Positions 1 to 64,000 of a stretch of 64,000 bases of DNA are shown here, one piece after another. The stretch comes from Hyaloraphidium curvatum SAG 235-1 (Eukaryota; Fungi; Monoblepharomycota): positions 62,001 to 126,000 of the forward strand of contig JAIVFI010000013.1 of NCBI GenBank assembly GCA_025558095.1. The letters are read 5' to 3'. The position numbers and the translations under genes were made by a program. Below the pieces are notes generated by a model. That model worked only from the letters and a program-made list of their open reading frames with translations. It searched no databases and was not told the origin of the DNA. The first letter of the stretch is position 1. Each line of letters starts with the position of its first letter.

Positions 1-938
1 CAATAGGCAGCCATCCAGGGTCGACTTGCAGGCGGTGAGGGAGCTGCAAGAGCGCACACAGCAGTAGTTCTGGGCCGAGGAGCCCCCGGCGGGGCAGCTT
101 CCGAACGTGTTGGATGCCCCCGCGCATCCCCCCGACTGCCCATTGACAAGGAAATCGCCGATGGCCTGCGCCGATGAGCACCTGTTGCCGCCCTCCAGGT
201 GCGACAGGGCGGGCTTGGGCGTGCCCGGATCCGATGTGCCGTCCGAAAACGGGAAGAGCCCGGCCCGATACTGGTTGATCTTGGTCACGCAGTAGTCGTG
301 GAGCGCCGCCAGATCCGCGACGCTCATGCCGGTGGGAAAGTACTGGATCGTGACACCGTTGATGGTCGACGGCAGGCCCGAGTTGAACGTCGACTTGGGG
401 CGGTAGTAGCCTGTAGGGCGGTAGTCGACCCCGGCCGTCGCGTACCGGCGATAGAGCCTCGGGAAGTCCTCGTCGTTGTGCGCTACGCAGGCCACGTGGC
501 CGTCCGGAGCACCAGGGTGCGCGAACTCGCTGCAAGGTGGGGATTTTCGAAAGGGGCCCCGGCAGAGAGGCGGAGAGGAAGTAATGCCGGTAGAGGAGGA
601 GCGCCGAGTTTGACGGAAGAGCCGGGCAGACACGGAAAGTCAGAAGCGCGACGGGACAGGAGCGGAGCCGAAGTTACCAGTAGTCCGTTAGCGCGCATTC
701 CCCGCAGGACCTGCGGAACTCGACGACGGGGCCGCCAATATCGGTCTCGGAGCTGCCGAATTCCACAACGGGGCCGCCGGTGTCCGGCTCGTAGCTGGTG
801 GCGGCGGCGGAAGGGGTCAACGGTGCAATTTGCGCGGGAGGTGCGCGCGCCGCCCCACCCGCCCTCGGCCACCGGCGCCGCACGGCCAACCGCCGCGGCA
901 AGGATCAGCAGCAGCACCGAGGCCCGGAAGCGGTTCAT
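1..938 (-). CDS. Secreted CAP/SCP-like Cys-rich protein, 3' end runs off window
   Basis: ATG at 938 gives signal peptide MNRFRASVLLLILAAAVGRAAPVA. Two GT-AG introns follow, and exon 2 has a D(T/I)GGPVVEF repeat. The exon from about 530 to 1 is open and missing from the ORF track: ...LHDYCVTKINQYRAG...RCSSAQAIGD...NTFGSCPAGGSSAQNYCCVRSC...STLDGCLL, matching the CAP-family pattern C-x3-IN-x-YRA...AQN...DGCL. Confidence 0.6.
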
Positions 939-1358
939 TGCGGCCGCGTCCAACGTGCTTGGTGTGGCCGGCGGCGGAATATTAGCCACCCAGGCGATCG
1001 CAATATTTAGATGCCGCACGCGCTGTGCCGAAATCCATCGACCCAACGCCATTGGGGTCTATTGGGCCTGCCTGGAATGCAGCATGACCTCAGGACCGTT
1101 GGCGCGACCAGATTGATGCGCCCATCGGGAGCCGGAGTCGGAACTCGAGCACTGGAGCCTGCACCATCCATCTACCTGTATTCGCACATCGGGAATGAAA
1201 CGCTCGCTTGATCTCGTGGACCGCCAGGGACGGGTAGCGGAACCGCAGCAAATCTACCACGGAGTCGGCAACGTCCATGTCCGCGTCTCCGGACCATCCG
1301 ACGGCGACCTTCTGCCTTCGGCAGAACGCGGATCGCTCAGCCAACCACCATCGCCACC

Positions 1359-2062
1359 TCATCCCCCCACGCCCATTGCGTCCTCCTGGATCCGGAAAGG
1401 AGCGTGCGCGAGCAGCCGCAGCTCCCGAGCCACCGGAAACGTCGGCACCCGGCGCGGAGCGAAGAGATTGTGCATGCAATCGAGGAACAGGCGGCTCGGC
1501 GGTTGTAGTTCCAGCACAGCCAGCTCTGGAAAAGGCGATGCGGTGGTCTGCCATCCGTGGGTACAGGTCGACCAGGCCAGCTGCGGCAGTGTGGCGCACG
1601 AGGGCTGGAACAGCGAAGGATCGACGGAGGATTCTCGGCCGCACGCGGAGACCTCGAGCGCGAGCTTGGGCAGGCTTGCCACGCCCCGGCCAGAGATCGA
1701 CTTCCAAGGTTTTGAAATCTCTGATGCTGCTGAAAGTCGCACGAAGACGTAGGTGGCGCAGGTCCTGTTGGAACTCAAGGAGGTGCTGTCCGCCGAGAGG
1801 GAGCCCAGATCCAGATCAAGTTGTTCCAGCGCGGGAAGAACGGCCAGGAGGTCGGGCCATCAGGTGAATTCGCTGGCCTGCCACAGCTCTTCAGCACTTC
1901 AGCCACCTTTTGCAGCTCAACGATTCGAATCCTGCCTATCTTTTCTTCATCAACTACTAAGTACGAGCCAAGGATTGAGCTATGGTGATCACCGTAGAGC
2001 GTCTTCGCAGTTGAGCCTGCTCCAGCACTGAGTACACTGAGCCAATCGCCTGAGAACGTCAT
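1359..2062 (-). pseudogene. Possible decayed F-box/LRR-family gene remnant
   Basis: Fragments in different frames (LEQLDLDLGSL, FPELAVLELQ, LPKLALEV) resemble the LRR-like segments of the intact F-box-like genes in this window. There is no continuous ORF. Confidence 0.2.
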
Positions 2063-2381
2063 CTATGGTACTCTGTGAAGGGTGGCATCTTGTGACCACG
2101 TTGTTCAATTTCGATATCGCGCGGTCCCGTGAAGTTGAGCTCGCCGCACGGACGCCGGCCTCGAGCGTCGAGCGCCCGATCGCACCGTCCTCCCGTCCTC
2201 CGCTGGGGACCCGCCACATAAGCCGGGCGGGCCACTTCGCGTGCCTCTATTGGCTACGCTTTCTATGCCACGACTCAATTAGCATTATTGCCGGCTTTCG
2301 CGGACGGAAGCCGAGGGCAGAGCTGAGGCTCCGACACGAGGCGACTTCCCCGAAAGCTCTGCAACTGCCGCGCCTGCTGCG

Positions 2382-4428
2382 ATGGCGGAGCCTCCCGGCC
2401 GCGCACCGACGCCCATGCAGATCAATGGCACCGCATCGACGGTCGTCAGCGTGCCGCTGACCCCCGACGGCTTGGCTCCCCATTCCCCGCCCTCCCCGCT
2501 TCTATCGCCAAACAGCGCTCTCCCCTCTCCCGCGGGCTCGGCGCCTCCGAACCAAAATGGCGCGCCTCCAGTCCCCTCCCAGCTTCCACCCCCTCTACCT
2601 CTTTCCCCCGTTTCGTCGGTCTCGCCCTTTTCCTTCGCGGCCGGCTCCGCCACGGGCACTCCAGCTCCCGCGCCAGACCTGTACCGCACCTCTACGCTAC
2701 GGCGCAGCGCGATCACCGGGACCGCGGCACTCGACCAGCTGGAGAAGGAGGACGCCGAGGACTCGGACTGGACGCGGCGGATCAAATGGCTGCGGGACCT
2801 TTACGACATTCTCGGCCTGCCTGGGCTGCTCAAGTACGACCCCAACAACCACTACAAGTTGCGGCAAGGGGAGATTGAGCGGAGGGCGCGGCACAAGGAG
2901 GAAAAGACCCGACAGCGCGAAGAGCGTCGGAAGGCCGGGGAGCGCTGCCCTTGGTGGCCATGGCCATCAAATCCGGGTGGCCAGGGCAGAGACACGCCCG
3001 AGGGCGATGCTAAAGATGCCACCCCAACAGACCCCGACGAGGAGGACATCGAGTATCAGATCGTCCTGGACCTGGCGACCTCAGGGGCCCTCGAGAACCG
3101 CGTAGGTATCGATGTCCACGCGCTTCCGGACCCCTCGGATCCCAACTACGCCGACGAGATGCGCGACGTGATCGACCGCGTCAAGCACCCCCGCCGGGTC
3201 AATATCTGCTATGCCTCGTGCTGCGGCGCCTTTCCGGTGCTTTGGCCGCAGTGGCGCCTGCGGCTGCGTCGGACGCTGAGGGACCCTCTTTACTCGTGGC
3301 TGGCAAACGTGTGGTCGCTTTTCATCGCTCTGACGATTGTCGTGTCCTTGGCCGTGCTGGTGATCGAAAGTGTGGAATCGGTCACCACCATTCCGGAGTG
3401 GCGCGAGGTCATGCAGTACACGTCGCTAGCCGTGCTAGTCACCTTCACCGCGGAACTGCTCCTGAGCTGGCTGACCATGAAGAATGTGCTCGAGTTCTTC
3501 TCGTGGAGCAACTTTGTGAACCTCGTAACCGTGATCCCGCCTGCGGTCGTCGTGGCTCTGCGCTTCGAGAGGGGCACGGACCCGACGGTCGCCAGCGTGA
3601 TGCAGAAACTTCTCGTGCTGCGGGTTTTCAAGCTCACGGACCTGGCGCAGCGGTCGCCACGCGTGTCGCTCATGTTTACTGCCATCCAGAAGTCGTGGGA
3701 CGGCATCCTCTCCCTCGTCGTCGCCGACCTGGGCCTTATGGTGTTCTTCTCCACCGTCGTTTTCTACGCCGAGACGACGGGCATGATCCTGGAGGCGGAC
3801 GGGCTCTGGTACTACAACGAGTACTACGGCGGAGGCGTTTCCCCGTTCCAGAACATTCCCGTTACCTTCTGGTTCACGGTGGGACGCCATCCTCGCGCGG
3901 TTCTTTTCCAACTGACTCCTCTCCCCGCAGATTGTAAGCATCACCACGACGGGCTACGGCGATATGGTCCCCCGCACCGTCGCCGGCAAGATCTGCACCA
4001 GCGTCATGCTCATCCTCGCGGCGGCGCTGATCGCCTTCCCGCTGGCCATCATCAACGCCAACTTCAGCGCGCTCGTGGGCGCCCAGGAAGCGGGGAAGCA
4101 GGAGCGCCGCGAGCGCAGGAGGATGCGGAGGGCCATGACGCGGCGCCCGACGGCCTCCGCGACCGCCGCGGGGAACGAGGTCAAGGCGGCCGAGATGGTG
4201 CTCATGTGGCACGTCTTCGGGGTGTCGGAAGAGCAGTGCTCGCTCAGGGTGCCGCGGGCGCTGCTCGCGAGGGTGCTGGGCACCGCCGACGTGGAAGGGA
4301 CGCTGGCAAAGAGCGGATGGCAGCTGACGCCGGAGGGGGCGCTGGCCAGACCGCGCGCCCTGGTCGGACCGGAGACCGAGTCGGTCCAGGAGGCGCTGAG
4401 GATGCTACTTATGGGCAAGGCAACATGA
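2382..4428 (+). CDS. 6-TM voltage-gated (Kv/Shaker-like) potassium channel
   Basis: Exons 2382-3878 and 3931-4428 (intron 3879-3930, GT..CTGAC..CAG). Splicing gives the pore FWFT|IVSITTTGYGDMVPRTVAGK and S6 LIAFPLAII. S1-S5 hydrophobic segments lie upstream, with a Pro-rich N-terminus. Confidence 0.92.
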
Positions 4429-4488
4429 CAACCAATTCCGTGTTCTATTCGCCGCATGTGCGCAGGTTCTGTACTAAAAGTATGGTGC

Positions 4489-5660
4489 TCAGATCTTGCT
4501 CTTGCTTTTGGCTGTCCGAGGTGCCGGTCCGTTAGTCACGGAGAAGAAGGCTGCGCGACGGGCCTTCAACCCCACCTTTGAGCTCCGCAGCCTTCTTCGC
4601 GATCTCCTTGGCGGGGATGCCGGTGATCGCGTGGCTCGCCATCTCCTCCACGCTCCGCGCGTTCCCCTGGAGCAGCGTCGGCATCGTCAGCTCGCGGATC
4701 ATCCTCTTGGCCTTGAGCACGGCGACGCGGTTGTTGCCCTGGAGGAGCGTGGCGAGGTAGTCGCCGAGCGCCTGCTGGAAGGTGGCGGCGGGCAGGATGC
4801 GGCTGACACTGGGTGAGATGAGGCTGGAGACCATTCCTTCCCGAACCTACTTGGCGAAACCGCAGGCCACCATCTCCTGCGCGGTAAGCTTCCTTCCGAA
4901 CATCTGAACGAAGACGGCGCTGATAAGCACCAGACAACGAAGCAAACCAGCATGTTCGACCCCACCAAAACCTCGCTCGCCATCCCAACGCCCATCCGGA
5001 GCGTGTACGAGACAGCGGAGCCGCCCTCGGGAATCAGTCCAAGGCTCGAAAAGGGCACATGGAGCGTCGCGTTGTCGGCGACGACGACAATGTCCGCCAG
5101 CGCCGTCTAAAAGACACCTTCTCGTCAGCCTCCGCCTCATCACGGATCCGACCGAACGCACCCATGCCGCGCTGATCCCGACAACGGGTCCATTGAGAGC
5201 AAAGACGACAGGTTTCGGGTGGCGAATCAAGAGCTTGCCGATGAGGTCGACCCTTGGAATCCACTGATTCAGACCTTCCCGTCCTGGTTCCCGACGACGA
5301 AACGACCGACCATCCGAAACCCTCGGTCTCTCCCAGCAGCTTCAAGGCATCGGTACCCTCGGTGGACCGATCCCGCTTCGACGCCTGGCCTCCGCCGTTG
5401 GTCACATCGACGCCGGCAGAAAAGAACCTGCCCTCGCCCGTGATCACGGTCAACGTGGTTTCCGGGTGCTCTGCGAGCTCATGGAGGGCCGCGATGAGTT
5501 GGTGGATCAGGGGAGGCGACAAGGAGTTGAGCTGTTTCGGCCGGTTGAGCTTGACTGTATCCGACGTTCCGGGCGTCAGAGGAGCCTGCAACTCGAGCAC
5601 TGGGGAGCACGCACTAGTCCCAATCGCGCCGTCGACCGTCAGAATGATCTCGTTGGCCAT
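4489..5660 (-). CDS. Peroxisomal enoyl-CoA delta-isomerase / crotonase-family protein
   Basis: ATG at 5660 (MANEIILTVDGAIG). Crotonase motifs LNRPKQLNSL, GEGRFFSAGVD, HPKPVVFALNGPVVGISAAW and PFSSLGLIPEGG lie across several introns. The last intron (4512-4575) gives the C-terminus ...ELKAKSKSKI*, a PTS1-like signal. Confidence 0.88.
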
Positions 5661-5851
5661 TTGGGCTATGAACGCGAGAGCACGGCTCCGTGGATCTTCC
5701 GGGGGACAAAGGATTGGTCCGAGCCACACACTGACTTTGCCGGTCGGCGCGGTGGGCGGAGTTGCCGCTCCAGGCTCCGCTGGGCGTCGGGGAGCCTCGT
5801 CGGGTTCGGGAAGCTGTGCGGCTCGGGACGGTGTACTGGTGGAGGACCGGC

Positions 5852-6952
5852 ATGCCCAGCGCGGTGGATGAGGCCGCTGGCGGGCGTGAGGGCGACGAGC
5901 ACCTTCCACCCGAGCTGCTTGTTCCCATAATGGAGCACCTCGCGCGGACCAGGCTGAGACGGACGCTGCTTCGACTCATGCTGTCGTCGCGAACTTCCTA
6001 TGAGCTCGGTCTTCCTGCCCTGCTCCGAACACTGTCGCTCTCGCCAGGCGACGGCTTCGATGCCCGCACTCTGCGGCGGTTTTCTCGCGACTTTCTCGGC
6101 TCGGACAAGTTCCGCCACGTGCGGGAGCTCATCATCGGCACGGAGCTGGTGGCTGCGGAGTCCATTCCCTCTCTCCTGCCTCGGTGTTCGCGGCTCGCGA
6201 AGCTGCACGTCATCACGCCCTACCCGGACGTCGTCCGCGTTGTCTGGGAGGGCCTGGAGAAAGCACCGGAGACCCTCAAGGAGATCCGTCTGTCGTTGTT
6301 CCGCGACGCCGCAACGTTCTTCCTGCCCTCGCACCGCGTTCCAATGAGCGTGGTCCGAGTCGATCTCTTCTTCGAACCCGACTTACCCGAGCACCCAGTG
6401 CTCGCGATGCTGGACCGAAACGCGCCCGGATTGAAGAGCTGGAACCTGCGTTCCGTCTACGAAGTCGACTCCGGTCTTTGCCGCTTTCCGAGGCTCGCGG
6501 CCAAGTTGGAGAGCGCTCGTTTGGACTGGTCCTCTGCCCCGGACTTTTTTGCCGTACCCGATCTCTCCGGGCTCAAGGATTTGGCGGTCACGGGCCTCAA
6601 CCGCCTCGCGAATTGGAACCTGTGGACCGCCCTTTCGCGCCTCGAGAACCTGGAGAAGCTCGCCCTCTGGCGACTCGGGACCCTCCACCTCCCCGGAATC
6701 GACGGGTTGGCGCCGTCGGTACGCAGCGTCGATATCTGGAGCCCGATTCCGCTCCTGCGGGATGATCTCCAGGCGGACGTGGCATCGGCATTCGCCCGGC
6801 TGGCCAGCAGGGGGACGAGGGTCAGGTTCCATCCGACGGGGACCCATTGGGCGGATCCGCGGCACGATGGCGAACGGGAGTTTCTCTCCTCGCTACCTGC
6901 GGTGGACTGGGTGGAGCCGGATCGTTGCGCGTGGTCTCGGAGCGAGGCTTGA
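5852..6952 (+). CDS. F-box-like / LRR-like protein
   Basis: Intronless ORF with N-terminal HLPPELLVPIMEHL F-box-like motif followed by degenerate LxxLxL repeats. Confidence 0.7.
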   Translation: MPSAVDEAAGGREGDEHLPPELLVPIMEHLARTRLRRTLLRLMLSSRTSYELGLPALLRTLSLSPGDGFDARTLRRFSRDFLGSDKFRHVRELIIGTELVAAESIPSLLPRCSRLAKLHVITPYPDVVRVVWEGLEKAPETLKEIRLSLFRDAATFFLPSHRVPMSVVRVDLFFEPDLPEHPVLAMLDRNAPGLKSWNLRSVYEVDSGLCRFPRLAAKLESARLDWSSAPDFFAVPDLSGLKDLAVTGLNRLANWNLWTALSRLENLEKLALWRLGTLHLPGIDGLAPSVRSVDIWSPIPLLRDDLQADVASAFARLASRGTRVRFHPTGTHWADPRHDGEREFLSSLPAVDWVEPDRCAWSRSEA

Positions 6953-7363
6953 TGTAACTGGAATCGCTTCACGAGACAAGAAAGTCTGGGATGAAAGACG
7001 GATCGCTTCATTTCATCCGAAAGTTCTTTTGGTTACTTTGCTTTTCAGGGAAAAGGGCCAGCCGTTTCGCGTGAGGAGGCGCACGGTTGTCTCGTGGAAA
7101 TGGAGAGCGACGAACGGCCGCTAGACAACAGGAATAGCACAACCTACAGCAACGACATGAATGCTTCAACAAGTGCTCTCGACTGAAGTTTTTGCACTTT
7201 TGTCGCGGTCAACGCGTGAAATTCGGAGTTTGGGGCCGTCGGAGTGACTCAGCGTGCGGCTTTTCGCATTAGTCCATAAGGAGACAGTCGGCTCGCGGGC
7301 CGGCCTCAGCGCTCTTTTCGGCCCATCACTCCACCCGGTCGTCCTCGTTCCCTCGTCGTCACC

Positions 7364-8911
7364 ATGGCCCGGCTGCTGCTCGCCGTGTTCGCGGTGCTGG
7401 CCTTTGTGGCCCACGCCTTCGCCGGTACGTGTCTGCCGCCCAGGGCTGCTCCGTCGCAACGCGCCTCACCGCTCCGTCCGCCTTCTCCTTTACGCCCCAA
7501 CTCCCCACATCCTCCCTGTCCCTCACCTCCCTGTGCCCCGCAACAGCGCCCCAGGGCGGCGAGGCCAAGTACGGCCCCGGCGTTTCGTACAAGGGCGCGG
7601 GGCCGCCGAGCGCGCTCACGGTCACGGTGCCGCAGAAGGTCGTCTCGTACATCACCGTCCCGACGTACTACACGCAGAAGAAGCTGTTCGTGTCGCGCTT
7701 CTCCTGCTCGTGCGTGTGCTGGGTGGTCTGACGCATTCTCTCCGTCGTCGCCTGCGGTGTCTGCCCTCCGCCACCTCTACCTCCTTCCGCCTCTCGCCGC
7801 TGCGCGCAGGGTTACCGTCACGACGCCCGTCACCGTCTACTCGACCGCGTACGCGACCAACGTGATCACGCAGACCCAGACGCAATACGTCACTTCGGCG
7901 GTGGGCTTCGCAGCACTGATCACGCTCATCACCGCTCTGATGCACCTGTGCTTTGCAGATCACGATTCCCGTGACCTCCGTGCTGGCGCAGACTGTCGCT
8001 GTGGCCACCACCGTGACCGTCAAGGTCGTCGTGCCGTGCGTACATCGCGGGGCTTCCGGCGGTCTCCATCTGACGCCTCCCACCATCCCCACGCAGCGTG
8101 ACGACCTACGTGCCCACCACCGTCGTCTCGATGGCCACCGTCAGCGTGACGACCGCGGCGTACGCCACGGCCACCAGCTACACGACCGTCGTGATCAAGA
8201 AGGCGATCGTGCGTGTCCGGATGCATGAGTCTGCGTCGGATCCAACTGACCTTCCCTCTTCTTCAGCCGACCTACTCGGTGGTGACCGTGCCCGTGACCG
8301 TTAGCCAGGTCGTCGTAAGTGCCTCGCATGCATCGCTTGTGATCATCGCCGACGTTTCTCTGCACCGCAGGTCACGTCGATCGTGCTCCCGGTCCCGTAC
8401 TACCCCGGCAAGGAGGTGGGCTACTCGACCCCCGGCGGTGTCACCACCGGCGTTGCGACCGGAACCGGCGTCGGCACGGCTACTGGAGGCGTCGGCGGCA
8501 CGACTACTGTTGCGACTGGCGGCGGTGCTGGCACTGCGACCGGCGGCGGCGCTGGCACTCTGACCAAGGTCGTCGCCCCCACTACGGCTGCTCCGACCAC
8601 GGCTGCTCCGACCACGGCTGCTCCGACCACGGCTGCTCCGACCACGGCTTCTTCGATCACGGCTGCTCCCACCACCGCAACCGGAGGCGCCACGACCCTG
8701 ACCGGCGGCACCGCGACTCTGACGCCCATCGGGACGACCACGGTGCGTTCTGATCGCATGCATCCGCCTCTTGGCTCACGTCTGACGGCAGCGCTTCACG
8801 GCCGGGACCGGCACGGGCACTGCCCCGCTCCCGACCTCGGCCATCTAGGCCGCCAAGCCCTCGGTGCCGGGCGCCGTGACCGCGGTTCTGCCGCCGGCCG
8901 GGGCCGCCTGA
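7364..8911 (+). CDS. Secreted Val/Thr-rich cell-wall or mucin-like glycoprotein
   Basis: Signal peptide MARLLLAVFAVLAFVAHAFA and about 7 short introns. Exons encode V/T/Y-rich strands (VTVTTPVTVYSTAY, VTTYVPTTVVSMATVSVTT), a Gly/Thr region and TTAAP repeats. The predicted last exon 8849-8911 is AAKPSVPGAVTAVLPPAGAA*. Confidence 0.75.
8581..8650 (+). repeat. 15-bp coding tandem repeat (ACCACGGCTGCTCCG)n encoding TTAAP
   Basis: Four near-perfect units plus a partial one are visible directly. Confidence 0.9.
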
Positions 8912-9176
8912 GCGCGAGGCGAACAAGGACACCGGAGAACTGATGGAGCACCTTCTTGCACGCAGCCCGCCTCGTGGATGACTCTTCGTGGTGGGACAGA
9001 AAAGGGAAAAAAAGCAGAAAACGTAGAATAACCCCGAAGCGGGCGATGTATCCCCCCGTACATTCCGTTTCGGTTACTTGGTGCCCGATCGTCCATCATC
9101 CGGTCACGGGTTGGTCTCGGACAGGTTGGGTCCCAGCAGGAAGCTTCAAGATCGTCACGCTTCTTCCAACATGCAC

Positions 9177-10665
9177 TCAATCATCGGCATCAGACTTCCC
9201 ATCGCCGTCGACGCCACCTTCTGCGACCACCGCCTCGTCTCCGCTGGCAATGTCGCCCTTGCTTCCCTCGTCCCCATCCGCCGCCCCGCCCGCGCTCTCG
9301 TCCCCAGCATCGCTGCCCTCCTCTGAGTCCTCCCCGTCCTGACTTCCATCACCCTCTTCCCCATCCGCCTCCTCCCCATTGAACGATGAATCCGTGACCC
9401 ACTCGTATGCGTACTCGATCTCTTGCCCCTCCTCCCCCTCCCCCTCCCCCTCCTCCTCGTCCTCGTCCTCGTCGTCGCTCGCGAGGTCGTCGTCGCTGTC
9501 CCAGCCCGCCTGCCGCAGGCCGTTGATGTCCCATCCGGCGCGCCGGACGGCCCGCTCGAAGCCCCGGCGGTCCATGACCTCGTTGTCGTCCCATTCGATG
9601 CCGGTGTTGTCTTTCGGGCGCCGATCAGCGACAACCAGGGTAACCAATGCGGAGAGACCCACAGCAAAGCACCTCGTACTTCTGGGTCTGCGTGGTGACG
9701 GCCAGGTTCTCGTCGTCCATCTCGGGGTCCTCCCCGCGCTTGGGCAGCGGGAACGCGGTGCTCAGGTGCCAGCAGGACTGCAGGAAGAATCCCCAGTGCT
9801 TGCTGTGCCTCCCGACCACGGCGGCGGGGGTGTTCCAGACGCGGATGAAGCGGCCGATCTCGCCGACGCGGCCTTCGGCGGAGCGGACGAACCGCCAGCG
9901 GGTGTCGTTCATGGCGTACGGGCCCGTGACGCGGCCGTCGGGATGGTACTTGCGCTCCCGCGGCGGCAGGCCGCGGAACCAGGGATCATCGTCGGTGAAG
10001 TGAGGTCCGGCGACCTCCTTGAATCGCCTGGAAAACACATTCGGTCAGGCCCAAGAACCGACGGCTTTCCGCAGCCCAAAGCCAACCATTGCCAGGTAAA
10101 GCTGCACATCTCCTCGGCCGTTATGGTATCCCTCGTGCTGTCTTCCAAGCTGAGCTTGTACGCTTCCTTGGGGTCCCCCGCTTCGAGCATGTCCCTGAAC
10201 CTGGAAGGCAAACAAGCTCCGTGACCAAATCTCGCCGACAGAACATCCCGCCTCCCACCTTTGCGGCACATAAGTCTTGTCGGACCACAGGTTCCGCGTC
10301 ACGAAGCTCCACAGCCGGCCGTCGTTGGAAGCGACGTGCCATGCCCGCGACACCCTGGAACACGTGGCCAGCGCGGGCGGCGTCGCGAGGAACGTCAGCA
10401 TGTGCAAGAAGACCTGCAGATGACGGGCATGGTATCGTCAGATCGGAGCGTGGCGCCGCAACGGCGGTGAGCGACCGACCTCGATGGGGAACGCGAGCGC
10501 GGGATCCGTGGGCATCTCCTCGCCGCCATCGTCCGGCGCGGGAGACGGCGCGCTCGGTGTCTTCTGACCGCGACGGCGCAGCCCGGATGGGCGCTTCTCG
10601 CTCCGTCGCGGCGATCCGAGCGCGAGGTCGGCGATGCGCGGGGGAGACGGGACCGAGTCGGCCAT
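9177..10665 (-). CDS. F-box protein with long acidic C-terminal tail
   Basis: Exon 1 MADSVPSPPR...AFPIE splices to VFLHMLTFLATPPALATCSRVSRAWH (F-box). Middle exons read DSTRDTITAEEMCSFTW / RFKEVAG...DPWFRG...HWGFFLQSCW. The last exon is D/E-rich. Confidence 0.8.
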
Positions 10666-10975
10666 GGGGATAGCGGGCGAACCTGGCCAGAGGAGGCACG
10701 GCGTTACGGATCCGATATTGCAGAATGTGCGGACCCGTTTCCGAGGTTACCTATGTCGTTTTGGCGGCGCGAAGCGGATCCGGAACTGCTTATGTGGTGC
10801 CGTGTTACTCCGCGCGCATCCGCCCGCACGCTGCTCTCCAGAACTCTGATTGCCCGCGATAGGCGTCCAGTAGCTCGTTCGTTCAAGAAAGCGAAGATTG
10901 CTGTTCGATATCCGCTTTGGCTCGCTCCGATTCACGATACGGGGGGGAGGGCCCTGCTCCTCGACGTCCGGCTTC

Positions 10976-11536
10976 ATGGACGCTCCTCGCGACTTCCGGA
11001 TCGTCGGCTTCACAGGCCACCGCAACCTCCACGATCCGGAATCCGCCCGGACCTCCATCGCAACGGCAATCGCCCAGTTCCGCCGCGGATCGCCCTCCCT
11101 CGACCGCGCGGTCTCTTCCGCCGCTGCGGGCGCCGACCTCGCGTTCGCCCGGGCCGCATTGGGTCTCGGCATGCGTTGGAAGGCCGTGCTTCCGCTCCCC
11201 GAGGACGAGTTTGCGCGGGACTTTTCGGCTGCGGAGTGGGAAGAGGTCCGGACGCTGCTTTCCCGCGCCGTCTTGACCACGGTTCCCAGCTTGGATCGCG
11301 ACAGAACGCGCGAGGATGCCTACCTAGCAGCCGGCCACGCGGTCGTGGACGATTGCGATGTGCTGCTCGCCTTCTGGGACCGCCTTCCCGCGAGAGGCCA
11401 GGGAGGCACCGCGGACGTCGTCGCCTACGCTCGACGGACCGGACGGCCTGTGGTTATCATCGATCCCGAAACGGGGACGACGGCGGACGAACTCCGAAGC
11501 ATCTTCCCGGTATCGCACAGATTCATTGTAGAATGA
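10976..11536 (+). CDS. Stand-alone SLOG-superfamily (YspA-like) nucleotide-binding protein, bacterial type
   Basis: 186-aa intronless ORF with SLOG motifs IVGFTGHR, SSAAAGADLAFA, AYLAAGHAVVDDCDVLLAFWD and GQGGTADVVAYAR. Confidence 0.85.
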   Translation: MDAPRDFRIVGFTGHRNLHDPESARTSIATAIAQFRRGSPSLDRAVSSAAAGADLAFARAALGLGMRWKAVLPLPEDEFARDFSAAEWEEVRTLLSRAVLTTVPSLDRDRTREDAYLAAGHAVVDDCDVLLAFWDRLPARGQGGTADVVAYARRTGRPVVIIDPETGTTADELRSIFPVSHRFIVE

Positions 11537-11579
11537 GCTACAGAGATAGATATTCCGCTATATCAGTTTGGTATCGTCC

Positions 11580-13275
11580 TCAAAGCACGTACTTCCGCTC
11601 AAGGTGCTCCCTCACAGCCCTCAGCATCCCATCCGCGAGCGCGGCATGGCACTGCGTCGTCAGATGGCTTGAACCGAAGAACACGTCAGTTCATCGCACA
11701 TGAGAACCCGAAACGAACCCACCTCTCGTCCCAGAGCCTCAGCCTGTGCGCATAGGTGCACACCCTGTCCCCCGCCTTGTACTGCATGGTGATGCAGCTC
11801 CCCTCGGTCTCCCTGCCCCCAAACGGCGCGCAGTCCTCCCCCTGCGCATCATACAGCACCATCTCGGTGGCGGGGCGTTGCTTCTGCGCGGCGGCGAGAG
11901 CGTCGCGGAGCAGCGCGTTGTGCATGTTGACCGCCCCCGCGGGGGTGGATTCGTCAAGGTTGGTGGCGTTGGGCGGGAACCCGGCGGAGGGCGCGAGCGC
12001 GGTGGTGACGACCAGGACGCGGCACAGCAGGGTGTCGACGACGTGAGGGATGACCGAGTCGCGGAGGTTGGACACCGAAGCCGCCGGGCCGATCTTGGGG
12101 CGGGCCGTGGCGTTCGTGGGGGGGAGCATGGCGCCGTAGTCGTTGGCGCCGGCGCTGATCACGCAGATGCGGGAGCGGCCGCGGAGCACCTGGAAACGGC
12201 GGCCGTCGCCGTCGGCGGGCGAGTCGGCGCGGCGGGCGGCGTCGTCGGCCTGCTGCCGCGCTCCGAAGGTGGCCCAGTCCCGGGTAAAGTCCGAGTCGAG
12301 GGTCGCCCCGAAAGCCGCGTTGGAGACCGAGGGGAGCTTGGTGTAGAGGGAAAGGTAGTCGACGTACATGGGCCCGTTGGAGTGGCGGCCGTGGAAGTAC
12401 GGAGGGGAGGGCGGGAAGTCGGAGCGCCAGTGGTACCTGTTCCAGTTGTCCGAGTTGTCGTCGCCCAGGGTGATCCAGGCCCAGCGGTCGGCGGGATCGT
12501 CGGGCGCGGGCGCGGTCCACGGGTTCTCCTCCTGCCGCCTTTCAAGCTTGCCGTAGGCACGGATCTGGCTCTTGAAGAGGTCGGGGTTCTGGTAGAAGTA
12601 GAAGTAGTTTTCGCCCGCGGCGTCCGAGTCCGGGGGCGAAGGGAACAGCCGGGTGCTCCACCAGGGGTAGTTGCGCGTGTGCAGGTGCCGGTCGTAGAGG
12701 GCCGCGAGGTCCGCCGGGGCCTCGGGCCTCCCCGCTCCCGCTGGGGCGGCCGGTCCCGGACGCAGGGCCCAGGCCATGATGAGGGCGAACGCCACGCACA
12801 TGGCTAAAGCGAGGGCGACAAGGATGCAGCGCGTGACGATCTCGCTCCTCTCCAGGTCCGACTTCATCCCATGTTTTCCCTTCCTGCTGCCCCGCTTCAA
12901 TGGCCCAAGGTTGATCCCCAGGCCGCCATTCGGGGACAGGAACGCCACCGAATCAGAGAACGAGAGCGCCTTGGACGCCAGCGACGCCCCGTCGTCGTCC
13001 CAGTCGACCTTGCCCAGCGGCGGGAACGCGAGGATCGGGCTCGAGACGAGGGTGCCCGGCCCGTCGTTGGGGTCTGCGGGGGAGCCCGTCCGCGGGACCG
13101 GCGACAGGGGCTCCCGGGCCGCGGGATCCGCGCTGGAAGGGAGCAACACCGCCTCTTCGCTGCCGCTCTGCGGCGCGTCCACCGGCGACAAGGGGTCGCC
13201 GAGCAGCGGGTTGACGTCCGCCGAATGGCCGGCCCCGGCACCGTCCGCCTCCGCGTGGTTGCCGTGCGCACCCAT
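11580..13275 (-). CDS. Type II membrane SGNH/GDSL-hydrolase-like protein (nucleophile Ser replaced)
   Basis: One TM segment (CILVALALAMCVAFALIMAWAL). Blocks present: LGDDNSDN, GRHSNGPMYVDYL, NAAFGAT and AGANDY. Intron 11668-11722 restores block V WDESHLT and the end ...ERKYVL*. Confidence 0.8.
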
Positions 13276-13789
13276 TCTGCGGGTAGGGAACTACAAATTA
13301 AGTGCCGTGGGGAAGGCAGGCGCCTCTAGGCCGCACGGTGGGCGAGATCCGCCGCGCAGCTTCGTGGGGAGGTTTGGTCGCGACGTGTCGGCGCGCCCCG
13401 CCCGCATGTCCAACCCCGCAGCCAGCTGATCACCCCGTCCAACGTGCTAATTTCGGCATGGGAATTGGCTTTTCTGCCGGACGATCGACCCATCCAGGAG
13501 CCATCCGCAGCTCAAGCACGACCACGCCCGCCGCCCCCCAACCGGACCGGACCGGACCGGACGCCCCGATTCCCCAAGAGAATGCGCGCAACAACCACTT
13601 CTTCAAAACATACACGAACCCCGGCCCCCCGCCCCTCCATGCCGCCCTCCGCGGCGCGGGAACCCCCATCTTGGTGGTCGGGGTGATGGTCGGCGCGGGG
13701 CGGGCGCCCGGTGTCGTGCTCCTGCGCGCGCCAGGGCGGCGCGCGGGTGCGTGCGTGCTGCTAGATGGTCGGGTGCGATGGATGCGGGG

Positions 13790-15185
13790 CTAGTATCGGC
13801 GGGCGGGCTTGCTGCGGCTTCCGGGGCGGGGAGTTAGAACTGAAGGGGCGACGCGGGGCGGGGGACCCACCCCCCGGCCGCGTCGTCGTCGGCCTGATCG
13901 ACCTGCATGGCCGACGAGTCCTTGTCCCCCTTGTCGTCCTGGTACTTGACCACGCTCCAGTCGAACACGTAGTCGTAGTGGTAGCCCTCCCTGATGAAGA
14001 GGTCGCGGAAGAGCTTGCGCAGGTACGAGTAGTCCGGCTTGTCGTCGAACCGCAGCGAGCGCGTGTAGTTGAGGTACACGGCGAACTCGTTGGGGAAGCC
14101 GCGGCAGAGGATCTCGGTGGGCGTGGTCATCTTCTTCTCCATGATGCGGTCGTACTTCTGCTTCTTGGTCGCGGCCTTGAGGCCCTGCCAGGGCAGCGAG
14201 CCGCGGCAGAAGTACATGAGCACGTAGCCGAGGGACTCGAGGTCGTCGCGCCGCGATTGCTCTGCGGGTCAAGCAGGTCACGATCAGCAACCCGGACGGG
14301 CCAGCCGACAGGATCGGCCACCCACCGACGCCCAGGTGCGTGTTGATGCTCGCGTAGCGCGCCGTGCCCGTCAGGTTCTTGTTCTCCCTGTACGGGATGT
14401 GCAGGTGCGTCTTGGGGTCGCGGTACTTTTTCGCCAGGCCAAAGTCGATCACGTTGACCTGGTTGGCGCGCTTGTTGAGGCCCATCAGGAAGCTGGGCAA
14501 AAGGGGATCAGGGCGGCGAAGGCGGCGGGAGAAGTCGGACCCACTTATCGGGCTTGATGTCGCGGTGGATAAAGTTCTTGGAGTGGATGTACTCGATCCT
14601 CGAAATCTGTGGGTCACACACGATGGGCATGTGAGCTACAAGTTGGAGCCACCTTCGCCGCGTCAACCCACCAGCTGATCCGCCAAGAGCAGCACCGTCT
14701 TGAGCGAGAACTTGCGGTTGCAGAAGTTGAACAGGTCCTCGAGCGAGGGCCCGAGCAGGTCCAGGACCATGCAGTTGAAGTCGCACTCGGTGCCGTACCA
14801 GCGCACGAAGGGGATGCCCACACCGCCGGCGAGGGACTTGTACACCTTGGCCTCGTACTCGAGCTGCGGGTGCTTGGCCTTGACCGACTCGAGCTTGATG
14901 GCGACCTCCTCGCCGTTGATGACGTTAATGCCTGGCGCGCAGAACGCGTGAACAAGGGCGTCCATGCGGGTGCTGCGGGCGAGGCCCACCAAGATAGATG
15001 TCGCCGAACGAGCCGGAGCCGATCTTGCGCCCGATCTTGTACTTGTTTCCGATCCTCAGGTCGAGGAGCGGCATCGGCGCCTGCGCGCCCGAGGCGCCGC
15101 TGCCCGCGTTGGACAGCGGCATGGCGTTGGGGTGGAGGGGAGTCTGCGCCGGGGTCGTGCCGAACGCGGACGGGAGGTTGGACAT
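13790..15185 (-). CDS. HRR25: Casein kinase I (delta/epsilon, Hrr25/Hhp1 type)
   Basis: Near-invariant CK1 sequence: [75 protein letters not shown]. Five introns; ends RSKPARRY*. Confidence 0.97.
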
Positions 15186-16835
15186 GAGGGGTTGGAGGGG
15201 GTTGCGTGGGGGGTTGCGCGGGGGGGTGGGGCGCGGGGCGCGGGGCGGTCCGGGGCGGCGGCCTGGGGTCGGGAGGCGAGGGGTGAGCACGGAGGAAGGG
15301 GGAGCGCGGATACATGCGGCGCCGGCGGGGCGTGAGTGCGGGCAAGAGGGGTCCCTCGGCGAGCGGCACGGGCGGTCCCAAATCGCCCCGCAGGCCCAGT
15401 TAACGCCCTCCGACCCGCCGTAAATCCGCAGTTCGACTTTCCAACGCCGAACCGCGTGTCTCTTCGCCGCGGGCAGGCGGCGCCGCGCAGATCCGCCGAC
15501 GCACCTTCACGGGGCGGGCCGCGCACACGGCGAGCCGGCGGTGCGGCGCGGGTCCTGTGCCGGGCGCCTCCGCGCTCTCAGCCGATAAAATCCGCGGCGG
15601 CGCGCGGGCCGCGGGCGGCGGGCGGCGAGGGCGCGGGCGCGCCGCTCTCAACGGGCCCGCGCGCACGGGGCGCGGGCGGCCGGGCGGCGGGGCGGCGCCG
15701 GGGCTGCGGCGGTTAACGCCTCAACAGCCGGGCCGCGGCGGCACCATGCGGTCCGCGCGCGGGAGGGGCGGGGAGAAGGTGGCCGAGTTGTCGCGTGACG
15801 GCGAAGACTGCCTCCGCGGCTCCGCGGGCCCTGTCGAGAACAACCGCTGCCCAAACACTAACCGGACTCAGTGTAATTCAGCCGGTTAAGGGAGCATGTC
15901 AATCTGCGAAGCTCTGAATGGTTGCCGGCGCCGGAGGAGCCGAATTTGGTGTTTGATACATGTCTCTTGGCGGCCTGAAGCAACTGGTACTCTATTGTAT
16001 AGATCAGGCCATCCTCATCGCTCTGAAGTTGAATTTAGCTCGGATCTTTCGGATTCGGGGATTAGGAAGGCTACGGAAGTCCTCCGCATAGTTGTGCCGA
16101 CTTCTGTCCCATATGTCCATCCTTCCTTCCAGCTCCCAAGCTCGCACAACACCTCCGGTATCCAGGACCACAAGGGCCGAGCGCGCCCGCGATGCAGGTG
16201 GTGGGGCCCGGAGAGATCCGTACGCGTCGGCCCGGGGTGTGCAAGTGTCTGGCTTGCATGGGTTGGAACTGGAGGGCGCTGGCGGGCATCACGATCCCGG
16301 CGACCTGGACGATGGTCGGCGCAGTGATGGCATTCCACCGCACCGGTCGCTGATCGATCTCCTGTGGAGTTGGATGCCCGGGGGCCACGGCAAGGCGGAC
16401 TGATGCGGCGCACGGCAAGGCGGACCTGGAAGGCTCGGTGGCTCGGCTTTTAGACGGACTCGATCGGCACGGTCGTGGTGTTTCTCTGGCGGTTTTCGGG
16501 CAGAACTTGTACGTGGTGGATTGTCATTTGGATCTGGTGGGCGCGGCATACGGTCACTGTTCCTTGGGTCCAGTGAGTGGGGTCCATGGGTGAAGCGCGG
16601 TCGGGAAGGCGCAGAGGGCGATGCCGAGCTCGGTGAGTTCCGCCTAGCCGCAACCATGGTCTGGGCGCGGCCCGATGTACTTTACAAGCAATCCATCCGA
16701 ACTCGCTTAGCATGTCATCGTCTCCCATGCTGCCTTTTGGGTGAGGGAAAGGCCGGCCGCACGACCACTTTGCCGCCGGGCAACGCTCCGGCAACATCGG
16801 CCCGCTCCCACCTCCACCCGCCGACAGCCGCCGCG

Positions 16836-18418
16836 ATGGCCGTCCAATCCAACAACGCCGCACTCCTCGCGGAGCTCACCTCCAGCATCCCCGAGACCAG
16901 TGCGTCCAGCCGCCCCCCTCCCGGCGCTGGGCGCTCCCTGACGGACCCGCTCCCGCGCCGATCGCCGCGCGCCTCCCAACCCGAAACGCAGTGCTCGCGG
17001 CCGTCAACGTCAAGCACAAGGTGCCGCTTCCTTCCCGCGCCCCGGCCCCCCGACACCGGCTGACCCGCCCCGCCGTCTCCCAGTCCCCGCTGCAGCTGCA
17101 GACCGTCCCAGTGCCCAAGGTCAAGGACGACGAGGTGCTTGTCAAGATCGTTGCCAGCGGGATCTGGTGGGTCCTTCCGTCCGCCACAGGGCCGAGAAGG
17201 GGAGCTGACGGAGAAACAGCCACTCGGACCTGCACATCGCGGACGGGGAGATGCCGGCCATGATGCGGCCCAACCTGATCGTCGGCCACGAGGGTACGCC
17301 GCCCCTTCCCTTCCTTTCGCCCTCCGTGCTCATCTTTGTGGGGTGCAGGCGTCGGCATCGTCGTCAAGGCCGGCGCGCAGGCCGCCCGCTCCGGCATCCG
17401 CGTCGGCGACCGCGTGGCGGTGGGCAACATCAACTCGGCGTGCCAGCACTGCGTCGAGTGCCACGAGGGGCGCGAACAGCACTGCAAGGAGGTACCCCTT
17501 CATCCCTCCCGCCCGGACCGGGAACGCCGTTGACACGTCCCCGCCCCCGCGGGAAACAGTACATCCAGACCGGCGGCGCCGTCAACGGCTGCTACGCGGA
17601 GTACGCCACCATCCACTACCAGTTCGCCGTCAAGCTCCCCGACGGCCTCCCCTTCGCCCTCGCCGCCCCCGTCGCGTGCGCCGGGCACACGGTCTACTCC
17701 GCCGTGAGGCAGCTCGGCGCGCGCCCGGGGACGTGGTGCGCCGTGATCGGCGTCGGCGGGCTGGGCCACCTGGCGATCCAGTACCTCATCTCGCTGGGGT
17801 ACAGGGTGATCGCGATCGACGTGTCGAAGCCCAAGCTGGAGCTGGCGAAGAAGCTCGGCGCCGCGGAGTCGTTCGACGCGTCGGACCCCAAGCTCGTGTC
17901 GAACGTGATGCGCTACACGGGGGGCGGGTGCTCGGGATGCGTGGTGACGGCGGTGCACGAGAGCGCGTTCCTGACGAGCATCAGGATCACCCGGATCGGC
18001 GGGGGGGTGCTGTGGATCTCGCTGCCCAACAAGTGGGTTACTTTCCCTTCCCCGGGTGACGGAAGGGCACGTGCTGATGCCCGCCGAACAGGGACATCAC
18101 CATTTCCCCCAAGGTCGTCGCCTTCAAGGCGGTCCGCATCCAGGGCTCCGTGATCGGCAACCGCGCCGAGATGGCCGAGGCGTACAGGATGGTCGCCGGC
18201 GGCAAGGTCACCCCGATCGTCGAGGTGGTGCCATTCGAGAAGGTGAACGAGGCGTGGGACAGGCTGAGGAGCGGAAACTTCGAGGCCAGGTGGGTCGTCT
18301 TCGGCGTTCCGTGGGATGTGCGGGTGCTGATGGCATGTGGGGCAGGATCGTGATGGAGGTGGATCCCAAGCTGATGGACGTGACCACGTCGCTGGCGGCC
18401 GGGGCGCCCAAGATCTGA
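16836..18418 (+). CDS. Zinc-dependent alcohol dehydrogenase (MDR family)
   Basis: Spliced GIC|HSD, GHEG, structural-zinc CQHCVECHEGREQHC, ACAGHTVY and GVGGLGH. Several introns, including a 29-nt exon (16992-17020). Ends GAPKI*. Confidence 0.92.
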
Positions 18419-18448
18419 GGGTTGGAGGTGTATTCCGGAGAAAAAGAG

Positions 18449-19205
18449 TTACAGGAGCGCAGTGAACATGTCGTCCCCCACGCCGTTGGAAACCACGAGC
18501 TTCTCCACCGATCTGAAAAGAAGCGTCGACATAGGGCATCAGTGGCAGAAATGGAGGTAGAGGCGGGGGCCCAACCCACCTGTCGTCGCGGACCCGCAGC
18601 ACGGCAAACTCGGCCAGCCGGATCGCCCTCGCCTTCCCGCCCTGCACCTCGGCCTCGATCTGCACCGCGCTGACGACGACGAGGAACAGCCCCTCCTCCA
18701 TCGTGAACGGCTTCCCCTTCAATTGGAACACCCCGTTCACGAGTTCGTCCTTCCTGAACGGCGTGCTCGAGACCATCGGAAAAAGCGAGTCCGCGTTGGG
18801 TTGCAGCTCCGGCGGCGGGTCCGCGGCCACGCCCAGCGTCCTCGCCAGCCCCGGATCGTTCGCGAGCTCGTGCGCCAGCCGCGCCCTCGCGAGCCCCTCC
18901 GCGGCGCGCTCGAACCGCTCGCGCGAGCGCTCGCGGAGCTTGTAGGCCGAGAAGACGGCGCCGCTGGCGGCCACCGAGGCGGCGGTGGAGACCGGCGGCT
19001 GGAGGACGATGTTTGCGAGGACGTCGAAGAGCGCGGCGAGCGGGACGAAGCCGAGGTCGCGCGGGGCGAGGAATGGCAGGCGGGGCGGCGGCAGGACGAT
19101 CGGCTCGCGCGGCACCGCAGAGATCGCGCGGTGGCCACAATTGGGAGCGCGATTCCGGGGAGGAAAGAAGCCCGCAGGGCACAGGGAGCGGGGGAGACGG
19201 ATCAT
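18449..19205 (-). CDS. Hypothetical protein with Arg-rich, presequence-like N-terminus
   Basis: ATG at 19205 (MIRLPRSLC). The open frame runs to a GT donor after VRDD, and the last exon is RSVEKLVVSNGVGDDMFTALL*. No family recognised. Confidence 0.55.
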
Positions 19206-19465
19206 AGCGGGGCGTGTTTGGAGTTGCAACGCGATCGGCCGCATATCGGATCGGCCGCGTCGTGAGCTTGCCAGTCCGGGGCGAATCCGCCGAGTGGCAG
19301 CCGTTACGGTGATCTATGCAATGATTCTAATCCGGATTTGTTTGAGCGGCCAAGTTCGGGTGGATTTCGGAGCTCGCCCGATGCGGTTCGGTGAGGCTGG
19401 CTCCGTCTGCGCCACTTACCGCTCTGACTCCTCCGACCCCGAACGGAACTGCACCGAAAACAGCA

Positions 19466-20968
19466 ATGAAAGACACCATGCGCGCCGAAAGAAAACTTTC
19501 CCGTTCTTTCGCCGGCGTCACCTTCCGGACATTCGGGGCATCGGTCGCCCTGGCGGCGGCGATCGCCGGCGAGTCCTCGCTCCCCGCCCTGGCCACCTCG
19601 CACGGCTCCAGCGGCCAAACTGAAGTTATCGATCCTGGCACAGGATTCCTTGTCTGTCGCAGCTTCGCCACGGGCTCTTCTGGCCCCTCCTGGTACCAGC
19701 AAATCGGACAGTGCATCGGACGCTGCGTGAACGGAAATTTCACCAATTACTACCGCCGCCGTCGCGACGAGCCCTCGTCGTTCGACTACTACCGCCGCCT
19801 TCGACGCCAGCCCCCGTCGTACAACTGCACCGATGTGGGCTCCTGCGTCCGCAGCCCCTCGAACGGGTGCAACTGGGTCGGTGTTGACTTCTCGGAGTCG
19901 CGCAGCTCGGGGGTGCCGACGTACAGCCTGAAGTGCCGCGGGCCGACAAACGGGACCTGCACGTGGTACAGCGACCCGTTCTGCACGGCGGTGATTTCCC
20001 CGGGCCGGCCGCCGCGGGAAGGCGGGGGTGTCGCCTGCGACCCGGCGGGGAACTGGGGCAACGGGACGTGGTGCCAGGACGCCGTCGACTACCTCGTCGA
20101 CCAGCGCAAGCCAGCGTCGTGCCCCGACGTGACGGAGCAGCAGAACCTCGGCCCCCCGTGGTTCGGCCCGTGGTCCTGTATCCGGAGCTGCTCCGACGGC
20201 GGCCTGTACCTTCCGGTCAGGCGAGCCAACGACAGCGTCGTGTGCCTGGGCACGTACGACTACCCGCCCGAGCCCGCCGCCTGCTCCTTCTACACCGACG
20301 CCAACTGCACCGTCCTAGCGCCCGGGTCAAGGGAGCCCAACACGAGCCCCTACAAGGACGAGACGGGCGGCGTCAAATGCAACCAGACCGCGGCGGGGTG
20401 GTGCAAGGTTGGCGCCGACGTGGTCCTGCTGAACCAGACCTCGCCGACTGAGTGCTTGACGACCACCACGGCGCCGCCGACCCCGACCGGCACGACCGCG
20501 ACCGCCAGCGCGACCGCGACCCCCACCCCCGCACCCTGGACCTGCGTCACCAGCTGCCCCGACAAAGCCCACGCCGTCCTCGCGCGGCTGACGCCCAGCA
20601 AGGACGGCGTCCAATGCCAGGGCCCGAACGCGACGATGTGTTCCTGGTACGCGGACGGAACGTGCACCAAGCTTGCTCCCGGCGAGCCGATGCCCGCGGA
20701 CGACGGGCTGCAGGGGTACGTGTGCGCGCAGACGGCCGAGGGGTGGTGCGGCGAGGCGTGGAGGGTGCTGAACGGCGGGGCGACGTCGGCGTGCACATCA
20801 GCGACGGCGACGGGAACGAGCACCACCGTCGCGACCGCCTCGGCAACGGGCACGGGCAGCACACCGTTGCCGACTTCGACCAACCGCCCATCTGCCGCAA
20901 TACCCCTGGGCAGGTCATCCGTTATTCCCATCTTTGCATCCATGATTATTTCGTTCTTGCTATTTTGA
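19466..20968 (+). CDS. Secreted, probably GPI-anchored Cys-rich repeat surface protein
   Basis: Three full modules of type W/Y-x-C...C...C-x-G...C-x-(W/F)Y-x-D-x2-C...C...WC, Thr-rich linkers and a hydrophobic C-tail (VIPIFASMIISFLLF). Confidence 0.8.
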   Translation: MKDTMRAERKLSRSFAGVTFRTFGASVALAAAIAGESSLPALATSHGSSGQTEVIDPGTGFLVCRSFATGSSGPSWYQQIGQCIGRCVNGNFTNYYRRRRDEPSSFDYYRRLRRQPPSYNCTDVGSCVRSPSNGCNWVGVDFSESRSSGVPTYSLKCRGPTNGTCTWYSDPFCTAVISPGRPPREGGGVACDPAGNWGNGTWCQDAVDYLVDQRKPASCPDVTEQQNLGPPWFGPWSCIRSCSDGGLYLPVRRANDSVVCLGTYDYPPEPAACSFYTDANCTVLAPGSREPNTSPYKDETGGVKCNQTAAGWCKVGADVVLLNQTSPTECLTTTTAPPTPTGTTATASATATPTPAPWTCVTSCPDKAHAVLARLTPSKDGVQCQGPNATMCSWYADGTCTKLAPGEPMPADDGLQGYVCAQTAEGWCGEAWRVLNGGATSACTSATATGTSTTVATASATGTGSTPLPTSTNRPSAAIPLGRSSVIPIFASMIISFLLF

Positions 20969-21037
20969 TTTTGTATTCCCTGAATGATGATCTGCAACAT
21001 GTGACGCTCCCCGGTCCCGCTGCAACAGTCGCTGCAA

Positions 21038-21856
21038 TCAGATCTTGTCTCCGACCACCCTCTTTTCCCGCTCGTCGTCCCTGGCCTTGAGCATCTTCTC
21101 CACCGTCTTGAGCAGGTCCGGATGGCGGTAGAAGAAGGCGGGGACGTGCGGGTGCGGGCGGGAAGGAACTGCGGGACGCAGAGGGATGGAATCAGCGAGC
21201 GAATGAGGTCAGAGCATGCATATGCGAGATCCCACCCTTGCTCTCGGCTTCGCGGTAGGCCTTGCCCAGGGCCGTGAGGTCCGCGCCCGATTTCTCCAGC
21301 ACGGGGAGGATGTCCCCGGCCTCGAGGCCCGCGAGCGTCTTGACCATCTGCCGCCCCGCGTCTCCATAAGCGGAATCAGATTCTGGTGCACTTCCGAACC
21401 CACCCAGGAGAGCTTCTCCACGGCCTTGTCCAGCGCTTTCCCGCCGTCTTTCGCCTCCACCCTCTCGAACACCGCCTCCAGGTCCCCACGCAGTTCCTTA
21501 AGCATGCCCTCGTACCGTTCGACCGCATCCGTCGGGTCGTCCCCGGCCTTCTTGACCGCCGCCCTCACGGCCGGAAGCACCGCCTCGGCGGCGGCACCCG
21601 ACTGCGTGCACAGCAGCGCGACGATTTCCCTGGCGGCGGCGAGCTTGGCATCCGGCGACTTGTCCGGAGACGACGCGATGAGCCCATAGGAGGCGAGCGG
21701 GCCGTCGGCAAGCCGCTGCCGCTCCGAGAAGAGCGTGTCGCGGAGGGACGACGCGGAGAAGGAACGCGGGGGGGCGAGGCGCGATGTGGGAGTGCGGAGG
21801 ACGCCGTGGCTGAGCAGGGAGCCGGGGAGCGGCGCGGAGCGGGCGAAACGGCGCAT
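21038..21856 (-). CDS. Mitochondria-targeted hemerythrin/HHE-like protein lacking metal ligands
   Basis: Presequence-like start MRRFARS...RSFSASSLR and a helical body with two introns. C-terminal LGKAYREAESK|VPSRPHPHVP matches the P-x-RPHP-x2-P signature of fungal HHE proteins. Confidence 0.55.
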
Positions 21857-22071
21857 TGGGGCGTGCGGGGATTCGGGGGTGGCAGACCCGCCCAGTCACC
21901 GGGGCGAGTTGACGCCCAACAAACAGACAGGGTGGTGCTTGGATGCTTGCCCGAAAACCGGCGACCGGTGTTGAAAAGGCTGGATGGCTGCTCTCAATAT
22001 CCACTATGATCGCTGTATTGCTTCGCGAATGGCTTTTGCGCGGCTCCCGACCGGGCCCCGAGCAAAGCCGA

Positions 22072-23704
22072 CTAGATCCTCACGACGAGCTTCCACCCGA
22101 CCTTCTTGTACCTCAGCAGGTAAATCAGTGCCAGCCCGACCCCCCAGCACGCCGAGCAGAAGCCCAGCATGGGCCGGTAATCCGCGCCCACCCTCTGCCC
22201 CGTCGCGGTATACGTAGTGTGTTGGTCGACGATGATCCCCAGCACGGCGTTCCCGAACAACTCCCCCGGCCCGAAGGAGAGAAACAGCACGCCGATGGCG
22301 GAACCGAGGCGGTGGTACCCGAACTCCTTGCCGGCGATGATGGGCATGCAGACCAGCGGGGAGCCGCAGAACAATGCCCAGGTGAGGGAGGCGACGGAGA
22401 CGGTGGCGATGTTGGTCGGGGCGGGGAGCCAGATGCAGGTGACGGCGAGGAAAGGGACGAGGCAGGCGAGTACGAACACTGGCGGGGGCCGAGTTCAGCG
22501 GAAAGACATCCCAGGGCAATGGAAACCCACTGTTAATCTCCCCAACGCGGTCGGCAAAGAATCCTCCGGCGATCCGGCCCAAGGCCATGCAAGCGCTATA
22601 TGCGGCCACGATAGCCGCGCCGACGTTCTGCGGGTACCCGCCGTCCAGGAGCATGAGCGGGATGAACCCGTTGGGCATGAAGAATGCGAAGAAGATGACG
22701 AACACGCAGGCAAAGACGAGCGAGAACGTGAGGTTCCGGAAGTAGGAAAGGTCGATGAAGGGCCCGGAGCGCTTGACCGGCACCACACGGCGCTTCAAGA
22801 AGAGTACCGACGGAGCTAGCCAGGCAAACAGCACGGCGCCGAGCACCTGCGACGCAAACCGCCACCCTCTTGCCGAGATGGCTGCCTGCGCGATGGCCGC
22901 CGTTACGAAGCCGCCGATCCCGGATCCACTAACAAAGATTCCCATAGCCAGGGCCCGCCGTTTGGTGAACCACGCCGATATCATGCCCGGCGCCGGCGTG
23001 TAGATGCAGGAGCCGGCGATGCCGTACAGGGTCGACGTCAGGAAGACCTGCCAGAGCTGCGTGACGAACGACAGGGCGACGAACGCCGAAGCGCAGCCTA
23101 CGACCCCGGCGAAGCATACCGCCCACGGCGGCAAGTAGTCCGTCAGCGGGCCGACGAACAGGGTCACCAGGACCATGACTCCCCAGGTGAGGGTGCCGGC
23201 CATCTGCAGCTGGAACGTACTTGCCCCGGCAAACTCGCCCGTGGAGACAAAAGTTCTGACAAAGATGCCCCAAACGGAAGGCATTCCCATGGCCCAGCAC
23301 GAGCACGAGAAGCAGGCCCAGAGGATCGCCCAGGGGCGCCATTTGGAGTCGTGCCCGGGGAGCAGTTCCTGGGCGGGGAGCGCCGCCGCCTTCGAGTCCT
23401 CCTTCTTGGCCGGATCGACCACGGGAGCTGCACCGTCGCCTTCGTCGTCGATTATGACGGCCGTGTCCATGGCATCCGCGGCCTCGGCGGCCTTTTTGGG
23501 CAGCGGTTCGGCCGGGGCGGTTCCGGCCGTCGCCGCCGAGTCCGACTTCGCGCTCGGCGGCCTCCCCTCGGAAACACGCGGGGCGTTGATATCGGCATCG
23601 GTCTCTAGATACTCCGGCGGTGTCGGCGGCGTCTTCTGGGGTGTGTCGGCGTCCATTGTGTGGGAGGCAGCAGTAGCGTTGGCTTTGCCACCGCGCCGTG
23701 CCAT
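22072..23704 (-). CDS. MFS transporter, monocarboxylate porter (MCT/Mch-like) family
   Basis: About 12 TM segments with WFTKRRALAMGIFVSGSGIGG and GRIAGGFFADRVG. One intron near 22480-22530. Alternative start at 23656. Confidence 0.92.
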
Positions 23705-23717
23705 CCCTCAAGGCACC

Positions 23718-24940
23718 ATGGCGTGCCGGGTCGAAGCCCTCGCGGCCCATCTCCAGCCATCGAACGCGTATCCTCATCCTGTCCGCTTGTTGGACGAGCC
23801 GGAGCTGGTCCGGCGGGACCTCCGCGAGAACGGTTTCGCGGCCGTCCGCGCCGTTACCGACGCGGCCGATATCCAGGCGCTGCAGAACGGACTTTGGGAC
23901 TTCTTCGAAGGTGGCTGCCTCCGTGCCTTCTGAAGAGTGACATCGCTGACCGGCGTCGTCGTCCGGCGCGAACAAGGCACGAACCCCTCCAAAATCTCCC
24001 GCACCGACCCTTCGACGTGGGCCAAGTCCAACTGGCCCCTCACTTCGCGTGGTCTGTGTCATAGGTACCATGCCGGACACTCCGACGTTGCTTGGAAAGG
24101 GCGCACCCACCCCGGCGTCCGCAAAGCCTTCGAGATCGTCTGGGGCACCCACGAGCTGATCACCTCGTACGACGCAGTGGGGATGATGCGGCCGCCGGAG
24201 GTCCTGCGAGAGCTGGGGGAGCAGCCGCCTCCGGTGGAGCACTGGCCACATATCGACCACGACGAGGAGGGGGAGGAGGTGGAACTGGTGCAGGGCTTCT
24301 TGAACCTGTGGGAGAGCGGGCCCGACGACGGCGGCCTGGTGCAGTGGCTCGGGTCCGGGCCGGCGTTCCCGGAGAAATGGCCGGCCGAGCTCCACGAGGG
24401 CCTTAAGGGGGCGCGAATCATTGGGCGGATCGACCAGGGCGCCCTCGACCGCTCGGGGTTCCGCCGGATCAAGGCTTGCGGACCGCCGGGCACCCTGTTC
24501 CTCTGGATGTCCACCCAGATCCACTGGTGAGCTCTTCTTCCCTCATTTTGCGCCCTTTTGCTAACCATCGGTGCAGCAACGAAGCCATCAACCCCCTCCG
24601 CTCCCTCTCCATCCCCCGCCCCCGCGGCGGCCTCTACATCTGCATGTGCCCGCGTCGCCTCGTCCGTCCGTCGCAGCTGTACTCGCACGCCCTGGCCTAC
24701 AGGCTCCGGATCACTACGGGCCACAGGCCGTACCGTGTCGTGGGGTTCCGTGACCGGCCGCGTGTTCCCCCCGGCGAGGTGGATCCGATCGATTGGGACG
24801 GGATGAAGCAGGGGGAGCTGGAAGAGACGGAGGAGGTGCTGAGGCTCGCGGGGGTGTTGCCGTACCCGGGTGGGGAGGGCGAGGCGTGGGATCTAGAGGC
24901 GATGAATCTCTCCAAGCTGGACATCGTGTGGCAGGGTTAG
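23718..24940 (+). CDS. PhyH-like 2-oxoglutarate/Fe(II) dioxygenase
   Basis: Motifs LRENGFAAVRAV, RTHPGVRKAFEIVWGTHELITSYD, HxD motif WPHID, VQGFLNL...DGGL and GTLFLWMSTQIH. Two introns. Confidence 0.85.
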
Positions 24941-25077
24941 GTTTTGGAAGGACGGAGTCTTTCTGAGCGAGTGGGCTTCACTCGTTGATGCAGATGTGCG
25001 CGTGCAATGCAAAAAGTGTTATGCCTTTGTCATCCAACAACTTACAATGCCTCTGCATTCCACATTCTGAAGTCGTG

Positions 25078-26953
25078 TCAATAAGCCGCACCGTAGTCCT
25101 CGCACATCAGTTGCGCTGCGCGCTCCCCGACCGCGCACACGGCGCTCATCAGGTTTCCGGCCACGGGGTCGATCAGCGATGCATCGGCGACCCTCAGCCC
25201 GTCCACGCCCATCACCCGCGCCCGCGAGTCCACCACATCTCCGAGCCTGCACGTCCCGCACACGTGCCAGACGGTGCCCGAACACCGCCTTGCGTACTCC
25301 TCCAAGTACGCATCGCTGTCCAGCGCCCCGGCGCGGTCCTTGGTCCCCACCGCGCGCATGGCCTCGGCGAGCAGTGCCTCGTCCGCGATCTCCTCCCCCA
25401 CGGCCGGATCCCTCTCGCGCATCTGGGCGACGATGGCGCGGAGCTGCCGCATGCCCTGCACCATGTCGTCCAGGTCCTCCCGCGCGGTGTAGTACCCCGG
25501 GTCGACCAAGGGCAGGAGCAGCGGGTTGCGCCCGGCGAGGCGGACGGTGCCGCGGCTGCGGACCTTGTTGATGAAGAGCGGGAAGGCGACGTATGGCGGG
25601 AGCGACGGCGGTGGGTTGGTCAGTAGCCCCTGGGCGGCGTGCGCGGCGGGGTCGAAGGCGTCGCCCGGGGCGAGGGGTGCGAGCGGGGCCAGGAGGAGGT
25701 TGTCCTTTTGCCGGGTCTGCAGGAGGTACTCGAAGTTGGACGTCATCGGGTAGGCTTCACACCGCCGTCGTCAGTACGAAGCTCCACCGCGCTCGCTGCG
25801 GCAACCCACTCTGCATGTTCGGCGCGTAAGAAGCGCCCTCCGGCAGTCCGCGCTCCATCCGGTCCGCATAAGCCTGCCCCGACCAGAACGCCATCTCCAG
25901 CCCCGTCCCGGGCGCGAACGCGCCCTCGCGCGCCTGCTTCCAGGCCATCATCACCCCGAGGTGGTCGCCCAGGTTGTTGCCGACGGGCAGGTCCACGGCG
26001 CAGTCGATCCCGTGCTCGGCGAGGTGCGCACGTGGGCCGATGCCCGAGAGCATGAGCAGTTGGGGCGACTGCAGCGCGCCGGCGCAGACGATGACCTCGC
26101 ACGCGGCGGGGATGACGATCTCGTGGCCCTTGAAGAGGACTTCAAGGCCGGTGGCCCGCGGGCGGGACGATGTGCGGTCGAGGAGCACGCGGCAGATGTG
26201 AGCATCGAGCATAACGTGCAGGTTGGGGCGCTTGCCGATGTGCGGGTGTATGTAGCCGCGCGCCGTGTTGGCCGAGCGGACGCCGTCGGTGGGGTCGACG
26301 AACATCTGGCCGGGGCCGCCGGCGGTCTGCCTTCTGCCGTTGTAGTCGGACGGCTTGTTTGCCTTGTCAGAGACGGCGCAGCCCTGGTCGCAGCGGCCAC
26401 CCTGCCCGAGACCGACTCCCAGGGAGCGACACGAGGCGCGGAACAGGTCGGCGAGCGGCGACGGAGGCACGGTCGTGACGGCCATCGGCCCCGCGTTGCC
26501 GTGGAAGCCGGGATCGGCGGCGTCGGGGTCACCCTCGAAGCGCTCGAACCTCTTGAAGGATTCGAGCATGGCACCGTCGTAGTCCCAGCCTTGGACGCCG
26601 CGGCTTGCGATCTCGTCCCAGTCGGCGCGGTTGCCGCGGATCGCGCCGAGCCACATGATGCAGGACGTGCCGCCGAGCACCTTGCCGCGCTCGATCGGCA
26701 TGCGGTGGCCGCGCAGCTCGGGCTGCGGCGTGGAGCGGAAGCCCCAGTCGTGGTAGTTCTTTGCGTCGCGCAGCATGTCGGGCCGGTCGATGGCCGCCAC
26801 GCCTTTTGAGTCGCCTCCGGCCTCGATAACGAGCACGCTCTTGCCAGGCAACCGCTCGGACAGCCGGCCCGCGACGATGCACCCCGCCGTGCCCCCACCA
26901 CACACGATAAAGTCGGGTCGCAGCGCCTCGAGCGCCTCGCGGGTCGAAATCAT
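25078..26953 (-). CDS. GMC oxidoreductase (choline dehydrogenase / aryl-alcohol oxidase-like)
   Basis: DFIVCGGGTAG, RGKVLGGTS, AGALQSPQLLMLSGIG, VGNNLGDH, WHVCGTCRLG and GLRVADAS. One intron near 25750-25815. Confidence 0.93.
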
Positions 26954-26970
26954 GTCGGACGTGTGCGGGC

Positions 26971-27006
26971 GTTGACGACGTTGTTGACCACTCTGTTGAC
27001 CACTTC
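26971..27006. repeat. Three tandem 12-bp units GTTGAC(G/C)ACNNN in the GMC/4CL divergent intergenic region
   Basis: gttgacgacgtt gttgaccactct gttgaccacttc. Confidence 0.7.
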
Positions 27007-27186
27007 GGTGCGCGGTGGCGAAAAAGCCGGCTCCGCACGAAATATAGTCCGCGATTCAAGGCAAATACGAGGCTGCCGGCCTGGTGCCAGAGGCCTTCGC
27101 CTGCTAGTGTTTGGGGTCCAGCCTGGTGGCGACGATTGCGCGACGCAGCCGCGGTGCATGTAGGACCGTCTCCCACTATCCACAAA

Positions 27187-29282
27187 ATGGCGGGAGCGAG
27201 CGTCGAGGTCCTGCCCGACGGGCAGCGGATCTACTCCTCGCCCCTTCCGCCCATCGCCGAGCAGAAGAACGCGCACATCGTGGACTTTCTGCTCCACAGC
27301 GATGCGCCCGGCGCGTTCCCCTCTTTGTCCCCCGCGCAGCGCATGACCCCCGCGCGGCTGGCGCTGCCGGCCTTTATCGACGGCCCATCGGGCAGGACGC
27401 AGACGTACGCCGATCTGCGGCGCGACGTCGACGCGTTCGCAAAGGGCCTCGCGGCCCCGGGCACCCCCTGGGGCGGAGCCGACGAAAGCACAATCGTCGC
27501 CGTCTACTCGCCCAACCAGCTCTTCTACATGACCGTGCTCTTCGGCACGCTCCGCGCCGGCGGCACTGTGACCACCGCCAACCCGAACTACACCGCCGAC
27601 GAGCTGGCGTCGCAGCTGGAGGACTCGGGGGCGACGATCGTCGTCGCGGGCGAATCGGCGGTCGCCAAGGCGGTCAAGGCCATGGAGCGCGTCGGGCTGC
27701 CGACGTCCAACCTTTTGGTGTTGCCGGACGATGCCACGCGGCCGGGACTGAGGGGATTCGCGGCCGAGGACTTCGGGCCGGCGAGGGCGGTCTCGGTCCA
27801 CACCGTGATCGCGTCGGGGGCGGGCGTCAAGGACACGTTCATGGACGAGGAGACGGGGAAGCAGGTCCCGATCCTGCCGCCGCTGAAGTTTGCCGGGCCC
27901 GAGGACTCCAAGCAGAAGACGGCCTTCATTGTCTACTCGAGCGGGACCACGGTTGGTCACTCGTTCACGGCACATTGCCCCCTGTGTCTGACTGAGCCGT
28001 GATTCCAGGGACGGAGTAAAGGGGTCATGCTCAGCCACTACAACATCGTCAACAACTGCCTCCAGCTCGACGGCCTCGACGGGGACACCGATTACCCGAC
28101 GAACGGCGTCCGGATCATCGGCGTTCTTCCGCTCTACCACATGTGGGTCGCTCGCCGACGACCTGCGGCACATCTAACGTCCATGCCCGCCCGCCAGCTA
28201 CGGCCTCGTCGCCGTCGCGCAGCGCCCGATCCTCAGGGGGGCAACGATCGTGATCCTCCCCTCCTACTCCCTCCCCGCCTTCTGCGAGACCGTCCAGCGG
28301 TACGGCATCCAGTTTGTCCACATCGTCCCCCCGCAGCTCCTGCAGCTGGCCAAGCGCGAGGAACCCTCGCAGTACGACCTCTCCACCCTGCGCGGGGTCA
28401 TGTGCGGCGCCGCGCCCTTCTCCTTCGAGACCGTGAACGAGCTCCGGCACCGGCTCGGGAAGCCGAAGCTGCTTGTCAAGAACGCGTGGGGGATGAGCGA
28501 GCTTTCTCCCGGAGGGGCGGGGTGCTATTCCGACAGGCCGGTGCCGGAGGGGACGATCGGGGTGCCGCTGCCGAGCGTGCAGTTCCGGATCGTGGATCCC
28601 GAGACGCTGAAGGATGTGCCGGAGGGGACGGACGGGGAGCTCTGGGCGAGGGGGCCGAACGTGATGCACGGGTGGGTCGCCTAAGGGTGCTCGTGGGCGA
28701 AGGCTGATTGGGCGTCGCCTCAGGTACCTTAACCGACCGGACGCGACCGCCGAGACGATCGTCGAGGGCGGATGGCTCCGGACGGGCGATATCGTGCGCT
28801 GCGAGAAGGGCTTCTTCTTCATCACCGACCGCCTCAAGGAGTGAGAAAAGGCTCGCCCTCCGCCCTCCCGCAGCTCACCCGCCCGTACCGCAGGCTGATC
28901 AAGTTCAGCGGCCTCCAAGTGGCACCCGCGGACCTCGAAGCCGTGATCCTCACGCACCCCGACGTGCTCGACTGCGCCGTGATCCCGCTGCCGCACCCCG
29001 AGTCGGGCGAGGTGCCCAAGGCGTACGCGGTGGCAAAGCCCGGGAAGCAGGCGTTCGATCTGGCGGGCTGGGTGGCGGAGAGGGTGTCGCCGCACAAGAA
29101 GCTGAGGGGCGGGGTGGAGTGGTGCGAGGAGATCCCGAAGAGCCCGAGCGGTGGGTGGCCCGCCATCGGGAGCGCTAGCTGTAGCTGATTAACCTCCGAT
29201 TTGGGGAACAGGCAAGATTCTCAGGCGCGTGCTGGTGGACAAGGAGAAGGAGCGGGCCGAGGCCGTCAAGGCCAAGCTGTGA
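27187..29282 (+). CDS. 4-coumarate:CoA-ligase-like AMP-binding enzyme, peroxisomal (copy 1)
   Basis: YSSGTT|GRSKGV, AWGMSE, GELWARGPNVM, GWLRTGD, DRLKE|LIK and IPKSPSG|KILRR. Five introns; ends AKL* (PTS1). Confidence 0.93.
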
Positions 29283-29453
29283 TTGGCGCTGGATGGCGCG
29301 GTCGGGCGAGAGATCCGCACATATACATGTATCGCACGATGACAACATACACAAGAGCGCATGAGTGAGTTCGCCAAGTCCGGCATGGATTGAGAATGTC
29401 TTTCGCTGCCCGACCTCCTCCCGTCAAGGTTCACCTCCACCCTTTTGGTCCCC

Positions 29454-29855
29454 TCACGCGGACTGCCCCGCGGAGGCCACGATGTACCTGTAGATGACGT
29501 AGTCGGGCTCCGCCGCGGCGTAAGCCGGCCCGGGCCAGAACTGCTTCTGCTTGAAATCCGAGATCCACTGCGTGCCGTCGTACCCCTGGATGTGCCCGTG
29601 CGGGTGCTTTCCGTCGGGGCTCTGGATCACCGCGACGTCCCCGACCTGGAGGGACCCGTCCTTGGTGGCCTCGGTGGTGGTGAACCCCCATTCTTCGAGG
29701 CGGGGCCCGTAGTCCTTGGCGCTTCCGACGGGCACCTTCTTCGCGGCGCCGGCGGCCTCGAGCGCGAGGCGCACGGCCTGGGCGCACATGCCGGTCGATC
29801 TGTCCCCGGCGTTCTTCTTCAGCGTCGCGGCGAAGGCGATGGCGTTAATTGGCAT
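29454..29855 (-). CDS. NlpC/P60 (CHAP-like, T6SS Tae-like) peptidoglycan amidase, bacterial type
   Basis: 133-aa intronless ORF. Catalytic Cys in STGMCAQAVRLALEAAG and His in HPHGHIQ, plus SAKDYG, GDVAVIQ, YDGTQWISDFKQ and WPGPAY...YVIYR. Confidence 0.85.
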   Translation of the reverse strand: MPINAIAFAATLKKNAGDRSTGMCAQAVRLALEAAGAAKKVPVGSAKDYGPRLEEWGFTTTEATKDGSLQVGDVAVIQSPDGKHPHGHIQGYDGTQWISDFKQKQFWPGPAYAAAEPDYVIYRYIVASAGQSA

Positions 29856-29897
29856 CTCCGGGGCCAGGAGGTCCACAGGTTCGCTGCGTAGACGAGC

Positions 29898-30434
29898 GTG
29901 TGTAGACGGGTCTCAACCGCGTTGAGAGACCGCGCAAGCGCGCTTCTCATCACGCACCGCGAAACCCGGAAACGGTGGTTGCTCGAGATCAAGACCCTCA
30001 CCTCTATGGCCCATTTGCACACGGGCCTGGTCTTCTCGGTCCCGGGCCACGCAGTCGGACGGCGGGTCGAGGCCGCCAGGAAGGACTACTCCCGTTTCGT
30101 CTTCAACGCCAACTTCTACCCTCTGATCGTGCTTGCTTTTGATTCGTACAGCGCTGTCTCTGCCACTTTCTCGCGCTTCTCCTCGGAGATGGGGCGCATC
30201 CAGTATCCCGGGATCGTCGGCCGCGATGGGCAGCCCGTGGACCTCGATGGCCTTTACTCTCGTTTTGTGCGGCGCTTCCGCGAACGGATCGCGGTGGCCT
30301 GGGCTCTTGGCGTCGCGGCCCAACTCCAACACTGGCTTCAGCTGTGCACCGAAGCCGCCGCTGTCAACGCTCCGGCCCCCGCGCCGGTCGCATTTGGTTT
30401 GAATGTAGATGAGGAGCTGATTCTTGGGGCGTAG
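29898..30434 (+). mobile_element. 5'-truncated remnant of an RLE-type (CRE/R2-like) non-LTR retrotransposon
   Basis: The translation resembles the C-terminal restriction-like endonuclease region: LLI...WLLEIKTL...GHAVGRR...KDY...FYPLIVLAFDSY...FRERIAVA. No RT domain and no ATG start. Confidence 0.55.
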
Positions 30435-30759
30435 GGGGATTTCTAAGTGTACGGTGGGATTGCTAGCTCCTCATTACACACAAGCGCGCGCGCGTGCGGG
30501 CCCATCAATGTGACGTCGGTACCCAGCTGCTGCTGGCGACATGGATTTCTCCAACCGGTCTCACGTCAAGACATGCATGCCTAACTGGGGCAAAAGCTAC
30601 AAATTGGCTAAAAGAGGCACCGCCGTATCCAACCTTCCCTCTCGCTGGTGGATGCGCGTCCCTCTCGGCCTCCATCCAATCCCCGTAGCCCAGATCGTCC
30701 GCGTCCCCAACGAGGTGATCGAACTCTTCGTAATCGTGGTCGCTCAGATACTCCACGTT

Positions 30760-31240
30760 GGACCCTTCCTTTGGCCGCTCCGCCCGCTTCCGCCGGCCCC
30801 GCCGCGCCGCACCCACCGCCGCCGCCGGGCCAGTCACAGGCCGTGCAATCCATCGTCACGGGAGGAAAGCGGCCCCGAGCGCGGCCACAGCCACCCAGAT
30901 GCCCCAACCGGCCGACGCGCGCGGGGCGGATGCGGGCCTGCTGGTGGCTTGCCCGGCGTGGGAACCCTGGACCGTTGGAGAGGAGGTCGCCTAGGCTGCC
31001 GCTGCGACCGTCTGCGCAGCCGCGAGGACGTCCGCCCAGTCACCACCCCCGCGCGCCCCTCCAACCCGCTCGGCCGCCGGCTCCGCGGAGCCAGATCCCA
31101 GCGCGGCCAACGAGCAGTCAACCGACCGCAACGACCGACCCGCGCGCGGCGGACCGGCCGGACCCTTCCTTTGGCCGTCCCGCCCGCTCCCCGCCGCGCC
31201 GCATCCTCCGCGGCCGCCGGCCATTCACAGGCCGTCCAAT
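30760..31240. repeat. Degenerate 80-90 bp direct repeat (about 30760-30849 and 31160-31240)
   Basis: Both copies read GGACCCTTCCTTTGGCCG..CCGCCCGCT...CCGCCGCGCCGCA...GCCGCCGG..CA.TCACAGGCCGT.CAAT. Confidence 0.7.
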
Positions 31241-31869
31241 GCCTGTCTGCCCTGTGTGCTTCCTGGAGAATGCAACACGGACATGGTGACGAAAGGCGGC
31301 CCGCCCTCCGCCTGCGGAAGCGGTTGATGTGTGCTTTGTCACCCCGGGGCGGGGTTCGGCAAGGCGGGGTGGCGTCGCGCGGCGGGTGCGGGTTCTCGGG
31401 CCCCCGCGCGGCCTGGGGGAGGCGGGGAACGCGGCCGGTGGGACCAGCAAGGGCAGCGGCCGCGGCGGATGCGGGGTTCGGTGGGAAATGGCGGCCGCAG
31501 GGCCGCGGTCGGAAGGCGGGCGTCAGGGTCGCTTGGCGGCCTGGACTGGCTGGGTGGCTGGTGGATCACTTCCCGCCGTCGTCGGTTGATCGGTCTCTGG
31601 GCAGCGAATCCCGGGTGGAGGGCGGCCGCGAGCGCCGGAGAATGTTCGGGGGATAGAACGAAGGGTGCCCGTGCGGCGGATGGGCGGGGGCTGCGGATTT
31701 GAGTCACGGGAGGCACCGACATTCCAGGGGCTGACGAGTCGGTGGTTGCGGTCTACGGGCCGCCTCAGGCCCAGAGCGCCAGCCGCCTCGCCGCTCGGCC
31801 GCCCCGCTGCCCTACGACCGTTCTCATTCCATCCCCTCCTCGCCTGCTCTGGCTGCCCCGAACTCTGAG

Positions 31870-33006
31870 ATGTGCGCGGCGCCGCCGAAGCGGCCGTTCG
31901 CGTTCGGGCCCGCCGGCCGCCGGCGGCGCACCGAGTACAAGATGCTGCGGGCCGTCGGCGAGGGCGCGCAGGCGCGGTCGGTGCGCGCCGCGGTGCACCT
32001 GCCGACCGCCGGCCTGTGCGTCGTCAAGGCGTACGACCGCGCGCCCTCGGACGCGCTGCCGTGGCCGGGCCTGCCGGGCACCGCGCCGTCGCCCGACACC
32101 TTCACCCGCGAGGCGTCGGCACTCGCCGGGCTGCCGCCGCACCCCAACGTCGTGAAGCTGCTGGACGCCTTCCAGACCGCGCGCACGGGCTACATCGTCC
32201 TCGAGGCCTGCGCCGCCGACCTCGCCTCGTGCCTCGCAAGAAGGCAGGACCGCCTGCCGCTGCCCGACGCCGCACAGGCCGTCGCCGCGCTGCTCGCCGC
32301 CCTCGCCCACTCCCACGCCAACGGCATCATCCACCGCGACGTCAAGCCCGCAAACCTCCTCCTGCGCGACCCGCGCTGCTTCTCCTCGCTGTGCCTCGCG
32401 GACTTTGGCTCCTCCAAGCGCACCGACGCACCCTCCTCCCCTTCCCCCCCTCAATCTCCCCCCGCGACCCTTGCCGGCACCCCCATATACCTCGCCCCCG
32501 AGACGGTCCGCCACGGGGTCGCCGGCCCCCCGGCCGACGTCTGGGCCGCCGGCTGCGTCGCGCACGAGCTGCTCTGCGGCTCGCACCCCTTCTCCGTGGG
32601 CGAGGAGGGCGACTCCCTTTTGGAGCTGTACGAACGCATCGTCGCCTCGAACCTCGAGGTGCCGGACTGGCTGCCCCCGGGGGCGCGGGACCTCCTTTCC
32701 GGGCTGCTCCACCCGGACCCGGCGCTGCGCACCAGCGCAGCGGACGCCCTCGCTCACCCGTGGCTCTCCTCCCCCGATCTTTTCGCCGGGGACGACGACG
32801 CCGGGGTGGACTTTTTCCAGGCCGCCTCGGGCGTGGCGGTGTGCGTCAACACGGACGGGGAGCTGGTGGTGCTCCCGGACGCCCGGTGCTGCGACCAGTC
32901 CTCGGGGTCGGACCTGACGAGCGCGGTGACCGAGGCGGAGGCGGCGGCGTGGAAGGGGAGGCGGTGCGGCGGCGCGGCGGTGGCGCTTGAGGTGGCGTGC
33001 GGCTGA
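31870..33006 (+). CDS. CAMK-like Ser/Thr protein kinase (paralog 1)
   Basis: Intronless. VGEGAQA, VVK, HPNVVKL, HRDVKPANLL, DFG, LAGTPIYLAPE, DVWAAG, AHPW. Confidence 0.88.
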   Translation: MCAAPPKRPFAFGPAGRRRRTEYKMLRAVGEGAQARSVRAAVHLPTAGLCVVKAYDRAPSDALPWPGLPGTAPSPDTFTREASALAGLPPHPNVVKLLDAFQTARTGYIVLEACAADLASCLARRQDRLPLPDAAQAVAALLAALAHSHANGIIHRDVKPANLLLRDPRCFSSLCLADFGSSKRTDAPSSPSPPQSPPATLAGTPIYLAPETVRHGVAGPPADVWAAGCVAHELLCGSHPFSVGEEGDSLLELYERIVASNLEVPDWLPPGARDLLSGLLHPDPALRTSAADALAHPWLSSPDLFAGDDDAGVDFFQAASGVAVCVNTDGELVVLPDARCCDQSSGSDLTSAVTEAEAAAWKGRRCGGAAVALEVACG

Positions 33007-34144
33007 TGCTTTGGCATGGCGGGGGCGGATGCTCGTGTGCCTGGATTGTACTTTGCCGTGGGAGTGGAAATGGAGTGAATCGACGTGGCTGCCATCCGCG
33101 CTCCCGGCTCCGACCACCCTCCCCTGCGTCCCGCCTTGCCATCCAACGCCTTCGACCCGCAAGGCTTCCCCCCTCCCAACCGGCTGACCTGGCCTGGGAG
33201 AACGATCGTTCCGCTTCCCGGACCCTCTCCGCCGCGGGGAGACGATCGGACCGTTCCATCCACCGCCCCCCTTATTCCCATCCACCCGTCCGACCTGCAG
33301 CACCCCGCACCGCGATCCCCGGGCCCATCCCACGGCCCGAAACCCAGGGCCCCCATCGGCCCCGTCGGGTCCCGTCCCAGCGGCCTCGGGATGCCCGTCA
33401 GGGCCGCCGTTGCCGCCGCGGATGCCGCCCGCTCCCACCCCGTGGGACCCCGCGCCTCCTGCGCACCCCGCGGCCCGCCCCGCTCGGAACGCGGGCACCA
33501 TCGTGCCGGATGGAAGGTCCGCCGGCCGGGGTACAAATGGGGACGCGGGAAACCACCGGCGGGAACCGCGGTCGCCGCTGCGAAGGTGCCCGCCCTGAAG
33601 GGATGGGACGCGGGCCTGGGCCGCAGGCGGGAACCGCGGCGATCGCTTGGGTCGTCGCGGGTGCGGGCCGGGAGCGCGAATCGCGCGGCTTGCGGGTGTC
33701 GGAGCGGCCGATGGGTGGATCGGGAGGGGTGGGTGGAGAGGGGAAGGGCCGGGGAGCGGGGGGGCGGCGCGCCCGGGGATTGGGACGCCGCAGGTGGGTG
33801 CTGCGGGACGGGAGGGGGGCATGCAACGGACCGCAAATCGGAGGCCGGACAATGGTCAGTGGATGTTCTGCCATCGTGTTCCGGCGATTTGTGTCGGGTT
33901 TGGATGCGATTTTGTGTGCGGGGACGCTCCGATTCGTTGGTGCTTGTCTGACAGGCGGAGGTTTCGGGTCCAGCTTCAGATCTCGGAAACCCCGATCCCT
34001 GTGCACAACTGCTCAACCACCCGATGCGCCGCCCATCTTCCGCCGTGGGCCCTTGGGACCCGCCGTTCACCAGCAACATCAACCGAACACATTCCCATTC
34101 CCATTCCCGCCCCTCCGGCCCCCCGCACGTCCCGCGCGCCCGGC

Positions 34145-35473
34145 ATGGCCCTCGCGAGCCCGCTGCGCGCCCCGCTCCCCGCCTTCCCGGACTTCCGCGG
34201 CGCGCCGCCGCCGGCGTCCCCCGCCTTCCCCTCCCTGCCGGACTTTGACCTCGCGGCCCTCGGCGCCGCGCTGCCCGCCGCGCGCCCGCGCGCCGACCCG
34301 GCCATCGCGCACGGCCGCCGCCGCCGGCGCGCGTACGCCATCGAGTCGAAGCTCGGCTGCGGCACGCAGGGCTCCGTGCGGCTGGCCACCTGCCTCGAGG
34401 ACGGCCGGCAGTACGCGCTCAAGGTGTACGAGAAGCCGGCGCGCATGTTCCCCGCCACCGCCGGCCAGGCCGCCGAGGACGACGAGGCGGAGGCCTACGC
34501 CGAGCGCGTGCTCCGCCGCGAGCTGCGCGTCTGCGAGATCGGCACGGACCACCCGCACATCGTGCGGCTCAAGGAGAGCTTCACCACCGAGCGCAAGCAC
34601 TACTTCGTGTACGAGTTTGCCGCCGGCGGCGACCTGCAGGACTACCTCGCCCGCGCCGGCGGCCAGCTCGACGAGGAGGAGGCCCGCAGCGTCGTCGCCT
34701 CCATCGCCTCGGCCATCGCGCACCTGCACACCCACGGCATCGTGCACCGCGACATCAAGCCCGCCAACGTGCTGATCCGCGACCGCCTCGACGTCGCGGG
34801 CTCCCTGTGCCTGGCCGACTTTGGCTCCTCCTTCGTGGAGGTCGACGCCCCCTCGACAGCGCCGGACTCTTCCCCCCGCGGCGCCTCCCCCGCCGAGTCC
34901 TCCCTCGCCTCCTCCTGCTCCACCCCCCTCGGCCCGCTCTCCCCGGAGGCCAACTTCCTCCCCGCCACCCTCCCCGAACTCATGCACTCCCTCGCCGGCA
35001 CGCCCTTCTTCCTCCCCCCGGAGATGGTCCGCGGCGCGCCCTACACCGCCTCCGTGGACGCCTGGGCCTTGGGCTGCACGGCGTACCAGATCCTCTTCGG
35101 CTGCACGCCCTTCCAGAAGAAGGCCGAGACGCTGGCCGACCTGTACGCCGGCATCGCGCGCGCGGAGCTCGAGTTCCCCGAGGACGTCGAGGTCAGCGGG
35201 GCCGCCAAGGACTTCCTCTCGCGGCTGCTGGACGCCGACGCCGCGAGCCGGTCGACCGTCACGGGCGCCCTGGCGCACCCCTGGATCGCAGACATGCTCC
35301 CCGCCGCCGCCGATGCGGAGGACGACGACGCGTGCAGCGTCTACTCCGTCGAGTCGGGCGTGGAGGTGCGGTTCAACGAGCTCGGCGAGCTGGAGGTCGT
35401 GGACGCCGGCAAGAGGGCAGACAGCGGGGTCGGGTGGGCAGAGGGGGAGTGGGGGCGGTATTCGCCCCGGTGA
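34145..35473 (+). CDS. CAMK-like Ser/Thr protein kinase (paralog 2)
   Basis: Intronless. LGCGTQG, YALK, HPHIVRL, HRDIKPANVL, DFG, LAGTPFFLPPE, DAWALG, AHPW. Confidence 0.92.
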   Translation: MALASPLRAPLPAFPDFRGAPPPASPAFPSLPDFDLAALGAALPAARPRADPAIAHGRRRRRAYAIESKLGCGTQGSVRLATCLEDGRQYALKVYEKPARMFPATAGQAAEDDEAEAYAERVLRRELRVCEIGTDHPHIVRLKESFTTERKHYFVYEFAAGGDLQDYLARAGGQLDEEEARSVVASIASAIAHLHTHGIVHRDIKPANVLIRDRLDVAGSLCLADFGSSFVEVDAPSTAPDSSPRGASPAESSLASSCSTPLGPLSPEANFLPATLPELMHSLAGTPFFLPPEMVRGAPYTASVDAWALGCTAYQILFGCTPFQKKAETLADLYAGIARAELEFPEDVEVSGAAKDFLSRLLDADAASRSTVTGALAHPWIADMLPAAADAEDDDACSVYSVESGVEVRFNELGELEVVDAGKRADSGVGWAEGEWGRYSPR

Positions 35474-35886
35474 ACTCGGGTTTGGCTTGACTTGCTGGGG
35501 ACGTTCTTCGTCACGGTTTCTGCTGCACGGTTGAGGAAGGGTTGTATGCGCGACTGCTGTTGCAATGCACGGGGTTTCCTGCTCTTGAAAGGCAAATTCT
35601 GGGAACGTCCAGAGTCCGGAACATGCTTCCGATTCCGGAAAGGTGGTTGATCGCCCGGTACGCCCTGTGCGCACGGAGGCGTTTGCGTTCGTTATGGGCA
35701 CAACACAGATCCAACGCTCCAGCTTGGCTACCATGACTCGCACGAGCCGATCCACCCGGGAGCGAGCTTTGGATGGCGTCCGATGTTTGTGTTCGGGCAC
35801 GTTTCGACGGTGCTCGACGGGATTGCTGGGGTTCAACTTCCAAGTCGAAGGCGAAAGGATGCTCGTCCCGGCAGAGGAATCCGAAC

Positions 35887-37167
35887 ATGGATCTCCCCGC
35901 CGCGCTGGCCGAAAACGCCCGCCTACGGAGCGAAGTCGAACTGTTGCGGTCTCTCCTTGCCGCCGCGAGCCTCGGCCAGACGCCGCCGGAGCCCGCGCCC
36001 GCGCCCGCCGCGACGGACGGCGCGGGCAACGCGGCGCGGCGGAAGGGCGAGCGGCCCAGCGCCGGCGCAGCCGAGGATGAAGACGGTCCCGCGCTGCCGC
36101 CGGAAATCTTGCTGCTGATCGGAAAGCTGCTCGCGCCGGGCACCAGGAACCTCGTGCGGTTCATGCTCGCGTGCCGGAGCAACTACGAGCTGCTGCTTTC
36201 CCACCACCGCACGGTGTTTTCCGAGGAGTTTCTGAACCCGCTGGTTGCCGTGGAACGCCGGCTTCGAATTCTCGAGCGGTCGGGGGACCTGGACCGCGTC
36301 GAGGAGCTGGTCTTCAAGGAGGAGGCGGAATGGCCGACCCGCTGCGGCACCGCCGTCGAACTGGCGAAACGGTGCCCCATCCTGTCCCGCTTCTCGGTGG
36401 CGCTGGCGACGCCGGACGATCTGCGTCTCCTGTGCGGGGCCGAGCTACGGAACCTTTCCGTGCTGGAGCTGGCGGTCCTCTGCCGGATCCCCGAGTTCAA
36501 CACGTCGTGGAGGCTGCACCTGCCGTGCCTCGATACCCTGGTGCTGCGGGGCATCGTACGCAACGAGTTTCTTGGCATGTTCGGGGACGACTCCTGCCCG
36601 AGGCTGTCCCGGATCGAACTCCGCGCCCACGTAGAGATGGCCAATGCGATGGAACTGCATCACCGGGCGCTGTCTCCCAGACTAATCCGCAAGATCAAGG
36701 CCGTCGACGTGGAGGACTGGTCGGATTTCCAGGAGATGCTCGCCACCGGCCATTTCGAACCGGAATCGGTGCGCCAGAACTGGGCCGCGGACTTTGTCCC
36801 CGAAACCTCCTGGATCGCCCTCGGCAGGCTGGCGAGCCTGGTCGACCTAGAGGTGGACCAGCTTCCCGTGCCTTTCCTGCTACACTCCCTCCCCCCGAAC
36901 CTCCGCCGCCTGGAGATCGACGCGCTCCTCGCGTGCGGCTGCCTCAACCGGGACGACGCGGACGGTTGCGTGGCCAGGCTGCAGCGGATCCCGCGGCTCA
37001 TTATCGCGCGGATGAAGGACCTGCCGTTGAACGACGAGGATTACGAGGATTACCGCGGACTCGCGCCGGACTTTGACGATGCCGAGCGGGAGGAACGGAT
37101 GGAGGCCGAGAGGAACGTGTTCCGCGTCCTCAAGCGCGACGGATTCCTGTCCGCCGGTGTCCGTTAA
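35887..37167 (+). CDS. Coiled-coil + F-box-like + LRR-like protein
   Basis: LAENARLRSEVELLR coiled coil, ALPPEILLLIGKLL and LxxLxL repeats. Intronless. Confidence 0.72.
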   Translation: MDLPAALAENARLRSEVELLRSLLAAASLGQTPPEPAPAPAATDGAGNAARRKGERPSAGAAEDEDGPALPPEILLLIGKLLAPGTRNLVRFMLACRSNYELLLSHHRTVFSEEFLNPLVAVERRLRILERSGDLDRVEELVFKEEAEWPTRCGTAVELAKRCPILSRFSVALATPDDLRLLCGAELRNLSVLELAVLCRIPEFNTSWRLHLPCLDTLVLRGIVRNEFLGMFGDDSCPRLSRIELRAHVEMANAMELHHRALSPRLIRKIKAVDVEDWSDFQEMLATGHFEPESVRQNWAADFVPETSWIALGRLASLVDLEVDQLPVPFLLHSLPPNLRRLEIDALLACGCLNRDDADGCVARLQRIPRLIIARMKDLPLNDEDYEDYRGLAPDFDDAEREERMEAERNVFRVLKRDGFLSAGVR

Positions 37168-37215
37168 CACAGTCTCCCTTGTCTGTGAATGCAAAAGGTA
37201 TCGCATCAAGGAGCT

Positions 37216-37299
37216 TCCCCCTCTCTCTTCTCCTCCCCCCGTCCCCCCCCCCTTTCCTTCCCCCCCCTTTCCCCCCCCCTTCCCCCTCCCTTCACCCCC
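37216..37299. repeat. Polypyrimidine / C-run tract (G-quadruplex potential on minus strand)
   Basis: About 80 nt almost entirely C/T, with many C runs. Confidence 0.75.
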
Positions 37300-37632
37300 G
37301 GGAGGTGCGGCTCCCCAAGCACGGGCCCGCGCGGCTGTTGGTAACCGAGCTAGGTCGGATGCGATGGTGGTGAAAGACCGTGGGCGCATATATGGATGGT
37401 GTTGAGGGGGAGAGGGAGTTTTGGGAAGAGACCCGTGGCGAGCTGAGTGTGCCGGCTGATTCGGCTGTTCGGCCCTACGCGAGCGGCGTTCGCCTGCAGA
37501 AAGAAAACACACGAAGTGAAGCCACATTTGAAATTCGCCGCGGTACAACGGCCTCGCTTTACATTTGGCATTTGGCAATAGAGCTACTGCACACTACTGT
37601 CACATCCACGAGCCCCTGTTTCGCCGTCCGCA

Positions 37633-40487
37633 TCAACCCGCGTTCTGCGTCTTGCTTATCGACTTGAGCGCCACGGCATACGACGCGCAGAGATGCGGTT
37701 TGGCGACCGAATCCGGATCCAGCCGCATGATGAAGAGGTCCTCGGCCGGGCGTTGCTCCACCACATACGTCTCCCCCGCCGGCAGTACGTACGTCGGCAA
37801 GACCGACTTTCGCCTGTCCACTGCGGGCGGTGGTGCGGTCTGATTCCTCGTGAACGCCCTTTTGAACAGGGAAGGTCCCTTTGGTGCCGCAGCGGTGGCC
37901 GCCCCCGCGGCCTCCTTCGCCGCGGCCGGCTTTCCATCCCGCCCCGGCGCCCTGCGGAGCAGCAGCACCTTCCCCGCCACCCTCAGCTTCGGGTTCGTCC
38001 TCGCCGCCAGCCTCTCGTAGCTCGCCACGAGCTTCTCCGCCACCTCGGCGCCCGCGATCCCGCGCTCCAACAGGCCGTCCGACTCCACCAGCAGCTCCCG
38101 CAGGTCCAGCGCGTTCCCGTATGAAAGACTCGGCACGGGGTCACGGTAGCACACGTACGAATCAACGTGCGCGGCTTCGGCGGCCAGCTCCCGCGAGACG
38201 GTCGGCGCCGGGCCGAAGGCGACGGCTTCGACGTCGGCGTCGGGGCGGCCGCACCGCGCGCGGATCTCGGGGAGGTCGTCGCGCAGCAGGATCGAGAGCA
38301 GGGCGGCGACGGAGCCGCCGTAGCTGTGGCCGGTGCAGACCACGCGGCGGACGCCCCGGGGGCGGAGGTCGGAGAGGTGCTGCAGGATCTCGTCGCGGAA
38401 GTTGGTGTAGATGAAGGTGGAGGAGAGGACGAAGCCCTTGTGCGAGACACCGCCGCGGAAGGGCACGTACTCGCCGTTCTGAACACCGAGCCCCGCATCA
38501 GCAAAGAGGAAGCAGGCACCGGGCAATCACACCCACCAGGTCCGCCAATGCTTCGTGCAAGCCCGCCGTACCCCTAACAGCCACAACTACGGCCTCCATC
38601 TTGGGCACGTAGCAGATGGCAAACCTGCTCGTGAACGCCCCGCCCTGTTCCATGAACCGGAGCATCTCGACCTCGCGCGGGCCGCCCAGGTACCGCACGA
38701 TCTCGGCGGCGTTGGCCCGGTTGGCCTGCGCGCGGACGAGGAGGGGTGCGGCTGCCGAGGCGCGGTAGATGGCACTTGCGAGGAGCAGCACGCGCGTCAG
38801 AATCCACCCGGAGGGATCCATGATGGCAGCGCGAGACCCACATGGAATGTTCGAGCCAGGTTTGCGCCTCCCTGACCCGCTCCAGATTCACCTCGGCGCG
38901 CTCCTCCGCGCTGCAGTACTTGAGGTCCGGGAGCAGCCCGGCGACCAGCCGCACCGCCTTGAAGGCCGGTACGGCGAACCGCAGCGTCTTGAGGTCCAGG
39001 TGCAGGCCGGATCGGTATCCGTTCCAAACGGGGTTGATCTCGCCCAGTGCTTTGGTCTTGGCCTTGACCGGCTGGCGGTCAGTGGTGGAGGTCGAGGTGG
39101 CGTGGACCTGGGGGCGCTTGATGGAGTCCATGGCGGGTTGGGACGACGGCGCGTCGCTGTTGGCCACCGAGGAAGACCAGGTGGCCGCGCGGCCGAAGGA
39201 GGCAGACTCCTCAATGAGGGTAGGGGAACCGGGAAGGGTTGACGTCGGGGTGCCGGGGAGGGGGCTGTCACTGCCGTGGTGGCTGCCGTGCTGGCTGTCG
39301 TGCCGCCCGTGCGCGCGGTGTGGATCGACGTGCTGGCGGATCACGATCGTCGAAGACAGGTCCTCGAGCTGCTTCTTGCGCCGGAGGGAGAACCGGCTCG
39401 TGGAAGTTCGCGAGACGCGGGAGGACACGGTGTCGTCGAGGGATCGGCCGGGTGCGGTGCTGATCTTTGGCGGCCGGGTCCGCATCCGCAGATCCAGGTC
39501 CCGATCGGGGAGCTCGCCGACAGTGTCCGCAGATTCTTCGTGCACAGGCTCTTCGGCGATCCGGGAGTCCGCAGGCCGGGAGTCGGCGGCGCCGGCCGCA
39601 GTGGCGTCCCGAACGAACTGGGCGGCGGTCTCGCCGGCGCGCGCGGGCGGCTCCTCGCCGTCCAGTAGCCACCGCTCGACGTCGGACACGTGCCAGAAGC
39701 CCAGCCTGCCCAGCTCGCCCTGGCGGTGGTACCTGGCCTGCTCGCCCGTGTAGGAGTAGCGGAAGTCCACCGCGACCTTCGCAAAGTCGCCGAGCAGGCC
39801 GGCCTGGGTGGCGCCCAGGTGGCCCTGGCGCACCTTGCGCACAGACCGCATGTCCGAGTAAGATGGCAGGCGGACTTCGGCTGATCCGGCCAGCGATTCC
39901 GTGTCTGATGGCTTGAGAGAAGAGAGCGGGATCTTTGTGCGCCCGAGCAGGGCCTTGTCGTCCCGCAGCTCCAGCATGGCGTGATCGAAGATCAGGCAAT
40001 GGTAATTGACCGGCAGCTCGAAACGCAGCTTGATCGGCGCGTTGAGCGGCAACCGCCTGATGGGGTGGGACTTCAAATGAACGTTGCGCAAACGCAGCTC
40101 GAAGTGGACGCCGTCCACCCCATGCTGCCCGGTCGCGTCGGCCGTCACGAACGGCAGCCTGCGGGCGGCGCTGCTGGCCAGCCGGACCTCCCGCACGGTC
40201 AGCGCCAGGGTGTCGGAGCGGTAGACCGGGTCGAACGGGCTCGGCAGCTCGGCGGGCAGCACCGCGCCCCGGGGCGCCCCGGTCTCGTCCGCATCGCGCC
40301 GCACGCCGGCCAGCCGGCCCAGCTGAAAGCCGCCCGCCGACGCCAGCTTGAGCATGCGGGCGCCGAATGCTGCGGGCATCTCGGGCAGCTCGAAGGGGAC
40401 GCCGCCGTCGGCCTCGCCGTCGGAGGACTCGTCCGCCGCCGTGGCCGTGCCCATGTCCAGCTCCCTTAGAGGCGCTTCGGCATTCAT
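37633..40487 (-). CDS. Class-3 lipase (DAG-lipase-like) with N-terminal C2-like domain
   Basis: VVAVRGT, HKGF, nucleophile elbow CTGHSYGG, AFGPAP and DPVPSLS. The N-terminal region looks C2-like (LLGRTKIPLSSL). Two introns near 38.5-38.85 kb. Confidence 0.85.
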
Positions 40488-40998
40488 TTTGCCGTCGTCC
40501 AGGACGTGTGCAGTGGTCTTCAGCCGCGTCGCAGGACCCGCCCAGTCGGGGCTTAGGCTGGTGTTATTTCCCTCGCCACGCGAAGAACCACCAGGGGTTG
40601 AAATCGGTCAAAGGAAACAGTGCGTGTGCTCGGATCCTATTAAGTTCGGTCGCAAACGGATGGCGATCGGTCAACTTAACGGGCTCCAGCTGCCGTCCCG
40701 ACTCATTAAGCAGGACATTAGCGCTGCCCGTTCGCTGTTGAGGTTGCTGGGGGACACACCGGCCATCAGTTTGGGCCGATCGGTATCCGAGTGATCAAGT
40801 CAATACGTGCACGACCACGCGGTTCGTTCCCGGTGCGATCGAGGGAGGGCCACTTGGGAGTTCGAGGGTCGCAGGGGATCGTATTATGGCTTGCGGCGAG
40901 TCGATCGTCCGATCGCCGCGTGGCCACTCGCGAGCAGCGCAAACACCACTCCGTAGGGGCCCTGCAGAATCCTTCTCTATTTTCCCTCTCCGGGCGCG

Positions 40999-42495
40999 AT
41001 GTCGACTCCTCATGATGTGCCCTCCGCGGTGTCGCCGCCGTTGGCCCTCGCCGAGGTCGAACGGGAGACGTTCCGCCGGCGCATCGCGCAGCTGGAGCGC
41101 GAGGTCGCCCAGCTCAAGGTGGCCCTTGGCAGGACCGGGGCCCCTTATCCGATAAGCGAGGACCATCCCGACAGAACAGTGGTGGCGGAGGACGAAGAGG
41201 GGCCCCGGTTGCCGCCGGAGCTGCTTCTGCGGGTTGCCCAGATCTTGGACGCCAGCCCGGACTTTACGCAGGTGGAGATGGGAGCAGGCATCCCCACCTT
41301 CAGAAACAGGTCGCTCGTGACATTGATCCGTATGACCCGGATGTCGAGGGCTTGCTACCACCTGCTTTCGCCCCTGTTGGCTTGCTACGAGGCGGCTGGT
41401 CGCGGGGAGTGGACGGGGAATGGCTCATTCCAAACACTGTGGCGCCTATCGATCGGACCCAACACAGATTCGGTCCAAAGGATGAGCTTGCCTGCTCCGG
41501 AACGGTTCTTCGCAAGCGCATACTCCATGCTGCTGCGGAGGTTCGGGAACCTGCGTTCCCTGTCAGCCAAGGTGGACAATTTGATCCTCCTCGTCACCTT
41601 TTTTACCTTGCCATTGCCCGTGCTCGAGGACTTGAAGGTTTCTATCCTTGGTGATCGAAAATTGTCTTATCCAGGAATGCGGTTGTTTCGGCTTCCGCTG
41701 CCTCCGGTTCTTCGCAAGCTCACGGTGCAGGTGCTCCCAGACGCCGTGCTTGTGGCTTCGTTCCTCCTCTCATGTCATGGACGGCTTGAACCGGACATTT
41801 TGGTGCACCGCGGGGACGGGCCTGGGGGTTCTGTCGTGGTCGCGCAGTTCGTGCAGGAACTGCCGGACCAGGTTCTGCGAATGTGGACAAGGTTCACCCC
41901 TTGCGGTTGGACCATCTTTCGAGCCCTTGCTACGCGGCGTGCCTTCAAGCCCACAACCGTGCACGCCGCCAACACGGATGTGGCGGAAATCCTCGACTTC
42001 CAGTGGATGCAGCTGATGGGCAGTGTGCGCCACCTGTCGCTGAACTGGCTCGGCCTCGAGAAGCTGGGTGCCTTTCGCGTTTGGCCTGCCCTGCAGGTAC
42101 TGCATGTCGACCACCTGGACATCAGCAAGCGCGACGATCCACAAAGTGTGGCCGCCTTCGCGGAAGAGGTCCGCCGTCTACCGAATCGGGCGCAGCTCAC
42201 CGTGAGGGAGTTTTGGGTGCAGGATTTGGTTGGCCGCGACTCCGACGCGGAGGATTCCGAGGACCCCGAGGACGAGTTCCCGCCGGAAACCAGGCGGCGC
42301 ATGTACCGTTGTCTCGAGGTCCTGCGCAAGGCCAGCCACTTGGATCTCAAGGTCGAGAACGAGGAGGCGCTTTTGGTATGGTGGGAAGCTCATGGACAAG
42401 AGGGCGGGGTCAGTGCTGGCGGACCCGCGCCAACCGACGCGGCGGGCGCGGATGGTGGCGCTGTCGGTGCTGCTGCGGATGCTGTCCAACCTTAG
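40999..42495 (+). CDS. Coiled-coil + F-box-like + LRR-like protein
   Basis: RRIAQLEREVAQLK, RLPPELLLRVAQIL and LxxLxL repeats. Intronless. Confidence 0.72.
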   Translation: MSTPHDVPSAVSPPLALAEVERETFRRRIAQLEREVAQLKVALGRTGAPYPISEDHPDRTVVAEDEEGPRLPPELLLRVAQILDASPDFTQVEMGAGIPTFRNRSLVTLIRMTRMSRACYHLLSPLLACYEAAGRGEWTGNGSFQTLWRLSIGPNTDSVQRMSLPAPERFFASAYSMLLRRFGNLRSLSAKVDNLILLVTFFTLPLPVLEDLKVSILGDRKLSYPGMRLFRLPLPPVLRKLTVQVLPDAVLVASFLLSCHGRLEPDILVHRGDGPGGSVVVAQFVQELPDQVLRMWTRFTPCGWTIFRALATRRAFKPTTVHAANTDVAEILDFQWMQLMGSVRHLSLNWLGLEKLGAFRVWPALQVLHVDHLDISKRDDPQSVAAFAEEVRRLPNRAQLTVREFWVQDLVGRDSDAEDSEDPEDEFPPETRRRMYRCLEVLRKASHLDLKVENEEALLVWWEAHGQEGGVSAGGPAPTDAAGADGGAVGAAADAVQP

Positions 42496-42576
42496 TAGGA
42501 GTGCATTCGGCTCACGGTGTTAACCTCTGTGTCGCTACACTCTGATGGTCAGCAATGTACTTCGGGGCACCCGACA

Positions 42577-44696
42577 TCACAGCTTCGGCTTCGCCGCAGC
42601 GGCGCGCTGCTTTTCCCGGTCCACCAAGACACGCCTCAGAATCTTGCCTGGGTGGGCAAACAGCTGGTCACCATCCCATCCGTGCTCTACCGGCCGCCAG
42701 CACCCACCGCTCGGGCTCTTGGGAATCTCCTCGCACCACTCCACCCCTCCCCTGAGCTTCTTGTGCGGCGACACCCGCTCCGCTACCCAGGCCGCGAGGT
42801 CGAACGGCTGCCTTCCCGGCTTGGCAACCGCGTAGGCCTTGGGCACCTCGCCCGACTCGGGGTGCGGCAGCGGGATCACGGCGCAGTCGAGTACGTCGGG
42901 GTGCTTGAGGATGGTGGCTTCGAGGTCCGCGGGGGCGACCTGGAGGCCGCTGAACTTGATCAGCCTGCGGAGGATGGGCGATGAGCCGCGAGAGGATGGA
43001 GGGCAAAGGAGACTGTTCCCACTCTTTCAGGCGGTCGGTGATGAAGAAGAATCCTTCGTTGTCGGTCCGCACAATGTCGCCCGTCCTGAGCCATCCGCCC
43101 TGAACGATGGTTTCCGCCGTCGCGTCCGGGCGGTTGAGGTACCTGAGCGAACGGAATCAGACGCGCGTCCAAACCCACTTGTTCGGCTCTTACCCCTGCA
43201 TGACGTTCGGCCCGCGCACCCAGAGCTCGCCCTCTTCTCCCTGCGGCACGTCCCGCATGGTTTCCGGATCGACGACGCGGAACTGCACCGAAGGCAGCGG
43301 GACGCCGATCGTGCCCTCGGGTGCTTCACCTAAAGGGGCATCAATCAGCGTAGTTTTGAACACCGCGAGCAAGAACAACCCACGGGCCTCGGGAACCGCG
43401 CTGCCGCCCGGCGAGATCTCGCTCATCCCCCACGCGTTCTTCACAGGGAGATCCGGCTTCCCCAACCTCTGCCTCAGCTCCTTCACCGTGTCCCACGAAA
43501 AGGGCGCGGCGGCGCACATGACCCTCCTGAGCGCCTGCAGATCGTACGCGGCGACCTCGTCGCGCTTGGCGAGCTGGAGCAGCTGCGGCGGCACGACGTG
43601 GGCAAACTCGATGCGGTACCGCTGCAGGGCGTCGCAGAAAGTGGGGAGGGAGTAGGAGGGGAGGACGACGATGGTGGCGCCGCGGACCATCGGGCGGTGG
43701 GAGACGGCGACGAGGCCGTAGATCTGGGCGGGAGCGGTGAGCCGGGATCTGGGCGGGTGCGAAGGAAGGGGCTCACGTGGTATTGCGGCAGGACGCAAAG
43801 CAGACGCAGGCCCTGGTAAGGATACTCGAGGTCGCCGTCCATGCCGTCGAACTGGAGGACGCACGAGACCACGTTGAAGTGCGACAGCTGAACACCCTTA
43901 CTGCGGCCCTGGGGTCGACCGGTCAGACGTCAGAGGGCCATGTCAACGCGCAACACAAGGAGCGACCAACCGTCGTCCCGCTCGAGTAGACGATGAACGC
44001 CGTCCGGCTCTTTGCCTCCTCCACAGTCCGGAACTTCATCGACGGCAGGGCCATCCTGTCCATCCGCGCCCGCCCCGAGGCGATGACCGTCGCCACCGTC
44101 ACCGCCTTGACCCCGCCAAAGCTCTCGAGCAGCATCCCCGGGTTCCCCGGCCGCGTCGCATCCTCGGGTAGCACGAGCAGGTTGGTGAGCGGGATGCCCA
44201 TCCGCTTCATGGCCTCGGCGGCCTTGCCGACGACCGCCTCCCCGGCCACGACGATCCTGGCTCCCGCGTCCTCGAACTGGTATTGGATCTCGTCGACCGT
44301 GTAGTTCGGATTCGCCGTCGTGACGGTGCAGCCCGCCCTCAAAGCACCCCACACGGTGTTCATGTAGAGAAAGTGGTTCGGCGAGAACATGGCCACCACG
44401 GTCCCCGGCTTCACGGGTCCCCACGGCGCCGCGGGCGCCGTCAGCCCGCGCGCAAAGCCGTCGACGTCCCTCCGCAGCTCCTCGTACGTGAGCGCCTTGC
44501 CCGACGCCCCGTCGATGAAGGCCGGCGTCGCCAGCCGTCCCGACGTCATCCGCAGGGCGTCGGGCATGCCGGGGAAGGAGCCCGGCGCGTCGCTGTGGAA
44601 GAGAAAGTCCACGATGTGCCCGGCCTGCTCGGCGATGGGCGGGCACGGGGACGAGTAGATGCGCTGCCCGTCGGGCAGGACCTCAATGTGGGACAT
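42577..44696 (-). CDS. 4-coumarate:CoA-ligase-like AMP-binding enzyme, peroxisomal (copy 2)
   Basis: Paralog of 27187-29282: same EVLPDGQRIYSSP start, YSSGTT, AWGMSE and DRLKE, with shared intron positions. Ends PKL*. Confidence 0.93.
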
Positions 44697-44927
44697 CGCG
44701 GGGGTCGTAAGATCGTCTAGAGGTCGTCGCGGACGCGCCTTGGGGCTGCTTTCCTCCGGATTGCGAATTGGTCGCGTCGAAGAGTCGTGGGAGACGGTTG
44801 GGCGGACACGGAAACGAAGGCAAAGCATTCTTTTGCCTCCCACCGCCGATCGACCTCCCTCCAGTCATTGCAAGGCACATTCAGCAACATGAAACGCCCG
44901 ATACCATGTTCGAGACACCCTGACTCG

Positions 44928-46440
44928 TCAGAACTTCAGCGCCTCGCGCTGCATCCGCTCCTTCCTCTCCCCCGCCTGCAGCATCCTCTCCCTCGCGTCC
45001 AAGATCGCCACCTCCTTCTCCATCTGCCTGATCTCCTCCTCGTAGTGCCTCTTGAGCGTCGGCTCCCGCGCGTTAGCCGCCAGCCGCGCCCGCGCCCGGG
45101 CGAGCTGGGGTAGCAGCGCCGCACGGCGGTCCGCGATCTCGAGGCCCTGCACCGTCCGGGGTTTGGGCTTGGAGGGGGCGGAGGGTGTGCCGGGGCGGGG
45201 TGCGGGGGATGAGCGGGGAGGGAGGGGGAGGGCAGGGGAGGATCGGCCCGCGAGGGCCGAGTTGAGGAAGGTGAACATGCTGTCCGCCGCCTTCGCCTGC
45301 TGCGCGGCCTGCTTGCCGACCTTGGCAGCGGGTTTCCGGTGGTTCTGGAACCCCAGCCCGCGGCCCTCCTTCGTCCTCACCGCCTGCACGGGGTCCGTCC
45401 GGCCCTGCTGCTCCCGGCCGAGGCCGCGGCCGGGGACGAAGCCCATGGCCAGGAGCAACTTGGAGGCGATGCCGCGCGTGTGGGCTTCCCAGGGCGCGAG
45501 GACGTCCGGTGGGGGTTCAAAGTCGTCGGCAGGCGAGAGTTCGTCCGGATCCCAGTCGGAAGAGGAGTCCGAATTGGAGTCCGCGGATCTGTCTCGAGCG
45601 GTGGAACTCCGCGCCTCGGAAGCGTGGAACTCCTCTTGGAACCGATCGCTCCCATCCTCGCCGTCCTCCTCCAATGGCACCACCGTAACGGGCACCACGG
45701 CCCCGTGCGGCAGCACCTGCGTCCGCGGCTTGCCCGGCTTGTTCCCCGTGTCCGCGAGCTGCACCATCACCTCGCTCCCTCCCCTCCTCTGCTCCACCAC
45801 CCTCGCGAGCTCCCAACTCCCATCGCCACGCGGTCCAATTGCGACCCAAGATCCCGGCTCCAGGCGGCCCTGCTCGTGCGGGAGAAGCTCCTTGGGGGCG
45901 AGCTCGACCTCGGACTGGCCGTCCAGGGGGCAGAGGAGGTGTACAGAGGCGGTGTTGGCAGACACTGAGGTGACCATGCCCGGCAAGAGCACGAGCGAGG
46001 CGGCAGGGAGGTCCACGGGGCCGTGGGGGACGAGGCACGCGTCGCCGACCGCAAACTCAAACGACTCCACCGCCTCATTCTCGGCGCTGGTGCCATCAGC
46101 GCCCTCGCCGGCCTCCCTGGAGCCGTCTTCGACGTGGTTCGTTCCATTTTGGGCGCGATTTTCGCCCAGCTGTGCCGCGATGGCGTCCCGCAGACCGCGC
46201 AGCTCCGCGTCCTCGGCGAGCGCGAGCAGCGCGTCGATCTCGGCCAGCTGCGCCGCGAGGTCGCCCGCGTCCCCCGGCAACGCCGCAGCATCCACATCGC
46301 CGTCATTTTCGCCGGCCGCCGACCCCGCCACGTCCTCGGAAACGCTCAGTGCCAGGCTCATTCCGCCTGAGAGGTTTTGTACCGCGCGCGAGCACCGACC
46401 TGTATCGGGCGTTTCCTGCACCGATCCCGACGTGGACATG
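44928..46440 (-). CDS. ZGPAT-like Tudor + G-patch protein
   Basis: G-patch WEAHTRGIASKLLLAMGFVPGRGLGREQQGRTDPV, Tudor-like segments and a C-terminal coiled coil ending LKF*. Start is either 46440 or 46361. Confidence 0.82.
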
Positions 46441-47093
46441 TAGATGAGGATAAGATCTGTCCTGACGATGTGCTGATTGCTATGTTGACATCGGGCAGAT
46501 TTTCCACCAGGGTCTTGCGCCGTTGCCTGGTTCGATGGAGGGTGAAGCCGCGTCGCAGGATCTGCCGTGCTTCCGTTAAATCGCCCTTGCGGTCTGCCCC
46601 TCAAAACCAGCCCTTGCGTCCTCCTCCGCCGATGACTTCATGCCGGAATGGCGTCTTGCTGATCTACAAGATGCGGGGATCAAGAGCCATCATCCACCAT
46701 TGCCTCCCGCCGTCCATCGCATCAGGCCGAATGCTGGGACGACAGCGATTGTCCCTGGCGCCCAGGAGGAGAGAGACTTGCCCTCTTCGCAGTTTAATAA
46801 GTGTCACAGGGGGTTGAGATTCAGCACCCATCCGACGAAACCTATTGGTTTCCGCATCGAGGGATCCGGCGTTAGCGGGGATATGGATGCGATAGCCGGT
46901 GCCGACGTCCAGTCCTCTGGGCGGTTCAGGGGCAAAACACTCGCAAATCGCGGAAATCGGACCGACAGATCCGCATGCAGATTCACCGCCGCGATCGCAT
47001 CTTGCGGGCGATGAGGGGAGGGTGGTTTTCGCCGACTCGGGAAATCGGGATCGGTCGGGACGCCCGCCGTCATCCCCACCCTCCCCCCCGGCA

Positions 47094-49601
47094 ATGGCGT
47101 CCCCTGCCGCGCCGGGCGCCCGGCCGGGCCAGAGCTGCGACCTGTGTTCGCGGCGGCGCCTGCGGTGCGACCGCGGGTGGCCGTGCGGGTTGTGCGCCGA
47201 GCGGGGCAGGGCGTGCACGTACGCGCGCGAGGTCCGGAAGCGGGGCCCCAAGCCCGCGGCGGGGCGGGCGGCGGACGGCAATGCCGTCAAACAGGTTGCG
47301 CCGGCGGCAGGAGGCCCGATCCGAGGCGCAGGAGCGGTCCGGCGTGTCGGGGGGCCGGCCGGGGAACTTGCCACTGCCCAGGTCGGGGCCCCTGCCGGCG
47401 GCCGCCTGCCTCCCGGCGCCCCGCACGCGCCTCCTTTGGAGCCCGGAGGTCCCTTTGGGACTGCAGTTGCCCGCTGGTCGCCGCTGCCGCCATCGCCGGG
47501 GTCGGACAGCTCGTCGGGCGCGTCCCCGGGCCCCGTGCTGGCGTCGAACCCGCTTTTTGCCGGCGCCTTTGCCGCCCTCGCCGGGCAGATGCCTGCGAAT
47601 GTGCAGGCGCACATTGCACCGCCCCATGTGCCGGCGAGCACGCCTCCTTTCTACCCCGGAGCGCATCCCGCACCACTCTTCCGCCCCCTCGTGCCGAGTC
47701 TGCCGCGCCACCTGACGCTGGCCGACGATCTGCCTCCGTTACCCGACCCCGGCGTCCTGCGCTACCTCGTCGACGCCTACTTCCTCACCATCGGCACCAC
47801 CGTGCCGATCTTCCACCGCCCGACCTTCACAGCCTCCCTCGCGCAGCAGCCCTTGTTCCTGATCTGGACCATGGCCGCAATCGCGCTGCCATTCCTGCCG
47901 CACGGCGTCTCATCGGGTTCCCCCCTATCGAGGAAGCTGCTTGCCGCAATGCCCGCGGACGCGCACACGGTGCTGCGCCCCGCGACGCGCAGGGCGCTGC
48001 AGACCAACCTCGTCGAGCGGGCCAAGCGCGCGCTGCTCCGGGTCGCGGAAGCTACCGCCCTCAGCGGTCCCGACTACGGCACCGGGGAACAGTTCCGGAT
48101 CGCCAAGATGGGCGGGCTCGTGCTCCTCGGGATGGTCACCGCCTTCAGGTTCTACAAGGGCGCGATCGAGTTCACGGACGCCGTCAACAGGCTGGCCACC
48201 GAAGAGGCCCGCGCGCTGGGGCTGAACCTGCCACGCCCCATGGCGGGGCACGGCGCGCAGCCCGCGGGGGGTTGGATCGCCGACGAAACGGCGAGGAGGC
48301 TTTGGTACGCCATGTTCATCGCGGACCAGGTGGCGGCGATGGGGCTGAACCGCCCTCCATCCGTCGGACACGGGGAGTGCCTGGCCCCCGCGCCGATTTC
48401 GGACGCCGCCTTTGCCGCCGACGGGCCGGAGTCGCCCGCGGAGCAGCCGATTCCCGCCGCGCTGGTTTTCGACAACCCCGACGCACCCTCGGTGCGCGCC
48501 GACGGCGTTCTTGTCTCCGAGTGGGCCATGGCAGCTGCCGCGGCTTCGACGCTCGCGGCGGTCGTGGACTGGCAGCGCCAGAGTCGCATGAAGGGTGTCC
48601 AGTTCTTCCTGCCGCGGACCGAGGACACTGATCCGGCGTGGGAAGACTGCCATGCGAGGTTCCTCGGTCTCGCGGCGATGTTGGAGCGGCTGTATTGGAA
48701 GTTCCCCGCCTGGCTGCGGGACCTGGACGCCGACCCCGCAGGATTCCTCGCCGACCTGCCCTCCGACATCGCAGCTGCCGATCCCGCTGCCGTCGCCAAG
48801 GCGGTGCACGCGATAGCCATGCTGCATGCCGCGCAGTGCTGTCTGCATTCACCCCCGGCACCGGCGGCGGAGCACCGCGAAACGAGGGCATGGATGGCCC
48901 ACGGGCACCTTGAACGCCCCAATGACAACGCTCCCGTCATGGTCGCGGCCACCGCCTCCGCCCGCCGCGCCGGCCGCACGGCCTTCGCCGGTTTCCCCCT
49001 CGCCCCCGATCCGTCCGACCCCTCGGGCTTCCTCACTTCCCCCGCGGCGCTGTGCTTCTTCCACCAGCGCCGCCGCGCTGCACTTTCGCGCCACGCGCTG
49101 ATGCCCCTGGACCCAGACGTCGTTTTCCGGGACGGATTGCAGGGGATCGCGGCGATCCAAGTGTTCATGTTGCGGCTCCTGCTGCGGGGGATGTACGCCG
49201 AGGAGGCGGTGGGACGGCTGGCGGGCGAGTTCGTGCGGGACAACGGGTCGGGCCGCGCGCCCGGCCCGGACGACGCGTCGGAGCTCCTCCGCCGCGCGCA
49301 GCAGGAAGGCGACCGCGAGTTCTGGTCGGACCTGCACGCGCACCTGGCCGAGATGAAACCCGGCGGGACGCAGCACCGCGCCGGCGCCGCCGGGCTGCAC
49401 ATGACGAAGGTGATCCTCGCCTCGGCGCGGCTGCACACGCCGGGGGAGGGTTCCTTCGCGGGGCTGCGGTACTCGACGATCGGGGCGCTGGGGGGGGAGT
49501 TCAAGGAGATGGTGATGCGGAGGGTGCTCAGCGGGCCGGATAGGGCGGAGCCGGGGGTGGAGGAGGGGGAGGAGGAGGGTGGGGCGCAGGCGGTGCTGTA
49601 G
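47094..49601 (+). CDS. Zn(II)2Cys6 fungal transcription factor with middle homology region
   Basis: CDLCSRRRLRCDRGWPCGLCAERGRAC, KRGPK, LVDAYF...PIFHRPTF and ETARRLWYAMFIADQ. Confidence 0.93.
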   Translation: MASPAAPGARPGQSCDLCSRRRLRCDRGWPCGLCAERGRACTYAREVRKRGPKPAAGRAADGNAVKQVAPAAGGPIRGAGAVRRVGGPAGELATAQVGAPAGGRLPPGAPHAPPLEPGGPFGTAVARWSPLPPSPGSDSSSGASPGPVLASNPLFAGAFAALAGQMPANVQAHIAPPHVPASTPPFYPGAHPAPLFRPLVPSLPRHLTLADDLPPLPDPGVLRYLVDAYFLTIGTTVPIFHRPTFTASLAQQPLFLIWTMAAIALPFLPHGVSSGSPLSRKLLAAMPADAHTVLRPATRRALQTNLVERAKRALLRVAEATALSGPDYGTGEQFRIAKMGGLVLLGMVTAFRFYKGAIEFTDAVNRLATEEARALGLNLPRPMAGHGAQPAGGWIADETARRLWYAMFIADQVAAMGLNRPPSVGHGECLAPAPISDAAFAADGPESPAEQPIPAALVFDNPDAPSVRADGVLVSEWAMAAAAASTLAAVVDWQRQSRMKGVQFFLPRTEDTDPAWEDCHARFLGLAAMLERLYWKFPAWLRDLDADPAGFLADLPSDIAAADPAAVAKAVHAIAMLHAAQCCLHSPPAPAAEHRETRAWMAHGHLERPNDNAPVMVAATASARRAGRTAFAGFPLAPDPSDPSGFLTSPAALCFFHQRRRAALSRHALMPLDPDVVFRDGLQGIAAIQVFMLRLLLRGMYAEEAVGRLAGEFVRDNGSGRAPGPDDASELLRRAQQEGDREFWSDLHAHLAEMKPGGTQHRAGAAGLHMTKVILASARLHTPGEGSFAGLRYSTIGALGGEFKEMVMRRVLSGPDRAEPGVEEGEEEGGAQAVL

Positions 49602-49766
49602 GCTGCGCCACCGGAAAGAGCATCTGGCGAAGGACGGGAGGGCGGTTCATTTCGCGCTGCTTTCCAGTTTTCCGACCGCACGAGCGCAGGCTTGTTTATG
49701 CCGCCTCGGCCATTTCAATTATCCCGTCTCACGAGTCGTCTAGCGTTCCGACCCGGGCCAGTCCAA

Positions 49767-50720
49767 TCACCACGCCGCCATGGTGGCCGAAACCTCCACG
49801 AACGTCGGCCTATCCGCAGGCTCCTGCGCCCACATCTTCTGCATCAGCTCCCACAGGCCGTCGCTCGCCGCGAGCGGCCTGTCCGGCCTGTCCCCGGCCT
49901 TGACCGCGGCAATCAGCAGGTCCCTCGGCAGCCCCATGAACGGGTATCCCCCCTCGTCCGACACCTCGTAGCAAACCATGGCGAACGCGTAGACGTCCAC
50001 TGGGGGACGCAGTCGCCCGCCGCGCCACCGCTCCGGCGCCATGAAGACGGGGGTTCCGCCCTGCTTCATCTGGCCGTCGTCGTTGTTGAGCGTGTTCATG
50101 GAGCCGGTGGTGAGGTGGCTGCGGACGCGAGAGAGGCCAAAGTCGGCGATCTTGGGGACGTCGTGGTCTTCGCGAAGGAATTGGTTACGATGGGGCCAGC
50201 GAGCCGCATGAAAAGCGCCAACCGATCATAATGTTCTCGCACTTCAGATCGCCGTGGAGGACGTCGAACGAGTGCAGGTAGGCCATGCCCGCGGCGACGC
50301 CTTTGAGGTAGCGCATGCCCATGGCCCCGTCCCAATCCAGCTCTTCCAGCCGCTCCCGCATATTACCGTTGGACACGAGCTCCGAGACCATGAGGGGCGG
50401 AGATTCGCAAAAGGCAAGGAGCGGGAGCACTGCGCAGCGGTACACGAGTGGTGAGGATCAGTCGATGCTGAACAACACGGTCGCCCACCATTTCGCTGGG
50501 TCAGCCCCTCCCACAGAGCTATCTCGCCCAAGAACATCTTAATCATGCGGGGACTGACATCGCCCTTTATCGTTTTGACGGCGACGGCCGTGGCACCCCG
50601 GAGGGTCCCGCGGTTCCGTGATCTCCAGATGCCGAGCACGCGACATCCACGGGACGAGCGACGTTCGAGTCCACCGCATCGCACACCTGCTTTTTTGGCA
50701 GCCAGATCGATTTCCGTGCT
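49767..50720 (-). pseudogene. Tyrosine-kinase-like (TKL) kinase domain, 5'-truncated or disrupted
   Basis: VAVK, GMAYLHSFDVLHGDLKCENI, KIADFGLS, GTPVFMAPE, DVYAFA and RPTF. No Gly-rich loop or clear ATG, and the upstream gene stops at 50757. Confidence 0.65.
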
Positions 50721-50756
50721 CGCTGGCCGCCCGGCCACGACGACGCGGGATGGACG

Positions 50757-51578
50757 TCACACCACCCTGTACAGCGCCGCCGCATTCTCCCAAAACACCC
50801 TCCTTGCCCCTCCCGGCCCCAGCGCTTCCTCGACGAGCGCCACGTCCCCGTCCTCGAACGGCCTTTTGGCCCTCGTCGACGGCAGGTCGGTGCCGAACAC
50901 CAGCGCCGCGGGGTCCCTCTCCACTATAGCCCTCATCGCCCCGGGGAGATCGGAGATGGACGTCCGTCCGAATCCGGAGGCCTTGACCCTCGCCCCCGCC
51001 CCGACGAGCTCCAGCAGGGCGGGGAGGCCGGCGTCCGACATCCCCAAATGGTCCACCACGAGCACGGGGAGCGTGCCCAGCATCTTCGCGTGGGGTGCCA
51101 AGACGGCGGCTTCGGCGTACACCTCGGCGTGCCAGCCCGCGACCCTGTGCGCGCGGGAGGCGAGGCGGACCATCGCGTCGATGGCCTTCGACGGGTCGGG
51201 GTCGGTGGAGGGCCCGCCGCGGAGGAGGTTGAACCGCAGCGCCCTCACGCCGACCCCGTCCAGCCTCCGGATCTCGGCATCGGGTACGTCCTCGGGCAGT
51301 TGGGCGACGCCGACCCAGTTCTCCCCCAGCCTCCGCAGCGCGTCCTCCAAGTAGGTGGTGTCGAACCCCTGGAACGACCCCGAGACGACGGCGCCGCCCG
51401 CGACGCCGAGGCCCGCGGTGCGCGCGCGGTAGTCGTCCGCCGTGAATTCCGGGGGCAGGTAGCCGTTGTTGGCGACCAGCGGGAACCCGGGGGCGACGAT
51501 GTGGACGTGCGCGTCGAAGATCTTCCTCCCTTGCGGCGGGGGATCGCGGTCTGCTGGGGCGTCGGGGGGAGCGTCCAT
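50757..51578 (-). CDS. Amidohydrolase_2 family protein (PDC lactonase LigI-like), bacterial type
   Basis: 273-aa intronless ORF. IFDAHVHI, GGAVVSGSFQGFDTTYL, GVRALRFNL, VDHLG, KASGFGR and FGTDLPSTRA. Confidence 0.88.
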   Translation of the reverse strand: MDAPPDAPADRDPPPQGRKIFDAHVHIVAPGFPLVANNGYLPPEFTADDYRARTAGLGVAGGAVVSGSFQGFDTTYLEDALRRLGENWVGVAQLPEDVPDAEIRRLDGVGVRALRFNLLRGGPSTDPDPSKAIDAMVRLASRAHRVAGWHAEVYAEAAVLAPHAKMLGTLPVLVVDHLGMSDAGLPALLELVGAGARVKASGFGRTSISDLPGAMRAIVERDPAALVFGTDLPSTRAKRPFEDGDVALVEEALGPGGARRVFWENAAALYRVV

Positions 51579-52081
51579 GGCGGGCAAGAGGGGGGGAACG
51601 CGGAACGGTGGGGTGATGAGGGGGCGATGCGCGGGTTTTGTGCGCGGGATCCGTGGAAGCGCGGAAGCGGCGGTGCGGTTCCTGGAAGGCGGTGTCGGGC
51701 TGCTTCGGCCGGCCGAGTCCATCGGGACGGGCTGCCAGTTTGCTGCGTGTTGAAGTACAAAGATCGATGCAATCAGAGGCGCCGATGTCGTCTGTAGATG
51801 GACGCGAGCTGATGAAGCGTTCGAGCTCGAAGGAGCCCGTCGAGGTCCGACATCCCGGTGAATCGCGGTGCTGCAGGTCTCTTAATACCAGCAATTGCAA
51901 TCAGAAGGCTTCATTTTCTCGCTGCTTTCCCCCGTCTCGTCGTCGGAAGCGGATCCGGCCAGCTGTGGAGGCCGGCGGCTTCACTTCCGAAGGGTCCGGG
52001 CGGCCCGCGCGTCAGCTCGGCGCAGCAGACCACCGACAGCCGACCTTGCGGACCGAACAGGGCCGTGCGGCCACTCCCGAC

Positions 52082-53498
52082 ATGCGGACGTTCTTTGCCC
52101 TCGTGCTCGCCATGTGCGCGGCGCGGGCGGGCGCGGCGGCGGGCGCCGACGGGGCGGGGCTGCGCGAGCAGCGGGCAGCGGACGCGGCGCCGGCCGGCGG
52201 GCGCCATCGGGGCGACACGGGCCGCGGGCGGGCGGCGGGCGACGCGGCGGACGAGGGGACGTCGGGCGGCTCCGGGATCCGCCGGGGGGAGGGGCGCGGG
52301 GAGCGCGGGGGCGGCGCGGGCGGCCGGGTTTTGCACGGACTGGCCGAGGCGCGCAGGGCGGCGCGGCTCATGCGGCCGATGGGGCTGCCGCATAAGCGGG
52401 GTGCTGACAGCGATATGGACACGCCGGGCGGCGCCGGGGACGCCCATCGGGCGCCCATTTCGGACTTGGAGCCCGCCGGCCCGCACGGGCTCCACCGCCG
52501 GCTCGGCGCGATCCCCGTCGCCGGCATCGTCAGCGGCAACTCGGCCGCCGTCAAGGCCAAGCAGCGCATCGCGGCCGCCGCCAAGCGCGCCCGCCGCAAG
52601 AAGAAGAAGACCACCTCGACGACCTCGTCCACCTCGACCAGCGTCACCTTCACGCACACCACGACGACCCTCACCACCTCCACCTTTACCCGCACGACCT
52701 CCACCACCACGCAGACCACCCTCACCACGACCGAAACCGCCACCAAGACCGTCCAAATCGCCACAGAGGAACCTCCCCCGCGCACCCTCAAGACCGGCAC
52801 CCGGACCCCGCAGACCACCGCGACCCCCGACGAATGGTTCGGCCCGTGCCCGTGGGGCGCCGACGTCCCCGAGACCACCGTCGCGCGGTGCGGAAAGACA
52901 TTCAACCAGCGCTGCCCGCCGGGAGAGTGCTGCACGCCCACGGGGGACTGCCGCAACCCCAACGACGAGTTCGGTGGGCCTCCTCCTCCCCTTTTGCCGC
53001 GCGCCGATCGAGCTGACCACGCCCCCGCGTGCACAGAGGTCCCGTGGTGCAACGCCGAGTGCCAGCACGGCTACGGCCGGTGCCGCAACGCGACCGGCAC
53101 CGTCGACTTTTCCTGCGCGACGACGACCATCCCGTACTCGACCACGCGCATGTCGGCGGCAACACCCGTGTACATGGCCTGCCCCGACCTCGAGATCACC
53201 CGCTCCGGCAGGTGCGGCCCGGAGTGGGGGAACCTCCGGTGCCACGAGGACCTGTGCTGCGGCGGCGGCGGATGGTGCCAGGTTCGTCCTCCCTCCTCTT
53301 TCCCTTGCGATCGTTTGCTCACGCGGGCTGCGGTAGGACGACGGCGGCGACAGCGGCAAGGAGTGGTGCGGGCTCACGTGCCAGCTCGGCTTCGGCAAGT
53401 GCTGGGTGTCGGAGCACCCGGGGGCCACCATCAGGTGCCCGGCGAGGAGGGCAAAGTTCGACATCGGGGAGTTTTTGGCGCCGGACGAGGAGCCGTAG
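52082..53498 (+). CDS. Secreted protein with two hevein/CBM18 chitin-binding domains
   Basis: Signal MRTFFALVLAMCAARAGA, a polybasic stretch and a Thr-rich linker. Domains RCG...RCPPGECCTPTGDC...WCNAECQHGYGRC and RCGPEWGNLRCHEDLCCGGGGWC...WCGLTCQLGFGKC. Last exon ends APDEEP*. Confidence 0.85.
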
Positions 53499-53768
53499 TT
53501 GGGACGGGGGCTCGGGGGCCCGGATCGGGGATGCGCCGGCGCGCTGTTGGGTTCCCCCTGCTGCATGTGCTTCGTCTCGAATCGATCTCCGTCGCATTCT
53601 CGGTCCCGATGATGGATGCAGATTGCACGGTCGTGTTGGCCTCGACGATCGCGATCGGGGATTCCCTCAGCCGCCGCCAAGGCGCGCCAAAGGACGTTGC
53701 CACAGATGACTACAACGCACAACTTCACCACTTCGAACGAGCCAAACCGACCCGACACCCCTAGAGCG

Positions 53769-54839
53769 ATGGCACCCATGCGCTGGCACCTCCCCGCGCT
53801 CGTCGCGGCCGCGCTCGCCGTGCTCCTTGCCGCGCAGCCTGCGTGCGCGGCCCCCGCAGCGGTCAACCCGTGCTTCTACCTGCACTGCTCGACCGGCTGC
53901 TGCTCCGAGAGCGAGGGCGGCTGCGTGCCGTCCGACCGCTGCTTCATCGTTGTGCTGCCGGGCGGCGGCGCGGAGCGGCCGGCGGGCGTGCGGCCAGCGG
54001 TGCCCGCGCCGGCCGGCGGGCCGTGCGGCGCGTCGGACGCCGACCACTGCCTGACCGGGTGCTGCGTGCGCGGCGCGTGCGCGGCGCCCGACGCGTGCTT
54101 CGGTGCGCAGGCCGCGCCGGTGCGGCCCGACGGCGCCCGCTGCTTCGCGCACGCCGCGTGCGCGTCCGGCTGCTGCGACTGCTCGCTGCCGTCCGCCGCG
54201 GACGCGCCCGTCGCCGCCACGTGCGCGTGCGCGCCCCGCGAGCGCTGCTTCGGCGCGCCGGATGGCGAGCCGCTGGGCAGGCCCGCCGGCGCAAACTGCT
54301 CCGCGTCCGGCGTGCAGTGCGCCTCCAGCTGCTGCGTGGGCGGCTCGTGCGCGCCGCACGCCGCCTGCTTCGGCGCCGGCGCATCCCCGGCACCCGCCGG
54401 CCCCGGCGCAGCGTGCGCCTCGGCCGCCGGCTGCGCATCCGCATGCTGCTTCAACTCGCGCTGCTCCCCCCCCGGCCTGTGCTCCGCCGCCGGCCCCGCC
54501 TCCGCAGGCAGGCCCGGCGGCGCAGCGTGCTCCTCCTCGGGCCCCGAGTGCGCCTCGGCGTGCTGCCTCGGGGGCGCCTGCGCCGACCACGCGGCGTGCT
54601 TCGGCGCCGGCGCCGGAGCGCTGTCCTGCGTGCAGGGGGCCGCGTGCGGCTCGGGGGACGGCTGCGACTCGGGGTGCTGCATCAACGCGCGGTGCTCGCC
54701 CGGCGCCCTGTGCATGGGAGCCCCGGGCGGGCGGTGCGGGGGGGCCGCGGATTGCCCCGGGGACGGGTGGATGTGCACGGGGGGACGGTGCGTGGTGATG
54801 CCCGGCGAACCGCTGCTTCCGGCAGTCTGGCGGGGGTGA
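53769..54839 (+). CDS. Secreted protein of tandem C-C-CC-C-C (knottin-spaced) modules
   Basis: Signal peptide, then seven C-x-C-x3-CC-x-C-x5-C units and a 4-Cys terminal unit. Intronless. Confidence 0.8.
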   Translation: MAPMRWHLPALVAAALAVLLAAQPACAAPAAVNPCFYLHCSTGCCSESEGGCVPSDRCFIVVLPGGGAERPAGVRPAVPAPAGGPCGASDADHCLTGCCVRGACAAPDACFGAQAAPVRPDGARCFAHAACASGCCDCSLPSAADAPVAATCACAPRERCFGAPDGEPLGRPAGANCSASGVQCASSCCVGGSCAPHAACFGAGASPAPAGPGAACASAAGCASACCFNSRCSPPGLCSAAGPASAGRPGGAACSSSGPECASACCLGGACADHAACFGAGAGALSCVQGAACGSGDGCDSGCCINARCSPGALCMGAPGGRCGGAADCPGDGWMCTGGRCVVMPGEPLLPAVWRG

Positions 54840-55263
54840 GGTGGCTCCACAGCCTGCTTTTCCTCGCGGATTCCTTCCTCTCTATGAAGTGAAACTACTG
54901 GAAACTTCGACACGTTGCACGGCGCGAAGATGCGATGATTGCATTCACCGCTCCTGGTGCCCAAACCAGGCGTCGAATATAGCCTTGCTGACCGTGCTGA
55001 TGAATCTACCCACACCTCCTCCGCTTCCCCGTACGGGTCGAATGGGTTCGGTGTACTTTTCTATGCGTTTGGTGCCCAAGCAACCGCCCCGCCCGGGCAG
55101 GGGGGACTGGTGGCCTGTTGCACATCGCCGTGGACCGGACGAACTGCGTGGCCTTTTGTTCGCGCTCCGAACTTCCACCCCCCCGCAGGAGTCGAGAATT
55201 AGATGATGACCAGAATACATCAGGTAGAATTAGTGCCAAAGCCGTCGCCGTCCCCCGCACGGT

Positions 55264-56515
55264 TCACCCCGCCGTCGAGCACAGCACCGCGAAGGTGATG
55301 GCGGCCACCACCACCTGCACCCCCACCGAAATGTAGTCCCACCTCCTGACCTCCCTCAGCACCGACCTCGGGTCGCCCCGGGCCCACCTCCCCTCCTTCA
55401 GGAACTTTGGCGCCGGCCCCCACAGCGCGCCCTCCTCGGAGCCCGCGTCCTCGTCGCGCGCCTCCTTGCCCACCAGGGCGTGGCGCTCGTCCTCCTCCCG
55501 GTCCAGCGCGGCGTGGAACACGGCGTTGTCCCAGAGCACCTGGAGGAAGGTGAAGGTGACGAGGACGTAGGCGGTGATGTAGAGCTCGTCCATCAGCACG
55601 AGCCCCGAGACGATGGCGGGGTCGATCGAGGTCTGCTGCAGGAAGACGCAGGTGATGAGCGCCGTCGCGCACAGGCCGATGCGGAGCTCGACGATCTTGG
55701 GGTGCACGAAGAGGGAGCTCCAGGCCACGATGAGGACAAAGATCAGGGGCACGAGCTTCCAGGCAAAGTTGCTCTGGGCGCGGGCGATGGTGACGGTGAC
55801 CAGGATCGCGGAAAAGCGCTCCGAGGAGTTGCTGCCGGGGTCGCCGAAGTTGGTGCCGTAGTCGTGCAGGTACGGCTCGATGGTCATGGAGAGCACGCTC
55901 CAGCCCGGCACGACGATGGAGCGGTCGTGGCCCGAGTTCTTGGTGTCCGGGAGGAAGATGAGCTCCGACGCGGGGAGCTCGGGGTCCTCGATGACCAGCT
56001 GTAGTTTCTGCCTGTCCATCGGGAAGGAGCGGAGGTTGAAGGCCTGGTAAAAGGTACCCTGTACTTTGAGCTCCTGGTACTGGACGCCCCCCGGATAGAC
56101 GGCAGGCTCGTCCGATAGGCGATTGACCGTCGCCCCGCCGTCGATGGCGTTCACGAACTCCAGGGTTCTCGTGGGGTCCGTGAGGTTCCCGGACCACAAC
56201 GCCCACATGTAGACGGTCATGTCGACGTCGGAGGAGGCCACATCGAGGTCGTACTATCGAGCGAGGGGGGATTCAGCGGGAGAGCCTGCCGGGGGACGGG
56301 CCACCCACGATGTTGAGCACCTGCACGCCGATGGTCACCGTCGCGGTGTTGTTCGGCACGGCGGGCAGCGGCACGAAGTCGCCCGTCGCGGCGCGCTTCG
56401 TCGGGTGAACCGGCGCGGCCCCGTGCGGATGCCGTGCTGCGGCCACCGGCGGCGCCGCGCAGAGGGCCGCGGACAGCGCCGCCAGCGCCGAGAGGCACGC
56501 TCGGTCGAAGCGCAT
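55264..56515 (-). CDS. Cys-less pentameric ligand-gated ion channel (GLIC/ELIC-like Pro-loop receptor)
   Basis: Exons 56515-56309 and 56253-55264 (55-nt intron), 398 aa. Signal peptide, beta1-2 VTIGVQVLNI|YDLD, LEFVNA, Pro-loop FNLRSFPMDRQKL, VPGW and pre-M1 IAR. M1 KLVPLIFVLIVAWSSLFV, M2 ELRIGLCATALITCVF, M3 LMDELYITAYVLVTFTFLQVLW, M4 YISVGVQVVVAAITFAVL. Confidence 0.9.
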
Positions 56516-56686
56516 CGCGGAAGGCAGCCGCGGGTCGGTCCGCCGGCTTCCGGGTCGGGGCTTCGGTCTGGCCGGTCCGGCGCGGCTGAGCGGTTGGTGC
56601 GGGCGGTGCGGTTGATGACGCGATCGTCAGCAGATCTTGCCGGAGCTTCCGAACCTTTCACCAGCATGAAGCTACACGGTGTCAAT

Positions 56687-57530
56687 CTACCCGGTCCTCC
56701 GCTTCTTCCTCGGGGACACGGGGCCCCCGTGCCGCCGGTGGAACTCGGCCACCGCGTGCCCAGCCCCTGTCAGGTTCTCCAGCGGCTCCCAGGTGACATC
56801 GTTCCATCCCTTCCACTGGACGCGGTACTCTGCCCCGCGATCCGTGTGCCGGCACGCCGAGATCTTGCCGACCTCGTACTCGATGTCCTCCTCGAGGTCT
56901 TCCTCCTCCGTCGTCGCCCGTTCCACCTCGAGAAGCAGCCGGTCGAGGGCCTCGAAGCAGGATCCCGGCCGGCCGAGCACGTTGGTCTGGTTCGGCTTGT
57001 GCGCCATCCCCAGGGGCCCGTCCGAGTGCAGGAACCCGTGGATGCGGAAGTTGTTCTCCCCTCCCTCGTAGGCATCCCCCGCGTGGACCTGGTCGCCGCG
57101 GAACACAAGCATGTCTCCCGTCTCCAGCACCACCCGCTCCACCCTGCCCCCCGAAGGCAGCGTGAACGGCCCCTCCCCCCGCGTCGCAAGCGCCTCGTGG
57201 ACGTTGCGCCACGAGTGCGGCCACTTGCGGACCGAGGTCCTCTGCACCGCGACGAAAAACAGCAGCGGCGCATCGCGCGCCGCCGTCGTCCGCGCCATCC
57301 ACTCGCCCGACTCGGCGGAGGGAAACGCCAGATCCGTGTGCTTGGGCTGCGCCGCGCAGCCCGGCCTGCTCATCAGCACGTCGACGTTGCGCAGCTCCCT
57401 CCCCGGAAACAGCACGCCCAAGACCCCCCTTAGCACGGCATGCAGCTCCGCGAAGCCGGGCGGGCCTGGAGCCTCCTCCCGTCGCCGGGGAGCGTCCTCG
57501 CCCCGTCGATGGCCTGGAACACGGGGGGGT
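56687..57530 (-). CDS. 2OG-Fe(II) dioxygenase (PhyH-like fold) fused to a C-terminal chromodomain; 5' end frameshifted or truncated
   Basis: AQPKHTD (HxD), GDMLVFRGDQVHAG (distal His) and NFRIH (Arg), then YEVGKISACR...EYRVQWKGWNDVTWEPLENL (chromodomain) and a basic tail PRKKRR. The upstream PVFQ...GDGRRLQA segment is in another frame. Confidence 0.72.
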
Positions 57531-57958
57531 ACTGCAGCGGCGAACTACTACGCAATAGCGCGAGCTAGGAGGTTCGATGTTTGGTACGATCCGCGCCGCA
57601 TCATTGAAGGCTTGGGCCACTCCGGCTTTGTTGCACGTACGTCAACCTTCTCCGCGTGTGGCAAGATCCCCCCTCGCCAGCGCCTGTTCAGCACGGCCAT
57701 CATGGTTGATCGCCTTTCTTAACTGCTTTTCTCTCTGGATTCACCCGCGAACGCAAGGCATCAACATGTGAAGGCCTGCAGATCGGGGTTCACCCGCCTC
57801 GTGCCTGGCGGAGCCCTTGCGCACCGCCGGAGCTCCGAAGCTGCCCAAACAGATAGCACGATCCTGCTTCATTGACGCGCCCGGACCGCAGGCGGCGCGC
57901 GTTTCCACATTCCGGCGACATATTTCCCGCATTTTGCACGGGATCGAGCCCGCAGGCC

Positions 57959-59416
57959 ATGCCGGACGCGGTCGGATCGACACCCCCGCCCGTCGTCTCG
58001 CACTGGGACGGAGACGGCGGCATCGACAGCAGCGGCACCCTCTCGCCGCCTCCCACTTCTTTTCCCGCTGCACGGCGGCCCAGCGACAGGGGATCCGTCG
58101 GGTTCAACGGCCCGAACGGGAACGGTGCCAACGGCCTGAACCCCGGCTCGAAGATGGGCTCGCTGGGCCGGCGGGGCTCCCCCGCTGCCGTATCAGCAAA
58201 GGACATCGCGTATCTGCTGGAGCGCATGAACGTAGCCGAGGCCGTCGAGGACGACGGGGCGAGCAACGACGTGGCATCGTCCGTCGGATCGAGCGCGGTC
58301 GGGCGCTTCGAAACGAGCGACGAGCTGGAGCGGTTCAGGGAGTTCCAGGTGCTTTTGGACGCCTTTTGCGATGCTGCGACCGTCCCGGTGATGATCACCG
58401 ATGGCGACGGCCACGTGCGCTCCATCAATGGCGAGGCTCTGTCCCTATTTGGCTACGAGCGGCGCAACATCGTTGGGAAGAACATCGCGATCCTCATGCC
58501 GAAATCCGTGGCCGTCAAGCACGACTACTACATGCAGCGCTACCACTCGACCAAGATCAAGCACATCCTCCAAGACAAGCAGACACATCTGAAGGCAGTC
58601 AAGGCCGACGGCACCTCGATCCCCATCAGCCTTAAAGTCAACGAGCTCGCCCATCCCGGACACGGGGGCTCGTCTTTCGTGGCCTTCGTGCAGGACCTGA
58701 GCGCGCAGCTCGAGTACGAGCGCATCGAGCGGACCTTCTACTCCCTCCTCCCCCGACACATCGCCGACCGCATGCGCCGTGGGGACCAGGGCATCGCAGA
58801 ACAGACCGCGGCGTCGGTGCTCTTCATTGACTGCGTCAACTTCACGGCATTCTCCAACGCCGCGGCCCCGGCCGAAGTCATTGAGCTGTTGAGCCGTATC
58901 TTCCGGGTCGCCGACATTGCTGCGAAGCACTACGGCATCGAGAAGGTCAAAACCATAGGTGACTGTTACATGGGCGCCTGCTTCTTGATGCAGCAGGTAG
59001 GCTCGCGATCGGCGACGAAGCGCCCTGCGGGGCAGGACAACTCGTCGCACTACATGGACGCCCCCGTGAGGGCCGTGGAGATGTGCCTCGACGTCGTGCA
59101 GTACATCCAGCAGAACGAACAGATCCGGGTGCGGGTCGGGATCGCGACGGGGCCGGTCGTGGCCGGATGCATGGAGGGCGACCGGCCGACCTACGATCTC
59201 CTGGGGCCGACGGTCAACCTAGCGTCGAGGCTGCAGAACGTGGCACCGGCTAACGGTATTGCTGTGGACTCAGCGACGGCGGAGCAGTGCTCGCACGTCT
59301 TCCAATGGGCCGCCCCTGTGCAGCACGACCTCAAGGGCTGCGGCGACGTGGACGTCTTTATCCTGGAGGGAAGAAAGCAGCATTCGGGTACCATGGGAAG
59401 GAATCACTCTCTGTAA
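57959..59416 (+). CDS. Soluble heme-PAS (FixL-like) class III adenylate cyclase (copy 1)
   Basis: 485 aa, intronless. PAS LFGYERRNIVGKNIAILMPKSVAVKHDYYMQRY, helical YSLLPRHIADRM, and cyclase LFIDCVNFT, EKVKTIGDCYM, YDLLGPTVNLASRLQ. Confidence 0.9.
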   Translation: MPDAVGSTPPPVVSHWDGDGGIDSSGTLSPPPTSFPAARRPSDRGSVGFNGPNGNGANGLNPGSKMGSLGRRGSPAAVSAKDIAYLLERMNVAEAVEDDGASNDVASSVGSSAVGRFETSDELERFREFQVLLDAFCDAATVPVMITDGDGHVRSINGEALSLFGYERRNIVGKNIAILMPKSVAVKHDYYMQRYHSTKIKHILQDKQTHLKAVKADGTSIPISLKVNELAHPGHGGSSFVAFVQDLSAQLEYERIERTFYSLLPRHIADRMRRGDQGIAEQTAASVLFIDCVNFTAFSNAAAPAEVIELLSRIFRVADIAAKHYGIEKVKTIGDCYMGACFLMQQVGSRSATKRPAGQDNSSHYMDAPVRAVEMCLDVVQYIQQNEQIRVRVGIATGPVVAGCMEGDRPTYDLLGPTVNLASRLQNVAPANGIAVDSATAEQCSHVFQWAAPVQHDLKGCGDVDVFILEGRKQHSGTMGRNHSL

Positions 59417-59685
59417 TAGAGCTGGAATCCCCGTCTGTTGCTGCTGTTTCCTGGTCGGTTAATGTATTCGGTCTCACGATCCCGACAACAAAACTGCACG
59501 TAAGGCAGACAACGCCGACATCCACCGAGTTTGCATGAGCCACTCCTTGCGTCAGCGCCAATGTGCTTTCGCGTCCTGATCTCGATGTGGCGCGCGGCCA
59601 GAGTGGATCTTGTGTGTCCTCAAGACGACGTCATCAGAGGACCCTTGTCCTTGGGGATCAACCCCCTGCTCGACAACCATCGAAC

Positions 59686-61152
59686 ATGGGGGACACGCCC
59701 GGTTCCCCCTTTCTGTCGACCGGCGGGCTCTTCGACGGCGACGGCAAAACCAGCAGCGGCACACTGACGCCGGGCCCGGCATCGGAGCCCGGAGGGAGGA
59801 GGCCCAGCGACAGGGCCCCCCTGGGGTTCAACGGCACCAACGGGCCGGTCGGGCCGGCCGGCCAGGCCGCCAACGGAGCGGTGCCCATGTCCGGCACGAA
59901 AATGGGCTCCCAAGGCCGGTCCGGCGCGCCGCCGGCCGTGTCGGCCAAGGACATCGCGTACCTGCTCGAACGCCTGAACGCCCAGGACGGGGGCGACGAC
60001 GACATGGTCTCCTCCGTGGCAGGGTCGAGCGGCCTCGGCCACTTTGAAAGCAACGACGAGCTGGCGCGCTTCAAGGAGTTCCAGGTGCTACTGGACGCCT
60101 TCTGCGACGCTGCGACCGTGCCGGTGATGATCACGGACGGCGAAGGACACGTCCGCTCCATCAACCACGAGGCCCTTTCTCTGTTTGGCTACGAGCGCCG
60201 CAACATCGTCGGCAAGAACATCAACATGCTGATGCCCAAGTCGCTGGCCGTCAAGCACGACTACTACATGCAGCGCTATCACTCGACCAAAATCAAGCAC
60301 ATCATGATGGATAAACAGACCCATCTGAAGGCAGTCAAGGCCGACGGCACCACCTTTCCCATCAGTCTCAAGATTAATGAGCTGGCCCATCCCGGCGGCA
60401 CCGGCTCCTCGTTCGTGGGCTTCGTCCAGGATCTGACGGCGCAGCTCGAGTACGAGCGCATCGAGCGGACCTTCTATTCCCTCCTGCCCCGCCATATCGC
60501 CGACCGCATGCGTCGTGGCGACCAGAGCATTGCCGAGCAGACCGCAGCCTCAGTGCTCTTCATCGATTGTGTCGACTTTACCGCCTTCGCCAACTCAACC
60601 CCCGCCTCGGAGGTGATTGAGCTCCTCACCCGTGTGTTCCGCGCGGCCGACATTGCCGCCAAGCACTACGGCATCGAGAAGGTCAAGACCATAGGTGACT
60701 GTTACATGGGCGCCTGCTTCCTCCTTCAGCAGGCCGGTTCCCGGTCCGGAGCCAAGCGCCCTGCGGGACAGGACTCGTCCCACTTCATGGATGCTCCCGT
60801 GCGGGCGGTCGAGATGTGCCTGGACGTGTTGCAGTACATCCAGCAGAACGAGGAGGTGCGCGTGAGGGTGGGGATCGCCACGGGCGCCGTGGTTGCAGGC
60901 TGCATGGAAGGCGACCGTCCCACCTACGATCTCCTGGGGCCGACGGTCAACCTGGCCTCCCGGCTGCAGCACATGGCGCCCATCAACGGAATCGCCGTCG
61001 ATACGGCGACGGCGGAGCAGTGCTCGCACGTGTTCCAGTGGGCAAGCCCGGTGCGGCACGACATCAAGGGCTGCGGCGATGTTGATGTTTTCGTACTTGA
61101 GGGCAGGAAGCAGAGTTCGGGGGCCAAGGGAAGGGCCAGCAGTTTGGCCTAA
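59686..61152 (+). CDS. Soluble heme-PAS (FixL-like) class III adenylate cyclase (copy 2, tandem paralog)
   Basis: 488 aa, intronless. Same motifs as copy 1, with PAS and cyclase domains nearly identical at protein level. Confidence 0.9.
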   Translation: MGDTPGSPFLSTGGLFDGDGKTSSGTLTPGPASEPGGRRPSDRAPLGFNGTNGPVGPAGQAANGAVPMSGTKMGSQGRSGAPPAVSAKDIAYLLERLNAQDGGDDDMVSSVAGSSGLGHFESNDELARFKEFQVLLDAFCDAATVPVMITDGEGHVRSINHEALSLFGYERRNIVGKNINMLMPKSLAVKHDYYMQRYHSTKIKHIMMDKQTHLKAVKADGTTFPISLKINELAHPGGTGSSFVGFVQDLTAQLEYERIERTFYSLLPRHIADRMRRGDQSIAEQTAASVLFIDCVDFTAFANSTPASEVIELLTRVFRAADIAAKHYGIEKVKTIGDCYMGACFLLQQAGSRSGAKRPAGQDSSHFMDAPVRAVEMCLDVLQYIQQNEEVRVRVGIATGAVVAGCMEGDRPTYDLLGPTVNLASRLQHMAPINGIAVDTATAEQCSHVFQWASPVRHDIKGCGDVDVFVLEGRKQSSGAKGRASSLA

Positions 61153-62375
61153 GCGTGTAGGAGTAGCCTTGATGTCGCTTCGGTGTGCGGAGTGTAGGGG
61201 ACTTCGGAGCAACAACCTTTATTGAAGCAGAGAGAGCTCCACTCAAACTTCTCCAATCGATGGGAATGCCGTTGGTGCGAGCTACATTTGGCGCGCAATT
61301 GCTCAAGCTTTGTTCTTCTCGCTCATCTGTTTCGGGACTTGCAGTGGCTTTGTCAGCCCGCACGCAGCGCGTCCAGTCATCGATCGCAAATCGCAAACAC
61401 CGCTACCGCCGCCGGCCTCACACTGTCCCGACTACTCCGTCCTGGAATTTCGATCCAATAGCAGAGCTTAACAAGCGCTCAGAGGACGGATACCGGCTGC
61501 CGGGCGACAACTGGGGAAGCCAGTCGGGTGGTCTGCGAGGCCGTCCGGCCGCCCCGGACCAGACCCAGGTGCAGAGAGCACGGAGCCGGAGGGGAGGCTC
61601 CCAACGCAAGCGCCGCGGGCACTTGTGGCGGTCGCGCCCTCCGGCACCAGGACTCTCAAGCTTCGGGCTCGGGGAACACGACTCGCCGACGAAGATGGCT
61701 GCCGCGCCGCCTTTTTGCGGGCGGTAATGTATGTCACGATGCAGCTCGGAAGCTCGCCGCTTACTCCAGCGATATGCGGCACGGGACGGGACTAGGCAGA
61801 GCTGGAGGCGCCTCTGGGAAGGCAAGGTCGACGTCAAACAGATGCCTCCGGCGCTTCGTTGGACAAATTGAACACATACGTGGCCGCTGAAATGCTGGTG
61901 CTCATCTTCTTCCGATCTACGCTGGAGACGCCCGCGGGGTAGAGCACCGAGCCCACGACGACTCCATTCTCCTGCGGGGTTTCAAGCAGCAGGGAGCTCG
62001 GATGGGATGCCGATGCACTTGCGAACGCCCCATCCCGCGGCGAACGACGCCGGGCGGCGAGACGATGGGGAGCGGTTAAACCCCCTGAGCGGGTCACGTG
62101 CAGGGGTCCGGCGAGCACATCTGCCGCCCGCGCGGACTAACGTGCCCTCGAGTACAAAAGGCGGCTCCCCGCGCTCCCTCTGCCAGCACGCCAGTTCGCG
62201 CCTGAAGCAAGTCTCCTCGTTTGTTGACTGCGGTGGGTCCGCCCATCCGGGTCGGGCAGCGCGCGCTGACGATGTCTCCCTGCCCGCCCCTGCCCCCTCT
62301 CGGCTTCCCTCGCTCCCCCTTCATCCCGACCGCTCTCTCCTACTCCCGCCCGTCGCTATATCAGCCCCCACGAAG

Positions 62376-62756
62376 ATGCACGTCACCAGCCCCCTCGGCA
62401 TTCGCTCCTTCGTGTTCGGCACCGCCCTCTGGGCGAGCGGCGTCGGTCTCGTCCGCATCATGGGCGAAACCATGTACCCCCTCAAGGACGACAAGGCACG
62501 CCAGGCCGCCGTGCTAGCCGCCACCATTCCCCTCTCCATGACCTTCCCCTACCTCCTTCCGGTCTTTGGGATCCCTAAGGAGGCCGAGTTCGAGGCTATG
62601 GTCATGGGGTCGGCCGCCGCCTGCCTCTGGGACGGATACGCCGTCTTCTTCACCAACTGGTACTCGGACAGTGAGCACGTCAAGCTGAAGGTCGGCTCGA
62701 CGCTGCTGTGGGGCATCGGGGTGGGCCTGCTGCTTGCCTCCAACAACAAGGGGTAG
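62376..62756 (+). CDS. Small 4-TM membrane protein (possibly DUF5367-like)
   Basis: 126-aa intronless ORF with four hydrophobic segments, including G-x2-LW, AACLWDG and LLWGIG. Confidence 0.6.
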   Translation: MHVTSPLGIRSFVFGTALWASGVGLVRIMGETMYPLKDDKARQAAVLAATIPLSMTFPYLLPVFGIPKEAEFEAMVMGSAAACLWDGYAVFFTNWYSDSEHVKLKVGSTLLWGIGVGLLLASNNKG

Positions 62757-62972
62757 ATTCCATGTAACAAAGACGGAGTTCATCAATCAACCTAGTTCTG
62801 CTTCACCTCGTCGTCGAAATCGCGTGGTCCAAGTTGGCGATTGACACCGCCCGGCACAGCATTGAGAGGGGTGCGGCGGCAAGATGGGTGTTGCCGCTGA
62901 CGCTCGACGCCCGCGGGGGATGCCGCACCGTGACACCCAACAGTCACACACGCTCTACTGCCCGCCGCCGCC

Positions 62973-64000
62973 ATGGCGCGCAGCGAGGCAACTCTCTTCT
63001 GTCGCCGCCGTCCCGTGCGGGGCCCGGGCCGCGGGATCTGCTTGCCGTTCCGCTTCGGACTCGCCTTCGCGCTCTTGCTGGCGGCCGCACGGCCGGCCAT
63101 CGCAGACCGCCTGCTGGGCAACCCGGTCGGCATCTCCGCCGACGGTGCGCCCTTCTTCAAGCCGATTGTGCCGCATTTGTCGGGATTGAGTGCTCTGGCC
63201 GGCGATGCGGGCGCGGTGCCGTTCAACGGCCCCATCGCCAAGATCGTCGGCGGCGCCGCCGTTCCCAGTCAAACCACCTATCCTTGGATGGCCCTGATCA
63301 TCGATCAGGTCCGCGGCTACATGTGCGGGGGTACCCTCATCGCCCCGAACGTGCTGCTTACCGCAGCGCACTGCGCTGCTGGGAGCCAGCCCTCGTTCTG
63401 GAGCGTCCGCACGTACCGCCTGGACCAGTCAAAGTCGACGCAGACCGAGGGAGGCATCGACTACTCGGTCACGAGGGTCGAGATCCATCCCTCCTACAAT
63501 GCCAACTCGATGGTCTTTGACGTGGCCGTGTTCTTTCTCTCGGCCCCCGTGAACTACGGCTCCTTCGTCCCGGCCTTTGTGGCCATCAACAGGAATGGCG
63601 CGATGCCGACGGCCGGCGAAACAGCCCGCACCATCGGCTGGGGCACGACAAGCTACCAGGGCTCGACACCCAACATCATGCGCGAGGTCGACATACCCGC
63701 AGCGTCGCCGGCAACCTGCGTCTCGGTTTTAGGCCAGGGGTTTGACAATCCCACGTACCTGTGTGCCGGCAGCGTCGGCAAAGACAGCTGTCAAGGAGAT
63801 TCTGGCGGACCAATCCTCGTCTTCCGCAACGGCGCATGGCTGCAGGTCGGCATCGTCAGCTTCGGAACGGCAGGATGTGCCGACTCGACCGAATACCTCG
63901 GCATATACTCCCGCATCTCGAGCTTCAGCGACTGGATCGACGCGCGCCTCGCCGAGGCCGGGGCTGTGACGCAGGCGCCCGTCAAGACCACGACGCGGCG
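62973..64000 (+). CDS. Secreted trypsin-like S1 serine protease, 3' end off window
   Basis: Missing from the ORF track because it runs to the window edge. Hydrophobic signal, activation site K|IVGG, CGGTLIAPNVLLTAAHC, DVAV and KDSCQGDSGGP, followed by the start of a Thr-rich linker. Confidence 0.93.
   Translation, partial: MARSEATLFCRRRPVRGPGRGICLPFRFGLAFALLLAAARPAIADRLLGNPVGISADGAPFFKPIVPHLSGLSALAGDAGAVPFNGPIAKIVGGAAVPSQTTYPWMALIIDQVRGYMCGGTLIAPNVLLTAAHCAAGSQPSFWSVRTYRLDQSKSTQTEGGIDYSVTRVEIHPSYNANSMVFDVAVFFLSAPVNYGSFVPAFVAINRNGAMPTAGETARTIGWGTTSYQGSTPNIMREVDIPAASPATCVSVLGQGFDNPTYLCAGSVGKDSCQGDSGGPILVFRNGAWLQVGIVSFGTAGCADSTEYLGIYSRISSFSDWIDARLAEAGAVTQAPVKTTTR

Follow-up and report, generated by a model that had tools for sequence, protein, structure and literature searches.

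A Pro-loop receptor gene, apparently of prokaryote-like type, in the fungus Hyaloraphidium curvatum

The window analyzed here is a stretch of 64,000 nucleotides from Hyaloraphidium curvatum, an early-diverging fungus of aquatic habit that NCBI taxonomy places in Fungi, Monoblepharomycota, Hyaloraphidiomycetes. [quoted passage not shown] The ATG at 56515 is the first start codon downstream of an in-frame stop, and the 5' UTR covers at least 56516..56595, the point to which a spliced contig from sequencing run X1 extends. Exon 1 (56309..56515, 69 codons) encodes residues 1-69 with a signal-peptide-like hydrophobic helix, a poorly modelled linker and the start of beta1, and exon 2 (55264..56253, 329 codons) encodes residues 70-398 and the stop (55266-55264). 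They are separated by a spliceosomal GT..AG intron of 55 nt (56254..56308), which contains a TAG and has a length that is not a multiple of 3. The joined translations are 100% identical to a public protein of 398 aa (P0001, [quoted passage not shown]), encoded on a 759-kb contig; its public record has no annotated function and no Pfam domain.

Run X1, whose RNA label is a guess, is the only public run that contains the stretch, and it contributes one contig from one study. This contig (1903 nt) aligns to 56595-56309 and 56253-55000 with zero mismatches and omits exactly 56254-56308, a gap that reads CT..AC on the plus strand and hence GT..AG on the gene strand. Word depth in the run is 410 across the gene versus 0-6 (about 5) across the next gene. 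This drop is as expected of a transcriptome, and a DNA run would retain the intron. The single contig shows that a spliced form of the pLGIC gene exists in RNA, and no more than that. An earlier reading of the DNA, made from the sequence only, had proposed one canonical spliceosomal intron at this place and called for its confirmation by RNA; with the reservation that the RNA label is guessed, the join of 56253 to 56309 in the contig provides it.

The gene is intact and host-like in composition, and its host-type intron is spliced out. GC content is 0.66 for the gene versus 0.669 for the window, without a local break, GC3 is 0.95, and GC is uniform (61-77%) over the 759-kb host contig. Comparison with the closest paralogue, on contig C16, yields a dN/dS of 0.30 (238 codons), which indicates purifying selection on both copies.

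An AlphaFold2 (AF2) model based on an alignment of 114 relatives (pLDDT 88.8, pTM 0.80) has the complete pLGIC architecture that had been claimed from the sequence: an N-terminal hydrophobic, signal-peptide-like helix (residues 5-19), a beta-sandwich, and the helices M1 to M4. Model confidence falls to pLDDT <50 for residues 26-35. A Kex2-type pro-region ending in KR (T-K-R, residues 39-41), also part of the sequence-only reading, was considered and rejected as unsupported, since it is not conserved among the paralogues: the C16 copy has GR, the other copies have nothing comparable, and the model is of low confidence here.

The extracellular ligand-binding beta-sandwich (about residues 45-228, 55777..56383) spans the intron and was delimited by AF2 strands (residues 46-227) and profile alignment to GLIC and ELIC. 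Its Pro-loop, read directly, is F146-P147-M148-D149-R150-Q151, with the tip F146-P147-M148-D149 (56014..56025) aligned to Y119-P120-F121-D122 of GLIC. P147 is conserved in 100% and D149 in 92% of the 114 relatives. The beta9-beta10 hairpin (loop C, 55813..55872) carries the subfamily motif YLHDY..FG..F, in which Y201 (89%), F205 (83%) and G206 (100%) stand out and position 216 is aromatic. In the AF2 model, M1 comprises residues 229-248 (55717..55776), with the kink proline P238 (100% conserved) and, upstream of the helix, the pre-M1 residue R227 (93%); the pre-M1 arginine is the salt-bridge partner of the Pro-loop aspartate. The pore helix M2 (residues 257-278, 55627..55692) was placed by the model and by profile alignments; beyond it, D280 and P281 lie in the M2-M3 loop. 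M3 (residues 289-331, 55468..55596) extends beyond the membrane into the cytoplasm. The intracellular M3-M4 region (about residues 313-363, 55372..55524; pLDDT 65-78) is a stretch of about 50 aa of lower model confidence that is acidic in its first half, in line with the acidic loop of roughly this length predicted earlier. M4 (residues 364-397, 55270..55371) closes the AF2 model, and the deep profile aligns through M4 of both ELIC and GLIC.

The pLGIC family consists of five-subunit ligand-gated channels such as GLIC, ELIC, and the nicotinic and GABA receptors. In the profile search that had been recommended as a check, the Pfam models fell short. Searched separately, the two exons had no Pfam match even at E<=1. 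With the full P0001 sequence, Neur_chan_LBD scored 15.5 bits (E 0.012), below the gathering cut-off of 26, and Neur_chan_memb was not reported. The Pfam miss reflects the limited sensitivity of a model in which animal sequences weigh most, and not an absent feature. With phmmer against PDB sequences, the single sequence already matched ELIC (7e-7) as well as GLIC and glycine receptors (0.003-0.03). With a profile of four family sequences, the E-values were 6e-23 for GLIC chimeras and about 1e-16 for GLIC, ELIC and GABA-A beta; with a profile of 114 sequences they were 1e-41 for ELIC and 4e-38 for GLIC, and the alignments ran from beta1 through M4.

Structure comparison gave the same assignment. 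In a Foldseek search of the PDB with the AF2 monomer, all of the at least 500 matches counted had E<=0.001 and every match listed was a pLGIC. The best structural match was GLIC (E 2e-19, TM-score (TMt) 0.72). By ESM features, the protein was nearest to Neur_chan clusters. A two-copy complex prediction for residues 45-398, run without the family alignment, scored 0.01 against a mark of 0.32, a value that speaks neither for assembly nor against it.

All seven of the most conserved superfamily positions listed by Jaiteh et al. (Table 1, PMC4795631) carry the signature residue, namely F146, P147, D149, W187, R227, P238 and P281, with 76-100% conservation in the relatives. The defining Pro-loop motif, [F/Y]PxD with an absolutely conserved proline at the tip of the beta6-beta7 loop (PMC4795631), is present as well. 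In the profile alignments W187, R227, P238 and P281 fall on their equivalents in GLIC, ELIC and GABA-A receptors, and the fold of the AF2 model is the expected one, with a beta-sandwich at the N-terminus, four transmembrane helices after it, and an amphipathic M2. Strict (metazoan) Cys-loop receptors have a disulfide-forming cysteine pair, 13 residues apart, that flanks the loop. The fungal protein has Q139 and L153 at these positions and lacks the metazoan pair, as was said of its FPMDRQ loop from the start; as far as this trait goes, it is of the Cys-less, prokaryote-like type. Together, the observations support a true pLGIC (Pro-loop receptor) subunit gene on a true fungal chromosome.

Profile alignments to the GABA-A alpha1 transmembrane domain and to ELIC set the M2 register with R260 at 0', which places E258 at -2', T266 at 6', I269 at 9', F273 at 13' and D280 at 20'. 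This reproduces the by-eye register with E at -2', T at 6' and I at 9', as in GLIC. When the single sequence was aligned to ELIC with phmmer, M2 came out one residue off (E258 at -1', L268 at 9'); this register was overruled by the deeper profile, because the profiles bring R260, conserved in 93%, onto R0' of both ELIC and GABA-A alpha1, and because the family consensus at 9' is L. Of the 114 relatives, 104 (91%) have D or E at -2', most have T at 6', and 86% have L at 9'. An acidic intracellular ring without a Pro-Ala-Arg motif is the pattern of cation-selective channels such as GLIC and the nicotinic receptors. The fungal protein lacks this anion motif and has the acidic ring at E258, and for these two reasons the channel is probably cation-selective, by analogy with those receptors.

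The agonist pocket of ELIC comprises Y38, E77, I79, N103, E131, F133, Y175 and F188, of which Y38, E131, Y175 and F188 contact acetylcholine and, per the authors, amine agonists (PMC3316889). In the 114-sequence profile these four align to Y84, E158, Y201 and F216. The best conserved extracellular positions outside the core sit at the ligand-binding places of ELIC, E158 being conserved in 93% of the 114 relatives. N103 of ELIC is replaced by E130, and its loop-B aromatic F133 by P160, so that the pocket is not a copy of that of ELIC. The composition of the putative pocket (Y84, E130, E158, D159, Y201 and F216) suggests a small cationic, amine-like agonist. By homology with the known channels, the signal peptide would place the beta-sandwich domain outside the cell, and five subunits, alike or mixed from six paralogues, would surround an M2-lined pore. 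A small ligand would bind at the subunit interface beneath loop C, and the signal would be relayed through the interface of Pro-loop, pre-M1 arginine and M2-M3 proline to open a hydrophobic gate at I269 (9').

ELIC, the native protein that matches best in sequence (family profile, 1e-41; low identity), is likewise Cys-less and compact, has the same fold and topology, and shares R0', T6' and an aliphatic 9' residue. It differs in its acidic E at -1' rather than -2', in a minimal M3-M4 turn where the fungal protein has a region of about 50 aa, and in having neither eukaryotic secretion signal nor introns, whereas the fungal gene has a signal-peptide-like helix and an intron. Its agonist pocket is kept at the four positions named above and changed at the F133 and N103 equivalents. 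GLIC, the best structural match, likewise has an M2 with E at -2' and I at 9', a feature suggestive of cation selectivity. Its identity is about 15%, and its loop C differs from the subfamily motif YLHDY..FG.

The gene is not unique in its genome. A six-frame search of the H. curvatum assembly detected six loci of the subfamily, this one and five paralogues on five other contigs. Identity is 68% for the C16 copy and 32-38% for the copies on C27, C15, C12 and C31. This gene is interrupted after residue 69, where the C16 copy is continuous; the C16 copy in turn has, past the M3 motif FTFLQ, a GT..AG intron of 60 nt. The C12 copy is split after its own residue 290, the C31 copy matches in three pieces, and the copies on C27 and C15 are single open frames. 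As the intron positions are not shared, they fit with an intronless ancestor.

A second, animal-like class occurs in the same genome. At least nine further loci exceed the Neur_chan_LBD cut-off (58-88 bits), on C6, C39, C1 and C37 and often as adjacent pairs, and C4 has one more, very divergent pLGIC locus. In all these loci the Pro-loop reads FPFDxQ and has no cysteines beside it, loop A carries the motif WTPD, and M2 starts with P-E-R. The C39 copy has its best matches in GABA-A delta and glycine receptors (1e-23), and also matches eukaryotic Atlas clusters. Members of this class (for example G000:C39:459761-460393 and C6:45168-45806) resemble the present gene in superfamily, organism and lack of the cysteines; they differ from it in passing Pfam and in their WTPD and P-E-R motifs, and a very long branch separates the two clades. 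With six subfamily copies and about ten animal-like genes, H. curvatum has about 16 pLGIC genes of at least two unrelated classes.

Beyond H. curvatum, 1.84 billion representatives were searched exhaustively with a profile, which gave 7142 matches at E<=1e-3, 338 of them at E<=1e-30. The closest proteins from outside Hyaloraphidium have 352-371 aa and lie in bacterial gene settings: one, on a 307-kb contig, adjoins galK-galT-mutarotase-LacI, and others are on contigs with SpoIVA, with ApbE/ADH, or with MscS/AraC neighbors. A scan of bacterial and archaeal genome contigs with two peptide patterns returned four loci, in three Chlorobiaceae MAGs and a Planktothrix MAG. This bacterial subfamily (Chlorobiaceae MAGs JAAXXL010000015.1 and JBAWYL010000003.1, the Planktothrix MAG, and P0007, P0014 and P0003) is 33-38% identical to the fungal protein over about residues 40-320, with the common motifs YLHDY, PGW, IED and ATALLT.VFLQQ. 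Unlike the fungal genes, its members have short M3-M4 links, operon-like contexts and no introns.

Four longer relatives (P0010, P0020, P0180 and P0181; 416-487 aa) are on contigs with fragmented, intron-like gene calls, next to genes for squalene epoxidase, a fungal-type mannosyltransferase, an ionotropic glutamate receptor and a hybrid histidine kinase. Two flanking proteins of these contigs are 63% and 54-76% identical to products of H. curvatum genes, and we infer that the four belong to uncultured relatives of Hyaloraphidium.

A maximum likelihood tree (LG+C20 PMSF) was calculated for 49 rows, mostly metagenomic proteins, and covers neither the Cys-less protist proteins published by Jaiteh et al. 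nor fungal genome collections. Eight rows were classified as bacterial by gene neighborhood and four as eukaryote-like by fragmented gene calls and flanking-gene similarity; the contig of P0016 was too short for classification. The eight eukaryotic rows form one clade with moderate support (ultrafast bootstrap 85, SH-aLRT 91). Its nearest neighbors are P0007 and P0014, both bacterial (97/97); the group so formed lies within a clade that also has the Chlorobiaceae proteins (98/94), and next outward are the proteins from the SpoIVA and MscS contigs. The bacterial subfamily surrounds the fungal clade, and this nesting is unchanged when the animal-like pLGICs of H. curvatum serve as outgroup.

On our best explanation of the whole, which we consider fairly probable, the gene encodes a pLGIC subunit, probably cation-selective and responsive to a small cationic ligand, that reached the fungus by an old bacterial transfer and was then domesticated. 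According to the tree, an ancestor of Hyaloraphidium would have taken the gene from a bacterium in one old event, and the gene would afterwards have been duplicated, with different copies gaining introns independently and the intracellular M3-M4 loop growing longer. Judged from the sequences, a single old transfer into the Hyaloraphidium lineage would be the most economical history and is the best reading of the tree. The initial proposal had left horizontal acquisition and ancient retention side by side; the gene tree fits the former better and disfavors the latter.

Retention would mean vertical descent from an ancient eukaryotic Cys-less pLGIC that was lost in nearly all other fungi, the bacterial neighbors in the tree being due to eukaryote-to-bacterium transfer or to artefact. 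We regard this as rather improbable, even though pLGICs have a patchy distribution among unicellular eukaryotes and losses have been proposed to be frequent (PMC4795631). Cys-less Pro-loop receptors have been described in Monosiga, Capsaspora, diatoms and haptophytes (Jaiteh et al., 2016, PMC4795631); like the present protein they are eukaryotic, Cys-less and patchy in occurrence, and a few of the protist sequences likewise fall among prokaryotic branches. H. curvatum itself retains about ten animal-like Cys-less pLGICs, so its lineage does keep old channel genes, and the copies are so fully host-adapted in composition that any transfer must be old and hard to tell from inheritance. Against descent stand several supported nodes of bacteria belonging to different phyla (Chlorobiaceae, SpoIVA contig, gal-operon contig) between the eukaryotic clade and the outgroups, the failure of that clade to join the animal-like class of the same genome, and the paralogues, which have no common intron position and of which two are intronless. 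In word-indexed protein searches (3, 8 and 6 matches), H. curvatum was moreover the sole named eukaryote, a result that says little on absence elsewhere. The bacterial nearest relatives, and a public annotation with neither function nor Pfam domain, might raise the suspicion of contamination by bacteria, of a chimeric assembly or of the relic of a dead gene, but we consider any of these extremely improbable. The spliced contig, the host GC without local break and the GC3 of 0.95 exclude contamination or recent insertion; the uniform 759-kb contig and the paralogues on five other contigs point the same way, as the intron alone had been taken to do in the sequence-only reading. The intact frame, the dN/dS value and the retention of all signature residues speak against a relic.

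A different doubt concerns function rather than origin. The protein could form a true pentameric channel that is not amine-gated, being opened by protons as GLIC, closed by divalent ions as DeCLIC, or selective for anions; to this we give a minor though appreciable probability. GLIC, which likewise has E at -2' and I at 9' and is the best Foldseek match, is proton-gated, modulation by calcium is described as common in the pLGIC family (PMC9897478), and the loop-B aromatic for strong cation-pi binding is missing (P160). Nevertheless, residues of loop C and of the pocket rank with the most highly conserved ones of the subfamily (Y201 89%, E158 93%, G206 100%), as expected for a conserved ligand site, and anion selectivity is opposed by the lack of the Pro-Ala-Arg motif and by the acidic -2' position in 91% of the relatives. 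A probably cation-selective channel with a small cationic ligand hence remains our preferred reading.

The sequence-only reading had noted that pLGICs are considered absent from fungi. This agrees with the main survey in print, that of Jaiteh et al. (2016), who detected a pLGIC in no Fungi (PMC4795631), a statement repeated in PMC8634148. In the open-access full-text literature, the scope of our search (subscription journals lay outside it), we found no report of a fungal pLGIC and none that pairs pLGICs with chytrid fungi. What is unusual here is the host and the history, and the system is not of a new kind: the superfamily is very well known, and the protein was already public as hypothetical. 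The subfamily has been annotated only in this way because it is invisible to Pfam.

At least one fungal lineage has a sizeable pLGIC repertoire, of about 16 genes. A broader interpretation, to which we give slightly less than even weight, is that fungi of one lineage acquired a compact pLGIC from bacteria and made of it a family of eukaryotic receptors, which gained a signal for secretion, new intron sites and, de novo, an M3-M4 domain of 50-190 residues, and that they kept an older animal-like family alongside. If so, Hyaloraphidium would be a natural experiment on the origin of the intracellular domain of neurotransmitter-type receptors, and fungi as a kingdom would not simply have lacked pLGICs. 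The gene would offer an example of the domestication of a bacterial channel with intron gain and growth of the intracellular loop, for structural studies a tractable, compact relative of ELIC and GLIC that undergoes eukaryotic processing, and a lead to how a planktonic fungus that lacks flagella and is poorly known senses chemicals. Eukaryotic and bacterial members are not separable by their counts of N-glycosylation sequons. They do differ in the length of the chain after Y298 of M3, which is 90-220 residues in the eukaryotic members, against a median of 54 for the remaining 108.

Hyaloraphidium curvatum has a second class of pLGIC genes, animal-like and also Cys-less, in addition to the bacterial-type subfamily that includes the channel gene. 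Loci of this class (L020-L024) exceed the Pfam Neur_chan_LBD cut-off, and lie at C6:45168-45806 (+), C6:47131-47763 (+), C6:861959-862591 (-), C6:863219-863872 (+), C39:459761-460393 (-), C1:280170-280802 (-), C1:281617-282228 (+), C37:166327-166713 (-) and C37:167882-168319 (+) of the assembly. They are marked by WTPD in loop A, a Pro-loop of the form FPFDxQ and an M2 that starts with VPERLG, and the top PDB matches (1e-23), obtained with the C39 copy, were to GABA-A delta and glycine receptors. In several cases two of the genes lie side by side as a pair, and introns interrupt the M2-M3 region. A very divergent pLGIC-like open frame (L025, G000:C4:70063-70899, minus strand) was detected by the profile of the bacterial-type subfamily only; its Pro-loop is FPFDRQ, its M2 reads GGRMSIILTLLLT, and its tree branch is extremely long (3.5).

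Within the bacterial-type subfamily, the nearest paralogue of the channel gene, on C16 (L002:1477-2720, corresponding to G000:C16 ~688275-689518), codes for a subunit of full length, which has a signal peptide of its own and includes M4. Its public model, P0002 (241 aa), is incomplete, as it takes an internal Met as start and runs into the intron (60 nt, GT..AG, L002 2386-2445). In the C27 paralogue (L003:1486-2676, minus strand), the M4 region, i.e., the C-terminal 36 residues, weakly matches Pfam TMIE (17.7 bits versus a cut-off of 27), most likely due to chance similarity of a single hydrophobic helix.

Two further members of the bacterial-type subfamily were found in Logan run SRR26194948 (contigs L018:6001-9450 and L026), the source of which we infer to be an uncultured eukaryote related to Hyaloraphidium. 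One of them has as its neighbor, in opposite orientation, a gene for an ionotropic glutamate receptor (Pfam Lig_chan).

In the window, the spliced transcript contig extends ~625 nt beyond the channel-gene stop codon (54638-55263) and overlaps the 3' end of a convergent Cys-rich open frame (53616-54839, plus strand). The extension is either a long 3' UTR or the product of an assembler merging two convergent transcripts. A neighboring minus-strand open frame (56687-57436), with a chromodomain-like segment at its end, had a depth of ~5 in sequencing run X1, compared to 410 for the channel gene; the sequence-only reading had described it as a dioxygenase-chromodomain fusion.

Follow-up and report, generated by a model that had tools for sequence, protein, structure and literature searches.

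In the genome of the early-diverging fungus Hyaloraphidium curvatum SAG 235-1 we found two neighboring genes that each combine a FixL-like sensor domain with an intact cAMP-producing enzyme, and both are therefore good candidates for switches converting a gas signal into cAMP. The explanation that accounts best for the data, and which we consider rather likely, is that the gene products are soluble adenylate cyclases with a FixL-type heme-PAS domain, switched by a gas or by redox changes. Such a function had been suggested in an earlier note made from the DNA letters; its observation was confirmed by our analysis, and its claims at the level of the sequence are supported. Both genes lie in a window of 64,000 nucleotides (contig JAIVFI010000013.1, positions 62,001 to 126,000), and their coordinates refer to this window.

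The two open reading frames that the earlier note had described are present on the plus strand between positions 57959 and 61152, each encoding a PAS and a cyclase domain. Gene 1 (57959..59416; protein P0001, 485 aa) is uninterrupted from its ATG at 57959 to the stop codon at 59416; its paralogue gene 2 (59686..61152; protein P0002, 488 aa) has the same architecture and reaches from the ATG at 59686 to the stop codon at 61152. Both proteins have a disordered N-terminus and behind it a single PAS domain, which a helical linker connects to a class III cyclase domain. The two start codons lie at homologous positions in the alignment of the paralogues, which are 77% identical over 501 columns. At the DNA level the repeat unit of about 1.73 kb is confined to the coding parts of both genes, and the spacer of 269 bp between them (59417..59685) lies outside the duplicated unit. 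That both genes lack introns, as also stated in the earlier note, is suggested by reading frames that span all domains without interruption and are colinear with the relatives. All motifs quoted in the note were found in gene 1, and gene 2 carries the same set.

Comparing the two copies we obtained a dN/dS of 0.09 over the PAS and cyclase domains at a dS of about 0.9. Both copies are under purifying selection, and the PAS domain is strongly so. The low-complexity N-terminal region (gene 1: aa 1-126, 57959..58336, plus strand) evolves faster with a dN/dS of 0.39; despite this, the elements RRPSDR (aa 39-44 of gene 1) and DIAYLLER (aa 82-89) are kept in both copies.

The PAS domains comprise aa 127-249 of gene 1 (58337..58705, plus strand) and aa 130-252 of gene 2 (60073..60441, plus strand). 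They match the Pfam family PAS (PF00989) with E-values of 2e-10 for P0001 and 3e-11 for P0002 and also match PAS_9. When the PAS domain was searched against the sequences of the PDB, FixL chains ranked first (E 1.4e-14 to 1.3e-12) and DosP/EcDOS second (E about 1e-6), and every other PAS type scored 3e-3 or weaker. Likewise NCBIfam ranked FixL (NF041777) first for each of the four family members examined (P0001, P0002, P0005 and P0006). An AF2 model of the PAS domain alone, built from an alignment of 100 sequences, reached a pLDDT of 94. Foldseek searches with this model returned FixL heme domains exclusively on ranks 1–20, followed by DosP on ranks 21–28. TM-scores against FixL were up to 0.90 by query and up to 0.94 by target, and the rmsd was 1.1–2.3 Å with the exception of one chain at 4.6 Å. 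FixL thus preceded all other PAS types in the PDB sequence, NCBIfam and Foldseek rankings, in line with the likeness pointed out in the earlier note, and judging from sequence and predicted fold the domain is specifically FixL-type heme-PAS-like.

The putative heme pocket of gene 1 includes a stretch of 25 residues made up of the Fα helix and the FG loop (aa 179-203; 58493..58567, plus strand). Within it His188 (58520-58522, plus strand) aligns with His200 of BjFixL and represents the putative proximal His, which the earlier note had recognized as kept; its counterpart in gene 2 is His191 (60256-60258). This residue is the only invariant column among 100 related PAS domains, and it is present in 854 of the 882 repeats of multi-PAS relatives. 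According to the alignment, M192, H200, Y203, R206, Y207, H214, I215 and L236 of BjFixL are identical in the PAS domain, while V188 and I238 are replaced by Ile and Val, respectively. Apart from these, R220 alone differs among the mapped positions and is a Gln. R206, H214 and I215 correspond to Arg194, His202 and I203 of gene 1 (Arg197 and His205 in gene 2 for the former two), so that both residues holding the propionates and the three distal hydrophobic residues (Ile, Leu, Val) are found at the aligned columns. Here we take Arg206 and His214 of BjFixL to be propionate-binding and Ile215, Leu236 and Ile238 to be the distal hydrophobic residues. The equivalents of R206 and I215 in SmFixL are conserved signalling residues, and the Soret band of SmFixL lies at about 418 nm as isolated, at about 434 nm after reduction with dithionite and at about 424 nm with CO (PMC10765370). 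Sequence and model together suggest that the PAS domain binds heme, a predicted fold being unable to reveal a cofactor.

At the column of the distal Arg of FixL (Arg220 in BjFixL, Arg97 in DosP) we found Gln208 in P0001 (58580-58582, plus strand) and Gln211 in P0002; the apparent absence of this Arg had likewise been noted before. In FixL the distal Arg is important for O2 affinity and signalling. The two closest relatives (P0003 and P0004) also have Gln at this position, whereas more distant single-PAS cyclases (P0005, P0006, P0175, P0209, P0211, P0234 and P0240) as well as the PAS repeats of diatoms have Arg. The exchange has probably retuned ligand affinity or selectivity in the fungal lineage, and the contrast between close and distant members of the family constitutes a natural ligand-tuning experiment.

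The class III (IIIa-like) cyclase domain extends over aa 285-474 of gene 1 (58811..59380, plus strand) and aa 288-476 of gene 2 (60547..61113, plus strand) and matches Guanylate_cyc (PF00211) with E-values of 3.5e-33 and 1e-29, respectively. In gene 1 the metal Asp residues are D291 (FID) and D335 (GDC), the transition-state Asn and Arg are N420 and R424 (NLASR), and the adenine-selecting Lys and Asp are K331 (KVKT) and D413 (YDL). The corresponding residues of gene 2 are D294 and D338, N422 and R426, and K334 and D415. All of these motifs, which the earlier note had assigned to metal binding, the N/R pair and ATP selection, lie at the aligned catalytic columns, and each copy, like almost every other family member, has the full six-residue pattern D, K, D, D, N, R. 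Among solved structures the best matches to the cyclase domain are a fungal rhodopsin cyclase (E 1e-21) and adenylate cyclases from mycobacteria and mammals. In the alignment K331 and D413 fall on E497K and C566D of a rhodopsin cyclase that had been changed to use ATP, and also on the Lys and Asp of an adenylate cyclase from a mycobacterium. In Foldseek the domain matched cyclase folds with TM-scores by target of 0.8–0.9. By alignment the residue set is typical of adenylate cyclases, with Lys/Asp rather than the Glu/Cys of guanylate cyclases.

The PAS and cyclase domains of gene 1 are connected by a helical linker (aa 250-284; 58706..58810, plus strand) with an LLPxxIAxRxxxG element directly before the catalytic domain. 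Structure prediction yielded a parallel homodimer with an ipSAE of 0.47 versus 0.00 for the best control, a value that may stem from solved cyclase and FixL dimers remembered by the model. In the calibration 21 of 30 proteins with a solved same-chain pair reached the ipSAE mark, as against none of 23 solved as single chains; heme-bound proteins lie outside this calibration. At least 92% of the contacts were common to the dimer runs, and the partner pLDDT was 81. Predicted contacts involve the N-cap helix, the PAS sheet, the linker (self-contacts 256:256 and 263:263) and the catalytic residues 329-334 and 405-424. On the basis of these models the proteins would probably act as homodimers. Because the AF2 model of the whole protein, built from a six-sequence alignment, was of low confidence (pLDDT 68, with matches to the cyclase domain only in the fold search), the placement of PAS and cyclase domain relative to each other is uncertain.

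In the mechanism we propose, each gene product would be a soluble enzyme acting as a parallel homodimer, in which His188 (His191 in the second copy) ties a b-type heme to the FixL-type PAS domain. Binding of a diatomic gas to the ferrous iron, or a redox change of the iron, would move the FG loop and the β-sheet. The helical linker would pass this movement on to both catalytic domains, which would form two symmetric ATP sites where they meet, and cAMP synthesis would thereby be altered. The ligand would most likely be O2, possibly NO or CO, and its binding could switch the cyclase either on or off.

Relatives of the two proteins are few and are eukaryotic wherever the context is known. Single-PAS cyclases occur in the jakobid Andalucia godoyi and on other contigs, two of them with eukaryote-type neighbours; in diatoms multi-PAS cyclases carry as many as seven PAS domains, and giant proteins with 13 or more FixL-like PAS repeats exist. 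A word search with the PAS region alone, which is blind to distant relatives, retrieved the four closest proteins only, and an exhaustive profile search was used. The named profile word search contained no named fungal protein, Andalucia godoyi being the sole named relative. We rejected the idea that the fusion arose in bacteria: the 80 best bacterial loci listed match mainly the cyclase part with about 35% identity, and this PAS type was found in none of these 80 best listed cyclase loci from species-representative bacterial genomes in any frame, nor in any of 114 bacterial-type cyclases. A conserved “sensory block” together with a channel and a dioxygenase was also considered. The flanking genes differ at the loci of the relatives (L001 and L002), and such a block is therefore not a conserved unit. 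The same genome additionally encodes another FixL-like PAS protein as well as fusions of cyclase and hemerythrin.

The features of the pocket have to be weighed against an adenylate cyclase that is regulated by its PAS domain without heme. The domain would then descend from heme-PAS domains and bind another small ligand or none, mediating dimerisation or protein contacts. We regard this as unlikely, although the distal Arg has been lost in this lineage and bacteria commonly combine cyclases with PAS domains that lack heme. Loss of heme would be expected to erase the pocket residues, and their retention therefore argues against it: no column but that of the proximal His is invariant across the 100 relatives, the propionate-binding Arg/His and the distal hydrophobic residues are retained, and purifying selection on the PAS domain is strong. 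Less probable still is a cyclase that binds heme but signals the availability of heme or the ferric/ferrous redox state and not a gas. It shares exactly the evidence for heme binding with our preferred explanation, and its oxy complex may be unstable with Gln replacing Arg; R200 variants of SmFixL reportedly autoxidise in air, though R200 is a different Arg from the distal one (PMC10765370). The rest of the pocket, however, resembles the five-coordinate gas-binding FixL type and not that of a six-coordinate redox sensor, and no candidate for a sixth ligand is conserved, since the His two residues past the Gln is missing in the closest relatives.

Specificity for GTP, or for both nucleotides, appears very improbable: the top solved sequence match is the guanylate cyclase domain of a fungal rhodopsin cyclase, but both specificity positions are Lys/Asp instead of Glu/Cys and align with the mutant of that enzyme family that had been converted to ATP. 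We see hardly any chance that the duplicates are silent or in decay, or that they are foreign (bacterial) DNA that entered the assembly. Their apparent lack of introns and the short spacer of 269 bp speak for this reading, yet both frames are intact with a dN/dS of 0.09, and the GC3 of 84–85% is found beside a G+C content of 62–73% in the G+C-rich window. Moreover the genes lie within a 759-kb contig adjoining a chromodomain gene, their nearest relatives are on eukaryotic contigs, and the PAS type is missing from the 80 closest bacterial cyclase loci among the matches listed.

If the two proteins indeed are gas-switched heme-PAS adenylate cyclases, a single protein would link O2, NO or CO to cAMP in fungi and protists, independently of the control that Ras or G proteins exert on Cyr1. 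Bacteria are well known to couple direct heme-based O2 sensors to second messengers, e.g. in FixL, DosP and globin-coupled cyclases. For eukaryotic microbes a review gives the globin-coupled enzyme of Leishmania as its one adenylate cyclase example (PMC11259077). In the literature, searched mostly outside subscription journals, no FixL-type heme-PAS adenylate cyclase was found to be described. Being small (about 490 aa), soluble and apparently intronless, the proteins could be produced without modification and the idea readily tested, and a gas-switched source of cAMP might serve as a tool. It is conceivable, if doubtful, that FixL-type heme-PAS modules represent a widespread, uncharacterised form of direct gas sensing in microbial eukaryotes. 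On this reading single-PAS adenylate cyclases, the multi-PAS cyclases of diatoms and the giant repeat proteins would be its forms, and the exchange of Arg for Gln in the fungus would retune the sensor, for example toward NO/CO or another range of O2. The second FixL-like protein and the cyclase-hemerythrin fusions would then point to a broader network linking gas or redox state to cyclic nucleotides.

Cyr1, the canonical fungal adenylate cyclase, is a large, Ras-regulated protein with LRR and PP2C domains. Our proteins share its class III catalytic domain but are soluble and only about 490 aa long, and the Pfam search detected PAS and cyclase domains only in P0001 and P0002, with no Ras-association, LRR or PP2C domain, in agreement with the distinct architecture claimed in the earlier note. 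In the genome about 12 places with a cyclase domain and 27 with PP2C did not coincide, a comparison that could miss a divergent or intron-rich Cyr1; the locus C27, to position 255999 and including part of the cyclase matches there, contained no LRR or PP2C. The fungal rhodopsin guanylate cyclases (RhGC) of Blastocladiella and Catenaria and soluble guanylate cyclase, whose cyclase domains are the nearest solved ones (E 1e-21), show the same layout of sensor, coiled coil and class III dimer, the dimer being predicted for our proteins, but their sensor is a rhodopsin or H-NOX domain and their specificity residues are Glu/Cys; no globin or H-NOX match was found in P0001 and P0002 with Pfam at E up to 0.1. 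As in DosP/EcDOS, a c-di-GMP phosphodiesterase, a sensor of the heme-PAS type is joined to an enzyme of nucleotide second messengers, with a different output and no conserved Met at the position of the sixth ligand of DosP. The FixL proteins of Bradyrhizobium and Sinorhizobium share the PAS fold, the proximal His, the propionate Arg/His and the distal Ile/Leu/Val(Ile), and also the helical linker leading into a dimeric output domain, the dimer being predicted in our case. In contrast to FixL, the output is a class III cyclase and not a histidine kinase, the host is a eukaryote and the identity is only about 30–35%. HemAC-Lm of Leishmania, a globin-coupled O2-sensing enzyme listed as a heme-based adenylate cyclase gasoreceptor (PMC11259077), likewise fuses a heme sensor (putative in our proteins) to a soluble adenylate cyclase in a eukaryotic microbe, the sensor being a globin there and a PAS domain here.

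The two tandem genes are located on the forward strand at 57959–59416 (gene 1, encoding P0001, 485 aa) and 59686–61152 (gene 2, encoding P0002, 488 aa), each taken as an ORF from the first in-frame ATG. Their products are 77% identical, and the start codons occupy homologous positions in the alignment of the paralogues. On the DNA level the repeat unit measures about 1.73 kb and is confined to coding sequence; the 269 bp spacer between the genes lies outside the duplicated unit. In a Pfam search each protein showed one PAS domain (PF00989) and one class III cyclase domain (PF00211, E = 3.5e-33 in P0001 and 1e-29 in P0002) and no domain beyond these two. From this architecture and the pocket residues described below, their most likely function is predicted to be that of soluble adenylate cyclases under heme-PAS control, a reading we consider probable.

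The window has a G+C content of 62–73% and corresponds to C13:62001–126000 of a 31.9 Mb assembly in 55 contigs, in which a genome search detected only these two PAS-cyclase copies. Their upstream neighbor (window 56687–57433, reverse strand) is divergently oriented and carries a C-terminal chromodomain (PF00385, E = 3e-9); at an E cutoff of 0.001 Pfam gave no 2OG-Fe(II) dioxygenase match in its N-terminal part. The gene neighborhood is not kept at the loci of relatives (L001, L002). By Nei-Gojobori counting, dS between the two genes is approximately 0.9, with a dN/dS of 0.09 across PAS and cyclase domains and 0.39 in the N-terminal region. Both copies have been under long-lasting constraint. 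Within the otherwise fast-evolving N-terminal regions both paralogues retain RRPSDR (window 58073–58090 and 59797–59814). The consensus of cAMP-dependent protein kinase is RRxS, which this motif matches, and it could be a candidate feedback phosphorylation site.

When the PAS domain alone was compared to all PDB sequences, FixL heme domains ranked first (E = 1.4e-14 to 1.3e-12), followed by DosP/EcDOS at about 1e-6 and, after a gap, phytochrome PAS at 3e-3. The top NCBIfam model for P0001, P0002 and two distant relatives was likewise FixL (NF041777, heme-PAS portion of the profile). A structural model of the PAS domain, built with 100 related PAS domains, reached a pLDDT of 94. Foldseek placed FixL heme domains at ranks 1–20 and DosP next, with TM-scores of up to 0.90 by query and up to 0.94 by target; the rmsd to FixL chains was 1.1–2.3 Å, except for one chain at 4.6 Å.

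We read the numbering of Bradyrhizobium FixL (BjFixL) off the alignment from the PDB search and took the roles of the pocket residues from the FixL literature. Part of these roles is confirmed in PMC10765370. The proximal H200 corresponds to H188 of P0001, R206 to R194 and H214 to H202; M192, Y203, Y207, I215 and L236 are identical, V188 is replaced by Ile and I238 by Val. The distal R220 is replaced by Gln (Q208 in P0001). The PAS-cyclase family carries a one-residue loop insertion relative to BjFixL, which we placed after the distal Arg column because P0211, a more distant single-PAS cyclase free of the insertion, has its Arg exactly six residues past the H214 column, like BjFixL. The distal column is Gln in P0001, P0002 and their two closest relatives (P0003, P0004), and Arg in P0005, P0006 (Andalucia godoyi), P0175, P0209, P0211, P0234, P0240 and the diatom repeats. 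The common distal residue of the family is therefore Arg, and within it Gln is limited to the window genes and these two nearest relatives.

The main rival explanation, which we consider unlikely, would be loss of heme from the PAS domain. The next, a heme or redox sensor, seems quite improbable to us.

Among solved structures, the cyclase domain best matched that of a fungal rhodopsin cyclase and adenylate cyclases from mycobacteria and mammals. The two positions mutated to convert rhodopsin guanylate cyclase to an adenylate cyclase correspond to K331 and D413, which also align with Lys and Asp of a mycobacterial adenylate cyclase. Both copies and nearly all family members have the full set of six canonical residues (two metal Asp, Lys, Asp, Asn, Arg), a pattern that fits a homodimer with two active sites. 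The linker from PAS to cyclase is a helix of about 35 residues and ends, immediately ahead of the first catalytic strand, in LLPxxIAxRxxxG, which we take to be the putative "cyclase transducer element" of class IIIa/b cyclases.

For two chains of P0001 residues 120–485 and two hemes, ESMFold2 gave an ipSAE of 0.47 in three runs, against 0.00 for the highest-scoring of three controls, a pass that may stem from the model's memory of solved relatives. In the calibration, for which a small molecule such as heme is out of scope, 21 of 30 proteins solved as same-chain pairs came up to the mark, and none of 23 solved as single chains did. At least 92% of the contacts were common to the runs, with a partner pLDDT of 81. 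The predicted interface is symmetric and parallel; it spans the N-cap helix (125–142), the PAS sheet (224–245) and the linker (256:256, 263:263), and includes catalytic residues 329–334 and 405–424. This result is consistent with a dimer, short of proof.

The close proteins returned by word-index searches numbered only four: Logan assemblies supplied two (67–73% identical), a JGI metagenome one (46%) and Andalucia godoyi the fourth, ANDGO_08034, annotated "Adenylate cyclase" (43%). The gene of the closest relative (L002:5715–7021; Logan SRR26194948, a genome with 54% G+C) is in three frame-shifted pieces, presumably exons split by introns, whereas the window genes, L001 and the other relatives have continuous frames. 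Introns were therefore gained or lost within the lineage, and intron-bearing relatives were compared in separate pieces. An exhaustive profile search added a few further single-PAS cyclases, of which P0234 and P0266 lie on contigs with eukaryote-type neighbors (dynein heavy chain, SH2-kinase, a Syf1-type HAT-repeat gene and a TRAM/LAG1 gene). In a maximum-likelihood tree the twelve single-PAS cyclases form one clade (support 100/99), apart from the cyclases that carry between two and seven PAS domains. Among the members of one multi-PAS cluster (P0158) are Conticribra weissflogii and MMETSP transcripts; its diatom proteins, about 1,480 aa long, carry seven FixL-like PAS domains, which retain proximal His and distal Arg, ahead of a class III cyclase of the Lys/Asp type. 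The top total scores belonged to giant proteins with at least 13 FixL-like PAS repeats. P0121–P0172 and similar proteins from Logan assemblies have 1,100–5,500 aa and FixL-like PAS domains in tandem arrays of 8 to 13 or more, P0121 with an additional TmcB-type TPR region; the proximal His is present in 854 of 882 repeats of such giant proteins. PAS-plus-cyclase architectures in general are common in bacteria, and among the matches listed the closest bacterial cyclase domains lack the FixL-like PAS type.

The same genome contains other candidate sensors. A 531-aa frame on contig C29 (approximately 510.5–512.1 kb; L008:526–2118, reverse strand) encodes a second FixL-like PAS domain (E = 4e-21), which is nearer to FixL than those of the window and retains both the proximal His and the Arg220-equivalent Arg; no output domain was recognized within that frame. 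In addition, a class III cyclase (PF00211) followed by a hemerythrin HHE domain (PF01814) is found in open frames on C23 (approximately 644.4–645.9 kb; L007:1261–2685, forward strand) and on C29 (approximately 569.8–572.2 kb; L009:1–2382, reverse strand), possibly a second cyclase type linked to O2, iron or NO.

In FixL, O2 turns the kinase off; in DosP, it turns the phosphodiesterase on. Ligand binding may switch the window cyclases in either direction. Because a Gln side chain is able to donate a hydrogen bond, the window PAS domains could still sense O2, probably with an affinity and selectivity other than those of FixL. In the literature searched, whose coverage is incomplete, we found no description of a FixL-type heme-PAS adenylate cyclase. 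This literature describes kinases, phosphodiesterases and transcription factors with heme-PAS domains, along with the globin-coupled adenylate cyclase of Leishmania.
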